Of a stretch of DNA of 64,000 nucleotides, positions 1 to 64,000 are shown in pieces. The stretch spans positions 11,663 to 75,662 of the forward strand of contig JAJZFS010000076.1 in NCBI GenBank assembly GCA_021805245.1, read 5' to 3'. The notes under the pieces are model-generated. The model saw only the letters and a list, made by a program, of their open reading frames with translations. It was not told the DNA's origin and did no database searches. Numbering within the stretch: position 1 is the stretch's first letter; each line of letters begins with the position of its first letter. The stretch comes from Pseudomonadota bacterium. Its GTDB lineage: Bacteria; Pseudomonadota; Alphaproteobacteria; Micavibrionales; UBA2020. The position numbers and the translations under genes were made by a program.

Positions 1-465
1 CGCTATCAGGTCGCGGTCACATTCAAGCTGGGGCGCTACGATTTCAAAAAGCATGAATTCCCCATTTCCGCGGGGCAGCACTTCAGCAACGTGAACTACA
101 TAAGCCTTTATAACAAGTCGGGGAATTACTCCACTTCCTTTTGCGAGAGAGGGTCTGACCCTATTTTCTCGTCGTATTACATGATGGAGCTTGACCATCC
201 GCTGACAATCGACGGGCTTTCCGTTTCGGATAAAAAAGTCGCAAAGCTGATGGCACGCATGCAGCAAGCCAACAACTTTAAACGGATGGTTTACGCCCGC
301 ATACGTGTGGTTGTAACGGGGGCGGAGAAAGGGCTTCACTTGTTGCCGCAGGACGCCTACCGGCAGATCATTCTGAAGGGGTACATCGCCAACGTCGATT
401 TCTTCCTCGATCCCCGACTGACCGAGCCGGTCGGTCACGCCATAGTTGAAGGGGCTGAAAACTAA
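1..465 (+). CDS. hypothetical protein, 5'-truncated by the window edge
   Basis: Frame 1 is open from base 1 through the stop at 463-465, so the track ORF 91..465 is only the part after an internal Met. No recognisable motifs. Confidence 0.5.
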   Translation, partial: RYQVAVTFKLGRYDFKKHEFPISAGQHFSNVNYISLYNKSGNYSTSFCERGSDPIFSSYYMMELDHPLTIDGLSVSDKKVAKLMARMQQANNFKRMVYARIRVVVTGAEKGLHLLPQDAYRQIILKGYIANVDFFLDPRLTEPVGHAIVEGAEN

Positions 466-936
466 AAGCTTCCCGGTCACACCCGTGCCTATGAGAGCGG
501 AGATCGCGCCAGCTCAAAGTCTGGCATGGGTTGGCTATCCTTTTGATTCTTAATGGTAAAATTTTCAGCGCGATCAAAGTGTGTAAGAGTTCAAGAGATT
601 TTTTGCCAGTCCCCGCCCTCAATTTTGCGCTGTATAAACGACTTGCCGGGTCTCGTTCGCTTGGCACGAAGGCGTTCATCGAAAGGCTGAAAAAAAACTT
701 AAACGTACTCTTCTGCGGCAATAGGCAGGACGCAAACCGAAGTGAGAAGGAAAGCATGCAGCGTAAAATAGATAATTAAGTATTGTGTCCCCGGAACTCA
801 TTGTGATATTTTGTTTTTTAGTAATAGTCGTCACTTATTTTTATAATACATAAGTTTGGCTAACAGCATAATGGCAATAAAAACGGAATTTTGGAGGGAA
901 ATAGGATAAACGGAGTTCGGGTTTTGATCAGGCATT

Positions 937-1557
937 TTGTTCAACTACAGCAAGTGGAGAAAACGGGATATGCCAAAAGGACCGTTGAGTTTGAGGGAGA
1001 GGTGTAAGGGAAATCCCGCGCGTTACAAAAGAATAATAGTGATGCGCATTATTGGTTTCTTATTGTTTTTTTTCGGGGTCCTTCCTGGGTCTATCCTTTT
1101 GGGCATTAAATTTGGCGCGGGGAAAGGAATAGTGACTGGGTATTACGGCTGGACGGTAGCTTGGTTTGGCGTTTTTATAGTTATATTTTGCTTTTTGATA
1201 AAGCAGATTGAGATAATTCTTTTCGGTGTTGATGCATGGGAAGAAGATCAGAAAATGGGCGTGATAGAAAGAGAAGAATATCAGGGAACAAGAGATGCGA
1301 GTTCGATAGAACAGGAAAAAAAGAACCTCGTTATATTTGATCTGATATTTAACCCCTTTTCCGCAAAAAAGGGGGCGGTGCCGTTTTGGGAGATGTTGGT
1401 TTATGGCGTCATCATCATACCGGCGGCAATATACATTTTACCGCGATTTTTTAATTTGTCCTTTCATGTTGCAAGTCTGTTCGGTGTTTTGTTAACGGTG
1501 GGCGTGCAAATGGTAGTGGCAAGGGCAAGAGCGAAAGGAGATAAAGATCATGGCTAG
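937..1557 (+). CDS. hypothetical membrane protein in a low-GC islet
   Basis: 206-aa ORF with several hydrophobic helices (IIGFLLFFFGVLPGSILLGI, VAWFGVFIVIFCFLI, VIIIPAAIYILP). It lies in an AT-rich stretch flanked by imperfect direct repeats. Confidence 0.55.
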   Translation: MFNYSKWRKRDMPKGPLSLRERCKGNPARYKRIIVMRIIGFLLFFFGVLPGSILLGIKFGAGKGIVTGYYGWTVAWFGVFIVIFCFLIKQIEIILFGVDAWEEDQKMGVIEREEYQGTRDASSIEQEKKNLVIFDLIFNPFSAKKGAVPFWEMLVYGVIIIPAAIYILPRFFNLSFHVASLFGVLLTVGVQMVVARARAKGDKDHG

Positions 1558-1773
1558 TGCAGATGAAGTATGTATTAATTCAGGGGACATAATACTTATC
1601 TCCTTTTCTAGTCATGCGATAATTATAGGCGTGGGGGCTGATCGGTCAATTAGGTATTGTGTGTCTCTGAACTCCACTTTTCATTTTCCCCCAAGGCACA
1701 ATGGCTAGCACGCGCATTGGGTGCGGAAGACGATGGCCTGTTCGGAGAACGGCTTTGAAAAATAAAAAGTAGA

Positions 1774-1836
1774 TGGCGGAAGGGGTGAGATTCGAACTCA
1801 CGGTGAGCTTGCGCCCACGCTAGTTTTCAAGACCTG
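1774..1836 (-). pseudogene. tRNA-Ser(UGA) 3' fragment (anticodon arm to CCA), lacking the acceptor 5' strand and D-arm
   Basis: The minus strand reads CAGGT-CTTGAAA-ACTAG, then variable arm GTGGGC-GCAA-GCTCAC, then T-arm GTGAG-TTCGAAT-CTCAC, then CCCTTCC-G-CCA. Upstream sequence has no matching GGAAGGG acceptor strand or D-arm. Confidence 0.6.
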
Positions 1837-2425
1837 TGTGTTTATATGCTGATTTCCGGTGTTTCTTGGCAAGCGCGGGATTTCTCTTTTGTGTCAAAAA
1901 GGAAGCGACTTCCGCGACGGTTAAAAGTTGAAGTTTGTCTTCATGCTCTTTGCTTATCATGCCCTGTGCGACGGACAGATCGAAATAGTTTTTGATTCCA
2001 TCCAGATAAGTGCCGACTTTGACGAGAATGACCGGCGGTCCCTGATCATAAACAGCGCCCTCAAGCCCCTGTAAAACCTCGCGTAAGGTTCCCGGCCCCC
2101 CGGGCAGCATAATCATTGCGACCGGATTTTGATGTGTTGACATACGGGCAAAGCGTTCTTGTTCGGTATCAACGGGCACGATGTGCGCGCCTGAAATCTG
2201 TTCTTCGTCTTGATAGCGTTTCAAGACGAAGGCATTTACTTGTGCGGCTGCGGCTGCGGCTGCGAGGGCTGTTTTTCCCATGAGGCCACTGGTTCCGGCA
2301 CCATAGTTGATGTCGAAGCCAGCCTTGCCGAGCGCGGTGCCGAGTGCCTCTGCCGCAGCAATAATGTCTGGATCTTTTGGCAAGCGGGATGCGGCGAACA
2401 GAGCTATGGTTGGTTTTGCAGTCAT
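1820..2425 (-). CDS. LOG-family (TIGR00730-type) Rossmann-fold nucleotide-binding protein
   Basis: Motifs GAGTSGLMG and PGGPGTLREV (PGGxGTxxE). The likely start is the internal Met (MTAKPTIALF) at 2425. The last 5 codons (GLEN*) are encoded by the tRNA-Ser fragment anticodon arm. Confidence 0.8.
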   Translation of the reverse strand: MTAKPTIALFAASRLPKDPDIIAAAEALGTALGKAGFDINYGAGTSGLMGKTALAAAAAAAQVNAFVLKRYQDEEQISGAHIVPVDTEQERFARMSTHQNPVAMIMLPGGPGTLREVLQGLEGAVYDQGPPVILVKVGTYLDGIKNYFDLSVAQGMISKEHEDKLQLLTVAEVASFLTQKRNPALAKKHRKSAYKHTGLEN

Positions 2426-2533
2426 AATAGTCACTTCCCATTTTTCGGAAAGTTTACTACTATAATTACATAATGTCAATAACCGTACCCGCCCCGCCGC
2501 GGCGATATTTATGCAATATTATCAAGGAATGAA

Positions 2534-3679
<1,146 letters not shown>

Positions 3680-3729
3680 TCATCGGGGACTCGCCGTCAA
3701 CTGAAATCTACAATGAAGAGTCAAATAAA

Positions 3730-4362
3730 TCAGTTATTTGCAGAAGATTCTTGAAGTAGTCGTTTAAACACCGGGGCAAAGCTGCGGCGGTGATGCACGG
3801 TAACGCCATGTATTTCCAGCGCTTTCAGATGCTGGGCGGTGCCGTAGCCCGCATTGGTCGCCCATCCGTAATGCGGAAAATCGTTGGCGATGCGGATCAT
3901 CAGGCTGTCGCGATAATGTTTGGCAATAATGGAAGCGGCGGCAATAGAAAGGCTTTTGCCGTCGCCTTCAACTATAGTCTCAACCGTGCAAGGCAGCTTC
4001 GGCGCCTTGTTTCCATCGATTAAAGCGACAGCGGGGCGTGCGCCAAGCCCTTCAAACGCTTGTGCCATCGCTTTCAGGGAAGCTTGTAATATATTGATTT
4101 TGTCTATTTCTTCCACATTGCATTCCGCAATAGACACATCCGAAAATTCACGTATCTTATTGAATAAATAGAGTCTTTTCTTTGTCGTGAGCTTCTTGCT
4201 GTCATTGATCTGGGCGAGAATGTCTTTCGGCGCGCGTGCGCGGTGGATCACCACAGCGGCGGCGACAACCGGCCCAGCAAGCGGTCCGCGTCCGACTTCG
4301 TCGATGCCGCAAACAGCACCGTCATATTTGTTCTCGAATGAAAAGTCGGGTCTGCTCGGCAT
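3730..4362 (-). CDS. rnhB: ribonuclease HII
   Basis: GIDEVGRGPLAGPVVAAAV motif and DSKKL. I placed the start at the internal Met (MPSRPDF), because the longer track ORF (to 4515) would overlap the divergent 4506 gene and its strong SD. Confidence 0.85.
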   Translation of the reverse strand: MPSRPDFSFENKYDGAVCGIDEVGRGPLAGPVVAAAVVIHRARAPKDILAQINDSKKLTTKKRLYLFNKIREFSDVSIAECNVEEIDKINILQASLKAMAQAFEGLGARPAVALIDGNKAPKLPCTVETIVEGDGKSLSIAAASIIAKHYRDSLMIRIANDFPHYGWATNAGYGTAQHLKALEIHGVTVHHRRSFAPVFKRLLQESSANN

Positions 4363-4505
4363 GCGGTTCGGGATCCCTGAAACGGGGTGGACATCTGTTT
4401 TTGCTATCACGCCGTCCGCGCCAAGTCCATCCGCCACAGCCAGTTTAGCAGGTTGACGGACGGCATGTTTTATATTAATATGTAAAACAAATAAAGGAGC
4501 CCCAT

Positions 4506-5486
4506 ATGGCCTCACGTGCCTTCAAAGCCGCCGCAGAGAAATATGTCTTCGATTACGATCGCGAAGTCGCGGCGTTTTATGCCGACCATCCGGAGATGAA
4601 AAAGAGACTCTACTTCCTCGATGCCGCTGCGCCTGCCGTCTATCGCGGCGACGAAGGGGACGAGGACGAAGCGGCGGAGATGCTCGGGCAGAATTCCCAC
4701 CTCGGTGCGGTGATCGCGGAGTCCCGCGCGACGGGCATCGGCGGCTCGGTGCGCTATGCGGCGGAAGGCTATGATTGCGTCGTTCTCAAAACCCCGCGCA
4801 ACAAGACCAACGTCAACCTGATGGGCTATTCGGCGCCGGCGGACGTGACCGACGTTTTTTCCTTCGATCATGAGATCGGGCATCTGATCTGCCCCGGCGG
4901 TTATGCCGAGGGCGAGGAGCTGATGAAAGAGTGCGTCGCGGACGCTTACGCAACCTTGCGCCATATCCAGCGCTTCGGCAAAGATTCCGCGCCGATCAAA
5001 AACCTGCCAACCATGCGGGTGGTGGAAATGGTATTCGGCAAGGACTGCAGCCACTTCACCCTGCCGGGGGTGGAAAAAATCATCAAAGACGCGAAGACCA
5101 CGGATTTTGAAAAGCTTTCGCCGGAGGAGACCATCGCGCTGGCGGCGACCTACGCCACGGCCAACGCCGAAAAGCCGATGCTCGTCAGTTTTATGGCGGA
5201 CGCTTTTATCGCGCTGCGCCTCACCGCGAACAGCCTGCTCAACAAGGATTTCCTGCCGTTGCGCGCTCTCGGCGAATTCCTGCTGGAAACGCAGGTGCCC
5301 GAGCAATACAAATGGGGCGCGGCAATATTTAACGCCGCGTTGGACGGCAACATCGGCGTCGACGGTGTAAACCTGCCCAAGCCCGCGGGCGCGGAATGGG
5401 ACAAGCTGCGCAAAGCCGTCGCCGCGCGCGCCGACGGCTTCGGCAAACCGCCGTCATCGGGCCTGATTATCGTTCCCAAGCTTTAA
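4506..5486 (+). CDS. hypothetical protein with an HExxH motif (possible zinc metallopeptidase-like)
   Basis: 326-aa ORF with a strong SD (AAGGAG) upstream of the ATG. It contains FDHEIGHL (HExxH). No other family signature recognised. Confidence 0.6.
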   Translation: MASRAFKAAAEKYVFDYDREVAAFYADHPEMKKRLYFLDAAAPAVYRGDEGDEDEAAEMLGQNSHLGAVIAESRATGIGGSVRYAAEGYDCVVLKTPRNKTNVNLMGYSAPADVTDVFSFDHEIGHLICPGGYAEGEELMKECVADAYATLRHIQRFGKDSAPIKNLPTMRVVEMVFGKDCSHFTLPGVEKIIKDAKTTDFEKLSPEETIALAATYATANAEKPMLVSFMADAFIALRLTANSLLNKDFLPLRALGEFLLETQVPEQYKWGAAIFNAALDGNIGVDGVNLPKPAGAEWDKLRKAVAARADGFGKPPSSGLIIVPKL

Positions 5487-5685
5487 GCAACGGAATAAAA
5501 AACACCAGCGTCATATATGGGCGCGGGTGCTTTCGTGTTCGTATATTGGTTTCGATTGCGTATGTCTTGGGTGACATGATTATTCTTTCCCATCATGATA
5601 CCCGTTTTGTATACGTTTATCCTCCGCTGACCTTTGATCTGCAGTCAGAAACTTTCCAATGTCATCCCGCAACTGGATAACGTCT

Positions 5686-5922
5686 TTATCCCGAGATGCC
5701 GCAAGGCCACCCACAGGCTGAACTGCTGAAGGTGATATGATCTTTATCTGCTGGTGTATCTACTACGTAATAGCCTGCGCTTAAAACTGCGCGTCTTATT
5801 GTCTTGATATTCGTTCCGTCAGGAAAACTTTTAAGGAGTGCAAAAATCTTATCGGAAGGGGTCTTGCCTACGGGCTGGTCTGCATATGCCGGATGAAGAT
5901 GGCACAGGACAACCATCAGCAT
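5686..5922 (-). CDS. small hypothetical protein, possible signal peptide
   Basis: 78-aa ORF. The N-terminus MLMVVLCHLHPAYA-DQ resembles a signal peptide. Located in a lower-GC intergenic area. Weak support. Confidence 0.3.
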   Translation of the reverse strand: MLMVVLCHLHPAYADQPVGKTPSDKIFALLKSFPDGTNIKTIRRAVLSAGYYVVDTPADKDHITFSSSACGWPCGISG

Positions 5923-6081
5923 CGCGAGGAAAAAAATGCTTTATCGCCGTTTCCCTTGTGTACACCTTGTGACATTTCAAACCCTGCAAAAGTTAAAACC
6001 AAGCATTACCTGATCTTAACCCACAGGATCCGTAGCACATAGAAACAAAGGATATATCTGTCCGTTTGGACGGATATAAAT

Positions 6082-6456
6082 TTATTTCGGGCCGTATTTG
6101 TTCTTTGCGGCTTTGATTTGCTGCGCGACGCCCTTCAACGTGGGCTGGAATTGGCTGGCGATGTCTTTCGAGACGGGCAGCCATTGCTTGATTTTGTCCG
6201 CGGCGTTGCTGCCGTTCTGCTCGGCGAGATCGATCAGTTTCTGCATATTGCCCTGCCAGTCGCGGGTTTGCACAAGACCGGCCTTTTTGCAGGCTTTGTT
6301 CACGGCGGGGGTGACTTGGGTCACGCTGCGGAATACGGTGCGCAGGCCGCTGCCCAAAACGCCGGACTTCGGGTTGACGAAATCCTTCATTTGCTTGTCG
6401 ACGGCGTTGCCGACGGTGCGGATGAGGGCTTCAAGTTCCGGTGTCCATTTGGCCAT
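6082..6456 (-). CDS. hypothetical protein
   Basis: 124-aa ORF with an AAGGA SD about 9 nt upstream. Its composition is protein-like, unlike the overlapping shadow ORFs. Confidence 0.6.
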   Translation of the reverse strand: MAKWTPELEALIRTVGNAVDKQMKDFVNPKSGVLGSGLRTVFRSVTQVTPAVNKACKKAGLVQTRDWQGNMQKLIDLAEQNGSNAADKIKQWLPVSKDIASQFQPTLKGVAQQIKAAKNKYGPK

Positions 6457-6584
6457 TTTAAAATTCCTTTTGCTTTATGCGGTCTGCCGCGCAGGCTCGC
6501 ATGGAGCTTGCGATATGTCAACTGATTTATGAAATATAAAAGACGGAACTGTATCGGCGCACCAAAATGCCCTAATATCCGCAG

Positions 6585-7319
6585 ATGGTAGCTAAAAAAC
6601 CCCCGTCCGGTAAAAAATCCTCTGCGGCCAAGCGCGGCTCTCCCAAGAATAATCCGCGCGGCGCGCAGCAAAAGGTGTACGTCAAGACGCGCAAGAAGCG
6701 CTCCGTCTCCTCGGCGCGATGGCTGGAGCGGCAGTTGAACGACCCCTATGTCGCGGCCGCCAAAACAGAAGGATACCGCAGCCGCGCCGCCTTTAAGCTG
6801 ATACAAATGAATGATGACTTAGGTCTTCTGAAAGCGGGATATAAAGTCGTCGATCTTGGCGCCGCGCCCGGCGGCTGGACGCAGATCGCCGTCGATATCG
6901 TCCAGCCCGACAAGACCGGCGGCAGGGTCGTGGCGATCGACTACCTCGACATGCCGGAAGTGCCGGGGGCGGAATTCATCTGCCTCGATTTTATGGATGA
7001 CGCCGCGCCGGAGATATTAAAGAAGTCCATCGGCGGGCGCGCTCATGTGGTGATGAGCGACATGGCGCCGCCGACCGTCGGCCACAAGCAGACGGACCAC
7101 TTGCGCATCATGGCGCTGGCCGAGGCGGCCTATGAATTCGCGCGGGAAATTTTGATTCCCGGCGGGTTTTTTCTGTCTAAGGTTTTTATGGGCGGAGCGG
7201 AAAAGGATTTACTTAACAGTCTCAAGCGCGACTTTACCAAGGTCAAGCACGTCAAACCCCATGCCAGCCGTGCCGATTCATCGGAAATGTATGTTGTAGC
7301 GCTGGGTTTCAGGGGATAA
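6585..7319 (+). CDS. rlmE: 23S rRNA 2'-O-ribose methyltransferase RlmE (FtsJ)
   Basis: SSARWLERQLNDPYV, GYRSRAAFKL, VVDLGAAPGGWTQ, DMAP motifs. Confidence 0.9.
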   Translation: MVAKKPPSGKKSSAAKRGSPKNNPRGAQQKVYVKTRKKRSVSSARWLERQLNDPYVAAAKTEGYRSRAAFKLIQMNDDLGLLKAGYKVVDLGAAPGGWTQIAVDIVQPDKTGGRVVAIDYLDMPEVPGAEFICLDFMDDAAPEILKKSIGGRAHVVMSDMAPPTVGHKQTDHLRIMALAEAAYEFAREILIPGGFFLSKVFMGGAEKDLLNSLKRDFTKVKHVKPHASRADSSEMYVVALGFRG

Positions 7320-7363
7320 ACTTTGATGTCGTCCCGCAGGACGGCGCTTAAAGGGGAGATGCT

Positions 7364-8749
7364 ATGAAAGAGAATGCAGCGATCAACGAGGCCTTGGGTT
7401 TTGACGATGTCCTGTTGGTGCCGAACGAAACCAACGTCAAGCCATCGGCTGTCAGCCTCAAGACGCGCCTGACCAGAACGATCGAACTCAATATTCCGCT
7501 CATCTCCGCGGGGTACGACAACGTCACGGAAAGCGCGATGGCGATCGCGATAGCGCACTTGGGCGGGCTCGGCGTCATCCACCATAACATGCCGCTCGGC
7601 AAGCAGGTCGAGGAAGTGCGCCGCGTCAAGCGCGCAGAGGGCAACATGGTTTTGAACCCGATCACGATTTCGCCGGATGCCAGCGTGGCCGAGGCGGTCG
7701 ATTTGATGACGAATTACAAGGTGTCCGGTCTGCCGGTCGCTGAATCCGGCACGCAAAAGGTGATCGGCATCCTCACCAGCCGCGACATCCGATTTTTCGA
7801 GGATTACGCCAAGCCGGTGTCCGAACTGATGAGCAAGGAAGTCATCACCGTGCAGACGGGCATTGAATTGGACGCCGCCAAGAGGCTGATGCACCAGCAC
7901 CGCATCGAGAAAATCGTCGTCGTCGACGATAAGGGGCGCTGCGCGGGGCTGGTCACGGTCAAGGATATCGACAAGCTCGGGCGCTTCCCGAATGCCGCGC
8001 GCGACAAGCACGGACGTTTGCGCGTCGGCGCCGCCGTCGGTGTCGGCAAGGACGCGCTCGACCGCGCGGGCGCGATGACCGACGCCGGTCTCGACGTTTT
8101 GTTTATCGATGTCGCGCACGCGCAGGACCGCGAAGTGTTCGGCATCATCAGCCATATCCGCCAGCAGCGCACCAGCGAGGTGCAGATCGTCGCCGGCAAC
8201 GTCGCGACGCCCGTGGCCGCCCGTTCGGTGGTCGAGGCGGGCGCGGACGCCGTGATGGTGGGCGTCGGCGGCAGTTGCGGTTCCGCAAGCCGCCGTATCG
8301 CCGGCGTCGGCATGCCGCAGTTCTCGGCGCTCGTCAAAATCGCTGAGGAATGCGTTTTGATGGGCGTTCCGGTGGTCGCCAACGGCGGTGTCAACAGTCC
8401 TGCGACGCTGGCGAAAGCCATCGCCGCCGGTGCGCAGACCGCGGTTATTAGTGATCTTTTTGCCGGAACGGAAGAAGCGCCCGGCGAGATCGTCTGTTAT
8501 GACGGCGGCGTCTACAAGGTCGTCAATCCGGCGGCGAAGCCGCAGCACCGTCCGGCCGCGTCGCCGATGGCGACGGCGCTCGATCCGCACGGGCTGGACG
8601 GAGATCCGGTGGATACGTCCGCGCCGTACCGCGGGCCGGTGGCTCATACCGCCCAACATCTGCTGAAAGGACTGAGAGCGGCTCTGGCCTATACGGGCAG
8701 CGCCGACATTCCCGCTATGATCGAGAAGGCGGAATTCGTGCGCAAATGA
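7364..8749 (+). CDS. IMP dehydrogenase family protein with a non-canonical catalytic loop
   Basis: N-terminus ALGFDDVLLVPN..., CBS pair region, VLFIDVAHAQ. The Cys loop reads GVGGSCGSASRRIAGVGMPQ rather than GIGPGSICTTR, and NGG replaces DGG. Confidence 0.8.
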   Translation: MKENAAINEALGFDDVLLVPNETNVKPSAVSLKTRLTRTIELNIPLISAGYDNVTESAMAIAIAHLGGLGVIHHNMPLGKQVEEVRRVKRAEGNMVLNPITISPDASVAEAVDLMTNYKVSGLPVAESGTQKVIGILTSRDIRFFEDYAKPVSELMSKEVITVQTGIELDAAKRLMHQHRIEKIVVVDDKGRCAGLVTVKDIDKLGRFPNAARDKHGRLRVGAAVGVGKDALDRAGAMTDAGLDVLFIDVAHAQDREVFGIISHIRQQRTSEVQIVAGNVATPVAARSVVEAGADAVMVGVGGSCGSASRRIAGVGMPQFSALVKIAEECVLMGVPVVANGGVNSPATLAKAIAAGAQTAVISDLFAGTEEAPGEIVCYDGGVYKVVNPAAKPQHRPAASPMATALDPHGLDGDPVDTSAPYRGPVAHTAQHLLKGLRAALAYTGSADIPAMIEKAEFVRK

Positions 8750-8790
8750 CGCCTGTCAGGACGTTGTTGCACACAAAAGGATAAGAAATC

Positions 8791-10074
8791 ATGTTGCCAG
8801 CGTCCCGCATCGAGGCGGTTATCGAAATTATAGCGGAGATTGCCGCATCGGAGCGTCCCGCCGAGGCCGTTGTCAGCGCATGGCTGCGCGGCCGGCGTTT
8901 CATCGGCTCCAAGGACCGCGCCGCGATCAATACCCGCGCTTACCGCATCATTCGCACCTATCACCGATATTGCTGGTGGATCAGGCGGAGCGGTGCGGAG
9001 ATCAACGCGCGCAATCTCGTCATCGCCGATTTGATGTTTGAACGCGAGCATAGTCCCGCGTCGATGGAGAATACATTCTCCGGCGAGCGTTTCGCGCCGG
9101 AACCGTTGTCAGCGGAGGAATTAAAGCTCGTCAAAGCGCTCGACAGGCAAAATCTCATGCATCCCCATCTGTCTCTGCGCGAGAAAGCCGAATGTCCGGA
9201 ATGGGCGTTCGAAAGTTTGCAAAGAAGCCTCGGCGACAATTTCGCGGCGGAGATGGAAGCGATGCACGCACCCGCGCTGATGGACATTCGCGTCAACGTC
9301 ATCAAGGCGACGCGCGACAACGTGCTGGCGAAGCTGAAAAAAGACGGCTTCGATGTCGCGGCGGGCAAGCTTTCGCCCTATGCCATCCGCGTTGAGGGGC
9401 GTCCGCAGTTGTCGCAGCATGAATTTTATAAAGACGGCACGATCGAGTTTCAGGACGAAGGCTCGCAGATGATCGCGGTCTTCGCCGATGCCCGGCCCGG
9501 CACGCAGGTGGCCGACTATTGCGCGGGCGCGGGCGGCAAAACGCTGGCCTTGGCGGCGGCGATGAATAACAAGGGGCGCATCGTCGCGCTGGACGTGCTG
9601 GGGAACAGGCTCGAAAAAGCCAAACTGCGTTTCCGCCGCGCCGGCGTGCACAATATCGAGACGCATGCGCTGGGCGAGGCGGGCGACAAATGGCCGAAGC
9701 GGCACAAGAATTATTTCGACCTCGTGCTGGTCGATGCGCCCTGCACCGGCAGCGGCACATGGCGGCGCGAGCCGGACAGGCGCTGGCGGCAGCTCGGCCC
9801 CAAGCTGGAGGAATTACTGGTGTTGCAGCGCGAGGTTCTTGAAAACGCGCAGCGGCTCGTCAAACCCGGCGGGCGCCTGGTTTATGCGACATGTTCGCTG
9901 CTCGCCGACGAGAACGAAGATCAGGTCGCGGCGTTTGTGAAAGACCATCCGGAATTTTCCGTCTCCGGCGATTTTCTCAAACTCACGCCCCTGCAACACG
10001 GCACCGACGGCTTCTTCGCGGCGAGGCTGGAAAAAGCGGCGCCGGCAACAAAGTTGACCGAGACCGCCTCATGA
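8791..10074 (+). CDS. rRNA cytosine-C5 methyltransferase, RsmB/NOP2/Sun family
   Basis: DYCAGAGGKT, VDAPCTGSGTWRREPD, VYATCSL motifs. Confidence 0.85.
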   Translation: MLPASRIEAVIEIIAEIAASERPAEAVVSAWLRGRRFIGSKDRAAINTRAYRIIRTYHRYCWWIRRSGAEINARNLVIADLMFEREHSPASMENTFSGERFAPEPLSAEELKLVKALDRQNLMHPHLSLREKAECPEWAFESLQRSLGDNFAAEMEAMHAPALMDIRVNVIKATRDNVLAKLKKDGFDVAAGKLSPYAIRVEGRPQLSQHEFYKDGTIEFQDEGSQMIAVFADARPGTQVADYCAGAGGKTLALAAAMNNKGRIVALDVLGNRLEKAKLRFRRAGVHNIETHALGEAGDKWPKRHKNYFDLVLVDAPCTGSGTWRREPDRRWRQLGPKLEELLVLQREVLENAQRLVKPGGRLVYATCSLLADENEDQVAAFVKDHPEFSVSGDFLKLTPLQHGTDGFFAARLEKAAPATKLTETAS

Positions 10075-10919
10075 GCGGACCCATGGACAATCTTTCCAAA
10101 GCCGGAAAGATCGCGGGCAATCTTGGCCTGCTGCTGAAGGCGGAGCGCGTCGCCCACGCCGTGATGAAAGGCATGCACGGCCGCCGCCGCACCGGCACGG
10201 GCGAGACGTTCTGGCAGTTCCGGCCTTGGGCATCGGGCGATGCGCGGCGCGACATCGACTGGCGGCAGTCGGCGAAACGCGACGATGTTTTTATCCGTCA
10301 GACGGAATGGGAAGCGGCGCAAACGGTGTGGCTGTGGCGTGATGGATCCGCTTCTATGGATTTTGGAGTTAAAAAAGAATATGCAGAAACGTTGCTGCTG
10401 GCGCTCGGCATCGTTTTCCTCAATGGCGGCGAACAGGCGGGGCTTCTTGGCACCGGTCTTGCGCCGCAAACGGGCACACCCGCCATCCAGCGTCTTTTTG
10501 AAGCTTTGTCAACGCAAACAGAGCTGGCCGAAAGCGCGCGTCCTGTCGCGGCATTCTCGCATGTCATTCTCATCAGCGATTTTTATTTCCCGCTTGATGC
10601 ATTGCGCGACTTCTGCGCCAGCCTCGCCGCGCGGCATGTGACGGGTACGCTGGTGCAGGTGTTTGATCCCGCGGAAAAAGACCTGCCGTACAAAGGCCGC
10701 GTGCGCTTCGAGGATATCGAGGGGCTGGATATGGACGCGGCGGACATCCCGCAGGTCGAAGCGGTGCGTGCGGCGTATACGCAAAAATTTTCCGCGCATC
10801 AGGCGGCGCTGGGCGAGATGGCGCGGCGTTTCGGCTGGCACTTTGCGGCTTTCTCCACCGGTACGAAACCCGAGGTTTCTTTGACGCAGCTCTGCGGCGT
10901 GCTGGGGACCCATGCTTGA
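10071..10919 (+). CDS. DUF58 (vWA-like) family protein
   Basis: GETFWQFRPWASGDARRDIDWRQSAK signature. The ATG at 10071 overlaps the rsmB-family stop (ATGA). The upstream part of the track ORF is Arg-rich read-through. Confidence 0.8.
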   Translation: MSGPMDNLSKAGKIAGNLGLLLKAERVAHAVMKGMHGRRRTGTGETFWQFRPWASGDARRDIDWRQSAKRDDVFIRQTEWEAAQTVWLWRDGSASMDFGVKKEYAETLLLALGIVFLNGGEQAGLLGTGLAPQTGTPAIQRLFEALSTQTELAESARPVAAFSHVILISDFYFPLDALRDFCASLAARHVTGTLVQVFDPAEKDLPYKGRVRFEDIEGLDMDAADIPQVEAVRAAYTQKFSAHQAALGEMARRFGWHFAAFSTGTKPEVSLTQLCGVLGTHA

Positions 10920-13593
10920 GGGAGCAACGTTTCTGTTTCCGTGGCTGCTCGGCGCGCTGGTCGTGCTGCCGGCGCTGTGGTGGCTGTTGCGCGTCCTGCC
11001 GCCAAGGCCGAAGACGATAAAATTCCCCGCGTTTTTTCTTCTCAAAGACATCGGAACGAAGCGCAAAACGGCGGCGCGCGCGCCGTGGTGGCTTTTGCTG
11101 TTGCGCTGTCTTGTCGCCGCGCTGTTCATTTTCGCGTTTGCCGAGCCGGTGCTGCATCCGGCGGCGCGGCTTTCCGCCGCGAAGCGGGGCGATGTTTTGA
11201 TCGTGTTCGATAACGGCTGGGCGTCTGCCAGCCACTGGCAGGCGCGCATCGCGAAGCTCGATGATATGCTCGCGCAGATCGGGCGCAGCGGCAGACCTGT
11301 CGTCATCATCCCGACCGCGCCGTCAGCGCAAGACGGGCATGTGCACAGCATCGGGCCGATGGAGGCGGAACAGGCGCTGAAATGGGCGGGGCGGCTCGCG
11401 CCGCAGCCGTGGCCGACCGCGCCGGACAAGGCCGCCGCATTGGTCAAAACAGTGCGACCGGTCAGCTATGCGGTTCTCTTCAGCGACGGCGTCACGCCTG
11501 ACGCGCTGGACTCGCGAAATCTGCTGAAAAGCATGAATGCCGTGGTGATGGACGATTACGTCAACACCCCCCTCATTCTCCGGCAGGAGGACAGCACGCA
11601 TTATTCCGTCGAACGGTTGCATGCCGCGAAACACGCGGAAACGGTTACAGTCGCGGCTTATACGACGGCTGGCGATATCGCCGACGAAACAAAGGCCGTT
11701 TTGCCGGCCGGAGACAAAAATATAAGTTTCACGTGGAACATGCTGCCGCAGGTGCGAGGCAAAACGGCGCGTCTTGTGATCAACGGCGCGGACATGGCCT
11801 CCGCCGTCTTTCTCGCCAATACGCAGTGGCGGCAACGGACGGTCGGCATCATCGCGCCGACGGCGGAACAGCAAAACCGCGATTTTCTGAGCGGTGCTTA
11901 TTACATCCGCCGCGCGCTGGAGCCGGAGAGCCAAATGACTGTCGGCCCTCTTGCCAGTCTTCTCAAAAAACATGAAGCCGTGCTGATCTTGCCCGACAGC
12001 GCGGCGCTGACCATGCCGGAAAAAGAAGAGTTGCGGCACTGGGTCGACGGGGGCGGGTTTTTAATCCGCTTCGCAGGCCCGAACCTCGCTGCGCACAGCG
12101 AGGACGATCCGTTGCTGCCGGTCCCGCTGCGCGCGGGCGCGCGGGCGATGGAAGGCGCGATGACGTGGGAGAACCCCGTGCATCTCGGGGCCATTTCCAA
12201 GCAAAGTCCGTTGTATGGTCTGCCGCCGTCGCCGGACACGACGGTCGCGCGGCAGGTATTGGCCGACCCGACGCAGGCGGTCTTCGCGAAAACATGGCTT
12301 CAGCTTGCCGACGGCACGCCGCTTATTACAGGCAGCGCCACGGGCAAAGGCACGCTTGTTCTCGTGCATACGACGGCGGGGCCGACATGGTCGAACTTCT
12401 GCTATTCAGGTTTATATGTCGCGGCTTTGCGGCGGATGGTGAGTTTGAGCAACGGGATTACCGGCTACAAAACGCAAACGGCGCTGCCGCCGTTGTCGTT
12501 GCTGGATGGTTTCGGCCACCTCGCGCCGCCGGACAACAATGCGATTGTCAAGAATATCGCGCCGCATGAAAATTTTTTCCCGACGCCGCAAACGCCGCCT
12601 GGGCTCTACGGCAGTGCACTGGATTTTTCAGCCTTTAATCTTGGCAACGCATTGTCGCATATGCAGCCGCTCGACAATATTCCCTCGGCGGTGACGGTCG
12701 AGTCTTACAATAAAACCGGCGGGCATGATTTGAAGCCTTTGCTGCTCAAATGGGCGATCCTTTTGCTGCTTGCCGACACGCTGGTGACACTGCGTTTGCG
12801 CGGGCTTATGGCGCTGCTGGCTTTTCTGCCGCTGCTGTTTTCCACGCCCGCCGTCGCGGCGCAGCCGCCGCCGGAGAAACTTGTCTCGGGGCTTTATCTT
12901 GCCTATATCAAAACGGGCGATGCCGCCATCGATCATATAAGCCGTGACGGCCTGGAAGGGTTGGGCAGCGAGATCAGCCTGCGCACGGCGGCGCAGGTCG
13001 GCGGCGTGGTCGGGGTCGATCCGGACAAGGACAATCTCGCTTTTTATCCCGTGATCTACTGGCCGATGACGGGCGCCGAGCCGGACCTTGACAAGCGTGC
13101 CGCCGCCAACATTCAGAACTACATCAATCAGGGCGGGTTGATTTTGTTCGACACCAGCGCAGGACAGTTCAACAATGCGCAGTTCGGAGACGACACCGGA
13201 TCGACGCCGGGCTTGCGCGCGCTGCGCCGTCTGACGCGTGACATCGATATTCCTGCGCTGGCACGGATCGGGAAGGACAATATCCTCACCAAAAGTTTTT
13301 ACCTGTTGCAGGATTTCCCGGGGCAATTCGACAGCGGCACGCTCTGGGTCGAAAAAGAACCGAGCCCGCTGCATGACGGCGTGACGTCGGTGGTAATCGG
13401 CGGCAACAATTGGGCGGCGGCATGGTCGCAAGACAACGGCGACCGCGCACGCTATCTCGTTCAGCCGGGCGGCGAGGCACAGCGCGAGATGGCCTACCGC
13501 TTCGGCATTAACCTGATCATGGTCGCGCTCACCGGAAATTATAAGGCGGACCAGGTCCATACGCCTTACATTCTCAAGAGGCTCGGACAATGA
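10912..13593 (+). CDS. membrane protein with a BatA-type N-terminal double-TM domain and a DUF4159-like C-terminus
   Basis: FLFPWLLGALVVLPALWWLLRVLPPRPKTIKFPAFFLLK resembles the aerotolerance-regulator N-terminal domain. The C-terminal region fits the conserved cluster that follows DUF58. Confidence 0.75.
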   Translation: MLEGATFLFPWLLGALVVLPALWWLLRVLPPRPKTIKFPAFFLLKDIGTKRKTAARAPWWLLLLRCLVAALFIFAFAEPVLHPAARLSAAKRGDVLIVFDNGWASASHWQARIAKLDDMLAQIGRSGRPVVIIPTAPSAQDGHVHSIGPMEAEQALKWAGRLAPQPWPTAPDKAAALVKTVRPVSYAVLFSDGVTPDALDSRNLLKSMNAVVMDDYVNTPLILRQEDSTHYSVERLHAAKHAETVTVAAYTTAGDIADETKAVLPAGDKNISFTWNMLPQVRGKTARLVINGADMASAVFLANTQWRQRTVGIIAPTAEQQNRDFLSGAYYIRRALEPESQMTVGPLASLLKKHEAVLILPDSAALTMPEKEELRHWVDGGGFLIRFAGPNLAAHSEDDPLLPVPLRAGARAMEGAMTWENPVHLGAISKQSPLYGLPPSPDTTVARQVLADPTQAVFAKTWLQLADGTPLITGSATGKGTLVLVHTTAGPTWSNFCYSGLYVAALRRMVSLSNGITGYKTQTALPPLSLLDGFGHLAPPDNNAIVKNIAPHENFFPTPQTPPGLYGSALDFSAFNLGNALSHMQPLDNIPSAVTVESYNKTGGHDLKPLLLKWAILLLLADTLVTLRLRGLMALLAFLPLLFSTPAVAAQPPPEKLVSGLYLAYIKTGDAAIDHISRDGLEGLGSEISLRTAAQVGGVVGVDPDKDNLAFYPVIYWPMTGAEPDLDKRAAANIQNYINQGGLILFDTSAGQFNNAQFGDDTGSTPGLRALRRLTRDIDIPALARIGKDNILTKSFYLLQDFPGQFDSGTLWVEKEPSPLHDGVTSVVIGGNNWAAAWSQDNGDRARYLVQPGGEAQREMAYRFGINLIMVALTGNYKADQVHTPYILKRLGQ

Positions 13594-15695
13594 ACGTATC
13601 GTTTCAGTTGTCGCCGCTCCTCTCTTATGCGCTGCTCGCCGCGGTGGCGGGCTTTGCCGTTTTTGTCGCGCTTGCCGCCCGCTGGAAAAAGGTGCCGGAT
13701 TTTTACGCGCGCGCATTGTTCTTCCTGCTCCTCGCGCTGCTGCTGCTTGATCCGTCCGTCGTCCGCGAGGTGCGCAGGCCCTTGCCGGACAAGCTTGTCA
13801 TCGTTGTCGACGACTCGCCCAGCGAAAAGATCGCGGGCCGCGACCAGGCGGCGCAAAAAATCCTCGCGCATATCAAAAGCGAATTGAAATCCATGCCGGA
13901 CGTACAGCCTGTCGTGGTGCATGCGGGGCAGGACCCCGCCAGTCTGCGCAATCAGGACACGGAGCTGTTCTCCGTCTTGCGCGATCGTCTTTCCGACCTG
14001 CCGTTGTCGCGCATTGCGGGCACGGTGTTTATTACCGACGGCGAAGTGGATGACGTTCCGAAAGACATCGGTCCGTGGGAGAAGCTCGCGCCGTTCAGTG
14101 TTGTTTTGACCGGAAAGAAAGACGCGTTCGACAGACGCATTAAAGTTGTTTCCGCGCCGGAATACGGTCTATTGAGCAAGGACGTGACGATCAAGGTCGA
14201 GGTCGAGGATAGCGGCGCGGGGCCCGCGGGGCCTGTCACGCTTGACGCGACGCAGGATGGAAAATCCGTCAGCGCGAAGACGGTCACGGCGGGCGCGGTC
14301 GCGGATTTCACGTTCAAACTCGGTCACGCGGGGCAGAACGTCTTTGAATTCTCCGTGCCGCCGGTCGAGGGCGAACTCACCACGCTGAACAACACCGCCG
14401 CCGTCATCGTCAACGGCGTGCGCGACAGGTTGAAGGTGTTGCTGGTCTCCGGCAGGCCGCATATCGGCGAACGGGCGTGGCGCGACTTGCTGAAATCCGA
14501 TCCGTCGATCGACCTCGTGCACTTCACTATTTTGCGCTCGCCGACGTCTTTCGATCCGACGCCTTCGAACGAGCTGTCGCTGATCGCCTTTCCCGTGGAG
14601 GAATTGTTCGAGAAAAAAATTAAAGACTTCGACCTCATCATCTTCGACGACTACGCGCAATACGGGCTGTTGCTGCCGCAATACTTCAACAATATCGCCG
14701 GGTACGTGCGCGGCGGCGGCGCCTTCCTGATGGAGCTGGGCAGCGACCGGCATGAAGCAGGGTTGTTCAAAACGTCCTTGGATTCCATCCTGCCCGTTGT
14801 GCCGCAGACGCCGCCCGGCGACCTGCTGGAAGGGACTTATGTGCCGCAGCTCACCGACATTGGCAAACGCCACCCGGTCACCGCCGGTTTGCAGATGAAT
14901 AATGTAAATAATGCGGACGCGCAGCCGTGGGGACGGTGGATCACGCAATTGAACGTCACGAAGGCGCGCGGCGAGACTTTGATGACGGGGCTGAACGGCA
15001 GTCCGCTGCTGGTGCTGGATCAGGTCGGCAAAGGGCGCGTGGCGGTCTTGACGTCCGACAATGTATGGATGTGGGCGAAGGGCATTGACGGCGGCGGGCC
15101 TTATATCGGGCTGCTGCGCCGCGTCGCGCACTGGTTGATGAAGGAGCCTTCGCTTGAGGAGGATTACATCAAAGCCGAAACGCACGGCGGCGTCATCACC
15201 GTTTCCGAGCGCGCCCTGACGCTGCCGGCGCTGCCCGTCACGCTCACGCGTCCCGATGGCAAGACGGAAAACATTCCCATGAGCGCCGCAGGCAAAAAAG
15301 GCTGGGTGAGCGCCATCGTGACCGTCAGTGGAAACGGCATTTACCGTTTCAGCAACGGCAAAAAGAACGCTTTCGCCATCGTCGGCACCGGCGTGAGCAA
15401 GGAATTCTCCGACGTTCACACGACAGCGCGCAAACTCGCGCCGCTGGTCGAGAAAACGCATGGCGCGATGATTTGGTACGACGCGCATCCGCGATTCTCG
15501 CTGCGGCGAGTCGGGGCATCAAGGCGCGACTTCGGCGGGGACGACTGGATTGGCGTTAAAGAAAATGATGTTTACGTCGTGAAAAATATCCGCGGCGTTG
15601 AATTGCTTCCTAACTGGCTGTTTTTACTAATTGTTTTCGGATGCCTGCTCGGCGTCTGGGTGCGTGAGAGCGGATTTCCCCCAAAGCGCGTTTGA
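13590..15695 (+). CDS. conserved membrane protein of the DUF58/BatA-type cluster
   Basis: 701-aa ORF whose start overlaps the previous stop by 4 nt. It has N- and C-terminal TM helices. No catalytic motifs recognised. Confidence 0.65.
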   Translation: MNVSFQLSPLLSYALLAAVAGFAVFVALAARWKKVPDFYARALFFLLLALLLLDPSVVREVRRPLPDKLVIVVDDSPSEKIAGRDQAAQKILAHIKSELKSMPDVQPVVVHAGQDPASLRNQDTELFSVLRDRLSDLPLSRIAGTVFITDGEVDDVPKDIGPWEKLAPFSVVLTGKKDAFDRRIKVVSAPEYGLLSKDVTIKVEVEDSGAGPAGPVTLDATQDGKSVSAKTVTAGAVADFTFKLGHAGQNVFEFSVPPVEGELTTLNNTAAVIVNGVRDRLKVLLVSGRPHIGERAWRDLLKSDPSIDLVHFTILRSPTSFDPTPSNELSLIAFPVEELFEKKIKDFDLIIFDDYAQYGLLLPQYFNNIAGYVRGGGAFLMELGSDRHEAGLFKTSLDSILPVVPQTPPGDLLEGTYVPQLTDIGKRHPVTAGLQMNNVNNADAQPWGRWITQLNVTKARGETLMTGLNGSPLLVLDQVGKGRVAVLTSDNVWMWAKGIDGGGPYIGLLRRVAHWLMKEPSLEEDYIKAETHGGVITVSERALTLPALPVTLTRPDGKTENIPMSAAGKKGWVSAIVTVSGNGIYRFSNGKKNAFAIVGTGVSKEFSDVHTTARKLAPLVEKTHGAMIWYDAHPRFSLRRVGASRRDFGGDDWIGVKENDVYVVKNIRGVELLPNWLFLLIVFGCLLGVWVRESGFPPKRV

Positions 15696-15755
15696 CACAT
15701 TTCCGCGCGGCTTTAAAATATCTTTATGGTGGTCATAACGAATGGGGAGGCGCAT

Positions 15756-15878
15756 ATGAGCATGAAAGCGAAGCTGGGACAACCCATCCGCAAGTTTGCG
15801 CCCACGCCCCTGCCGCCGAGAGGGCAACAGCCCGAGCGCCAGCCCATTCCCTTGTCCACCGTGCCGCAAAAGCGCTAG
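15756..15878 (+). CDS. possible small ORF (40 aa, Pro/Gln-rich)
   Basis: GGGGAGG SD 5 nt before the ATG. Translation is MSMKAKLGQPIRKFAPTPLPPRGQQPERQPIPLSTVPQKR. It falls below the ORF-track length cutoff and has no homology evidence. Confidence 0.25.
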   Translation: MSMKAKLGQPIRKFAPTPLPPRGQQPERQPIPLSTVPQKR

Positions 15879-16072
15879 CCTTCTTTTAGTGTTTTCTCTC
15901 TGGTGAGCAGGCCTTTTGCCTGTTGCATGTTTTCGCAGCGGGAGACAGGCGCGCGCATTTTTGGATTTTGCATTGAAATTTGCAGATGGCGGGCCACAAC
16001 ATACTTTATGAATACTGCCGCAACCCATCCTGCGTCTTGACCGCGCCTTGCGGGAACTTTACTTTCGGAGGC

Positions 16073-16210
16073 ATGGATCACAGGCAACCCCGCAACACCA
16101 CGCCGACGAAAAACAAGGCGCAGGACAAGAAACGTGCCGATGCGCTCAGGCAAAACCTGCTGAAACGCAAGCAACAGACCCGCGCGCGCAGCGGCGAAAA
16201 GGAGAAATAA
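16073..16210 (+). CDS. possible small basic protein (45 aa)
   Basis: The ...[23 protein letters not shown]... tail resembles small Lys/Arg-rich proteins seen in alphaproteobacteria. SD spacing is poor and the start is uncertain. Confidence 0.25.
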
Positions 16211-16215
16211 AAAAC

Positions 16216-16767
16216 ATGGCTATTATGTCCGACACATGGATACGCGAACAGGCGCAGCACGGCATGATCACGCCGTTCGAGGAACGGATGAAGCGCGAGA
16301 GCATCATTTCCTACGGCCTGTCGTCCTATGGCTATGACTGCCGCGTCTCGGACGAGTTCATGATCTTCACCAACGTCGACAACGCCGTCGTCGATCCGAA
16401 AAACTTCAGCACGGAAAGCTTCGTCACGCGCAAGACGGACGTTTGCATCATTCCGCCCAACAGCTTCGTTCTGGCGCGCACGGTAGAGACGTTCAAAGTG
16501 CCGCGCGACGTACTGGTGATATGCCTTGGCAAAAGCACTTATGCGCGCTGCGGGTTGATCGTCAACGTCACGCCGCTCGAACCGGAATGGCAGGGGCAGG
16601 TGACGCTTGAAATTTCCAACACCACGCCTTTGCCCGCCAAGGTCTACGCTAACGAGGGCATCGCGCAGTTCTTGTTCTTCAAGGGAAGCTCCATTTGCGA
16701 GATTTCCTATGCCGACCGCGCCGGAAAATACATGGACCAAAAGGGGGTCACTTTGCCGCGCATGTAG
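16216..16767 (+). CDS. dcd: dCTP deaminase
   Basis: [12 protein letters not shown]..., [29 protein letters not shown] motifs. The ATG at 16216 is the first plausible start; the upstream part of the track ORF is not conserved-looking. Confidence 0.9.
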
Positions 16768-16835
16768 CCTGAAGCGAAGGGCATCATTCCCGATACAGAC
16801 TTGAATTTTCACAATTTGCTTGAGGCAACTTACTG

Positions 16836-18113
16836 ATGGACAAAATTCGCATTATCGGCGGCGGGCCGCTGAACGGAGAGATCGAGATCAGCGGCGCCAA
16901 GAACGCGGCGCTGCCGTTGATGGCGGCGTCGCTGTTAACGGATCAGCCGTTGCAGTTCGACCGCGTTCCCGCCCTGCGCGACGTGTCTTCGTTGATCAAA
17001 ATTCTCGAGGAGCTGGGCGTCGCTTGCGCTTATGATTCGCAGCAAAAGACCTTGAAACTGCATGCGGCCAAACTTTCCGGCTGCGTTGCGCCCTATGACC
17101 TCGTGCGCAAGATGCGGGCCAGCATTCTGGTGCTGGGGCCGCTGGTAGCGCGGCACGGCGAAGCGAAAGTCAGTTTGCCCGGCGGCTGCGCGATCGGCAC
17201 GCGCCCCGTGGACATGCATATCGACGCGCTGCGCGAACTGGGCGCGGAAATCGATCTTGCCGAAGGCTATATCTACGCGCGCGCGCCGCAGGGGCTGACC
17301 GGCGCGGAAATCCATTTCCCCAAATCGTCGGTCGGCGCGACGGAAAACATCATGATGGCGGCGACGCTCGCCAGGGGCACGACCGTTTTGCACAACGCCG
17401 CGCGCGAGCCGGAGATCGTCGATCTCGGCAGTTGCCTTGTGAAGATGGGCGCCGAGATCAAAGGTCTCGGCACCGACAGGATCACCATACGCGGAAAATC
17501 GTTCCTGCGCGGCACGGCGCACGCCGTGATCACCGATCGTATCGAAGCGGGGACGTTCGCGATTGCCGGTGCGATGACCGGCGGCACGCTGACGCTGAAA
17601 AACGCCGAACTCGACCATCTCGGCGCGCTGATCGATCCGCTCTACAAGGCGGGCGTCGATCTGGCGGAGGTTCCCGGCGGCGTGACCGTGCGGCGCGTGA
17701 ACGAGGCTTTGCGCGGCATCGATATCATGACGGAGCCTTACCCCGGCTTTCCGACCGATTTGCAGGCGCAGATGATGTCGATGCTGACCGTCGCCACGGG
17801 CGCGGGCATGGTCACCGAGACGATTTTTGAAAACCGCTTCATGCACGTGCCGGAGCTCATTCGTATGGGCGCGGATATCACCGTTCACGGCTCCTCCGCG
17901 CTGGTGCGCGGCGTTAAAAAGCTCAAAGGCGCAGACGTGATGGCGACGGACTTGCGCGCCTCCGTCTCGCTGGTGCTGGCGGGGCTGGTGGCAGAGGGCG
18001 CGACGCACGTTCACCGCATTTACCACCTCGAGCGCGGGTATGAAAACATCGTCGGCAAGCTGAACGGCGTCGGCGCGAAGCTCGAGAAGCTTAAGGACGA
18101 CAGCGAGGGTTGA
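16836..18113 (+). CDS. murA: UDP-N-acetylglucosamine 1-carboxyvinyltransferase
   Basis: [47 protein letters not shown], and full-length colinearity with MurA. Confidence 0.95.
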
Positions 18114-18152
18114 GCGCGTCTGCGGCAGAGCGCCGGCCCGCCTTGTTTTCCG

Positions 18153-18440
18153 TTATATCCTGAAATGCCGGTGTTTATGAAGGGGCTTTGCGTCAGACCG
18201 GGGCTGCGGGCCGAATTTGAGCTCGAGGAGCTTGTCGAGGGTCATGTGATTTTCGACGAGCAGTTCGTCCATGGTCTTATATATCTCTCCGCTGGCCAGT
18301 TCGAATTCCATGATCACGCGCGATGTCATCGGCTTGCCATTCAGCGTGGCGGAATCGCAAACGGATTTGTCCGCATCGGGCTTTTTGTCCATCCACGCCC
18401 TGTAGGCGGCTGCGACTTTTTGCTGATCTTCCGGTGACAT
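18153..18440 (-). CDS. small hypothetical protein, tandem paralog 1 of 3
   Basis: 95 aa, begins MSPEDQQK..AYRAWMDKKPDAD, ends ...KHRHFRI. An AGGGAGG SD lies in the 13-nt spacer upstream. Confidence 0.6.
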   Translation of the reverse strand: MSPEDQQKVAAAYRAWMDKKPDADKSVCDSATLNGKPMTSRVIMEFELASGEIYKTMDELLVENHMTLDKLLELKFGPQPRSDAKPLHKHRHFRI

Positions 18441-18453
18441 GCGCTGCCTCCCT

Positions 18454-18723
18454 TTATATTTTAAAATGCCGGCTGGCGGGGGGGCGCGGCTGGCTGATGG
18501 TATCGACGAACTGGTCGAAGGTGATGCCCGGATGTTTTCGCAGATAGTCTTCCACGTTGCTGAAGATCGTGCCGTTGGCGATGCCTTTTTTCAGCGACTT
18601 GCGCGGGGTCATCGGCGTCCCGTCCGCATCGACGATGTCTTCATAAGGGGTGTCGGCGGTGGGGCTGTGCGACAGCATCGCATTGAAGGCTTCTATGACT
18701 CTTTGTTTTTTTGGGGGCGTCAT
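18454..18723 (-). CDS. small hypothetical protein, tandem paralog 2 of 3
   Basis: 89 aa, begins MTPPKKQR..., ends ...SRHFKI. An AAGGAAG SD lies in the 13-nt spacer upstream. Confidence 0.6.
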   Translation of the reverse strand: MTPPKKQRVIEAFNAMLSHSPTADTPYEDIVDADGTPMTPRKSLKKGIANGTIFSNVEDYLRKHPGITFDQFVDTISQPRPPASRHFKI

Positions 18724-18736
18724 GGGCTACTTCCTT

Positions 18737-19063
18737 TTATATTTTGTAATGCCGCTTCCCGTGGGAGACTTTTTTGTTCGGCTGCGGTTGTGCCTTTTGT
18801 TCCGGTTCCGGCTTCGTATTCTCTTGCCGGCCGAAGTTTATTTCGATCAGATCGTCAATGGTGAGGCCGGGGTTCAGCGCGAGGAACATATCCGCCGCTT
18901 CGAACAATTCTCCCGACTTCAGTCCGAATTCGATGAGACTGCGGGGCGTCAGGGGCTCTCCGTCGGGGGTGTAGGCGCCTTCCATAGGAACGTCCGCATC
19001 GGGGCTTTTGTCTATCCAGGCGCGGCAGGCTTTGGAGAATTTTTCTTGGTCTTGTGGTGTCAC
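18737..19063 (-). CDS. small hypothetical protein, tandem paralog 3 of 3
   Basis: The GTG start at 19063 has a GGGAG SD and gives MTPQDQEKFSKACRAWIDKSPDAD, colinear with paralog 1. It ends ...KRHYKI. The track start (19090) is a TTG without an SD. Confidence 0.55.
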   Translation of the reverse strand: MTPQDQEKFSKACRAWIDKSPDADVPMEGAYTPDGEPLTPRSLIEFGLKSGELFEAADMFLALNPGLTIDDLIEINFGRQENTKPEPEQKAQPQPNKKVSHGKRHYKI

Positions 19064-19249
19064 GGGGCGACTCCCTAAGGTATTAAACAATAGGTTTCAT
19101 AATATAGTGGCATATCTGTTATATGTCAATAATTTATCGAAATAGCCTGAATTTACACAGAAGCCCTTGAAAACAAAGTAAGACTGGACAAAGCGCCATA
19201 TGACGCTTAATTTTAAGCCCACTACAACAATTCTGGAATAACAGGAAAT

Positions 19250-19471
19250 ATGTCTGAAAAAGAAGATCTGATGACTTTCGACGGTGTCGTTCAGGAGCTG
19301 CTCCCGAACGCCATGTTCCGCGTCAAGCTCGACAACGACCACATCGTCCTCGCGCACAGCTCCGGCAAGATGCGCAAAAACAGGATCCGCGTGCTGGAAG
19401 GCGACAAGGTGACTGTCGAGATGACGCCTTACGATCTCACCAAGGGCCGCATCATTTTCCGTTATAAATAA
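19250..19471 (+). CDS. infA: translation initiation factor IF-1
   Basis: 73 aa with the typical IF-1 S1 fold sequence: [18 protein letters not shown]...[16 protein letters not shown]. Confidence 0.95.
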
Positions 19472-19473
19472 AC

Positions 19474-20040
19474 GTGCTCATCCTCGCGTCAGCATCGCCG
19501 CGCCGCCTTGCACTGCTGAAACAGGCGGGCATCGTGCCTGACAAGACCGTTCCCGCAGATATCGACGAAACACCGCTGCCGCGCGAATTGCCCGCCGCCT
19601 ATGCCGCGCGCATCGCAGGCGCCAAGGCCGAAAAGGTGTTTGCCGCGCATCCGGAGTCTTGCGTTTTGGCCGCCGATACCGTGGTCGCGCGCGGACGGCG
19701 CATCCTGCCCAAGGCGGAAACGGAAGATCAGGCGCGCGCCTGCCTCCGGCTGCTGTCCGGTTGCAGGCATAAGGTTTTGACAGCGGTTGCGATAAAATCC
19801 CCCATTGGCGCGCGGCAGACGCTGGTTACTTCCGTCGTGCGCTTCAAACGTCTGGCGCCAGAGGATATCGACGGCTATATCGCCACCAACGACTGGCAGG
19901 GCAAGGCGGGGGGCTATGCGATACAGGGTGAAGCTGCTATCCTGATTCCGTTCATCAGCGGCTCTTATACGAATATCGTCGGGTTGCCGCTTTATGAAAC
20001 TGTACATCTGCTGCGGGGTCTGAATAATGAGCGCACTTGA
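19474..20040 (+). CDS. maf: Maf-family nucleoside triphosphate pyrophosphatase
   Basis: LILASASPRRLALLKQAGI, D..VV, GKAGGYAIQG motifs. GTG start 2 nt after the infA stop. Confidence 0.85.
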   Translation: MLILASASPRRLALLKQAGIVPDKTVPADIDETPLPRELPAAYAARIAGAKAEKVFAAHPESCVLAADTVVARGRRILPKAETEDQARACLRLLSGCRHKVLTAVAIKSPIGARQTLVTSVVRFKRLAPEDIDGYIATNDWQGKAGGYAIQGEAAILIPFISGSYTNIVGLPLYETVHLLRGLNNERT

Positions 20041-21229
20041 GCTTTTGGCCGATGACATTGAAGGGCGCCTCATGGCCGCCGTGGTCAAGGACGGCGTGCC
20101 GGACGATCTTTACGTCGACCCGCCCGCGGGCGTAACGCAGCCGCGCTGGGGCGCGCTCTATCTCGGCAAGGTGACCAAGATTGATACGAAATTGCAGGCC
20201 GCGCTGGTCGATCTCGGCGGGGGGCTGACCGGCTTTTTGCCCGCCAAGCATGTGCGCCTTGCGGGCGCCGACGAATCCGAGACGCGCTCGGGCATCGCCG
20301 AGCTTTTGAAGGGCGGGCAGATGGTTCTCGTGCAGGTCAAGTCCGAAGGACGGACGGGCAGCGCGAACGAAAACGAAAAAATGCCGCGGCTGACGATGAA
20401 GGTTTATATATCGGGGCAGTTTCTCTCCTACACGCCCGCCGCGAAACAAGTGACGATTTCGCACAAGATCGAGAACGAGGAAATTCTCGCGCTGACCGCC
20501 AGGCTGAAAGGAGCGGGCGGCTGGATCGTGCGCAGCCCGATCGAAAAAGCTTCGGGCGAAGAGATCGAAGCCGAAGCCAAACACTTGCAGGACGAATGGC
20601 AGGGCATCCTCGACGCTCAGGAGAAACGGGGAGAAAAACCGGGCTTGCTGAAAGACGGGCCGGATGCCGTTGCGCGCGCGCTCACCGATTACGGCGCCGC
20701 CGCGTTCGAGCATATCTATGCGGGCGACAAGAAAATCCTCGGCCTTATCACCGACTGGTGCGCCGAGCATATGCCCGCGCTGGCGACATCGAAGCGCCTG
20801 AGATTGTTCAAGCCGGAACAGGGCGCGCAAAAACTTTTCGATACGCATGATGTTTACGGCGCGCTTGACGCCTTGAAAGAGAATGTCGTGCCGCTCGATG
20901 GCGGCGCGTCGCTGGTCATCGAGCCGACAACGGCGCTGACGATCATCGACGTCAATCAGGGCAGCGCCGCGAGCCATGCCGCGGCCAATCTCGAGGCCGC
21001 GCCCGCCATCGCCCGTCAATGCCGCCTGCGCAATTTGAGCGGAGTCATCCTTGCCGATTTCATCAATACGGATACGAAAGACGAACGCAACCGCCTGCTC
21101 GAAGCGCTGGAAGCGGCGGTCGGCCGGGACGAGGCCAATACGCAGGTTCACGGTTTCACGCGGCTCGGCATCGTCGAGGTCACCCGCCGCCGCCGCACCG
21201 CCAGCCTTGCTGAAAACCTAGCGAAATAA
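20027..21229 (+). CDS. RNase E/G family ribonuclease (short form)
   Basis: S1-like N-terminus (GALYLGKVTKIDTKLQAALVDLG), LTIIDVNQGS, GFTRLGIVEVTRRR. Confidence 0.8.
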   Translation: MSALELLADDIEGRLMAAVVKDGVPDDLYVDPPAGVTQPRWGALYLGKVTKIDTKLQAALVDLGGGLTGFLPAKHVRLAGADESETRSGIAELLKGGQMVLVQVKSEGRTGSANENEKMPRLTMKVYISGQFLSYTPAAKQVTISHKIENEEILALTARLKGAGGWIVRSPIEKASGEEIEAEAKHLQDEWQGILDAQEKRGEKPGLLKDGPDAVARALTDYGAAAFEHIYAGDKKILGLITDWCAEHMPALATSKRLRLFKPEQGAQKLFDTHDVYGALDALKENVVPLDGGASLVIEPTTALTIIDVNQGSAASHAAANLEAAPAIARQCRLRNLSGVILADFINTDTKDERNRLLEALEAAVGRDEANTQVHGFTRLGIVEVTRRRRTASLAENLAK

Positions 21230-21304
21230 AGCACTTGGCGTCTAAAAAACCGCTGGACATAACCCGCTTTATTGCTTATAAAGTGCTACGCTGTAAAGCA
21301 TTAC

Positions 21305-21380
21305 GCCCAGATAGCTCAGTTGGTAGAGCAGATGACTGAAAATCATCGTGTCGGTGGTTCAAATCCGCCTCTGGGCACCA
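21305..21380 (+). tRNA. tRNA-Phe (anticodon GAA)
   Basis: 76-nt cloverleaf: acceptor GCCCAGA/TCTGGGC, anticodon arm GATGA-CTGAAAA-TCATC, T-arm GGTGG-TTCAAAT-CCGCC, encoded CCA. Confidence 0.95.
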
Positions 21381-21402
21381 TTTTTCCTTCCAAGACAATC
21401 CA
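21356..21402. repeat. attL: tRNA-Phe 3' end plus 22 bp downstream, direct repeat of 32457-32502
   Basis: GGTTC-N5-CGCCTCTGG(G)CACCATTT(T/C)TCCTTCCAAGACAATCCA is shared with the right end. The core of about 37 bp has one indel and one substitution. Confidence 0.75.
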
Positions 21403-21494
21403 ATAAAATCCTAAAAAGATATAAAAAACACAATAAAACAATGACTTAGTGTTTTATAGCGTCCAGTAAGATTTCGTGACATCCGGAACGAAAC

Positions 21495-21529
21495 TGGGTA
21501 CTTTACTGGGTACCTGATAAAAGTACCCA
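21495..21529. repeat. putative integrase arm-type sites (left)
   Basis: TGGGTACTTTACTGGGTACCTGATAAAAGTACCCA: three TGGGTAC/GTACCCA units just upstream of int. A related block lies at 32387-32409. Confidence 0.4.
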
Positions 21530-21541
21530 GCGAGGAATCCC

Positions 21542-22807
21542 ATGCAGCTAACCGAGCTAAACGTTAAAAACGCCAAGCCCAAAGCCAAGATGTACAGGCT
21601 TGCGGACGGTGACGGGCTTTATTTGCAGATAACCCTCAAAGGCGGGAAATATTGGCGCTTCCGCTATTTTTTCGCAGGGCGAGAAAAAATGCTGGCGCTG
21701 GGGACGTATCCGGAAGTTTCCTTGGCCGAGGCGCGGGACAAGCGCCATGAGGCGCGGAAGGCGGTTGCGGCGGGTACAGACCCGGGCGCGGCCAAGCAGG
21801 AAGAAAAACGGCGGGCGGTATTCAATGCCGACAATACCTTTGAGGCAGTGGCCAAGGAATGGTTTGAGAATAACAAGCCCAAATGGACGAAGGAACACGC
21901 CGAGCGGCTATGGCGGCGCATTGAAATCCATCTTGTCGCGGAACTGGGCAAGCGCCCGATAGCCGACATTTCCACGCTGGAACTGCTGAATACGATCAGG
22001 AAGGTTGAAGCCCAGAAAATCACGCGCGGGGATGGGCACCTGAAACGGCGGGGCGGGACGGAAGTTTCGCACCGTGTTTTGCAAACTGCCAGTTCCATTT
22101 TCAATTATGCCATTGTGACAGAGCGTATGACGAATAATCCGGCCTATCCCTTGCGGGATGGCCGCGCCCTGAAACCGCACAAGGCCAAGAATTACCCGAC
22201 GATCACGGCCAAGGAACTTCCGGAGTTTTTGCAACGACTGGACGAGGCAAAAACCAGCTTGCAAAACAAGCTGGCTATCCGGCTTATGCTGTTGACCTTT
22301 ATCCGCACTGGAGAACTGCGGAAATCGACATGGAAAGACGTTGATTTAGAGGCCAAGGAATGGCGGCTTCCGGCGGAAATCACGAAAATGCGGGATGAGC
22401 ACATTGTCCCGCTTTCCAGTCAAGCCGTGGCGCTTTTCAAGGAATTGCATAAAATGAATGGACATCGTGAATTACTGTTTCCGCCGCAGCAACACCGGAA
22501 ACACATGCTTATGAGCGAGAACACGATCAACATGGTGATAAAGCGCATGGGTTACGAAGGAAGGATGGTAGGCCACGGCTTCCGCGCCCTTGCATCTACG
22601 ACATTGAATGAGCTGGGCTATCCGCCGGACGTTATCGAGCGGCAGTTAGCCCATGCCGAGCGCAACAAAATCCGTGCCGCCTATAACCGCGCCGAATATT
22701 TACCCCAGCGCCGGAAGATGATGCAGGAATGGGCGGATTATATCGACAAAATCGCGGCAAGTGGAAACGTGGTGGCCGGAAAATTTGGCAAAAAGGCAAG
22801 GGCTTAA
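21542..22807 (+). CDS. int: tyrosine recombinase/integrase, P4-like with a DUF4102-type N-terminus
   Basis: LTELNVKNAKPKAKMYRLADGDGLYLQI...GGKYWRFRY N-terminus. C-terminal catalytic region with HGFRALASTTL and LAH...AYNRAEY (R..HxxR..Y). Confidence 0.95.
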   Translation: MQLTELNVKNAKPKAKMYRLADGDGLYLQITLKGGKYWRFRYFFAGREKMLALGTYPEVSLAEARDKRHEARKAVAAGTDPGAAKQEEKRRAVFNADNTFEAVAKEWFENNKPKWTKEHAERLWRRIEIHLVAELGKRPIADISTLELLNTIRKVEAQKITRGDGHLKRRGGTEVSHRVLQTASSIFNYAIVTERMTNNPAYPLRDGRALKPHKAKNYPTITAKELPEFLQRLDEAKTSLQNKLAIRLMLLTFIRTGELRKSTWKDVDLEAKEWRLPAEITKMRDEHIVPLSSQAVALFKELHKMNGHRELLFPPQQHRKHMLMSENTINMVIKRMGYEGRMVGHGFRALASTTLNELGYPPDVIERQLAHAERNKIRAAYNRAEYLPQRRKMMQEWADYIDKIAASGNVVAGKFGKKARA

Positions 22808-22809
22808 TT

Positions 22810-23532
22810 GTGGCAAGAATCGCAAAGAAAGATGCCTTTGATAAGGAATATTTCCGGCAGTTTTACGATGCCAAATTTTTTGATACGCTCGCAGAAGAAT
22901 TAAAAATATCTGATCTTAAGATTAAAAGTGAATTGGAAGATTCTGTACTTTCTGCCGCTGTATATTATGAACTAAGTAAAGAGGCAGTTGAGAAAAGTGA
23001 GCCTCCGTACATTGAAAAACAGGCCATTATTGCTTTTGGAGAAGCGCTCAAAAAAACAAGAAAAACATTTAAAGATCTGCAAAAGACAGGGGCATGCACT
23101 TTTAAGTTTCTTTATGGCCTCGTCGATGCCGTGAAAGAAAAGCCTTATGATATTCGCGCAGTAAATATGCTCGAATGTTTCGTGGGTGTGGGGAGAATTT
23201 CTCCGTCTGTTTTAGAAACCTTCTTTGAACTTCTCCATGATTCAACGCAAATTGCAGCAGGAAAAGAAATTAGAACAATACGAAACCGTAGTGATGCTTT
23301 AAATGATTGGGTTGCCAATATCGACTATTTTTGGATTACTTACTGCAATGATGTAGCTCCATTTACGGCTGGCCGTTATAGCGTTTCTGATTCTCAGCAA
23401 AGATCTAAGGCAGTTGAAATTCTTACAAGGATTATCAATGTTATTGACACTTCCGTGACGATGGCACAGATGGTCGAGGCCGTTAAAAAACGAGTGCCGA
23501 TTGCTAAAAAATATTGTAAAACAATAAGTTAG
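22810..23532 (+). CDS. hypothetical protein (island)
   Basis: AT-rich ORF. The GTG at 22810 directly follows the int stop, and the upstream track extension overlaps int. No motifs recognised. Confidence 0.5.
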   Translation: MARIAKKDAFDKEYFRQFYDAKFFDTLAEELKISDLKIKSELEDSVLSAAVYYELSKEAVEKSEPPYIEKQAIIAFGEALKKTRKTFKDLQKTGACTFKFLYGLVDAVKEKPYDIRAVNMLECFVGVGRISPSVLETFFELLHDSTQIAAGKEIRTIRNRSDALNDWVANIDYFWITYCNDVAPFTAGRYSVSDSQQRSKAVEILTRIINVIDTSVTMAQMVEAVKKRVPIAKKYCKTIS

Positions 23533-23637
23533 CTGTGCAGGGAAAATCCTTTCAAAAATTTTAGAAAGATTACTGCCATACGTTTCTCTCAAATTGCTTT
23601 TATCTTCTTGGACGTGAATTAAATTCAAGAGGATGCT

Positions 23638-23865
23638 ATGGAACTTGAAAATAAAAATTACAAAGAACGTATATTGCGCCTGACGGAAGTTAAGGCGCGT
23701 ACTGGCCTGAGCCGCAGCACAATTTATTTGAAGGTTAGCAAAGGCCATTTTCCGCGCCCGGTCAATCTGGGAGAGAGGTGCGTTGGCTGGCTTGAAAGTG
23801 AAATCGACACATGGATTGTAGGCTGTATAGAAAAGAGCCGCCCGTCCATACCCAATACCTCCTGA
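23638..23865 (+). CDS. alpA: AlpA-family transcriptional regulator / excisionase-like
   Basis: RILRLTEVKARTGLSRSTIYLKVSKGHFPRPVNLGERCVGWLESEIDTWI matches the AlpA/Phage_AlpA HTH pattern. An AAGAGGA SD is present. Confidence 0.85.
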   Translation: MELENKNYKERILRLTEVKARTGLSRSTIYLKVSKGHFPRPVNLGERCVGWLESEIDTWIVGCIEKSRPSIPNTS

Positions 23866-23875
23866 AATTTCCAGT

Positions 23876-24047
23876 TTTGCCCTTAACGGGTTGACAGCAC
23901 GTTAAGGGATTTTAAGGGCAAGCCCGATGGTTGTTGATGAAACCTATTGGCGGCCATCGGGTGAGCTTTGCTCATTTTTGCCCTTAAAACAAATGCTGTC
24001 TCTGCGCGAAGCGCATGGTGCGCTTCTCGCATTTGTTCAACCCTTAA
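23876..24047. promoter_or_regulatory. iteron-like TTAAGGG/CCCTTAA repeats plus a GC-rich hairpin (candidate origin or operator)
   Basis: Five copies of the 7-mer at 23880-86, 23902-08, 23912-18, 23981-87 and 24041-47, plus the inverted repeat GCGAAGCGCA-TGG-TGCGCTTCTCGC at about 24005-24029. Confidence 0.35.
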
Positions 24048-24064
24048 TGACAGGAGAATCTATC

Positions 24065-24427
24065 ATGTCAATTATTGGAAATCTAAAACCCGTAAGAAAC
24101 GGTGCTAATGAGGAACTTCATGGAGAAATTAAAACACTCCAATTCTCTGTGAAGGTTCGTCTTGTGCCTGAACTTATAAAAACGAATGACCAGTCGCCGG
24201 ATTATAAAATCTTTGCGTTTGGTTCCACTGGAGAACTCACGGAAATCGGGGCTGCTTGGCAAAAAACCAAGCAAACGCCCGGAGAGCCGGATTTCGAGTT
24301 CCTCAGCATTACGATTGACGACATGTCGTTTCCCAATGCGCTTAACGTCGCAGCTTTCAAAAATAAGCAGGGCGGATGGGATATTACATGGCGTCGCCGT
24401 TTAACAACGGCACAAAGTGCAGCATAG
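24065..24427 (+). CDS. DUF736-family protein
   Basis: MSIIGNLK...LHGEIKTLQFSVKVRLVP......DYKIFA.....EIGAAWQK...G..FLSITIDD.SFP..LNVAAF matches the DUF736 pattern. An AGGAG SD precedes the ATG at 24065. Confidence 0.8.
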   Translation: MSIIGNLKPVRNGANEELHGEIKTLQFSVKVRLVPELIKTNDQSPDYKIFAFGSTGELTEIGAAWQKTKQTPGEPDFEFLSITIDDMSFPNALNVAAFKNKQGGWDITWRRRLTTAQSAA

Positions 24428-24490
24428 ACGAAAGACCCCAGAGCCCCGTCATTGTAACACGGGGCTCTGGGGATACTTTATAGGTGGATA

Positions 24491-25648
24491 ATGGACTTGA
24501 TATATCAAAATTTTGACGGGCTCGATGTTACGTTTCAGGGGATCGTGCCGGAATATATTTTGAAGCAACTGGAAGCGGCACGGCTGGAGGCGGAAACTAA
24601 CCGCCATCCTGTCACGATTAAACTTGGATACGCCAAAATTCCCGTGGCCGTGGCTGAAAGCGGCATGAGGGGCGGATACCGTTACCGTTTTGATACGGGG
24701 CTAGACGGTGAAACATGGTGTATCGCTAACTCGGATGACCCCGAACAATGGAATATCCGGGTGTCTGTGAAAAGTCTTTCCTTGGCATTGCATGGCTATG
24801 AGGGCGTAAAAGAGCGTCTTTACGATATGTTGGAAAAGCTGGGAGCTACTGGCTCAGGGGAAGTAAACCCGAAAACCGGAGAAGTGTACGATTTGCCCAG
24901 AGAGGCTATTAGCCGCGTTGATTATTGTTTTGACTTCAAAACGGATAATTTTGAAATCAAGCCGGAAAATTTAATCGCCCATAGCCGCTGCAAAAAACAA
25001 TATTTATTACCCCAAGAAGTTGTTTCTACGGGGCGGCATATCACTTATTCAAGAATTGGCTCAATGCCAAATAAACAAATTGTTTTATATGATAAAATCC
25101 GTGAAATTCAGGAGAAAAACAAGGTTTTTTGGTGGCGGATATGGGGAATTGAAAAAAATAATTTTTCTCAAAAAATATTCCGGCTTGAAGTCCGCGCCGG
25201 AAAGAAGGAATTAAAAAATTGGAATTTGCGGACATTTGAGGATTTTGAAGAAAAAATAGGGGATTTGATTTTAACAATCCTCAAAGAAATAAAATATGTT
25301 GAGCCAAATTTAAACGATAAAAATATGGGGCGTTGGCCTTTGGCTGATTTTTGGCGAAAAGCCCAAAAAGCGGCAAAAGATACCCTTAAAAAATATATTT
25401 CCAATGCAAAAAGAAAATCCGTGGTGGAAGAATATAAAAATATTCTTATTGAGCGCTATAAAAAACAAATTTCCGGCATGCTTCCGGCCTATTCCGCGAT
25501 TATCGGTAAAGATGATGTGGCTCAAATACCCGGGGTATTGGAGGATTTGGCGAATGAGATTTCTCAGCAACCCAAGAAAAATAAATCAAAAATGCAGAGA
25601 AAAATAAAAAAGGCTCAGAATAAATTTATTTTTTTGGACGAAAAATAA
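24491..25648 (+). CDS. replication initiation protein (Rep_trans/phage CRI-like)
   Basis: Pattern recalled for Rep_trans: N-terminal FDGLDVTF, ISRVDYCFDF, ITYSRIGS...IVLYDKIREI, FRLEVRAGKKEL. Assigned from memory, not a profile search. Confidence 0.55.
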   Translation: MDLIYQNFDGLDVTFQGIVPEYILKQLEAARLEAETNRHPVTIKLGYAKIPVAVAESGMRGGYRYRFDTGLDGETWCIANSDDPEQWNIRVSVKSLSLALHGYEGVKERLYDMLEKLGATGSGEVNPKTGEVYDLPREAISRVDYCFDFKTDNFEIKPENLIAHSRCKKQYLLPQEVVSTGRHITYSRIGSMPNKQIVLYDKIREIQEKNKVFWWRIWGIEKNNFSQKIFRLEVRAGKKELKNWNLRTFEDFEEKIGDLILTILKEIKYVEPNLNDKNMGRWPLADFWRKAQKAAKDTLKKYISNAKRKSVVEEYKNILIERYKKQISGMLPAYSAIIGKDDVAQIPGVLEDLANEISQQPKKNKSKMQRKIKKAQNKFIFLDEK

Positions 25649-25664
25649 CAACGCTAGAAATATT

Positions 25665-26879
25665 CTATTCTTCTGGCCATTCAAATTTTGAATATTTTTT
25701 ATTTATCTCAAGAAATATATCTGCAAGAATTTCTAATTCATTTTCGGAATTTTTCTTTAGAAATTTAATCGTCGCATTTTGGCATTTTCTAAGAAGGTGA
25801 GTTTTTTTAAGGTTTTTATATTCATCGTAACAAATGTCTCCATATAAAGTATTCTCCGACCAACACCCCCATGTTTTTTGATGAGGGCTGTCAATTAATT
25901 CAAAGAAAAGATCGTGGAATTTGAACCGATGTTTAAAGTCTTTTAGTTTGGAGTAATGTAACTCCATTTCGCCATGTATAGAATTTAGTATGAGGATTTT
26001 GAGCAGGGACAAAGAAAGGGCTGTATTTTTATTTTGCGTTTTTCTTTTGTTTTTTGTTTGCCATGCCTTGTCGCAAGCTAAAATGCTTAATAATTTGATG
26101 ACGTTTAAAACTTTCGGTAAGACATCAACGCCTTGGGTAACGGGATAATCAGAATCTAACATTTCTTCTAAATTATAATTTTCTGCATTCTTTTCTAGGG
26201 TTTGATCAATCCATGAAAGAAATGGTGCGGCATTATATGAATCTAAATATTCTTGTTTCCTTCTATCGGATATTTTTTTTCTTGGCTCGTTTAATGTTTT
26301 TAGAAATTTTTTCTGCCTTGATACGAATTCTTTCCCCTTCTCTTTTTGAAGTAACTTCCATATGAAGCTAACATCATGATCAAGCTTTCTATTGTTGCAT
26401 TTGGGGCATGCAAGAAAAATGTTGTCGGGCCATTCTGTCCCTGAATTGGAAAGGGGAATGATATGTTCTATATCAAAGCATTTTTTGCCCTTGCTATTAG
26501 TTAATGGGGCATTGCAATAAGCACAGTTTCCAGCTTGTAGCTCAAATAGTAATTCTATGTCTGTTTTTGTATAGAAACCTTCGGCCATTCGTTCTCTGAC
26601 ATGTCTCATTTTTGAGTGAACGGCTCTATTTTCTCTTTTTATGATGGCGTTTATTTCTTCACGCATGGAATAGGGGGCAATGAGAGATGTTTCCTTTCCA
26701 CAAGAAGGGCATTCATCCTCTGGGACAAATTCAGACTTACAGTATTGGCAAACGGTATTCTTTTTTAACCACGCAACGGTTTTTGGTTTGAGGTCGGAGA
26801 ATGCATGCGGAGGTTTGTTGGATAAGCGGTCAAACCTAATAAGGCATCCCGTTATCCCTTCGCTACAGAAAAGAGACAT
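25665..26879 (-). CDS. HNH endonuclease domain protein with an N-terminal zinc ribbon and an unknown C-terminal half
   Basis: CQYCKSEF..EDECPSCG (CxxC...CxxC). The HNH core is CAYCNAPL...FDIEHIIPLSNSGTEWPDNIFLACPKCNNRK. A GGGAGG SD lies 5 nt upstream of the ATG. Confidence 0.8.
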   Translation of the reverse strand: MSLFCSEGITGCLIRFDRLSNKPPHAFSDLKPKTVAWLKKNTVCQYCKSEFVPEDECPSCGKETSLIAPYSMREEINAIIKRENRAVHSKMRHVRERMAEGFYTKTDIELLFELQAGNCAYCNAPLTNSKGKKCFDIEHIIPLSNSGTEWPDNIFLACPKCNNRKLDHDVSFIWKLLQKEKGKEFVSRQKKFLKTLNEPRKKISDRRKQEYLDSYNAAPFLSWIDQTLEKNAENYNLEEMLDSDYPVTQGVDVLPKVLNVIKLLSILACDKAWQTKNKRKTQNKNTALSLSLLKILILNSIHGEMELHYSKLKDFKHRFKFHDLFFELIDSPHQKTWGCWSENTLYGDICYDEYKNLKKTHLLRKCQNATIKFLKKNSENELEILADIFLEINKKYSKFEWPEE

Positions 26880-26891
26880 GTGGCCTCCCGC

Positions 26892-26929
26892 ATAAGCAAA
26901 AGGTCACCAGAGCGAATTCTCTGGTGACC
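26892..26929 (-). terminator. intrinsic-terminator-like hairpin about 20 nt upstream of the HNH start
   Basis: The minus strand reads GGUCACCAGAG-AAUUCG-CUCUGGUGACC (perfect 11-bp stem) followed by UUUUGCUUAU. Confidence 0.45.
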
Positions 26930-27095
26930 GGGAGTTAAGAAGCTGTAGCAATACAGCCGCGACGGCCTTTAGCCGTGAGGCTTGGACATACGCCGCCGCC
27001 TCCCGGCCATAAGGTCGAGAAGCGGCGTGATGACGGACACGCCACCGATTGCTACGGGGTTCTTAAGTCCCGAGAGCACCGTTAAGTACTCTATG
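26892..27095 (-). ncRNA. candidate structured RNA (leader/riboswitch-like or stand-alone sRNA), class unknown
   Basis: A GC-rich ~200-nt block in the AT-rich island. A 14-bp long-range helix (26930-43 with 27058-71) encloses several perfect hairpins and is followed immediately by the terminator hairpin. A TATAAT lies at 27102-27107 on the minus strand. Confidence 0.4.
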
Positions 27096-27100
27096 GATGA

Positions 27101-27112
27101 AATTATATAATT
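27101..27112. promoter_or_regulatory. palindromic AATTATATAATT giving back-to-back TATAAT -10 boxes
   Basis: TATAAT reads on the minus strand at 27107-27102 (toward the RNA and HNH gene) and on the plus strand at 27106-27111 (toward the 27160 ORF). Confidence 0.3.
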
Positions 27113-27159
27113 ATGATAAGAAGGGCAATATCTATAACGTGACTAAGAGGATTATCGGC

Positions 27160-27846
27160 ATGTCTCGCAAGGCTCTATCCATAATTTCAACTGTAACGCA
27201 AGATATAATGGCCTCTCATGGCATCCCCGGAGGCGCAACAGTTGGGCATCTTTTTTCTGCTTACCAAGCCAACAGGGAGCAAGCTGGGCGTGAAATTCTA
27301 ATGAAGAGGCTGGAAGAGGCAGAAGTTGATGCTTATGAGGTCGCCAGCCAAGATGAACTTATCGGAGTTGTATACTCATACATGCTTTGTGCAAGTAAGG
27401 GGGCGGCTCGCATAAATCTTGATCTTTTGGCTCAAGCTATTGCCGGAGAAATGAAAGGCGATGGTATTTATCCCGACAAATTTCACAAATATATAAATAT
27501 TCTTTCATCTCTGACTAGAGATGAAATTTTGGTCATTGGCACATACATTAGCTGTTACAACAAGGTCTCTATGGAGATCAAAAAAGCAAGAGAAGGAAAT
27601 CTAAATTATCCTAACAATATTAAGCATGGTGCATGGAACCGAATGATATACGAATTATCCCCTTCAACATTTCCGACACGGGAACATGTAGAAGTAATTT
27701 GTGGGAGTTTGATTAGAACTGGACTTACCACAGCATTGCCACCAGCAATAGGGAATCCGATGAGTCATGGATTTACTGTTCTTTTGGATGAAATTTCTAG
27801 CCTTATAGATTTTGAAAGGGCTTACAGAGACTATCCTAAATATTAA
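27160..27846 (+). CDS. hypothetical protein (island cargo, divergent from the HNH gene)
   Basis: 228 aa from the ATG at 27160, with an AAGAGGA SD 8 nt upstream. The track start at 27097 lacks an SD. No motifs recognised. Confidence 0.55.
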   Translation: MSRKALSIISTVTQDIMASHGIPGGATVGHLFSAYQANREQAGREILMKRLEEAEVDAYEVASQDELIGVVYSYMLCASKGAARINLDLLAQAIAGEMKGDGIYPDKFHKYINILSSLTRDEILVIGTYISCYNKVSMEIKKAREGNLNYPNNIKHGAWNRMIYELSPSTFPTREHVEVICGSLIRTGLTTALPPAIGNPMSHGFTVLLDEISSLIDFERAYRDYPKY

Positions 27847-27941
27847 AGAGAAAGTGCGTATAGAAAAGCTATCCTTCAATGCCATGATGTTTTATTACCC
27901 TGCAAATTATTGAAAAAATTCTGCTATCAAACCTTGGTGAA

Positions 27942-28550
27942 TTAGGGTTTTTTTCTTTTTCCTAGAATACGTTCTATCCAAAAGGCAAGGCCTCTTAATG
28001 TTAATTGTTGTGGTGAATTAAAAGACATTTTTTGAAATTTATCCCCATACTTTTTATTGGAAGATGCTTTGTTTTTTCTTACCAGTTGTCGGCAAGCCTG
28101 CAGGGTCTCCCAAGGGGTCAGATTTAAGCTTTCTGCTAAAATTGTATATTCGACAAACTTATTTTCAGGTAACGAATCGAAGACCATGTTTTCTGTAGTG
28201 ATGGAAATGACATCCCAAGATTCATCTATTTCTTCGTCTATTCCACTGCTGCACCAAAATATATTGCTGTTCCACACAATAAAATGAGAGCCGCAGGCGC
28301 TGTCACGCCAGTACGAGGGGTAAAGTGTGAGCCCGCGAGGCTGAAGATAAAGTCTCCATGCAGGTCCCGCGCGCCTGTCAAGGTTAATAAGTAAGTCGTC
28401 GCCACATCCACAGGGACAGCGCATTATAAGAAGTCGAGGATGCCCCCTTTCTACAATTACAGCATCTCCACTTTTCTTTAAAAGAGAAAACGCAGCATCT
28501 CTACTCTCTACTTTTCCTTGAAAGAAAATTTGTCGTGAACGGTCTATCAT
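27942..28550 (-). CDS. DUF6527-like Cys-rich (metal-binding) protein with a possible C-terminal winged-helix region
   Basis: MRCPCGCGDDLLINLD ... LTLYPSYWRDSACGSHFIVWNSNIFWC matches the recalled DUF6527 pattern. It is the last gene of the Ubl operon, starting 3 nt after the previous stop. Confidence 0.65.
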   Translation of the reverse strand: MIDRSRQIFFQGKVESRDAAFSLLKKSGDAVIVERGHPRLLIMRCPCGCGDDLLINLDRRAGPAWRLYLQPRGLTLYPSYWRDSACGSHFIVWNSNIFWCSSGIDEEIDESWDVISITTENMVFDSLPENKFVEYTILAESLNLTPWETLQACRQLVRKNKASSNKKYGDKFQKMSFNSPQQLTLRGLAFWIERILGKRKKP

Positions 28551-28553
28551 TTC

Positions 28554-30035
28554 TTATATCTGCTTATGAAGATATTTTGTAATTCTTTCCGCTACCACTA
28601 GGGCATATGCGTGACGATTGAATGCCAATTCTTTCAATTCCTTATTTTTTGCCATCTCATTGTTTAAGCGAGCGAATCTTAACAAGTAAGCTACCAAAAC
28701 AGCGCTCGCCTCTTTCTCCGTACAGTCGCATCCTAGGGGGATATGACGAATTTCTCTGATAGCCTTCCTTAACCAAGAAAAACGATTAGGCCTTTTTTCG
28801 GCTGCAGGAGGGCGGTGAAAGAAAGGTTCTTTATATATTTCATCTACAAATGATTTCCATTGGTTCCAGTCGGATTTTGAATCATCTTTCTCTGTTCCAA
28901 ATACAAGACTTACCTCCAAAGTAGCTGGATCTGCAGAAATTGGGCCATCTTCTATATTTAAGAAGTCGATTAAAATAGCGTCCTTTCCTCTGACCATGAT
29001 ATTACCTGCATGCAAGTCCCCATGACATGGGGTAATGCAGGTAATATCATCCTGCAGAATCTTATCTAGCATATCTTCTATTTTTTTGGGGGATGACTTT
29101 AACCCAAGCTTTTGGGCCTTTTTAATGACAGGAGACTTTAACCCGTCTATCCAAGCCCTATCTTTGACAAAATCAAACAATTTTTGTGTGCGCTTCTCTA
29201 GTTTATTTGCAGGCTGTATCCTGAAGCCCTTTAGGCTATGTTCAAAAAGAGAAAAGAGTGTGCCGTTCCCTTGATTAGATTGCAGGACTGATCTGAGCGG
29301 GCGGGAGTCCTCAACAAAGTTGCCTACTAACGCAGACATTTTTTCAGAATTTATACATCTTCCTTTATCAATATTGGGGCGGAGATAGAATGGTATATAA
29401 AAATCTGCATAATATTCGTAGTTTTGTAATTCTTTAGAAATCCGATCAGATTTATCTATTTTTATAAAGAAAGGTAATGGCCTTGGACCAATTATTGATC
29501 GTTTCAGCCATGCATGCACGCAATAAACTCCTGCAGCTACCCTTCCGCCGCCCAAAGGCTCTATATAAATCCGGTCACAGTCACTAAACGCACGTTGAAG
29601 AAAATGTTTTATAGGTAAGGATAATTTAGGTCCTTCTTTAATTATCTTGGGGTCCCCAACTGGGGGGCCGGGATCATAGTGATTTAAAAATTCTGCAGCA
29701 TTTTCGATTCCGCCTTGAGAATAGAGCCTGTCGTCTCCCAGCTTTAGTTCATCTAATAGATTTTTAAGTGGCAATAAGTGGGAATCTGTTTCTGCCACTG
29801 TAATAAGCGAAAGCCCATACTGTGATGATATTGGTCTTAATTCTTCAATATGCTGTCTAATCACTCCAATTTTTTTAGCGGTTTCTGCTATTATCACCCC
29901 ACATGCCTCATTGGCACCAATACTTACATCCTGGCATTTCACGTTTATAAGATTAAGATTGCGAAATGCAAACGGACGATCTTGTATAGGCAGATCGCCC
30001 ACTAGGAGTACATTCCTTCGTGCGGGGTATTTCAT
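28554..30035 (-). CDS. unknown N-terminal alpha/beta domain fused to an APH/protein-kinase-like fold domain
   Basis: The ATG at 30035 lies 2 nt after the E1 stop. Kinase-fold motifs: G-loop EPLGGGRVAAGVY, FFIKID (Lys192), HGDLHAGNIMV (H338/D340/N345), ILIDF (D357). Confidence 0.7.
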   Translation of the reverse strand: MKYPARRNVLLVGDLPIQDRPFAFRNLNLINVKCQDVSIGANEACGVIIAETAKKIGVIRQHIEELRPISSQYGLSLITVAETDSHLLPLKNLLDELKLGDDRLYSQGGIENAAEFLNHYDPGPPVGDPKIIKEGPKLSLPIKHFLQRAFSDCDRIYIEPLGGGRVAAGVYCVHAWLKRSIIGPRPLPFFIKIDKSDRISKELQNYEYYADFYIPFYLRPNIDKGRCINSEKMSALVGNFVEDSRPLRSVLQSNQGNGTLFSLFEHSLKGFRIQPANKLEKRTQKLFDFVKDRAWIDGLKSPVIKKAQKLGLKSSPKKIEDMLDKILQDDITCITPCHGDLHAGNIMVRGKDAILIDFLNIEDGPISADPATLEVSLVFGTEKDDSKSDWNQWKSFVDEIYKEPFFHRPPAAEKRPNRFSWLRKAIREIRHIPLGCDCTEKEASAVLVAYLLRFARLNNEMAKNKELKELAFNRHAYALVVAERITKYLHKQI

Positions 30036-30037
30036 GT

Positions 30038-31363
30038 CTAATCTTGCCGTGCAGGAAGGGGCCATTCATTTGCTCTACAGATAGCTCCTGATGGAGAGCA
30101 AACTATGCATGTAGGATGTGGAGTGCAGAGGGCAGGACGGCATATGCCTTTTATCGCGTTGTAATTTAAAAACCTTGGAGTGCCCGGAACGCCTATGACT
30201 GTATTTAAAAACATAGTTACAGCTAGTGAAGCAATCGTGCTATTAAGAGATATTACTGAAGGTGCTGGTTCTGTATCTCCTATAATATAAGGATCCATTT
30301 GCCGTTCGAAATCAGTCAATAAATCTCGTCTTATTTCTTCCGAATCCAACAGATTCCCGCAGACCATACAAGCCAAGCCCGGAGCAAAAAGCTGAGTGCG
30401 TCCCACAATATCTGTTACAAGCCCCTTTTGGGCAGATATAGCAACGCCCATATCTATGCAGGGAACTAAATATTGATACGAGAATTGGTTGAGAACTGCC
30501 CGGCTGCCGTGTGAGTCGGTGCAACAAAAGACGAAGTCCGTATCAGCAAGTAACTTCACGACAGCTTCTTTAAGGATGCTATCTCTTTGCGTTTCAATGT
30601 TTGCTGTACTATTAAGCTTTTTCCCCCAAGAGGCCGCAACATCTGCCTTAAACCTTCCTACATCTTCTGGGGTGGCTCCAACAAGCCTATTTAGATTGGT
30701 TTCTTCTATCGTGTCGGGATCAATTAATAAAAAGTCTTGTACACCCAGATGTAAAAGAGACTGTAAAACTACAGACCCAGTTCCTCCTAATCCTACAATG
30801 CCCACGCGTATTGATTTCAGGGTCTGTTGCCCGAGGGCTCCAAAGGCGCGTATTTGGCGATCATATCGAGGGTCTTTTTCTTTTTCTAATCCTGTTTCTC
30901 CAAAAGTAATTTGTGGGCCAATGCCTAATACTCTTAATGGATTTTTTTTACCTAGTTCTCTTGCAATAGCCACCTCTGGAGTAATCAACATGGCGGCATG
31001 ACGGGCATGAGGCGCTCGACCCGCTAGAAAATAGGATAGTTCTGTTTCCCCCGCATCATCTGTCGCAGAGAAGTGATTGAGCGAAAATGGGTGAGTATGT
31101 ACAAAGGTTATAGACTCTCCAGTCTTTCGTGCTCTTTGAGCGACTTCAGAAACTATTTCTGGGCGAAGTTGAGCGCTTACTGTGGTACGCTCCTCATAGA
31201 GTTTAATCGGGGGAGTAAGGGCTTCTCTAATTACTATACGACTAAGCTTTTTATTTGTTTCAACTGAACGTCCAAAAAGTATAGCGCATGTTTCATTTTC
31301 GTCTTTTAGTAAATCTTTTCTAAGACGGGTTAATAACTCTGATGTAAGTACAAGCCTGCTCAT
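30038..31363 (-). CDS. JAB/JAMM metallopeptidase :: ThiF/E1-like adenylyltransferase fusion
   Basis: Complete JAMM motif: E24 ... H89-T-H91-x7-S99-x2-D102. E1 module: VGIVGLGGTGS (GxGxxG), DPDTIEETNLNRL, CxxC pairs ACMVCG and TCIVCS. Confidence 0.85.
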   Translation of the reverse strand: MSRLVLTSELLTRLRKDLLKDENETCAILFGRSVETNKKLSRIVIREALTPPIKLYEERTTVSAQLRPEIVSEVAQRARKTGESITFVHTHPFSLNHFSATDDAGETELSYFLAGRAPHARHAAMLITPEVAIARELGKKNPLRVLGIGPQITFGETGLEKEKDPRYDRQIRAFGALGQQTLKSIRVGIVGLGGTGSVVLQSLLHLGVQDFLLIDPDTIEETNLNRLVGATPEDVGRFKADVAASWGKKLNSTANIETQRDSILKEAVVKLLADTDFVFCCTDSHGSRAVLNQFSYQYLVPCIDMGVAISAQKGLVTDIVGRTQLFAPGLACMVCGNLLDSEEIRRDLLTDFERQMDPYIIGDTEPAPSVISLNSTIASLAVTMFLNTVIGVPGTPRFLNYNAIKGICRPALCTPHPTCIVCSPSGAICRANEWPLPARQD

Positions 31364-31737
31364 CGGGGGTCTTGCAACCTGCGTTTTATAACGTACAAGT
31401 AGGTTAAAAGGTTATCATTATTTGGGTTCCAAGAGCTTACATGCCATGAAAACCAAAGATGGGGCGTGGATACATGTGGTATAGCATTAGGCCCTGTATT
31501 CTGCGGCTGGGCGCCATTAGCTAGCTTTAAATCCGCATCTGTCCAGAAACAGTCTGGCCGTGCGAGGGGGTATCCTACAGGGGCAATAAATTTTACACTA
31601 ACTTGATTTTTTGACCACCCAGTAGGGAGGTCTATGGATGGAACAGTAATTAAGTGACTGCCATCTGGCAGCCCCTCCAAGGTTGCTTGCATTTGGGAAG
31701 CAAAAAGTAACTGGAATTGTTGCTCCAGCGGTGTCAT
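31360..31737 (-). CDS. E2/UBC-like protein (Prok-E2_E-like)
   Basis: 125 aa with a single Cys (Cys63) in GYPLARPDCFWTD. Its position between the Ubl and E1 genes, with ATGA overlaps on both sides, supports the call. Confidence 0.7.
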   Translation of the reverse strand: MTPLEQQFQLLFASQMQATLEGLPDGSHLITVPSIDLPTGWSKNQVSVKFIAPVGYPLARPDCFWTDADLKLANGAQPQNTGPNAIPHVSTPHLWFSWHVSSWNPNNDNLLTYLYVIKRRLQDPR

Positions 31738-32006
31738 ATAAGCCCAAAGCTGGCTGGTGGAACTGTATAAAAGCGTTTAGGGCCCTTATCCTTTTCTAAA
31801 GAGATACTCGTGTCATCATTTATTAATTGATCGGGGGTATCTCCGTGCCCTTCAAGGTATAAAGCATATCCGCGTTTGGCTTCAGGCAATTTTGCTTTAA
31901 TAGCTAGTCCTGTAATATGAGCGCTATCCGATTCATATTTAATGCTGTCTACGAAGTAAAAAAAATCTTCTTTCTTAGTAGCTTCTTTTCCGTCTTCCTT
32001 TGACAT
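31734..32006 (-). CDS. ubiquitin-like beta-grasp protein (single Multiubiquitin-like domain)
   Basis: 90 aa. FYFVDSIKYESDSAHITGLAIKAKL...YALYLEG...D..ISL...RFYTVPPASFG-LI resembles the Multiubiquitin family pattern. It is the first gene of the operon. Confidence 0.65.
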   Translation of the reverse strand: MSKEDGKEATKKEDFFYFVDSIKYESDSAHITGLAIKAKLPEAKRGYALYLEGHGDTPDQLINDDTSISLEKDKGPKRFYTVPPASFGLI

Positions 32007-32051
32007 TTGATTTTCCGATCTCTTGAGGAGGTATTCACATTAAGTAGCTGT

Positions 32052-32080
32052 AATATACAGTGTTTTCTTTTTAGCCGCAA
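32052..32080 (-). promoter_or_regulatory. putative sigma70-type promoter of the Ubl operon, with an overlapping palindromic operator
   Basis: The minus strand has TTGCGG (32080-32075), a 17-nt spacer and TATATT (32057-32052). The palindrome CTGTA-ATA-TACAG (32048-32060) covers the -10. Confidence 0.4.
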
Positions 32081-32146
32081 TGTTTTTACGGATAATTATC
32101 TGAACTGATTCTCTCATATATATCAACTATATCAATGCAACGTGAG

Positions 32147-32299
32147 ACTTCCAAAAGCTGGTGAAGAAGACGGGCATTTACACCAAAAGCCTCATGCAAA
32201 TGTTCAGCAACAAGGGCAACCCAAGTTTGCACAATTTAAACCTTGTTTTTCGTGTTTTGTTTAAACAGAAAAAATTGAACATGGAAGAAATCGTGTAGT
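32147..32299 (+). pseudogene. remnant of a HigA/antidote-type HTH antitoxin (C-terminal ~45 codons only)
   Basis: KKTGIYTKSLMQMFSNKGNPSLHNLNLVFRVL matches the ...TG.sReSLYkaLS..GNP....l.kvl.aL pattern of addiction-module antidote proteins. An in-frame stop lies upstream (32144-46), and there is no N-terminal part and no toxin gene. Confidence 0.4.
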
Positions 32300-32386
32300 G
32301 TGCTATGGTGGTGGCTTGAAAACTTATCCCGTTAGGGCTACTCTCGGGCTATCTTCTGGTTCAGAAAAGCCCAGCAAGTGGGACGG

Positions 32387-32409
32387 TGGGTACTTTTCTG
32401 GGTACCTGA
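32387..32409. repeat. putative integrase arm-type sites (right)
   Basis: TGGGTACTTTTCTGGGTACCTGA is near-identical to the left-end block at 21495-21517. Confidence 0.4.
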
Positions 32410-32456
32410 AAAAATCTCACAGATATAAATAATTGAATTCATTGCGTTGCTGACAG

Positions 32457-32502
32457 GGTTCGGGAGCGCCTCTGGCACCATTTCTCCTTCCAAGACAATC
32501 CA
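32457..32502. repeat. attR: degenerate copy of the tRNA-Phe 3' end plus downstream sequence
   Basis: GGTTCGGGAGCGCCTCTGGCACCATTTCTCCTTCCAAGACAATCCA, compared with attL at 21356-21402. Confidence 0.75.
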
Positions 32503-32595
32503 GACCCTATAAAAACACTAACGTGTGGCCTAAAAAGGGTTTCTATTGCGGAAAATTTGTTGTTATCTTGCGCCATCGAAAAGGATTTCAAGGCT

Positions 32596-34032
32596 ATGAC
32601 GCAAGAGCAGCAGAAGGAATTCCGCGAGAAAAAGAGACGCACCATCCGCAAAAGGCTGGGGCCTGCCTATCCGTTTTACAAGCTTGGCCGGATGGCTGCG
32701 GGCCATGCGCTGAAAGCCGCCAAGGTGAAGGAAATCCTGTCGACCGCGACCGGCCCCGTCAAGCTGCATGCCGGCGCGGGCGAGAACTACAAGGAAGGCT
32801 GGGTCAACATCGACCTGCACCCCGCGACGCAGAAGGAAATCCTGCACAACCTTGTGAAGGGGATTCCGTTTCCCGACAACTCCGTCGATTTCATCTATAC
32901 CGAGCATTTCATCGAGCATATCCCCTATGACGCCGCGCTGGCCTTCATGACCGAGTCCTACCGCGTGCTCAAGCCGGGCGGGGTCTTGCGCATTTCCTGC
33001 CCCGATCTGGATTTTCTGGTTGCGGCCTATTCGAAAGAAAACTGGCGCACGCATACCAAGGAAGACGCGCGTCCGCCGGAATGGGAGAAAATCCTCGAGA
33101 CGCAAAGCTGGTATCCCAACCGCTGCTTCATGTTCAATCTCACCATGCGCGAGAACGGCGAACACCAATACATTTACAACTTTGAAGAAATGGCGGCGCG
33201 GCTGAACGAGGCCGGATTCTTCCTGCACCACATCCACGACAAGAAGATGAACGAAAGCGATTATCCCGAGCTGCAAAACATCGACTGGCGCGGGGACTCG
33301 CTGATCGTCGAGGCGGTGAAAGACAGAAGCTTTTTGGCAGAGCCGCTGCTGACGGTGATCGTGCCCGCCTATGACAGCGAGGGCGTGATTGCAAAGACGC
33401 TGGATTCCATTCTGGCGCAGAAGACGGATTTCAAATTCATCGTCAAGGTGGCGGCGGATTATGCCCGCGACAAAACGCAGAAAATCGTCCGCGACTATCA
33501 GGAAAAGCATCCGGACATCATCAAGCCGCTGATGAGCGGTTTCAGAATGGGTACGGAAAAGACGCTGCACCGCGCGCTGCGCGCCATCGATACCGAATAC
33601 CTCGCGTTTCTCGAGGCGGGGGATGTGTGGAGCGATCCCCTCAAGCTGCAAACGCAGGTGGATGCGCTTAAAAACAACCCCGATTGCACGGTTGCCGCAC
33701 ATAACACGGAAGTGAGCAGGGCATCCGGCAAAAAGAAGGATTTCATCGCCGGCGGCAAAGCAAAAGCGCATTATACCATCGGCGAAGAGGCGGTTGCCGC
33801 GCATCCGTCCTCGCTTGTCTGCCGGAATGTTTTGCAGTTCTCGCTGCTGCCGTTTTATCTGGCGGACATGGCGGGATTGCAGGCGCTTTATCAGGCCGAA
33901 GGCGGCATGTGGTTTGAAGACAGGGTCATGTCAGTGCATAATGCCGCGCGCAAGAGCCGCTCGGCCACGCCGCCCCTGAAAAAGGCGGTCTTTTCGGCGA
34001 TGTCGAAGCGCTATAGAAAGAAACGGGCTTAA
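32596..34032 (+). CDS. class I SAM methyltransferase :: family-2 glycosyltransferase fusion
   Basis: N-terminal Methyltransf_11-like region (VDFIYTEHFIEHI, LKPGGVLRISCPD). C-terminal GT2 region (LLTVIVPAYDSEGVIAKTLDSILAQ, YLAFLEAGDVW). Confidence 0.75.
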   Translation: MTQEQQKEFREKKRRTIRKRLGPAYPFYKLGRMAAGHALKAAKVKEILSTATGPVKLHAGAGENYKEGWVNIDLHPATQKEILHNLVKGIPFPDNSVDFIYTEHFIEHIPYDAALAFMTESYRVLKPGGVLRISCPDLDFLVAAYSKENWRTHTKEDARPPEWEKILETQSWYPNRCFMFNLTMRENGEHQYIYNFEEMAARLNEAGFFLHHIHDKKMNESDYPELQNIDWRGDSLIVEAVKDRSFLAEPLLTVIVPAYDSEGVIAKTLDSILAQKTDFKFIVKVAADYARDKTQKIVRDYQEKHPDIIKPLMSGFRMGTEKTLHRALRAIDTEYLAFLEAGDVWSDPLKLQTQVDALKNNPDCTVAAHNTEVSRASGKKKDFIAGGKAKAHYTIGEEAVAAHPSSLVCRNVLQFSLLPFYLADMAGLQALYQAEGGMWFEDRVMSVHNAARKSRSATPPLKKAVFSAMSKRYRKKRA

Positions 34033-34044
34033 GAGCGGATAGAG

Positions 34045-34893
34045 TTACGCTTTCGTCAGGTAATGATAGTATTCGCGGATGATGTGCGTGACCTTGTATT
34101 CCGCGTCTTCCAGATGCTTCAAGACGCGTGCGCGGTTCTCCGGCCAGATATAAACTTCAAGCAAGCAGTCGTTGTTTTTGAGCAGTTCCGCCGCGCCTTT
34201 TAAAACATCCAGTTCGTGCCCCTGAACGGTGATCTTGATGAAAACCTTTTTGCCCTGACACGGCAGGGCTTCATCCAGCGGGCGCGCCTTTACTTCGCAC
34301 AGCGTACCTGTTCCCGGCGTCAGATGCCCCATGGTTTCCGCGCCCGCCTGTCCGGCCGTGGCCACCACTTGCGATGCGATGGCACGGCTTTCCGTCGCCA
34401 TTTCAAACTGCAGCGTGCCGTGCGTGCTCGACAGGGCTTCTTGAAAGGGTTTTACGCGGCCAGTGAAGCCGTTGAGGGAGATGTTGAACACCAGCTGGGC
34501 GAAATTGCGCGGGTCCGGCTCGAAGGCGAGGATTTCCTTCGCGAGGTTGCGGTGCGCCGCCTGTAGCGCGTAAATGCCCACGCTCGCGCCGACATCAACG
34601 AAGACATCACACCCTTTCGCCATCTCGCCGAAAAAGCAGTCGCACCTGTCGTGCTCGTATCCGCCGTGCAGGCCGATCTTGCGGTCGACATGGCTGCGGT
34701 AGTTGAGGAGGAACAATATGCCCTTGTAACGCTTGACCTTGTATCCTTCTGGCCAGGTCAGCCGCGCCCACATTTTCAGCAGTGATGGATAAAGCCTTTT
34801 GACGATGGGGATGCTGCGCGTGCCGTGATAAAGCGTGTGGAGGCATACGTTTGAAAATTCAAGGTTTGCTTGGGAAGATTCTTTTGCCATCAT
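34045..34893 (-). CDS. FkbM-family methyltransferase
   Basis: VFVDVGASVGIYAL...ILAFEPDPRNF and the colinear FkbM pattern. Confidence 0.8.
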   Translation of the reverse strand: MMAKESSQANLEFSNVCLHTLYHGTRSIPIVKRLYPSLLKMWARLTWPEGYKVKRYKGILFLLNYRSHVDRKIGLHGGYEHDRCDCFFGEMAKGCDVFVDVGASVGIYALQAAHRNLAKEILAFEPDPRNFAQLVFNISLNGFTGRVKPFQEALSSTHGTLQFEMATESRAIASQVVATAGQAGAETMGHLTPGTGTLCEVKARPLDEALPCQGKKVFIKITVQGHELDVLKGAAELLKNNDCLLEVYIWPENRARVLKHLEDAEYKVTHIIREYYHYLTKA

Positions 34894-34941
34894 TTTCTCC
34901 TAATAAAAATAGAAATAGAAATAAGTATGTCAGTCAGCTAG

Positions 34942-35898
34942 TCAGTCAGTCACGGACGCGGGGGCTTGCATCAGTGCGAGCAGCGCCATGCGGACGAAAA
35001 CCGCGCGCGCGGCCTGTTCAAAATATCTGGCTTGAGGTAAAGCGTCCACCGCGGGGCCGATCTCGTTCACGCGCGGCAGCGGGTGCATTAAAATCATGTC
35101 CTTCTTCGCCTTTTCAAGGCTCGCGGGCGTCAGCGTAAAAGCGTTTTTCACAGCTTCATATTCCGCCGTGTCTTTGAAACGCTCCTTCTGCACGCGGGTG
35201 ACGTAAAGCACGTCAAGATCGCCGATCACCTCCGCGATGTTGTCGGTAACCGCGGCATGGGCGGGCGGCGCGTCCATCTGCAGCGACGGGTGCGAGATCA
35301 GGACGAAACGAATATCCGGATAAAGCCCGAGCAGTGTGACGAGCGAGCGCACGGTGCGGCCGTATTTCAAATCTCCCGCAATGCCGATGGTGAGCGCGTC
35401 CAATCTGCCCTTGTCATGCCGAACAGTGTAAAGGTCGGCGAGTGCCTGCGTCGGGTGCTCGTTGGCGCCGTCGCCCGCGTTGATGACGGGGATGAGGGAT
35501 TGCGAGGCGAGTGCGGCTGCGCTGCCCGCGTCCGGATGTCGTACGGCGATCAGGTCGGCATAAGCGCTGATGATGCGGCCTGTGTCGGCGAGCGATTCGC
35601 CTTTTTTGACTGATGATGCTTCGCCTTGCTCAAGGCTGATGACCCGCCCGCCGAGGCGCAGCATCGCGCTTTCAAAGGAGAAACGTGTGCGCGTGCTGGG
35701 CTCGAAAAACAGCGTGGCGAGGATGCGTCCCGTGCAATCGGCGGGGATCGGTTTGCCGTTTTTGGCATCAGCGTGATATTGCGCCGCGCGGTCGAGAATC
35801 GTTTCGAGGTCGCCTTTAGAGACGTCGGCCGCGCCGAGCAAATGCCGGAAAGACAATGATTCTGCAGCGGTTTCGTTGTTATGTTCAAGTGTGGACAT
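34942..35898 (-). CDS. pyrB: aspartate carbamoyltransferase catalytic subunit
   Basis: FFEPSTRTRFSFE, HPTQAL, HPLPR motifs. Confidence 0.92.
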   Translation of the reverse strand: MSTLEHNNETAAESLSFRHLLGAADVSKGDLETILDRAAQYHADAKNGKPIPADCTGRILATLFFEPSTRTRFSFESAMLRLGGRVISLEQGEASSVKKGESLADTGRIISAYADLIAVRHPDAGSAAALASQSLIPVINAGDGANEHPTQALADLYTVRHDKGRLDALTIGIAGDLKYGRTVRSLVTLLGLYPDIRFVLISHPSLQMDAPPAHAAVTDNIAEVIGDLDVLYVTRVQKERFKDTAEYEAVKNAFTLTPASLEKAKKDMILMHPLPRVNEIGPAVDALPQARYFEQAARAVFVRMALLALMQAPASVTD

Positions 35899-36016
35899 GC
35901 CGTACTATCCCGTTGTTTCGCAAAGAATAGCTTGTGCAGGCGGTTTTGTCGCTTTGTTTTTGCGGGACATTGTGCTATTCCAGTCCCAGTCCACTCGAAA
36001 TTCCGGGATTTAAGGA

Positions 36017-37183
36017 ATGACCGACACCAACCGTCCCAGCCACGCGACCGCGGCGCTGATACTCGCCGACGGGAGCGTTTTTTGGGGACGCGGGATCGGT
36101 GCCGAGGGCGCCGCAGGCGGCGAGATCTGTTTCAACACATCGATGACGGGCTATCAGGAGATCATGACCGATCCCTCCTATGCGGGGCAGATCGTCACCT
36201 TCACCTTTCCGCATATCGGCAACGTCGGCACCAACCCCGACGACGACGAAGCCGCAAAGCCTTTCGCACGCGGCCTGGTTTTGCGCGCCGATATTACCGC
36301 ACCCTCGAATTACCGTTCAGGCGGGCATTTCAACGACTGGCTGAAAGACCGCGGCCTGGCAGGCATCTGCGGCCTCGATACGCGCGCACTGACCCATCAT
36401 ATTCGTGAACACGGCGCGCAAAACGCTGTCATCTGTCACGGCAAGGACATAGATATTTCTACCTTGCAGGCGAAGCTCGAAGGGCTGCCCTCCATGGCCG
36501 GATGCGATATGGCCAAAACCGTTTCGACCAAAGAGGTTTATACGTGGGACCAGTCGGTCTGGTCTGCGGAAGCGAACGCTTATGGCGTGGCGCAGCAAGC
36601 CGACGCGCATGTCGTGGTCGTCGATTACGGCGTCAAGCGCAACATTCTCCGCTGCCTCGCGGCGCAGGGCTTCAAACTTACCGTCGTGCCGTGCGATTTT
36701 CCAGCCGATAAAATTCTCGCGCTGAATCCCGATGGCATATTCCTTTCCAACGGCCCGGGCGATCCGGCCGCGACGGCCGCTTATGCCGCGCCGATCATCA
36801 AAAATCTTTTGCAAGCAGGCCTGCCGTTGTTCGGCATCTGCCTCGGGCATCAACTGCTGGCGATTACGCTGGGCGGAAAAACCGAAAAACTGCCTTTCGG
36901 CCACCGTGGCGCAAACCATCCGGTGAAGGATCTTGCCACGGGCAAAATCGAAATCACCAGCCAGAACCACGGCTTTCATGTCATCCCCGAAAGCCTGCCG
37001 GAGACGGCGGAGGTGACGCACGTTAGTCTGTTCGACGGCACCAACGAGGGCTTGCGGTTGAAAAACTGTCCGGCCTTCTCGGTGCAATATCACCCCGAAG
37101 CCTCGCCCGGCCCGCAAGACAGTTATTACCTTTTCGAACGTTTCGCCGCGCAGATACGCGACGCCAAAAAGAAAGTAGCCTGA
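36017..37183 (+). CDS. carA: carbamoyl-phosphate synthase small subunit
   Basis: [26 protein letters not shown], and the HGFH amidotransferase triad region. Confidence 0.95.
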
Positions 37184-37184
37184 T

Positions 37185-40100
37185 ATGCCGAAACGCAACG
37201 ACATAAAATCCATCGCCATCATCGGCGCGGGGCCGATTGTCATCGGGCAGGCCTGCGAGTTCGACTATTCGGGAACGCAGGCGTGCAAGGCGCTGAAGGA
37301 CGAGGGCTACCGCGTCATTCTCATCAATTCCAATCCCGCAACGATCATGACCGACCCCGCGCTTGCCGATGCAACTTATATAGAGCCAATCACCGAGGAG
37401 GTCGCCGCCCGTATCCTTGAAAAAGAACGCCCTGATGCGTTGCTACCGACCATGGGCGGGCAGACGGCGTTGAACGTCGCGCTCGCGCTTGCCGATCACG
37501 GCACGCTGGAGACGCTCGGCATAGAACTGATCGGCGTGAAACAGCGCGCCATAGAACTCGCCGAGGACCGCGACCTTTTTAAACGGAAGATGGAAGAAAT
37601 CGGCCTCGAATGCGCGCGCGGCAAGACGGTGAAAAACCTCGCCGAAGCGCTGGAGATTCTCGATTACGTCGGCCTGCCGGCGATTATCCGCCCGTCCTTC
37701 ACGCTCGGCGGCACCGGCGGCGGCATCGCCTATAACCGCGACGAATACGAGACGGTGGTCAAGGCGGGGCTGGATGCGTCGCCGGTCAGCCAGGTGCTGA
37801 TCGAAGAATGCATGCTCGGCTGGAAGGAATACGAGATGGAAGTCGTGCGCGACCGCAACGACAACTGTATCGTTATTTGTTCCATTGAAAACGTCGACCC
37901 GATGGGTATCCATACGGGCGACAGTGTCACCGTCGCGCCTGCGCTCACGCTCACCGACAAGGAATACCAGCAGATGCGCCGCGCCTCGATCGATATTCTG
38001 CGCGCCATCGGCGTCGAAACCGGCGGCTCGAACGTGCAGTTCTCCGTCAATCCCGAAACAGGGCGGCAGGTGGTGATCGAGATGAACCCGCGCGTCAGCC
38101 GTTCCTCCGCGCTGGCGTCGAAGGCGACGGGCTTTCCCATCGCCAAGGTCGCGGCCAAGCTCGCCGTCGGCTATACGCTCGACGAACTGACCAACGACAT
38201 TACCGGCGTGACGCCCGCCTCGTTCGAGCCGGCGATCGATTACGTGGTGACGAAGATCCCGCGCTTCAACTTCGAGAAGTTTCAGGGCGCGGAGGCGTTG
38301 CTCTCCACCTCGATGAAGGCGGTGGGAGAGGTGATGGCGATCGGCCGCACGTTTGAAGAATCCCTGCAAAAAGCGCTTGTGTCTCTTGAAACGGGATTGA
38401 CGGGCTTGAAAGAGATGAACCTGACGCCCGACGGGGCGGAGTTTGACCGTCAATACGTTATCGCTGCATTGTCCCAGCCGCGGCCGGATAGAATCCTTGT
38501 TGCGGCGCAGGCGTTCCGTCACGGCTTCACGGTCGATGAAGTGCATAATTGCAGCAAATATGACCGCTGGTTCCTCGAGCGCATCGCGGCGTTGGTGGAA
38601 CATGAAGAACATTTGAAGAAAAATGGCGTTACGGACTGGATGGAGACCAAGCAACTCGGTTTTACCGATGCGCGCATTGCCGCGCTGACGGGCGCAAAAG
38701 AAGCGGAGATTACACAACAACGCCATGCCGCAGGCGTGCGTCCGGTGTTCAAGCGCGTCGATACCTGCGCCGCCGAATTTGCCGCGCAGACGGCTTATAT
38801 GTATTCGACCTACGAATGGGGTAATGCCTGCGAGGCCGCGCCGTCGGATAAGAAAAAAGCCATCATCATCGGCTCCGGCCCCAACCGCATCGGACAAGGC
38901 ATCGAGTTCGACTATTGCTGCGTTCATGCGGCCTTTGCGCTTGAAGCGCGTGGCATCGAAAGCGTCATGATCAACTGCAACCCCGAAACCGTCTCGACCG
39001 ATTACGATACGTCCGACCGTCTTTATTTCGAGCCGGTGACGATTGAAAAAACGCTCGACATCATCAAAACAGAACAGGAGAAAGGCGACCTTCTCGGCGT
39101 GATCGTGCAGCTCGGCGGGCAGACACCGCTGAAGCTATGCCGTGCGCTCGAAAATGCGGGCGTGAAAATTCTCGGTACCAGTCCGGACGCGATCGACCTT
39201 TCCGAAAGTCGCGAGCAGTTCGCCAAAGTTCTGCGCGATCTGAACTTGCGCCAGCCGTCCAACGGCATCGCCCGCACGGCGGGCGAGGTTGCCATGTTGG
39301 CGGAGAAAATCGGTTTTCCGGTGATCGTGCGCCCGTCTTATGTTCTGGGCGGGTGCGGCATGCGCATCGTGCATGATACGGCGGCGCTGCAAAAATACAT
39401 TTCCGACAACACCGAGATCATCGGCGAAGGCGATATCCTCGTCGATAAATACCTGCAAAACTGCATCGAGGTTGATGTTGATGCGCTGTCTGATGGTAAA
39501 GACGTTTTCATCGCCGGCATTCTCGAGCATATCGAAGAAGCGGGCATCCACTCGGGAGACAGCACTTGTGTCCTGCCGCCGCATTCGCTGCGCGACGACA
39601 TTATAGAAGATTTGCGCCGCCAGACCGTAAAGCTGGCGCTGGCGTTGAAGGTTATCGGTCATATGAACGTGCAATATGCCGTGCAAATCAGCCGTGATCC
39701 CGCCGATCTCGACCGTTACGAGATTTATGTGATTGAGGCCAATCCGCGCGCCTCGCGCACCGTGCCGTTCGTCGCCAAGGCGACGGGCATGCCGCTGGTC
39801 ACCGCAGCGACGCGGCTGATGCTGGGTGAGAAAATCCCTGCTCTGTTTGAAGAAGGTATGTTGCACAATCATGTGTTCCGCCATGTCGCGGTCAAGGCGC
39901 CGGTGTTCCCGTTTGCGCGTTTCCCGCGCGTGGAGGTAACGCTTGGACCGGAAATGCGCTCGACCGGCGAGGTCATGGGCATCGACCGCGACTTTCGCCG
40001 TGCTTTCGCCAAAGCGCGTTTGGGCGCGGGTTCCAAGCTGCCGCTTTCCGGCACGGTGTTTATTTCGGTGCGCGACTCCGATAAAAACAGTATTATCCCG

Positions 40101-40457
40101 CTCGCCGCCAAGCTCGCCGACGCGGGTTTCAAAATCGTCGCCACCAGCGGCACGGCGAAGCATCTTGTCGAGGCGGGTATTCGTGCGCGCAAGGTCAATA
40201 AGGTGCACGAAGGGCAGCCGCACGTCGTCGATGCGATGATCAACGGCACCATCGACCTGATGCTCAATACGACGGAAGGGTTACAGTCAGTCGTCGATGA
40301 ACGCAATCTGCGCCGCGCCGCGCTGCATAACAAAATTCCATACTATACGACGATCTCCGCCGCGCGCGTGGCGGTGGATACCATTGTTTACCTCAAGCAT
40401 GCGGGGCCGTTGGGCGTCCGTCCGCTGCAGGAGTATCTTGAAAGGAAAACAGCATGA
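37185..40457 (+). CDS. carB: carbamoyl-phosphate synthase large subunit
   Basis: 1090 aa with duplicated ATP-grasp halves ([21 protein letters not shown] / [20 protein letters not shown]) and an MGS-like C-terminus. Confidence 0.97.
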
Positions 40458-41005
40458 CGGACATGAACCGCCTTCAGCACATCATCAGCGAAAAATCCTA
40501 CAACACCGGCGGCGATTTCAAGCTCGCCTCGGGCGCGGCGAGCAGCTTCTTCTTCGACATGAAGCCGACCGTGCTCGACCCCGAAGGCGCGAACCTTGTC
40601 GCCGATGCCATTCTTGAGCGTCTCAAGGGGTTGGACGCGACGGCCATCGGCGGGCTGGTGCTGGGCGCATGCCCGATTGCATCTGCTGTTTGCGTAAAAA
40701 GTTTTGGCACAAAAAAGCCGTTGCAGGCCTTCTATGTGCGTAAGGAAGCCAAAACGCGCGGCACGCAGAAGATGATCGAAGGCACGGACCTGAAACGAGG
40801 CGACCGCGTGGTGATTGTCGAGGACGTGACGACGACCGGAAGTTCCGCGCTGCAGGCCGTCACGGAAGTGCGCAAGCTGGGCTGTGAAGTGGTGAAAGTG
40901 ATGACGATTGTCGACCGCGAGCAGGGCGCCGCGGCCGTTTTTGCGCGGGAGAAACTTTCGTTCGATGCTCTTTTCACCCGTCGCGATTTTGCCGAGGCCG
41001 CATGA
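40454..41005 (+). CDS. pyrE: orotate phosphoribosyltransferase
   Basis: PRPP motif [15 protein letters not shown]. 4-nt overlap with the carB stop. Confidence 0.9.
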
Positions 41006-41676
41006 CGGGAATTTTTTGCGCCATCGATACGCCGGATCTGGCCGCCGCCGAAAAACTGGCGGCAAGCCTGCAAGGCGTGGTCGATATTAAGCTGGGATTG
41101 GAGTTTTTCACGGCCCGCGGCGCGGCGGGCGTTAAAAAAGTGCAAGCTGCGGCGGGCGCGAGGACGAAACTTTTTCTCGATCTCAAACTGCATGACATTC
41201 CCAATACGGTCGCGGGCGCTGCGCGTGCTGCCGTTGCCGGATGCCGGCCGGATTTCCTGACCGTTCACGCGTCCGGCGGGCGCGAGATGATACGTGCGGC
41301 GGTCGAGGCTGCAGGCGATACGAAAATCCTTGCCGTCACGGTGCTGACCAGTCTGGATGCGAATGAGCTTGCTGCCATCGGGCAGGGCGATGATGCGCAA
41401 GCGCAGGTGTTGCGGCTGGCGCGGCTGGCGGTGGCAGCGGGCGCGGGCGGCATTGTTTGCTCGCCACGTGAGATTGCTCTGCTCCGTAAAGAACTGCCGA
41501 AAGACGTCATCCTTGTCGTGCCGGGGATACGCCCTGCGGGTGCGGTCAAAGGTGACCAGAAACGGGTCATGACGCCGGCGGAAGCTACCGCGGCGGGCGC
41601 GGATTATCTGGTGATCGGCCGGCCGATCACGCAGGCGGCTGACCCTGTTGCCGCTGCGCGCAGTATGTGCGGTTGA
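41002..41676 (+). CDS. pyrF: orotidine 5'-phosphate decarboxylase
   Basis: [20 protein letters not shown] motifs. 4-nt overlap with pyrE. Confidence 0.9.
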
Positions 41677-42643
41677 TGTCGGCGATCAGTCTAGGGCCTT
41701 TATAAATCAATCCCGTATAAATTTGCACGGCGTTCGCGCCTGCGGTGAACAGGCGGCGCGCGTCTTTTCCGCTTTGCACGCCGCCGCAGCCGATGAGAGG
41801 GATGTTTGCGCCTGCAATATCGCGAATGTTGCGTACCATGCTGTCTGTGGTCTCGAGCAGTAACGGCCCGCTATAGCCGCCGACCGCCGTGCCGTTACTT
41901 TGCGGCCAGATGAAGGACGTATTGCCGAGGAGTTCATGTTTGCTCCACGGTATCGTGTTGGTGGCGATAAAGCCCTTTGCGCCTGCGCACAAAACGCTTT
42001 CCACCGTTTTTTGCAGTGTCTCCTTGTTTGTTTCCGGCGCGAGCTTGATGAGAACGGGGGTAGCGCCCGCTTCGCTGACGACGGCTGTGACCTGTTCTTG
42101 CATTGCTGTCGCGCTATGGTCGTGGGCATCGACGTTCGGGCAGGAAATGTTAACGGTGAGATAATCAGCCAGCGGCGCGATGACGGCGGCGAGAGCGCGT
42201 AAATCATCCGTGCTGTTCTCGGGCGAGGCGATGCTCGCGCCGACGATAAGTTTTTTCCGTTCCGGTGCGGTTTGAAACTGTGTCAGGTGTGCGACAAAAA
42301 GATCCATACCTTTGTTCGGCAGGCCCATCCAGTTGACGATATGCCCATTTCCCAGACGCCATAAACGGGGTTTGGGGTTGCCTTGACGCGGGAAACGCGT
42401 GACGGTGCCAGCCTCGACAAAGCCGAAACCCAGTCGCGCCCATCCGGCGAGCGCCGCGGCGTTTTTGTCCGCGCCCGCAGCAAGGCCGACGGGATTGCGA
42501 AAGGTTTTGCCGAACAGCTCAAGGCGCGTGGCCGGGTCGTCCGGCGGCGCAATGGGAGAAAGTTTGTGTTTAACGGCGAAGAGCGTGAGTTTGTGCGCGG
42601 TTTCCGGCGGCAATAAGTGAAGCGGGTTCATGCGATGCGCCAT
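41627..42643 (-). CDS. pyrD: dihydroorotate dehydrogenase (quinone-type)
   Basis: [46 protein letters not shown] motifs. Confidence 0.9.
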
Positions 42644-43752
42644 GGCAATGTTTTGAGTCCCGCGCCTTCGGCGAGTGTGACAATATCTCCCTCCGGCGTT
42701 GCGAGCGGCGTGACGGCCTGTTCTTCTTTTACAAGCGTGAAAGTTTCTTTCGATACAGGAAGGTCGTAGAAAGCGGGGCCGTTGCGGCAGAGAAAGCGCG
42801 CGAAAATATCCTGTCCTTGCGGCGATGTGAGGTCGATACCCGCATCTTCAAACGCCATGGCGTAAAGCTGCGGTGCGATGCCGCCGGTGAAGCATCCCGC
42901 CGCGCAGCCGCAAGCGGTGACCTTTTTCGCGTGCGGAGCGCTGTCCGTGCCAGCGAAGAATTGCCAGTTGTGCGGGCTTGTGACGGCCGCGCGCAGTGCG
43001 GCGCGATCGGCGTCGAATTTCAAAAGCGGCAGGCAGTAAAGATGATATTTGCAGCCTTGCGCCAAATGCCCCGCCGTGTAGAGCAGATGCTGCGGCGTGA
43101 CGCTGGCGGAGAGGTTTTTTCCCGCCTGTCGGACAAACTCCACCGCTGCCGCGGTCGAGACATGTTCGGCGACGATTTTGAGCTTGGGGAATTTTTCAAC
43201 GAGGGGCGGCATGCGCTCTTTGTAAAAGAGCGTTTCCGCGTTTGTGCCACTGTCAAAATAGGCTTCGGGCGGGAGGCCGTGTTCTTCGCCATGGACGCAG
43301 AGGATGATGCCGTGTTCCGCCAGGGCTTCGAAAACGCCGTTTTGAATGTAATGATTGAGCGGGCGCCCGTGTTCGGCGTTGGTGGTGCCGCGCGGCGGAT
43401 AATATTTGCAGGCGCGCAAGAGACCGCTCTTCGCGCCTGTGGCGATCATTTCCGGCGTGGTGATCTCCGAAAGATAGAGCGGCACGATGATATCGTCAAA
43501 GCCGCCGCCGCCCGCCTCGTGCAGCAGATCGCGGTATTCCTCGATGCTCCAGCAGTCGAATGCTGCGCCGGCGGGGAAGACCTTCGCCACCGGCGGAACC
43601 GTGTTGGGCATGGCGAGGATACCCGCACAGCCCATTGCTGCGTGCGCGCGCAGGAGCGGACGCAGCAATTCGCCCTGACGGAAATGCGCGTGCAGGTCGT
43701 GCCAGCGCGGCAGGATCAGGCGGGGCGCATGTGTGGTCTGTTTTTCGGGCAT
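42628..43752 (-). CDS. pyrC: dihydroorotase (class II-like)
   Basis: PRWHDLHAHFRQG (HxH metal site) and AEHVST, with the internal Met start at 43752. Confidence 0.85.
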   Translation of the reverse strand: MPEKQTTHAPRLILPRWHDLHAHFRQGELLRPLLRAHAAMGCAGILAMPNTVPPVAKVFPAGAAFDCWSIEEYRDLLHEAGGGGFDDIIVPLYLSEITTPEMIATGAKSGLLRACKYYPPRGTTNAEHGRPLNHYIQNGVFEALAEHGIILCVHGEEHGLPPEAYFDSGTNAETLFYKERMPPLVEKFPKLKIVAEHVSTAAAVEFVRQAGKNLSASVTPQHLLYTAGHLAQGCKYHLYCLPLLKFDADRAALRAAVTSPHNWQFFAGTDSAPHAKKVTACGCAAGCFTGGIAPQLYAMAFEDAGIDLTSPQGQDIFARFLCRNGPAFYDLPVSKETFTLVKEEQAVTPLATPEGDIVTLAEGAGLKTLPWRIA

Positions 43753-43798
43753 GGCGTCCTCTTCTCGTCGTTGCGCCATGTTAGCAGGTGGAGAAAAA

Positions 43799-45154
43799 TC
43801 AGGCAATCCGTCTAAAGGCGGCGTTTTGGTAATCCAGCTTGCGGGCCGCGTTGCTTATATCCTTGGTTTGTTTCTGTATGTCGCGGCCGTTGCGTATCAG
43901 CAGCTCGCGGAGCAGCGTTTGCGTGAAAACGATATCCGCGCGGACGAGCTTTTCGCTTGCGGCATGCTTGTTGAAAATATCCGTGAGCCTTTTTTTCTGG
44001 CGTCTTTTAAAGATACCTTTTTTACCGGCGGCTTTTTCAAGCAGATGCTGTGTCTGGGCATCGAGCTTGCCCGTATGGCCCACGCGCTCGAGGGCGGCTT
44101 CGAGCCGCACGCTTTTTTGTTGCAGCTTTTCGGTTTTTTTGACGGCGGCGTTGTAGGCCGTTTCGAGTTTTTTGCGGTCGCGCTGCGGCCACAGGGCGTT
44201 CATCGCCTGCACCTGCCGCTCCGTTTCCGCACGGCGGGCGGCGAAATGCGCGGGGTGTTCGTCCGTTTCTTTCGGCAGCACGTCGAACCCGCGTTTTTTG
44301 CGTTCTTCCTTGTAGCCTTTGACTTGGGGGATTTCGCCGCTTTTTTCCGTTCCGGCATAGGATGCGCCTTCGACCCAGTCGCCGTCGTTGATGATATGCA
44401 CGGTGCGCTCGCCGACCTTCAGTTCTTCCGTGCCGGCGCCGTGCGTGTGGCCGAGGATGATGCCGTCGAGATTGCCTTCTTTGATGTTTTCGATGATAGA
44501 CTTGTGCGAATAAAGGAAGCTGATGGTTTTTTTGAGGGCGTCTTTGAACATCTTGGCCGCCGAAAGGTCTATGCCGAGATCCTCGTAGATTTTGCGCGCG
44601 AAGCGCTTTTCAAGCCGGACGAAATCGTCGTATCCGTTGCTGACGGCCTTCTCCGCGGGGCGGAACCAGTGTTTGGTGAAGAGTTTCGGATCATGGCTGT
44701 CGCCGTGCAGCACCTTGAATTTTTTGTTATCGGGGCCGCCGGTTTCGAAAATCGCTTCGGATTCGAAGGAGATATTTTTCGAAAACGTGTCGAAGTCTTT
44801 GCGGTTTTGCAGTTTGTCGACCAGCGGGCGGAGTTTCTCGTCGTGGTTGCCGGGGATGTAGTGGACTTTGACCCCGTTTGCTGCCGCGTAATTCAGAATG
44901 TCGAGGATGCGTTTTTCCATTTCCGGCATGGGGTTCGCCTTGCCGTCCTCGTGTTCCCAGCCGCCGACGACATCGCCGACGAGGTAGAGGTCTTTCAGTT
45001 TCGTATAGTCGAGATGTTTGAGAAATTCATAAAGATAGGGGCTGGCCGTTTTGCCGCTGCCGAGGTGTGTGTCGGAGATGAAGACCGTTTCGTATTGAAA
45101 AGAATAAAAGTCTGCGGGGTTCATATCGTCATGTCCTTTCTGTTTTTCAGGCAT
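43799..45154 (-). CDS. metallophosphoesterase (LpxH-like N-terminus) with a long helical C-terminal extension
   Basis: VFISDTHLGS, LYLVGDVVGGW, PGNHD, GHTHG motifs. The start is assumed at the internal Met (MPEKQKG). Confidence 0.7.
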   Translation of the reverse strand: MPEKQKGHDDMNPADFYSFQYETVFISDTHLGSGKTASPYLYEFLKHLDYTKLKDLYLVGDVVGGWEHEDGKANPMPEMEKRILDILNYAAANGVKVHYIPGNHDEKLRPLVDKLQNRKDFDTFSKNISFESEAIFETGGPDNKKFKVLHGDSHDPKLFTKHWFRPAEKAVSNGYDDFVRLEKRFARKIYEDLGIDLSAAKMFKDALKKTISFLYSHKSIIENIKEGNLDGIILGHTHGAGTEELKVGERTVHIINDGDWVEGASYAGTEKSGEIPQVKGYKEERKKRGFDVLPKETDEHPAHFAARRAETERQVQAMNALWPQRDRKKLETAYNAAVKKTEKLQQKSVRLEAALERVGHTGKLDAQTQHLLEKAAGKKGIFKRRQKKRLTDIFNKHAASEKLVRADIVFTQTLLRELLIRNGRDIQKQTKDISNAARKLDYQNAAFRRIA

Positions 45155-45329
45155 AAAAAAACCGCCGAATGGCGGTTGGTCGCGGGGTGGAATTGAAAAG
45201 AAAAACATTTGGCTGTTCAGGCTGGCCTGTGCTTGGCGGTCTATTCTGTGCTTTGGGATCCGTCATGTTTCCATGTCTGTGTATTGCACCGCACAAAAGG
45301 TCGCACGGATTCGCAATCTTGTCAAATTT

Positions 45330-46787
45330 TCAGGACGCATATTTTTGCAGCATCGCTGCGAATGATTTTTTGATCGCTTCGACGTAGGGCGTTTTGTAAG
45401 GATATTCGTGGTTCGTTCCGTGCACGAGCATGGTGGCGTTAACCTCGAAAACAACGAGGTTTCCATCGCGGTCTATGCTGCAGTCGATGCCGAGATATTC
45501 GAGCCCGACGGCTTTATAGATGCTTTGCAAAGCCTGATAATGTTCGGGTGAAAAAACCGCCTTGGGATTCTCCAGAAAATCTTTTTCTTCGTCCTGCATC
45601 CATTGATGCACGTTCATTTCCGTCGTTTCATGGTGGACTTTCCACTTGTCGGAGATAGCCAGATGGTAGGGCATGATTGCGCCGTCGATAAAAATGAATC
45701 TGTATTTACGGAAGTGGCCGTCGGCAGACTTGTAGTCGATGTATTCGATCAGGTAATGATTCTGGTCCGTCTCTTTTTTCAATATTTTTTCCGCCGCCGC
45801 GAAATTTTTGACGATTTCAAAATTCTTGCCGCCGTGCGTGCCTGCGGGGCGCAGCAGAAACGGTGCGGCGAAGGACACTTTTTCTGCCAGAGACTTCGCA
45901 TCGGTCGGTTCTCCCGCGGCATGGCGGACAATGCGCGGCGCTTTGCAATGCGGAATGTCTTTCAGCAGCCCCGGCATGTTGCCGCGCGCGGTTGCGGCGA
46001 TTTTTCCCGGCGCATTGATAACGGGCAGGCCGGTCGCGGCGGCGAGGCGCGACACTTCCGGCAGAATGGCGTCGTCCTGATCCGCTTCGGACACGACGTT
46101 GAAGACGACCTGCGCGTGTTGCTTGAGCATCGCGGCGTCATGTTCAACGCCCGGCAGGACGGGATAGCTGTTGGTTTCGAAAGGCTGGTTGTCCGTCAAA
46201 AATTCCGTCGGCGTGTTGCCGAGGCCGGGCGCGAAGAGGATCAGGAGCGAAAAATCCGCCGGCGTCTTGTTGGCGGGCTTGGTCAGCAGGGGTTTGACCT
46301 TGATGACCTCCTTGTAGGTTTCCGCCGCCGCCGCGTCATCGTCCATGTTCTGCTGGACGGTGGCAAGCGCCCAGAGGGTATCGGCGTCCTTCGGGTCGAG
46401 CTGGCGCGCGCGTTTGAAGCAGTTTAGCGCCTCGTCATACTCCTGCAGGCGGCGGTGGGTTTCTCCCAACAGCTTGAGCAGCGCCGTGTCCATCGGGTTC
46501 TGCGCCAGCAGGGCGGCGAGGAACGCCTTGTTTTTTTGCTGCCAGGGCGTGGTGGCCGTGATCGCGGGGTCGATCTGCTGGGCGGCGGCATAGCAGGTCG
46601 CGGTGTTTTCCAAGTCGTTGGCGGCCAGCAACAGGTCGCCCATCCGGACATACACTGCCGAGAGCTCCTGCGCCACGGGCGCGACATCTGGCGTTTCGCC
46701 CTCCGGCGTGTTCTGGCTGACGCTTTGTACCAGTTCGACCAGTTTTTTCTGGCAGGCGTCGATCGTCTTGAGGGCATTTGTGTCCAT
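45330..46787 (-). CDS. TPR-repeat :: ATP-grasp domain protein
   Basis: N-terminal TPR-like repeats. C-terminal ATP-grasp-like region: YLIEYIDY...FRKYRFIFIDG, GIDCSIDRDGNLVVFEVNATM. Confidence 0.7.
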   Translation of the reverse strand: MDTNALKTIDACQKKLVELVQSVSQNTPEGETPDVAPVAQELSAVYVRMGDLLLAANDLENTATCYAAAQQIDPAITATTPWQQKNKAFLAALLAQNPMDTALLKLLGETHRRLQEYDEALNCFKRARQLDPKDADTLWALATVQQNMDDDAAAAETYKEVIKVKPLLTKPANKTPADFSLLILFAPGLGNTPTEFLTDNQPFETNSYPVLPGVEHDAAMLKQHAQVVFNVVSEADQDDAILPEVSRLAAATGLPVINAPGKIAATARGNMPGLLKDIPHCKAPRIVRHAAGEPTDAKSLAEKVSFAAPFLLRPAGTHGGKNFEIVKNFAAAEKILKKETDQNHYLIEYIDYKSADGHFRKYRFIFIDGAIMPYHLAISDKWKVHHETTEMNVHQWMQDEEKDFLENPKAVFSPEHYQALQSIYKAVGLEYLGIDCSIDRDGNLVVFEVNATMLVHGTNHEYPYKTPYVEAIKKSFAAMLQKYAS

Positions 46788-46977
46788 CAGGGGCGGTTCT
46801 CTCTTAAACGGGGTGTTTCAAGGCTTTCAGAGCAGATCAAAGGTTAAAGTATATAGTCATATTTTTCAACATGTTAGTTGACTTTACAGGTTTCCAGAAT
46901 AATATTATTGCATAACCAAGATGGCGATGCTATTTTCATGCGGATTTTCAAAGTCATTTTATCAGGAGGAAGACCCT

Positions 46978-47823
46978 ATGTTCGGAAAGAAATCGCAGGA
47001 AGAAACAGGCGCGACGGAACACGAAAACACGGCCCTGACGTTTTACGATGCCGGCAAGGATTACGACCTGATGAAGCTGTACCCGCAGAACAAGGAATTG
47101 TTCGCCAACATGCCCGAGCAGCGCGCGCAGGAATTGCAGAACGGCGCCATCGCGGCTTTCCGCGACGGGCATCCTGAAAATATCCAGACGCTGCTCGCCC
47201 ATCCGGATCTTTTTCCGCTGAACATTCCGCCGCAGCAGATGCTGTGCAACCTGACGAAGAACGTCGAGGATAGCGAAGACAAAGCCGCCGTCATTCTTCT
47301 GGCGATCGACAAAATCCCCGAAGAGCAGAAACAAAAGTTTCTCGACAAGACGCTGTCCGACGTGTTCACCACGGTCGAGTTTCACGGCGAAGAGCCTTTC
47401 ATCACGGCCCTGATCACGGTCGGCGCGGACGCGAACGCCGTTATCTCCGGCGCGCCCGGCCGGGCGATGGCCATGGCCGTCACCAACGGCTACCCACAGA
47501 CGGTTATTGGCCTGCTGCATGAAAACGGCGCCACCTTCGAGGACGCCCTGCTGCGCATCCAGACCAAGCCGTTCTGGGACAAGGACAACAAGCGCGAACT
47601 GGCCGTCCACAAGCTGAAAACCTACCGCGAGGCCATCACCGGCGAACCTGCCGTGCAGGAAAGCGATGTGGCAAAAGAGTTGAGCCAACTGCGTGCCGAG
47701 ATCGCGGCGCTGCGCGACGAGCTCACCAGGCGTTTGCCCGACGCCCCGAAGGCGGCGCAGAAGAAGACGCCCGCCGCGTCCAAGGACAGCAAGCCGAAAT
47801 CCGACGGGAAGCCTGCTCTCTGA
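46978..47823 (+). CDS. hypothetical ankyrin-like/coiled-coil protein, paralog of 58584..59375
   Basis: An AGGAGGA SD lies 7 nt before the ATG at 46978. GAIAAFRDGHPENIQTLL and FITALITVGADAN blocks are shared with the 58584 ORF. Confidence 0.55.
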   Translation: MFGKKSQEETGATEHENTALTFYDAGKDYDLMKLYPQNKELFANMPEQRAQELQNGAIAAFRDGHPENIQTLLAHPDLFPLNIPPQQMLCNLTKNVEDSEDKAAVILLAIDKIPEEQKQKFLDKTLSDVFTTVEFHGEEPFITALITVGADANAVISGAPGRAMAMAVTNGYPQTVIGLLHENGATFEDALLRIQTKPFWDKDNKRELAVHKLKTYREAITGEPAVQESDVAKELSQLRAEIAALRDELTRRLPDAPKAAQKKTPAASKDSKPKSDGKPAL

Positions 47824-48001
47824 TTTTTCCGGCCCCGCCGTTTTATGATATGCTCCCCTGAAAATGCGGTGCGCTGCTGCTTGCAGGCGTAATTTCCCGT
47901 ATGTTATGTCATATGGAGGCTTTTACTGTTTCTGCATGCGCCGGATTATCGCATAATCCCAAGGAAGTAACGGCTCGGCCTGCAACGAAACGGTTTTTGA
48001 T

Positions 48002-49522
48002 TTGACGACAATGAAGACATTGGACGTTCTGGTGATCGGCGGCGGCATCAACGGCGCCGGCATCGCCCGTGATCTGTCCGGGCGCGGTCTGTCCGTTATG
48101 CTCTGCGAGAAGGACGATATCGCGGGAGCGACGTCTTCCGCCAGCACCAAGCTCATCCACGGGGGGCTGCGCTACCTCGAATACTGGAAGTTCCGGCTGG
48201 TGCGTCAGGCGCTGATCGAGCGCGAGGTTCTGCTGCGCGCCGCGCCGCATCTCGTCTGGCCGGTCACATTCGTTCTGCCGCATCACAAGGCCTTGCGTCC
48301 GCGCTGGCTGATCCGTCTCGGGCTTTTCATTTACGACCACCTCGGCGGGCGGAGATCGCTGCCCGCGTCACAGGGGCTTTCTTTTGCGGGCACCAAGACG
48401 GGCCAGCCGCTGAAGCCTGATTTCCGCTACGGTTTTTCCTATGCCGATTGCTGGGTGGACGATGCGCGGCTGGTGGTCGTCAATGCGCTCGATGCCTACG
48501 AAAAGGGCGCGCAGGTGCTCACGCGCACGGAATGCATCAAGCTCGAGCGGCATCCGGAAGATCAGGGCTGGATCGCCACGCTGCACGACCACATCACCGA
48601 TTCCAAAACACGCGTGCATGTGCAGCTTGTCGTCAACGCCGCGGGACCGTGGGTCAATAAGGTGCTGTCGCTCGCCAAGGAAGGGCTGGAGAAGTTCAAG
48701 GTGCGCTGGGTCAAGGGCAGCCACATCATCGTGCCGAAGCTCTATCAGGGCGATCAGGCCTATATTTTGCAGCAGGCGGACAAGCGCATCGTTTTCACCA
48801 TTCCCTACGAGAAAAAATACACGCTGATCGGCACCACCGAAATCGACTATCACGGCGATCTTGACGAAGTGCGCATCAACATGGAAGAGGTGGAATATCT
48901 TTGCGGCGCCGTGAACGGTTATTTCCGCCGCCAGATCAAGCCTGAGGACGTGGAGTGGACCTATAGCGGCGTCCGTCCGCTGCATGAGGAACCGGACGCG
49001 CCGAGCGCCGCAGCCGCGACGCGCGAATATCTGCTGGACGTCGAGGATTATCAGGGCGGAAAAATATTGAGCGTCTACGGCGGCAAGATCACCACCTTCC
49101 GCAAACTCTCCGAAGAGGCGGGCGAGAAAACCGTCGAACTGCTCGGGCGCGGCAAGGGCAACTGGACGGCGGCCGCGCCGTTGCCGGGCGGCGAGGGCGC
49201 CGCGGCGAACTTCGAAATGTTCTACAAGACGCTGCGGCGCGAGTTCAACTGGTTGCCGGAAGCTCTGGCCTACCGCTATGCGCGCGCTTACGGCGCGCGC
49301 TGCCGCGAGTTTTTGCGCGGCTTCAAGCGGATGTCAGATCTCGGCGAGAATCTCGGCGATAACATTTATGAAGTCGAGATCGCCTATCTCATCAATATCG
49401 AATGGGCGCTGACAGCGGACGATATTTTGTGGCGGCGGTCGAAGCTCGGCCTGCATATCTCCGATGAAACGCTGAAGAACGTTCGCCGGGTCGTGAAATC
49501 CATGTTGTCGAAGAAAACGTAA
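48002..49522 (+). CDS. glpD: FAD-dependent glycerol-3-phosphate dehydrogenase
   Basis: LDVLVIGGGINGAGIARDLSGRG, ATSSASTKLIHGGLRYLE. The start may instead be the ATG at 48011. Confidence 0.9.
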   Translation: MTTMKTLDVLVIGGGINGAGIARDLSGRGLSVMLCEKDDIAGATSSASTKLIHGGLRYLEYWKFRLVRQALIEREVLLRAAPHLVWPVTFVLPHHKALRPRWLIRLGLFIYDHLGGRRSLPASQGLSFAGTKTGQPLKPDFRYGFSYADCWVDDARLVVVNALDAYEKGAQVLTRTECIKLERHPEDQGWIATLHDHITDSKTRVHVQLVVNAAGPWVNKVLSLAKEGLEKFKVRWVKGSHIIVPKLYQGDQAYILQQADKRIVFTIPYEKKYTLIGTTEIDYHGDLDEVRINMEEVEYLCGAVNGYFRRQIKPEDVEWTYSGVRPLHEEPDAPSAAAATREYLLDVEDYQGGKILSVYGGKITTFRKLSEEAGEKTVELLGRGKGNWTAAAPLPGGEGAAANFEMFYKTLRREFNWLPEALAYRYARAYGARCREFLRGFKRMSDLGENLGDNIYEVEIAYLINIEWALTADDILWRRSKLGLHISDETLKNVRRVVKSMLSKKT

Positions 49523-50992
49523 ATGAACGGATTGCTGCTCGCCATCGATCAGGGCACCACCAGCACGCGGGCGATCGTATTCGATACTGCAGGGCGCATC
49601 GGCGGCGTCGCGCAAAAGGAACTGAAGCTGCATTATCCGCAAAACGGCTGGGTCGAGCAGGACGCCGAAGACATCTGGCGCGACACGCAGCACGTGTGCC
49701 GCGCCGCGCTGGCGCAGTCCGAGGCGTCTGCGTCTGAAATCATCGCCATCGGCATCGCCAACCAGCGCGAGACCACGATCGTTTGGGACCGCAAGACGGG
49801 GCAGCCGCTGTGCAACGCCATCGTCTGGCAGGACAGGCGCACGGCGGATTTTTGCGCTGGCCTCAAAGAGCATGAAGACGCGGTGCGGCAAAAGACCGGC
49901 TTGCTGCTCGATCCCTATTTCTCCGGCACGAAGATCAGATGGGTGCTGGATAATGTTTCCGGCGCGCGCGAGAAAGCCGCGCGCGGCGAACTTGCTTTCG
50001 GCACGGTCGACAGTTTTCTCCTGTGGCGGCTGACGGGCGGCAAGGCGCATGCGACCGACGCCACCAACGCGTCGCGCACGCTGCTGTTCAACATCGTGAC
50101 GCAGGACTGGGACGACGAGCTGCTCGCGCTGTTCGATATTCCGCGCGCCATGCTGCCGGAGGTGCGCGACAACAGCTGCCTGTTTGGCACGACGGATATT
50201 CTCGGCGCGGAAATACCCGTCGCGGGCATGGCGGGCGACCAGCAGGCCGCGCTGGTCGGGCAGGCATGTTTCTCCCCCGGTATGGTGAAAAGCACCTATG
50301 GCACGGGCTGTTTCGCGCTGGCCAATATTGGCTCCGGGTTCCGCGTCTCGCAAAACGGTATGCTGACGACGGTGGGCTATCGTCTCGGCGGAAAAACGAC
50401 TTACGTGATCGAGGGCGCGATTTTTGTCGCGGGCGCGGTGGTGCAGTGGCTGCGCGACGGACTCGGGATCATCAAATCCGCCGAAGAGAGCGAAGAGCTG
50501 GCGCGCTCCGTTTCCGATAACGGCGGTGTTTACATGGTGCCGGGGTTTGTGGGACTCGGTGCGCCTTACTGGAATCCGCACGCGCGCGGCGCGCTGGTCG
50601 GCCTCACGCGCGGCGCGACATCGGCGCATATCGTGCGCGCGGCGTTGGAAGCGCAGGCCTATCAGACGCGCGACCTGTTGCAGGCGATGATCGACGATGC
50701 GGGGTATCCGATCAATGAACTGCGCATCGACGGCGGCATGGTGAAGAACGACTGGGTGTGCCAGTTCCTCGCCGATATGACGGCGACGCTGGTGTTGCGC
50801 CCCGCCGTGACCGAGACGACGGCGCTCGGTGCGGCTTATCTCGCCGGTTTGCACGCGGGCGTTTTTTCCTCGCTCGACGATATTCAAAAGAACTGGCACT
50901 GCGCGCGGCGCTTCGCGCCGGCCATAAAAGATACAGAGCGGGAAAAGCTCTATTCCGGGTGGCGCCACGCTGTAAAACAGGTTTTGGCATGA
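49523..50992 (+). CDS. glpK: glycerol kinase
   Basis: [41 protein letters not shown] motifs. Confidence 0.95.
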
Positions 50993-51124
50993 TTCTATAG
51001 CCTTACGTCATTATTTCTGTAAAATATAAATTTCCAAAAGGCGTATTGACATAGACCAATCCTTCACCTAACGTCCGCCCTGCGTTGAAGAACGCGTCAA
51101 ACATTTTCATAAAGGATTAAAGTT

Positions 51125-51967
51125 ATGGCTAATAAGAAAGCGCCTGCCAAAGGCATTGAATCGCTCTCTGAGAAGGATCTCGCTGGGCTGCAGGAAGTAA
51201 AAGTTGACATCAACCTGCGCGGCATCGTCAACGCGTTCAAATACGTCACGTACAAAAAACCTTTCGAGATTTACCACGGCATCGCGCGCCGCGTTGAAGG
51301 CGCCAGCAAGAAGATGATGGTGGGCAACGCCTCCCTGATCGGCATGCCGGTCGGCATCGTCCTGCGCAACACCGCGCGTTCGGCCTATAACATCAGCGAT
51401 AGAGAAGGCAGAACCCGTTATTCCTGGATCGGCAACACGGCTGGTGGCCTTGCTGCCATGGCGGCTGTCGGTGCGGCAACCGTTTTCGGCGGCCCCATTG
51501 TCGCCGGCATGATAGGCACCGGTGCGCTGGTGACGGGCATTGGCTATGCTGCGACGGCGGCAGTGTCCGGCATTCTTCTGCCGCGCCCCGTTTTTACGGC
51601 GGGCAACCTTGCCGTTTCGACGGCGCTTTCGGCTGTCGTTGCCGGCGTTTCCACCGTGATCGCGGCGCCCGCCAACCTGCTGGTCGGCTATCGCCGTTCC
51701 AAAGCAGCCTTCAAAGGCTACAAGATGACGGAAGATCAACTGGCCAAGCAACTGGCGGAATTTGACCGCTACTCCCCGACGGCGCGTTATGAAGCAGAGG
51801 CTGCCGACGACGTTCGCAGCGGGCTTTCGCGTCTGCCGCACGAGAAGAAGTTCGAATTCTACACCAAGCTGAAGGAAGAATTCGAAGGCGCGGCGCAACC
51901 GAAACAGGACGCTCCGAAGCCTGCCAACAAGCCGCAACAAGGCCCGCAGGGTCCTTCGCAAGGCTAA
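51125..51967 (+). CDS. hypothetical membrane protein
   Basis: 280 aa with a central Gly/Ala-rich TM region and a Pro/Gln-rich tail. It is followed by a clear terminator. Confidence 0.6.
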   Translation: MANKKAPAKGIESLSEKDLAGLQEVKVDINLRGIVNAFKYVTYKKPFEIYHGIARRVEGASKKMMVGNASLIGMPVGIVLRNTARSAYNISDREGRTRYSWIGNTAGGLAAMAAVGAATVFGGPIVAGMIGTGALVTGIGYAATAAVSGILLPRPVFTAGNLAVSTALSAVVAGVSTVIAAPANLLVGYRRSKAAFKGYKMTEDQLAKQLAEFDRYSPTARYEAEAADDVRSGLSRLPHEKKFEFYTKLKEEFEGAAQPKQDAPKPANKPQQGPQGPSQG

Positions 51968-51987
51968 GGCTTGAGACTTTTAAAAAA

Positions 51988-52022
51988 CCCTGCCGCGCAT
52001 CGTATGCCGGCAGGGTTTTTTA
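51988..52022 (+). terminator. Rho-independent terminator
   Basis: CCCTGCCG - 12-nt loop - CGGCAGGG (8-bp stem) followed by TTTTTTA. Confidence 0.7.
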
Positions 52023-52160
52023 TACCCTGAAAACACGAAGGGCCCGCACTTCTGGCAGGCCCTTCGCGATTGGTTCCCTCTTGAGCGGTCTGCATTTCCA
52101 GGACAGGAATATGCAAACCTTTGCACAGGATAATGTTAACAACGAGAGGTTAATAAAGCT

Positions 52161-52793
52161 TTAACCGCTGCGCCTGTCATAAAAGCTGGGATCGAGCAGT
52201 TCTTTGCGGTTCGTATAGATCTCGAGGCAGGCGTCGACAACGGCCGCATCGTATTTTGTGCCGCGGCCCGTTTTTATCTCCTCCAGCGCCTCTTCGACCG
52301 GCAGGGCCTTGCGCCATGGGCGGTCGGAGGTCATCGAGTCCACCACGTCGGCGACGGCGACGATGCGCGCCTCGGGAATGATGTCGTCGCCGCTGAGCCC
52401 GCCGGGATAGCCCGAGCCGTCGAGGCGCTCGTGGTGCTGCAGGATCATGCGCGCCACGGGCCAGGGAAATTCGATGCTTTTCAGGATCTGGTAGCCGTGG
52501 ACGGGGTGCTGTTTGACGGTATCGTATTCCTGCTCGGTCAGTTTGGCGGGTTTGCTTAAGATTTCCGACGGAATGCGGACAAAGCCGAAATCATGCAGCG
52601 TGGCGCCGATGCGCAGGCCGTCGACGGCGTCGCTGTCTAGCCCGATGAGCTGTCCGATGGTGCGTGCCAGCTGCGCGACGTTATGCTGGTGGCCGGGCGT
52701 GTAGGATTCTTTGAGGCCGATGGTGTCCGACAGGGTGCGAACGGTCTGGTAAAGGCTCAAAATAACTTGCTGCTTTGTAACGGGCATTTGCAA
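52161..52793 (-). CDS. stand-alone HD-GYP domain protein (putative c-di-GMP phosphodiesterase)
   Basis: HQHNV...ATLHDFG...HHERLDGSGYPGGL motifs. Confidence 0.85.
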   Translation of the reverse strand: MQMPVTKQQVILSLYQTVRTLSDTIGLKESYTPGHQHNVAQLARTIGQLIGLDSDAVDGLRIGATLHDFGFVRIPSEILSKPAKLTEQEYDTVKQHPVHGYQILKSIEFPWPVARMILQHHERLDGSGYPGGLSGDDIIPEARIVAVADVVDSMTSDRPWRKALPVEEALEEIKTGRGTKYDAAVVDACLEIYTNRKELLDPSFYDRRSG

Positions 52794-52851
52794 TGGACAC
52801 GGGCTTTTTAATAAATTTTAGCGCCGGAATGACGCCGAAAGCCTATTATCC

Positions 52852-55560
<2,709 letters not shown>

Positions 55561-55796
55561 TTTCCGTACTATACTGTTATTATAAGCGTCCGGTGTCTTG
55601 CGTGCCGTTGCTGTTACATATAAATGCTACAAGTGAGATATAATGAAGATTAATCCTATGTCAATGCAACCTTTTTCGCTTGATAAAAAACTTGATTAAA
55701 AGTGGAAAAGCATTATAAAAATCCTACTATAGGCCTTTTGAGGCATGGGTAGTGCCGCTAAAAGATTGTGTAAAATATAATCACGGAGAATATGTA

Positions 55797-56663
55797 ATGT
55801 TATCACGTAAGGAAAAGGCTGGTTTTGCCGTCCTGATAGTTGCCGTAATATCGGTCATTGCTATGCCGCTTCTGGCACAGGCAAAAACAGAGAACGGCAC
55901 CGTTGTCGCAATCGTTAACGGAAACAAGATTTTCAAAAGCGACGTTGAGAGCGTTCTGAAGCAGAATAAAATAAGCTCTGCCGATATGAACAAGGTATTC
56001 CCCATCGTCGTTAACCAGATGATCAATGAAAAGCTGATTTCCGAGGCGGCGAGAAAGTCCAACATCGAAAGGACGAGCGAATACAAGCATCAGCTCGCAC
56101 TGTTGAAGAAGCAGCTTGCCAAGCAGATTTATCTGGAAAATTATGTGAAGAAAAATGTGACGGATAGCGCCGTCAAGAAGGCTTATGATCATCTCAAAGC
56201 CGTCAACGAGGACAAGTTCGAAGTGCATGCCCGTCATATCGTCGTCAAGACGAAAGCAGCGGCCGAGGAAATCATTAAACAACTGAACCATGGCGCGAAC
56301 TTCACGGAGCTTGCGAAGGAAGATTCAACCGACCATGCTTCGGCCGCCAATGGCGGTGATGTGGGCTGGTTCACGGAAGGGCAGCTTCCGCCCCAGTTCG
56401 ACGCCTTCACCAATGCTGCTTTCAGCCTCAAGCCAGGCACCTATTCCCAGGCGCCCGTTGAGACGAGCATGGGTTGGCATGTCATCTATGTCGTCAGCAA
56501 GCGTAAGGTTCAGATGCCTTCTCTTGCAGATTCCGAGATGGCTATCCGTCGTAGCCTCGGGCGGAATGCCGTTCAGGAACTGGTGATCAAGCTGCGCGCC
56601 AAAGCGGAGATCAAGCATTTCGACATGAACGGAAAGCCTGAGAGAGACCATAAAAAAGGCTAA
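55797..56663 (+). CDS. parvulin-type peptidyl-prolyl isomerase (SurA/PpiC-like, periplasmic)
   Basis: Signal/TM segment FAVLIVAVISVIAMPLLAQA. PpiC domain: HARHIVV...A......GANF.ELAKEDS......GGDVGWF. Confidence 0.8.
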   Translation: MLSRKEKAGFAVLIVAVISVIAMPLLAQAKTENGTVVAIVNGNKIFKSDVESVLKQNKISSADMNKVFPIVVNQMINEKLISEAARKSNIERTSEYKHQLALLKKQLAKQIYLENYVKKNVTDSAVKKAYDHLKAVNEDKFEVHARHIVVKTKAAAEEIIKQLNHGANFTELAKEDSTDHASAANGGDVGWFTEGQLPPQFDAFTNAAFSLKPGTYSQAPVETSMGWHVIYVVSKRKVQMPSLADSEMAIRRSLGRNAVQELVIKLRAKAEIKHFDMNGKPERDHKKG

Positions 56664-56796
56664 TTAACTAATTGATAAATATGGATTTCTTGTAATCCAT
56701 CATCTTTCAATGACAATGCGGGTCAGCGGACAAAAATCTGTTGACCCGCTTTGTTTTATGTCTATGTTTAGAGGGACGGTTTCAAAGGAGGTTTCT

Positions 56797-57390
56797 GTGT
56801 TGCGCGAGATAGTACTGGATACCGAATCCACTGGCTTGCAGGTCTCGGACGGGCACCGCCTCGTTTCCGTGACGGCGATCGAGCTGATCGACCGCAAGCC
56901 GACGGGAAAAGAATTTGAGGTGATCATCAACCCCGGCCGCGATATTCCCGAGGAGACCATCAAGATCCACGGCATCACCAACGAGATGGTGAAGAACAAG
57001 CCCGTCTTTTCAAAGATCGCCAAAGATCTCAAGGATTTCATTGGCAATTCTCCCATCATCATCACCTGCCGCACGACCAAAAATTCTGATGGCAGCGACT
57101 ATACCCTCGACATCGACATGCTGGCCGCAGAGATGAAAGAGGCAGGCGTGAAACCTTTCCCCGCCAGCCAGTGGATCAATGTGCGCCGCTGGTCGGAAGA
57201 AATGTTCGGCAGCGACGAGGCGCGCCTCGACAAAATTCTCGACCGTTACAAGATCGACCGGTCCGAGCGCGACCGCGAAGGCCACAGCGCCACGCTGGAT
57301 TCACAACTGCTTGCCGCCGCCTATCCGAAGCTTCTGGCGGACTATAAAAAATTTAAGAAATCTCCTAAAAGAAAACCGCCTTCTCCTTGA
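56797..57390 (+). CDS. DnaQ-like 3'-5' exonuclease (DEDDh) with an atypical Exo II region
   Basis: GTG start with an AAGGAGG SD. Exo I: REIVLDTESTGL. Exo III: GHSATLDSQLLAAAY. The usual HNAxFD block is replaced by IIITCRTT...YTLDIDML. Confidence 0.7.
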   Translation: MLREIVLDTESTGLQVSDGHRLVSVTAIELIDRKPTGKEFEVIINPGRDIPEETIKIHGITNEMVKNKPVFSKIAKDLKDFIGNSPIIITCRTTKNSDGSDYTLDIDMLAAEMKEAGVKPFPASQWINVRRWSEEMFGSDEARLDKILDRYKIDRSERDREGHSATLDSQLLAAAYPKLLADYKKFKKSPKRKPPSP

Positions 57391-57830
57391 TGTCAAATTG
57401 TTTTGAAGCCGCGCCAGCCGCCATTCCGCCGCTGAAGACCGTATGGGTTTCCGCGGTTGCGCTGGTCGATGCCGATGGCCGCGTTTTGCTGGCGCAACGT
57501 CCGGCGGGAAAAAATCTGGCAGGGCTGTGGGAATTTCCGGGCGGCAAAATCGAGGCGGGCGAGACGCCGGAACAAACGCTGGTGCGCGAGTTGAAAGAAG
57601 AGCTGGGCATCGACACCTCGACTTCCTGTCTTGCGCCGCTGACTTTTGCTTCACACCGCTACGACGACTTCCATTTGCTGATGACGCTGTATGTCTGCCG
57701 CGTCTGGCGTGGACACGTAACAGCGGAGGAGGGGCAGGCACTGGCCTGGGTCAGTCCGCAAAACTTCGGAAAATATCCCATGCCGCCGGCGGATGTGCCG
57801 CTCGTTCCGGCCTTACGGGAGCTGCTATAA
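57387..57830 (+). CDS. mutT: Nudix hydrolase, MutT-like
   Basis: Nudix box GLWEFPGGKIEAGETPEQTLVRELKEELGI. Confidence 0.85.
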   Translation: MMSNCFEAAPAAIPPLKTVWVSAVALVDADGRVLLAQRPAGKNLAGLWEFPGGKIEAGETPEQTLVRELKEELGIDTSTSCLAPLTFASHRYDDFHLLMTLYVCRVWRGHVTAEEGQALAWVSPQNFGKYPMPPADVPLVPALRELL

Positions 57831-57833
57831 AAT

Positions 57834-58577
57834 ATGTACAATAGCGCTATCGATCTCAAGGAATTTTACGGCACGCTGCAGGGCAAGGTCGTGCAGCGCA
57901 TTCTCCGCCAGCATATCCGCAGCTTCTGGCCGGACGTCAAAGGCCAGCGCATGATCGGCCTCGGATATACCACGCCGTACCTGCGTCCGTTTTTCGGCGA
58001 GGCCGAACGCATTGTCGCGCTGATGCCGATGCAACAGGGCGCGGTGTTCTGGCCGTCGGAAGGCGACGGGGTCGTCGCCATATGCGACGAGGAGGAAATG
58101 CCGATCGAATCCAACTCCGTCGACCGTCTGCTGGTGATTCATACGCTCGATAGTGCGGGCGGCATGGAGGCCGTGTTGCAGGAGGCATGGCGGGTTCTCT
58201 CAGGCCAGGGACGTTTGCTGCTGATCGTGCCGAATCGTTCCGGCATCTGGGCGCGGATGGACAATACGCCCTTCGGCCACGGAACGCCCTATTCCCTCGG
58301 GCAGATACGGCAGGCGCTGAAAGAGCATATGTTCGTGCCCGAGCATGCGGAGCGCGCGCTGTTTTTTCCGCCGGCGTCTTCGCGGCTGGTGCTGACGACG
58401 GCGGGCGCGTGGGAGAAAGTCGGCAGCGCGCTGTTCAACGCTTTTGGCGGCGTCAATATCGTCGAGGCGAGCAAGCAGCTCTATGCCGGCACGATGGTCG
58501 GCGCGACGGCCGCCGCCAAGGCGCGCAAGCGCTTCGTGCCCGCGCCGAAACCCGTCGCCAGCAACCGCCGCGATTAG
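57834..58577 (+). CDS. class I SAM-dependent methyltransferase
   Basis: MIGLGYTTPYL..., VDRLLVIHTLD, LSGQGRLLLIVPNR (Methyltransf_11-like). Confidence 0.7.
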   Translation: MYNSAIDLKEFYGTLQGKVVQRILRQHIRSFWPDVKGQRMIGLGYTTPYLRPFFGEAERIVALMPMQQGAVFWPSEGDGVVAICDEEEMPIESNSVDRLLVIHTLDSAGGMEAVLQEAWRVLSGQGRLLLIVPNRSGIWARMDNTPFGHGTPYSLGQIRQALKEHMFVPEHAERALFFPPASSRLVLTTAGAWEKVGSALFNAFGGVNIVEASKQLYAGTMVGATAAAKARKRFVPAPKPVASNRRD

Positions 58578-58583
58578 GCGGGT

Positions 58584-59375
58584 TTAAATTTTTGGATAAG
58601 TCTTGTCTTGCGGCTTCTTTTGCGCGGCCTGCTGCGCATCGATCCGTTCAGCGAGAATGCCGACCGCGGCGGTGAGGTCGCGGATATTCTCCTGAATTTG
58701 CTTCAGCATCGTCGGCACGTCTTCATCGGACGCTTCGTTGGCCGCGTCTTGTGGCTTTTTGGCTGCCTGAGCTCTTTTGTCCTGCAGGTCTTTTAGCAGC
58801 TTTAGAGTATTGATATGCGCGCTGCTGTATGCCTGATTGGCGGAATAGGCCCTGTTGAGTGCGCCGTTCGCATCAGCGCCATATTCAGAGAGCATATCTA
58901 AAATTTTCGGGGAGGCATTATTAACGACGGCGCGCGCAAGTAGCGCTCCGTGGAAACCGTTTTGTGCGACGTTCGCATCAGCGCCGTTTTTGATTACGGT
59001 CTCGATAAATTTTTCGTTTTCATTGAGATTGTAGTCGAAAACCTCGGCGAGCGCGTTCGTAAGAACCTCTTTCCGGATCGTTTCGGGCGTCGTTGCGAAG
59101 GCCTGTGCCATGACCGCTGCGGCGTGCTCACGGGCTGCGTCGGTCAGCTTGTATAATACGCGGAACGATGTGCCTTGACCGAGCTTGTGCAATGTCTGGA
59201 ACAAAATCTGGATGTTTTCGGGGCGCCCTTCGTCGAGGGCTTCGATCGCGCCGTCGCACAAGGACAGAATTTTTTTTCTCGATCCGCTGACTTTAGCGAG
59301 CGTTTGCGCGAAGCGTTCCGGCGATCCCGTGCGGCCGATCTCGCTATAATTCACTTTGTCTCCAAAAAAGTTCAT
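58584..59375 (-). CDS. hypothetical ankyrin-like/coiled-coil protein, paralog of 46978..47823
   Basis: A GGAGAA SD is present. GAIEALDEGRPENIQILF and FIETVIKNGADAN...LSEYGADAN blocks are shared with the 46978 ORF. Lys/Gln/Pro-rich tail. Confidence 0.55.
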   Translation of the reverse strand: MNFFGDKVNYSEIGRTGSPERFAQTLAKVSGSRKKILSLCDGAIEALDEGRPENIQILFQTLHKLGQGTSFRVLYKLTDAAREHAAAVMAQAFATTPETIRKEVLTNALAEVFDYNLNENEKFIETVIKNGADANVAQNGFHGALLARAVVNNASPKILDMLSEYGADANGALNRAYSANQAYSSAHINTLKLLKDLQDKRAQAAKKPQDAANEASDEDVPTMLKQIQENIRDLTAAVGILAERIDAQQAAQKKPQDKTYPKI

Positions 59376-59476
59376 GAGGTTCTCCGTAGATGTAATTTCA
59401 TACGGAAAATATACCCATATTATGGATACGTCAATGAATTAAATACTGTTATTCTTCAAATACTTATAATATCACA

Positions 59477-61927
59477 TCAGCGCTTTTTAATATGCGGCCA
59501 GTTGAACTTCGGTTTCGTCTCGGCGATCAGTCCTTCGTTGTCGTTGGCCGTGTGCGCGACGGGTGCGATGCGGTCTGCAGCGGCGCGGAGATCGGCGGTC
59601 TTTTGCGCTGGCTCCGGTTCTTCGCGCAAGGGCCTGCCGGATTTGATGATCGCCTCGATGCGCGCGAGGGTGCGCGGATCGTGAACAAGCGCCATGAAGT
59701 TTTCGTGTTCCAGCTCGCGCACGTAGTCTTGCGTCAGCTTCACGTTCGGGCCAGCCTTATCGCCCCCGGTCAGCACAGTGGCCACGCGGTCGGAAACCAC
59801 GACGTCGTAGGGTGTGGCCAAACCGCGCATGTAAAAGCCGTCCACCGCCATGTTGAGCGCTGCGCGGCCGCCGGGGCCGGGCAATTCAAGGTCGAACGGT
59901 TTTTCCGGCTCAAAGTGCTGCGCCAGTTCGAAGGCTTTGGCTTTTGCGTCGGCGAGCAGACGCGACTTGTTCATCGTTATGCCGTCCGTTTCGCGCAGGT
60001 ACAATAAATCTTGCGCTTCATAGGCGGAGAAGCCGACCCTCGCGGTCGAGATGGTTTCGAAGACGAAGGCGACGGCGGGCATCGGTCCGTGCGCGATCTT
60101 CTCACTTTGCTGCGCGCGGGTGAGGAGCTCTGTGGAGCCGCCCCATGCGGGCAGCAGGCCGACGCCGACTTCGACGAGTCCCGGATAAGTTTCCGCATGC
60201 GCCTGCACGTGATGCGAATGAAGGAGAATCTCGCAGCCGCCGCCCAGTGCCTTGCCGCTGGGCGCGGACACGACGGGGAAGGGCGCGTATTTGAGGCGTT
60301 TGTAGGTTTTTTGCCCCATCTTCACCATTTTGTCGATGATCCAATATTGCTTCAGCTTTGCCGCATAGAGCGCGACGCCGATATTGGCACCGACGGAGAA
60401 ATCGTCCGCGTCGTTGTGAATGACGAGCGCTTTAAAATATCCTTTTCCGTCGCCGATGATGTCACAAGCCTTGTTGACCATGCGCAGGCTGAAGAAATCA
60501 AGTGAGTTCATTTTCGAGTGGAATTCGAGGCAGAGGATGCCTTCGCCGAGATCCCACAGGCTGGCGGAGAAGTTTTTCGCGACGGGTCGCGACGCGCGCT
60601 TGACGTCGGCGAGCAGCAGCACGCCTTCGGGGCGTACGATGTCCTGGTAAACACCGTTATTGTCGAGATATTGCAGCTTGCCGGTTTTGGTGCGGTAGAG
60701 GCTGCGGCCCGCGGCTTTTTCGAGGAACAGCGGGACCGTTCTGCCTTCTTTCTTCACGCGGTCGATGAAATAATCCACGCCGATCTTGTCGATCAATTCG
60801 AAGGGGCCGTATTTCCAGTTGTAGCCGAGTTTCATGGCATCGTCGACGTGCGCGATGGTGTCGGTAATCTCGTGCGCGTGTTCGGCGGCATAGCACAAGG
60901 TTTGCGACAGAACTGCCCAGGCGTAATTGCCAAGCTTATCATCGGATGTGACGAGGTCGCGCAGCTGTTTTTTAAGCTTGATGCGCGTTGACGGGCGCGC
61001 TGCGCCCGTTGCGAGGTCGATCGCCAGCTTGTTGTGGTTTTCATCGAGGCGGTAGAAGCCGCCTTTGCCCTTGCGCCCCGTGTAGCCGTCGGCAATCATT
61101 TTGTCGATCACCGGCCAGGACTTGTTGTTCTTGCAATAGGCGTCTTCCGGCGGCAGCAGGGTGGTGAGGCTTTTGGTGATATGCGGCATGAGGTCGAGGC
61201 CAACAAGGTCGATGAGGCCGAAAATGCCGGTGCGCGGCGCACCGATCGGGCTGCCCATCACGGCATCGGCTTCCTCGACGGCGAGTTTGCGTGCATAGGC
61301 CTCGTTGATGGCGGTCTGTATCCAGAAGGTGCCGATGCGGTTGCCGATGAAGCCCGGTGTGTCGTTGCAGGGGATGACGCCCTTGCCAAGCTTTTCATCC
61401 ATGAAGAACGTCAGTTCCGCGATCATCTTCTTGTCGTTGTGCCCGGACGTCACCAGCTCCAGCAGCGGCATGTAACGCGGCGGGTTGAAGAAGTGGGTGA
61501 TGACGAAATCTTTTTTGAGAGCGGCAGACTGGTCTTTGATCAGGTCGGCGAGCGGGATGGTCGACGTGTTGGAGGCGACGATCGTGCCGGGCCGGCGGTT
61601 GGCGTCTATCTTTTTGAAGATGTCGGATTTGACTTTCGGATCTTCGAAGACGGCCTCGATGATGAGATCGACCTCCTGCAGGCGGCCGATGTCGTCCTCG
61701 GTATTTCCGGGGCGGATGCGTTTGGCGTTGCGTGTGTGCATCAGCGGCGCAGGCTTGGTTTTGAGCAGGCGGTCGATGGCGCCTCTGGCGATGGCGCTAC
61801 GGTCGTCCCCTGCTTTTGCGTCGACGCGGTCGAGCAGTTCGACGGAGAGGCCGGCGTTGGCGAGGTGGGCGGCGATGCCTGCGCCCATGACACCGGCGCC
61901 GATCACGGCGGCTTTTTGAATGGTCAT
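59477..61927 (-). CDS. 3-hydroxyacyl-CoA dehydrogenase / enoyl-CoA hydratase family fusion protein
   Basis: N-terminal AVIGAGVMGAGIAAHLANAG NAD-binding domain with the 3HCDH region. C-terminal crotonase-like half. 816 aa. Confidence 0.85.
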   Translation of the reverse strand: MTIQKAAVIGAGVMGAGIAAHLANAGLSVELLDRVDAKAGDDRSAIARGAIDRLLKTKPAPLMHTRNAKRIRPGNTEDDIGRLQEVDLIIEAVFEDPKVKSDIFKKIDANRRPGTIVASNTSTIPLADLIKDQSAALKKDFVITHFFNPPRYMPLLELVTSGHNDKKMIAELTFFMDEKLGKGVIPCNDTPGFIGNRIGTFWIQTAINEAYARKLAVEEADAVMGSPIGAPRTGIFGLIDLVGLDLMPHITKSLTTLLPPEDAYCKNNKSWPVIDKMIADGYTGRKGKGGFYRLDENHNKLAIDLATGAARPSTRIKLKKQLRDLVTSDDKLGNYAWAVLSQTLCYAAEHAHEITDTIAHVDDAMKLGYNWKYGPFELIDKIGVDYFIDRVKKEGRTVPLFLEKAAGRSLYRTKTGKLQYLDNNGVYQDIVRPEGVLLLADVKRASRPVAKNFSASLWDLGEGILCLEFHSKMNSLDFFSLRMVNKACDIIGDGKGYFKALVIHNDADDFSVGANIGVALYAAKLKQYWIIDKMVKMGQKTYKRLKYAPFPVVSAPSGKALGGGCEILLHSHHVQAHAETYPGLVEVGVGLLPAWGGSTELLTRAQQSEKIAHGPMPAVAFVFETISTARVGFSAYEAQDLLYLRETDGITMNKSRLLADAKAKAFELAQHFEPEKPFDLELPGPGGRAALNMAVDGFYMRGLATPYDVVVSDRVATVLTGGDKAGPNVKLTQDYVRELEHENFMALVHDPRTLARIEAIIKSGRPLREEPEPAQKTADLRAAADRIAPVAHTANDNEGLIAETKPKFNWPHIKKR

Positions 61928-62892
61928 GATTTAGGCTCCTTCTTGGACTTTTTGGGATGGCGTTTAAAGGGCTCGTGACGGGTGCGGTAGAGCGAATAGA
62001 ACACACCCGTGGCGAGCAGCAAAACGGTGACAGCGAACGAGAAGACCGGCGGCAACGGGTGGTGCAGGACGAAGTCCACATAGAAGATCTTGCCGCCAAT
62101 GAAAACCAGCACGGCGGCGAGCGCGTATTTGAGGTATTCGAAGCGGTGCAGCATGGCATCGAGCGCGAAATAGAGCGCGCGCAAGCCAAGAATGGCAAAA
62201 ATGTTGCTGGTCAGGACGATATAGGTATTGGTGGTCAGGGCGAGAATGGCGGGCACGCTGTCGACGGCGAAGATCGCGTCCACGATATTCACCACGACGA
62301 GCGCCAGCATCAGCGGCGTGAACCAAAATTTGCCGTTCAGCATGATCGAGAACTTGTCGCCGTGCAGTTTTTCCGTTACGCGCATGTATTTCTTGCAGAA
62401 GTGCAGCACTGTGTTTTTCGGCACCTCTTCGGCCTCTTCCTCGGCGAAGGCCATATTGACGCCGGTGAAGATCAGGAACGCCGAGAAGAGATAGAGTACC
62501 CAGTGAAAATCGGAGACGATTTGCGCGCCGAGCCCGATCATCACGCCGCGCAGCAGAATGGCCGCGAGGATGCCCCAGACCAGCACACGGTACTGGTGCT
62601 TGCGCGGGATGGACAGCGCCGAGAAAACCAGCGAGATGGCGAAGATATTGTCGATGGAGAGGGTTTTTTCGACAATGAAGCCCGTCCAGTAGAGCGCGGC
62701 GGCGGCGCGGCCCATTTCATGCCAGACCCATGCGCCGAAGCCGGTGCCGATCAGAATGTATCCCGCGCTATACGTCAGGCTTTCGCGGATGCCGATGACG
62801 TGGTTGTTTTTGTGCAGGATGCCGAGGTCGAGCACCATCAGGGCGGCGATGAGCCCCAGGAAAACCGCCCACATCGTCGCCGCATGTGCCAT
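61924..62892 (-). CDS. TerC-family integral membrane protein
   Basis: Multiple TM helices with LSIDNIFAI and FAVDSVPAILALT motifs typical of TerC/Alx. Confidence 0.85.
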   Translation of the reverse strand: MAHAATMWAVFLGLIAALMVLDLGILHKNNHVIGIRESLTYSAGYILIGTGFGAWVWHEMGRAAAALYWTGFIVEKTLSIDNIFAISLVFSALSIPRKHQYRVLVWGILAAILLRGVMIGLGAQIVSDFHWVLYLFSAFLIFTGVNMAFAEEEAEEVPKNTVLHFCKKYMRVTEKLHGDKFSIMLNGKFWFTPLMLALVVVNIVDAIFAVDSVPAILALTTNTYIVLTSNIFAILGLRALYFALDAMLHRFEYLKYALAAVLVFIGGKIFYVDFVLHHPLPPVFSFAVTVLLLATGVFYSLYRTRHEPFKRHPKKSKKEPKS

Positions 62893-63407
62893 TAGATACT
62901 TTGGAAGAAGTGTATGATGTTATGGCCTTCAAGGTTAAACAACAGCAGCAGGACGAGGAAGAACCAGCAGGTGACCAGCGGCATGACGCGGTATTTAAGA
63001 AAGGTCATCTCCAGAAGCGCGGCAATGATCGGCGCGATGCCGGCAAGGAAAAAGAATGCCGCGCCACGCGCGAAGATAGTGATGAGTTCGTCGTTTTGTG
63101 CGTTGCCGGTCAGATGCAGTTTTTCCGCGCCGGTGATAAACTGGTCGAGGATCGATATGCCGGTAATGTGCACCCCGTTGAGCGGGTTGACGCCGTAGCT
63201 GTTGATCATGATGGCGATGATGACGGAGAGAACGTAGACAACGGCGACGTAGTAGGTCTGGCTTGGGTATTGTGACTGGCCGCCTATATCTTTCCTGCCG
63301 GACGCGCTGCGCTTCGTGTCGACATCGTAATATCCGGCGTCGCGCATCTTGCGTGCGTTTTCGAGTTTTTGCTTCGCGCCGCCAAGTTTTTTCTTTTTAC
63401 TAAACAT
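62892..63407 (-). CDS. hypothetical membrane protein
   Basis: 171 aa with four predicted TM segments. Its stop abuts the start of the TerC-family gene. Confidence 0.5.
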   Translation of the reverse strand: MFSKKKKLGGAKQKLENARKMRDAGYYDVDTKRSASGRKDIGGQSQYPSQTYYVAVVYVLSVIIAIMINSYGVNPLNGVHITGISILDQFITGAEKLHLTGNAQNDELITIFARGAAFFFLAGIAPIIAALLEMTFLKYRVMPLVTCWFFLVLLLLFNLEGHNIIHFFQSI

Positions 63408-63493
63408 ATGGATCCCCTACATAATATCCCACACGTCAGTTTAGCCAAGCTATGCAAAAAAAGAAATAAAAGCTTTATGCGGCGGGGGGTGTG

Positions 63494-64000
63494 TCAGGCT
63501 TTCACGATGTTGTCCCGATCGCTCATTCCGGAAAGAGCGTTGCGCGTATCGACGACCAGCGGCGCGTTTTCCGCGATCATGGCATAATCTATATTGTCAT
63601 GATTGGTGATAATCATGACCGCATCCTGCTTTTTGAGGAGTTCCGCCGTCAGAGGGGTCGATTTCAGGCCGGTAAAGTCGGCATGCTCGCGGGTTGGCGG
63701 AATGACGTCGACATAAGGATCATGGAAAATAACGTTGGCTTTGCGGCGCTTCAGCAGCTCTATGACGGCGAAGGAGGGGCTTTCGCGGATGTCGGCGACG
63801 TTCTTTTTATAGGCCATGCCGATGATTAAAATATGTGCGCCATTGAGGGCCTTGGCGGCTGTCCGGTCGAGCGCCTCGGCGAGCTTGTTCACGACATAAA
63901 CAGGCATGGCGACGTTGATCTCGCCCGCCAGTTCGATGAAGCGGGTGGTGATGTTGTATTCGCGCGCCTTCCATGTGAGATAAAACGGGTCGATCGGGAT
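63494..64000 (-). CDS. nucleotide-sugar dehydrogenase (UDP-glucose/GDP-mannose DH family), N-terminus beyond the window
   Basis: C-terminal domain ILIIGMAYKKNVADIRESPSFAVIELL...VIFHDPYV. The frame stays open to base 64000. Confidence 0.8.
   Translation of the reverse strand: MPIDPFYLTWKAREYNITTRFIELAGEINVAMPVYVVNKLAEALDRTAAKALNGAHILIIGMAYKKNVADIRESPSFAVIELLKRRKANVIFHDPYVDVIPPTREHADFTGLKSTPLTAELLKKQDAVMIITNHDNIDYAMIAENAPLVVDTRNALSGMSDRDNIVKA

Follow-up and report, generated by a model that had tools for sequence, protein, structure and literature searches.

A GC-rich segment on the minus strand of the window (the whole 64-kb stretch of DNA that was analysed) lies upstream of a gene for an HNH nuclease, and was originally predicted to be a structured RNA element (26892-27095) ending in a terminator just ahead of that gene. 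All main features of this prediction are present in the sequence. The gene encodes a 404-aa HNH endonuclease (25665..26889, minus strand, including the Shine-Dalgarno (SD) sequence GGGAGG at 26889-26884; ATG at 26879), and directly upstream of its ribosome-binding site (RBS) lies an intrinsic terminator (26898..26929, minus strand), which consists of an 11-bp stem (26929-26902) followed by UUUU (26901-26898), with the tail given as UUUUGCUUAU in a consensus scan. At the opposite end, a -10-like TATAAT hexamer (27102..27107, minus strand) marks the presumed promoter, and TAnnnT-like hexamers occur at an equal distance upstream of the 5' hairpin in related loci; since a consensus scan of the element region gave no canonical -35/-10 pair, this promoter is proposed as a candidate. 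Judging from these signals, the segment is probably transcribed as a regulatory RNA of about 200 nt, which would start near 27095 and end at the terminator near 26898. The 5'-terminal hairpin P1 (AGAGUACU-UAAC-GGUGCUCU, 27073..27092, minus strand) appears in the minimum free energy (MFE) fold, and relatives have a hairpin at this position that aligns poorly (57% paired). No tandem repeats were found in 26892-27095, and tRNA/tmRNA detection in the element was negative.

The checks suggested along with the prediction included folding of both strands, a search for homologs with analysis of covariation, and an Rfam covariance search. The minus strand (27110-26880) folds at -107.9 kcal/mol, compared with -73.3 +/- 4.1 kcal/mol for shuffled sequences (z = -8.5, equalled by none of 200 shuffles), and the plus strand of the same region gave z = -5.5. 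Using a pattern that fixed 20 bases of the core and left the helices free to vary, at least 139 related loci were found (19 on viral contigs and at least 120 on genome contigs); the invariance of those 20 bases among the relatives is therefore by construction. The element contains a C4/Xcc1-like three-way-junction core of 87 nt (26926..27008, minus strand), which was defined by the covariance model R1 and by covariation in 128 distinct relatives; the window core scores 91.1 bits with R1 and is the sole match, in a single copy, in the 64 kb. In the core alignment, the closing helix A pairs GGCCGGGAG (27008-27000) with CUCCCGGUC (26934-26926), the P2 stem pairs 26999-26992 with 26966-26959, and two hairpins follow, P3 (26981-26972) and P4 (GCTGTA-GCAA-TACAGC, 26957-26942). 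Two conserved unpaired segments were recognized, CGUAUGUCCA (26992-26983) and UAAAGG (26971-26966), the latter forming an internal loop. The dominant closing helix, P2 and P3 were absent from the original prediction.

Covariation across this core is extensive, and the GC-rich stretch is a genuine, strongly conserved and previously unannotated structured RNA gene. Among 27 scored pairs in the 128 distinct sequences, 95.6% of cells are paired (73.1% in shuffled data and at most 50% with slid partners), compensatory double changes occupy 721 cells versus 215 in shuffles, and the covariation score of 0.608 (0.188 when shuffled) was reached by none of 500 shuffles. Two of the hairpins initially proposed covary in the family, namely P4 and a further hairpin, P5 (GGCGUG-N8-CACGCC, 27024..27043, minus strand), which is 93% paired with double changes in five of its six pairs. 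By contrast, the bases of the proposed hairpin ACGGC-CTTTA-GCCGT belong, in the family, to the P2 stem and the UAAAGG internal loop. The minus-strand reading is borne out by a ratio of G.U to A.C pairs of 464:14 in the relatives, by pairing of 95.6% in the minus sense versus 82.4% on the opposite strand, and by U5-U7 runs that follow a terminator-like hairpin in the same sense in relatives. This asymmetry led to rejection of an ssDNA-promoter or STAXI-like reading, in which the region would not encode an RNA and would instead fold as single-stranded DNA of a mobile element, for example as a single-strand initiation site or leading-region ssDNA promoter. Some relatives do occur on conjugative plasmids, in the vicinity of relaxase, ParB and ArdC genes; however, DNA hairpins would not tolerate such strand-specific wobble, the terminators with U-tracts are of RNA type, boxes within the family pair with SD sequences (see below) and the related sRNA-Xcc1 is a detected transcript (PMC2996969), which leaves such a structure hardly conceivable.

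The relatives are found mostly on alphaproteobacterial plasmids, islands and prophages and, among the matches listed, are confined to mobile DNA. BLAST searches with the element returned 23 plasmid matches and none in phages. One relative lies directly upstream of traM in Ti plasmids (the element of pTiC58 occupies 150,023-150,109), and nearly all loci with a callable ORF (112/145) have a gene with an SD sequence downstream, on the same strand and at tight spacing. The products of these genes include TraM, ECF sigma factors, lipoproteins, ORF6N/BRO-type (antirepressor-like) proteins and many more. When 4,363 ORFs surrounding 145 loci were clustered all against all, no universal neighbour protein emerged; the largest clusters (TraR, TraM, ECF sigma factors and Ti tra genes) were each present in subsets of loci, and integrases alone recur in the neighbourhoods of the window subfamily. 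In one Ti plasmid, a ProQ/FinO gene adjoins the element. QfsR, a known Ti-plasmid sRNA, was considered as a possible identity and discarded, as it occupies another locus and is not matched by R1.

The leader of the element carries two boxes that are complementary to segments of the core. Box a1 (UUAAGAA, 27060..27066), located in the loop of a GGG/CCC hairpin, is the complement of a' (UUCUUAA, 26935..26941) in the single-stranded linker that joins P4 to the 3' strand of helix A, while box b1 (GUAGCAAU, 27048..27055) is the complement of b' (AUUGCUAC, 26945..26952) in the loop and 3' arm of P4, all on the minus strand. Only one such bipartite site exists in the window, where 0.02 would be expected by chance. 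In 20 relatives of the window subfamily, a1:a' is 97.1% paired with double changes in 6/7 pairs and the 8-bp b1:b' pairing (GTAGCAAT/ATTGCTAC) is 95.6% paired with double changes in 7/8, so that 13 of the 15 pairs show double changes. The 8-nt pairing of 26945-52 with 27048-55 that had been noticed earlier is thus b1:b', and a proposed 14-bp long-range helix survives as its 7-bp core, a1:a'. Among the relatives listed, an exact two-part complement in the proper order, 13 nt or longer, was present in 80% of cognate leaders versus 1.8% of non-cognate ones, with a'b'-leader duplex energies of -23.7 and -16.8 kcal/mol, respectively.

Mutually exclusive or pseudoknotted pairings, as anticipated in the original prediction, are present in the element. 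A further leader strand, termed anti-A (CCGCUUCUCG, 27016..27025, minus strand), can pair in the full-transcript MFE fold with 27005-26996, which comprises the 5' strand of helix A and the start of P2. The previously proposed ACGCCGC/GCGGCGT pairing falls within this anti-A hairpin, which is 96% pairable in relatives; the alignment of relatives revealed no covariation in either the anti-A or the GGG/CCC hairpin, both of which are pairable and should be regarded as unproven. The full transcript reaches -102.0 kcal/mol using a1b1:a'b' together with the anti-A hairpin and -87.7 kcal/mol when the three-way junction is forced, whereas the 5'-trimmed RNA folds as junction plus terminator (-56.8 kcal/mol).

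Mutually exclusive folds and highly conserved unpaired core nucleotides might also be expected of a riboswitch or attenuator, in which CGUAUGUCCA...UAAAGG would bind a ligand or protein and set helix A against anti-A and a1b1:a'b', and hence termination (26929-26898) and HNH expression. The family indeed combines one core with differing 3' platforms (some members have a terminator, others SD pairing), as is typical of riboswitch classes, and the first four bases of the terminator, GGUC, are common to helix A. However, helix A and the terminator have just 2-4 nt in common, the relatives revealed no covarying antiterminator, the search pattern itself accounts for part of the invariance of the core, and the elements are confined to mobile DNA upstream of genes with no common function (TraM, sigma factors, lipoproteins, antirepressor-like proteins and HNH). 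Furthermore, the platform that pairs with the SD consists of sequence-specific copies of a1/b1, implying an antisense rather than an aptamer logic. On balance, ligand- or protein-controlled attenuation appears rather improbable, and the metabolite riboswitch implied by the original prediction is unlikely in view of the widely varying downstream genes, the orphan nature of the HNH protein and the covariation of the variable loops with target boxes in cis.

The SD-pairing platform was detected in part of the family. Second copies of the boxes, a2/b2, lie over the downstream SD in 13.8% of cognate downstream regions versus 1.0% of non-cognate ones among the relatives listed, with b2 abutting GGAG where present. 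A family-wide test of duplexes between a'b'-type segments and downstream regions was not significant (-16.4 vs -15.9 kcal/mol), and the downstream-duplex signal is driven by one subfamily only. Neither pattern searching nor duplex scanning of the two strands of the window (64 kb) revealed an a2/b2 or trans target, the only match being the leader of the RNA itself; a2/b2 were also absent from the collected loci of the window subfamily. Apart from the trivial antisense-strand match, the 6-8 kb flanking the relatives likewise contained no second target site.

A trans-acting role has been described for sRNA-Xcc1 and for the Xylella sXF RNAs, and the window RNA might likewise be a stand-alone sRNA with its own terminator that base-pairs with host or island mRNAs, with help from Hfq or ProQ, the HNH gene being merely the next gene. 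The strong terminator after the RNA and the HNH RBS, which has no target box, would fit such a role, as would the discrete nature of sRNA-Xcc1, an 88-nt RNA confirmed by Northern analysis in X. campestris (PMC2996969), the ProQ/FinO gene next to one Ti-plasmid element and the dependence of TraM protein on Hfq (PMC4201532). On the other hand, a' and b' are hypervariable and covary with the boxes of their own leader, unlike a seed conserved against a host target, the searches of the window and of the relatives' flanks returned no second site, and in nearly all loci with a callable ORF the next SD follows closely on the same strand. An independent trans-acting function is therefore considered unlikely.

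The terminator is followed by a gene whose product is an orphan. No homologs of the HNH protein other than itself were found among 5.8 billion proteins, and the three metagenome contigs carrying the gene represent the same island with at most one mismatch. PADLOC toxin-antitoxin models gave no match, and only generic HNH, PtuB and Cas9-HNH similarities were observed. The order of promoter, structured RNA, intrinsic terminator and nuclease gene is shared with the type III toxin-antitoxin system ToxIN, and in Xanthomonas integron cassettes Xcc1 precedes the toxin gene symE (bioRxiv 10.1101/2025.06.18.660453), raising the idea that the RNA is an antitoxin that neutralises the HNH nuclease as ToxI does ToxN. 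This is very improbable, given that the RNA is present in the window as a single copy free of tandem repeats, that its family is tied to no single protein family and has no conserved protein partner, that its specificity loops pair with RNA boxes, and that the HNH protein is an orphan with no PADLOC toxin-antitoxin match. More generally, the original prediction had tied the RNA to the HNH gene as its leader or partner; the same RNA precedes unrelated genes and the protein is an orphan, so that the RNA is not specific to HNH and a partnership with it is unsupported, and nothing supports an RNA-guided or RNA-partnered nuclease system at this locus or a new RNA-nuclease pair.

The prediction had also left the RNA unassigned to a known class. 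At gathering thresholds, Rfam identified only tRNA in the window. Below threshold, the sRNA-Xcc1 model (RF02221) matched the element over its full length on the minus strand with 37.7 bits (cut-off 53; E = 5e-5 in a 601-nt search), and two relatives with 39.3 and 30.7 bits, likewise full-length and on the same strand. Reciprocally, R1 gave matches (E = 1e-4 to 3e-3) to genuine Xcc1 loci, whose Rfam scores are 69-73 bits, and aligned globally to them. As judged by these reciprocal sub-threshold model matches, the window RNA is a divergent relative of sRNA-Xcc1. The two share strand, a length of about 87 nt and the three-way-junction topology, in which a closing helix surrounds a long arm (stem, internal loop and hairpin) and one more hairpin, with a 6-7-nt linker after it, and both lie directly upstream of a same-strand mobile-element gene, such as the ORF6N gene in APSE phages in the case of Xcc1 (bioRxiv 10.1101/2020.03.17.996009). 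Of three genuine Xcc1 loci that were examined, two (L146 and L145, the latter ahead of a BRO gene) also have the layout of a1b1, a'b' and a2b2, with a2/b2 over the SD. They differ in the conserved core (AAUACAAUACCCG...GGGGAA in Xcc1 versus CGUAUGUCCA...UAAAGG in the window family), in the P5, anti-A strand and separate terminator hairpin after helix A that are added in the window subfamily, and in hosts, which are mainly Alphaproteobacteria for the window family whereas Xcc1 occurs on plasmids and prophages of several proteobacterial classes and in Xanthomonas integron cassettes. In addition, Xcc1 has been described as a virulence-linked sRNA acting in trans and not as a C4-like cis module.

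A similar architecture is known from the C4 antisense RNA of phages P1 and P7 (RF01695 and RF03163, clan CL00128). According to PMC5320573 (citing Hartmann 1995), C4 is cut by RNase P from a longer transcript at the GG(W) that starts the closing stem, and the a' and b' loops of mature C4 occlude the RBS. In the P1 record the annotated order is a1, b1, c4, a2, b2, icd, and P1 C4 folds with the same topology as the window core, with a' at an equal position and an end in CCACC. Shared features are a closing helix that begins with GG after (U)UAU (UUAU/GG at 27012-27007 in the window), a pair of hairpins, the second of which holds b' in its loop, a single-stranded linker that contains a', a1/b1 boxes in the leader of the same transcript, an RCC(A) tail after the closing helix and, for part of the window family only, a2/b2 over the RBS of the next gene. 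However, covariance-model similarity is lacking in either direction: neither the C4 nor the c4-a1b1 model matched the window at E <= 10 in a search that gave 68.8 and 51 bits, respectively, for P1, and R1 did not match P1 c4. Moreover, the closing helix of the window family is split into helix A and P2 by a large conserved internal loop, and the window copy has an intrinsic terminator instead of a2/b2 ahead of a cargo that is not icd/ant. The link to C4 is one of architecture and not of demonstrated homology, and the absence of a2/b2 means that the defining antisense step cannot be shown for the window copy. IsrK of the Salmonella Gifsy-1 prophage (RF01394), which is described as occurring both as a small RNA and as a longer messenger RNA isoform (PMC4825925), is likewise a prophage leader RNA with C4-type boxes followed by a terminator, and the P1 leader between a1b1 and c4 gives a sub-threshold isrK match. 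It corresponds to the a1b1-plus-terminator part and not to the three-way-junction RNA, and RF01394 did not match the window.

Taken together, the element is best explained, with a probability of roughly 60%, as a structured regulatory RNA of a large unannotated mobile-element family, mainly alphaproteobacterial, that is a sibling of sRNA-Xcc1 with a C4-like build and works as follows. In the primary transcript, a1 and b1 would pair with a' and b' while the 5' half of the closing helix would be taken up by the further leader strand, so that the RNA would be self-masked. By analogy with C4, it may be cleaved between U27009 and G27008, where helix A begins with GG, perhaps by RNase P; the mature RNA so freed, about 110 nt long (27008 to ~26898), would refold to the three-way junction with a' and b' exposed; in complete systems these would pair with a2/b2 over the SD of the next gene and block translation. 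Directly 3' of helix A, the window copy carries ACCA (26922..26925, minus strand), an RCCA-type tail as in C4 and tRNA, and ACCA or GCCA occurs at this position in 19 of 132 relatives, which constitute the window's own subfamily. Processing by RNase P is suggested here only from the likeness to C4, and ACCA, lying inside the terminator stem, may be inaccessible to the enzyme. The window copy is a variant that keeps a1/b1 and ACCA, has no a2/b2 and has a terminator between the RNA and the orphan HNH gene. As HNH would be expressed only by read-through from the RNA promoter, the RNA probably limits HNH by termination and not by antisense pairing at the RBS.

A broader and more tentative proposal, which we hold to be somewhat less probable than not, is that the window RNA represents a large, mainly alphaproteobacterial and unannotated branch of a single C4/Xcc1 superfamily of portable antisense-RNA cassettes. 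If so, one architecture and a probable common mechanism would join sRNA-Xcc1, C4 and a third, unannotated family, and sRNA-Xcc1 would be a cis-linked, C4-like gatekeeper of mobile-element genes and not a virulence sRNA. Each cassette would comprise a promoter, a self-masking a1b1 leader and a processed tRNA-like RNA with two programmable specificity loops, by which plasmids, integrative islands and prophages may gate translation of, or read-through into, any downstream cargo, including traM of Ti plasmids, which encodes a quorum-sensing anti-activator. An undescribed post-transcriptional control would then act on traM, the brake on Ti quorum sensing and conjugation. Diversification of the boxes would keep related elements orthogonal, as in P1/P7 heteroimmunity, and the terminator-type variant that has no a2/b2 would be a new mode, acting on its own leader or on incoming relatives. 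The covarying a/b boxes would also constitute a natural library of orthogonal RNA-RNA pairs, which may be reusable as programmable translational repressors.

The element occupies the 217-bp gap that separates the HNH endonuclease ORF on the minus strand (25665-26879) from the 27160 ORF, inside an AT-rich island (approximately 33-47% GC versus roughly 50-65% over most of the flanking sequence), both as described in the original prediction. Folding of both strands gave -107.9 kcal/mol for the minus strand (27110-26880) versus -73.3 +/- 4.1 kcal/mol for dinucleotide shuffles (z = -8.5), and z = -5.5 against such shuffles for the plus strand. A consensus scan detected a single terminator-like site, the hairpin previously noticed before the HNH gene (minus strand, 11-bp stem 26929..26902, tail UUUUGCUUAU); the GGGAGG Shine-Dalgarno (SD) sequence of HNH (26889-26884, minus strand) lies 3' of it and is followed by the ATG at 26879. 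The TATAAT noted at 27107-27102 is present in the sequence, but the consensus scan returned no -35/-10 pair that met its criteria. The earlier failure to match the RNA to a known class holds at the Rfam gathering threshold, at which tRNA-Phe alone was reported and the element had no match, but not at a relaxed threshold, at which the whole model of sRNA-Xcc1 (RF02221) was covered by minus-strand positions 27008..26918 with 37.7 bits (E = 5e-5), below the cut-off of 53 bits.

Homologous regions are widespread. A BLAST search with 231 bp detected the core in 23 plasmids, including Agrobacterium Ti/At plasmids, where it lies upstream of traM, and Sphingobium and Novosphingobium plasmids, where its neighbors vary (a small ORF on one side and a large ParB/ArdC cluster on the other, a relaxase nearby, or a GGDEF gene following it). 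A pattern of 20 bases derived from these matches (window plus strand, CCTTT N10-16 TGGACATACG N9 CCCGG) occurred in 19 viral contigs and at least 120 genome contigs. Among the matches listed, the majority belonged to Sphingomonadales, Rhizobiales, Rhodospirillales, and Micavibrio-like bacteria, and a few to Verrucomicrobia, Bdellovibrio-like bacteria, and Magnetococcales; the first downstream ORF on the RNA strand differed at almost every locus (TraM, ECF sigma factors, lipoproteins, zinc-ribbon membrane proteins, and ORF6N/antirepressor-like proteins), and HNH was the downstream gene only in the window. The element is one member of a large RNA family that is not bound to HNH, and the partnership with the HNH nuclease proposed earlier is unsupported. 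A type III toxin-antitoxin system, with which the gene order agrees, is highly unlikely, as no repeats were found in the element and the family is without a conserved protein partner.

Alignment of 128 distinct core sequences (window part 27010-26924, minus strand), scored by RNAalifold and explicit pair counting, yielded four helices: helix A, which closes the structure, a long arm (P2) containing a conserved internal loop, a hairpin capping this arm (P3), and a second hairpin (P4). The search pattern itself imposes the invariance of its 20 bases in this alignment; the helices are unconstrained. Compensatory changes among homologs were abundant: 95.6% of core cells were paired versus 73.1% in column shuffles and at most 50% with partners slid, 721 cells were changed on both sides versus 215 in the control, and the covariation score of 0.608 (control 0.188) was reached by 0 of 500 shuffles. 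Up to six standard pair types were observed at single pairs, one of which had GC 41, CG 29, UA 27, AU 16, GU 8, and UG 6. A covariance model built from the alignment (R1) found one copy in the window, with 91.1 bits. G.U pairs outnumbered A.C pairs by 464 to 14, and pairing therefore amounts to 95.6% on the RNA strand and 82.4% on the opposite strand, an asymmetry that contradicts a structure formed by single-stranded DNA and makes that explanation extremely improbable. Close relatives have classical hairpin terminators with U5-7 in the same sense as the window minus strand, and an SD-bearing gene follows on the RNA strand in the family. Thus, the functional strand is the minus strand of the window, on which the Xcc1 match also lies.

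The core contains two hypervariable segments, the 7-8 nt linker from P4 to the 3' strand of helix A (a', 26941-26935, UUCUUAA in the window) and the loop region of P4 (b', 26952-26945, AUUGCUAC). Their complements, a1 (27066-27060, UUAAGAA) and b1 (27055-27048, GUAGCAAU), lie in the right order on the same minus-strand transcript, about 90-120 nt upstream, and this bipartite site is the only one in the 64-kb window (chance expectation 0.02). When 20 members of the window's subfamily were aligned over their full length, a1:a' was 97.1% paired with double changes at 6 of 7 pairs, and b1:b', the 8-nt pairing pointed out originally, was 95.6% paired with double changes at 7 of 8; the P5 hairpin between the two pairings covaried too. 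Across 123 members, 80% of cognate leaders versus 1.8% of non-cognate pairings contained an exact, correctly ordered bipartite complement of 13 nt or more, and the mean leader duplex energy was -23.7 versus -16.8 kcal/mol. Such variability of the would-be seeds, covarying with boxes in cis, speaks against a trans-acting sRNA, which would agree with the terminator and is considered unlikely. An alternative hairpin (anti-A) pairs 27025-27016 with 27005-26996, which comprise the 5' strand of helix A and the start of P2; its pairable fraction in relatives is 96%, yet it shows zero covariation. The unconstrained 201-nt transcript is predicted to adopt the masked fold (a1b1:a'b' plus anti-A) at -102.0 kcal/mol versus -87.7 kcal/mol with the three-way junction enforced, and an RNA starting at G27008 is predicted to fold into junction plus terminator (-56.8 kcal/mol).

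Downstream of the RNA and before the next start codon, a second copy of the boxes (a2/b2) was found in 13.8% of members versus 1.0% of non-cognate controls, mostly at prophage-type loci (e.g., L006, L007, L010, L012, L014, L015, L017-L019, L021, L110, and L117), and the b copy extends into the GGAG SD sequence (e.g., L010, UAGAAAGCAAUGCUGGAGACCGACAUG). Three genuine sRNA-Xcc1 loci (69-73 bits in Rfam), from a Pseudomonas plasmid, a Nitratidesulfovibrio plasmid, and Neisseria gonorrhoeae, were inspected; boxes were traced in the two plasmid loci, and both have the same three-part layout. At the Xcc1 locus L145, the loop region of P4 (CCUCUGCUUGG) is perfectly complementary to CCAAGCAGAGG, a stretch overlapping the SD of a BRO-family gene; upstream, UAAGAAAC...CAAGCAG precedes a hairpin and a U-run. 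R1 matched both plasmid Xcc1 domains and a weaker second Xcc1-like copy in the Neisseria locus (E = 1e-4 to 3e-3). A metabolite riboswitch could account for the conserved core and alternative folds, and is rather improbable given the heterogeneous cargo and a sequence-specific SD-pairing platform. The N. gonorrhoeae locus has two Xcc1-type elements (L147 2485-2570 and 2708-2780) about 220 nt apart, and five in tandem were reported in Xylella (PMC12189769).

The same arrangement is annotated for the C4 antisense RNA of phage P1, whose curated record lists, in order, promoters, 'putative a1' and 'b1' target sites, c4 RNA (77 nt), a2, b2 ('repression of icd ant translation'), and icd. The fold of P1 C4 has a closing helix and two hairpins (1 and 2), the second of which carries b' in its loop; next come single-stranded a' and the closing helix's 3' strand, with the end ...CCACC. 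This topology is common to C4, Xcc1, and the window core. In both P1 (AAUUAUGGUGGGG) and the window (CCUUAUGGCCGGG), (U)UAU|GG opens the closing helix, and an RCC(A) tail follows it (ACCA, 26925-26922, in the window; ACCA or GCCA in 19 of 132 relatives, the window's own subfamily); a hairpin plus U-run separates a1b1 from the RNA in P1 and in prophage-type members. According to one report, RNase P excises C4 from a longer transcript at the GG(W) opening the closing stem, and the a'/b' loops bind the target and occlude the ribosome-binding site (PMC5320573, citing Citron & Schuster 1990, Hartmann et al. 1995). The C4 and c4-a1b1 models had no match in the window, nor did R1 in P1; the resemblance to C4 is architectural only. 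With these cross-matches lacking, the element is filed as probably C4-like in its working and, with its score below threshold, as a distant Xcc1 relative. No published link between sRNA-Xcc1 and the C4 architecture was found in the literature searched, the names co-occurring just in annotation tables and lists.

On the reference Ti plasmid pTiC58 (NC_003065), R1 identified a member of 61.5 bits (150,023-150,109; 12524-12610 of the extracted locus L152) in the traH-traM spacer, 60 nt upstream of traM (L152 12672). Its core, CUCAUGUCCA, differs from the scan pattern, which therefore missed it, and the family thus exceeds the scan's count. No account of an RNA leader of traM was found in the literature searched; an hfq mutant reportedly has less TraM protein (PMC4201532). 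Judged by eye, a short GGUUGGA/GGUUAG at the traM SD tracks a' (UCCAAC/UCUAAC) in Ti-type members. The known Ti-plasmid sRNA QfsR is a separate locus without R1 match (L152 1576-1763; pTiC58 139,075-139,262); it adjoins a DUF736 gene, and the window island also has one.

This island starts at a tRNA-Phe and continues with a P4-type integrase (21542-22807), an AlpA-like gene, the DUF736 gene (23927-24427), and a Phage_CRI-type replication protein (24491-25648; whole segment 21305-25648); the tRNA 3' end, a repeat of which would mark the far end, does not recur in the window. On the same island, a minus-strand cluster at 27942-32006 comprises DUF6527, a TCAD9/APH-like kinase domain protein, an E1-like JAB-ThiF fusion, a Prok-E2_E protein, and a 90-aa ORF; it resembles a defense-type cassette for ubiquitin-like conjugation. 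The 404-aa HNH protein (333 aa according to other gene callers, which start 71 codons downstream) has a zinc-ribbon-like CxxC...CxxC at its N-terminus and a long, AT-rich C-terminal half without Pfam domain. No homolog except itself was found among 5.8 billion proteins, and the contigs carrying it represent the same island. Two independent metagenome assemblies of the island break exactly inside the RNA, at the position corresponding to 27036 of the window, which may stem from difficulty in assembling the GC-rich structured stretch or from a junction of variants.

The window copy has the leader boxes, masking strand, junction, ACCA, and terminator; a2/b2 are absent near the HNH ribosome-binding site and elsewhere in the 64-kb window, and a second box site was not found in the loci of this subfamily examined. 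Only about 20 nt separate the terminator U-tract from the HNH ATG, leaving no room for a promoter, so that HNH can be transcribed only by read-through of this terminator; its U-tract (U4) is weaker than those of relatives (U5-7). GGUC (26929-26926) is common to helix A and the terminator, and the two folds could thereby modulate read-through. Most likely, the self-masked precursor would be processed into a stable RNA of ~110 nt, with the terminator throttling the cargo gene. Candidate targets of the exposed loops in this subfamily are a1b1 of new transcripts (self-regulation) or related incoming elements. The interest of the element lies mainly in the family that it reveals rather than in a special link to the HNH nuclease.
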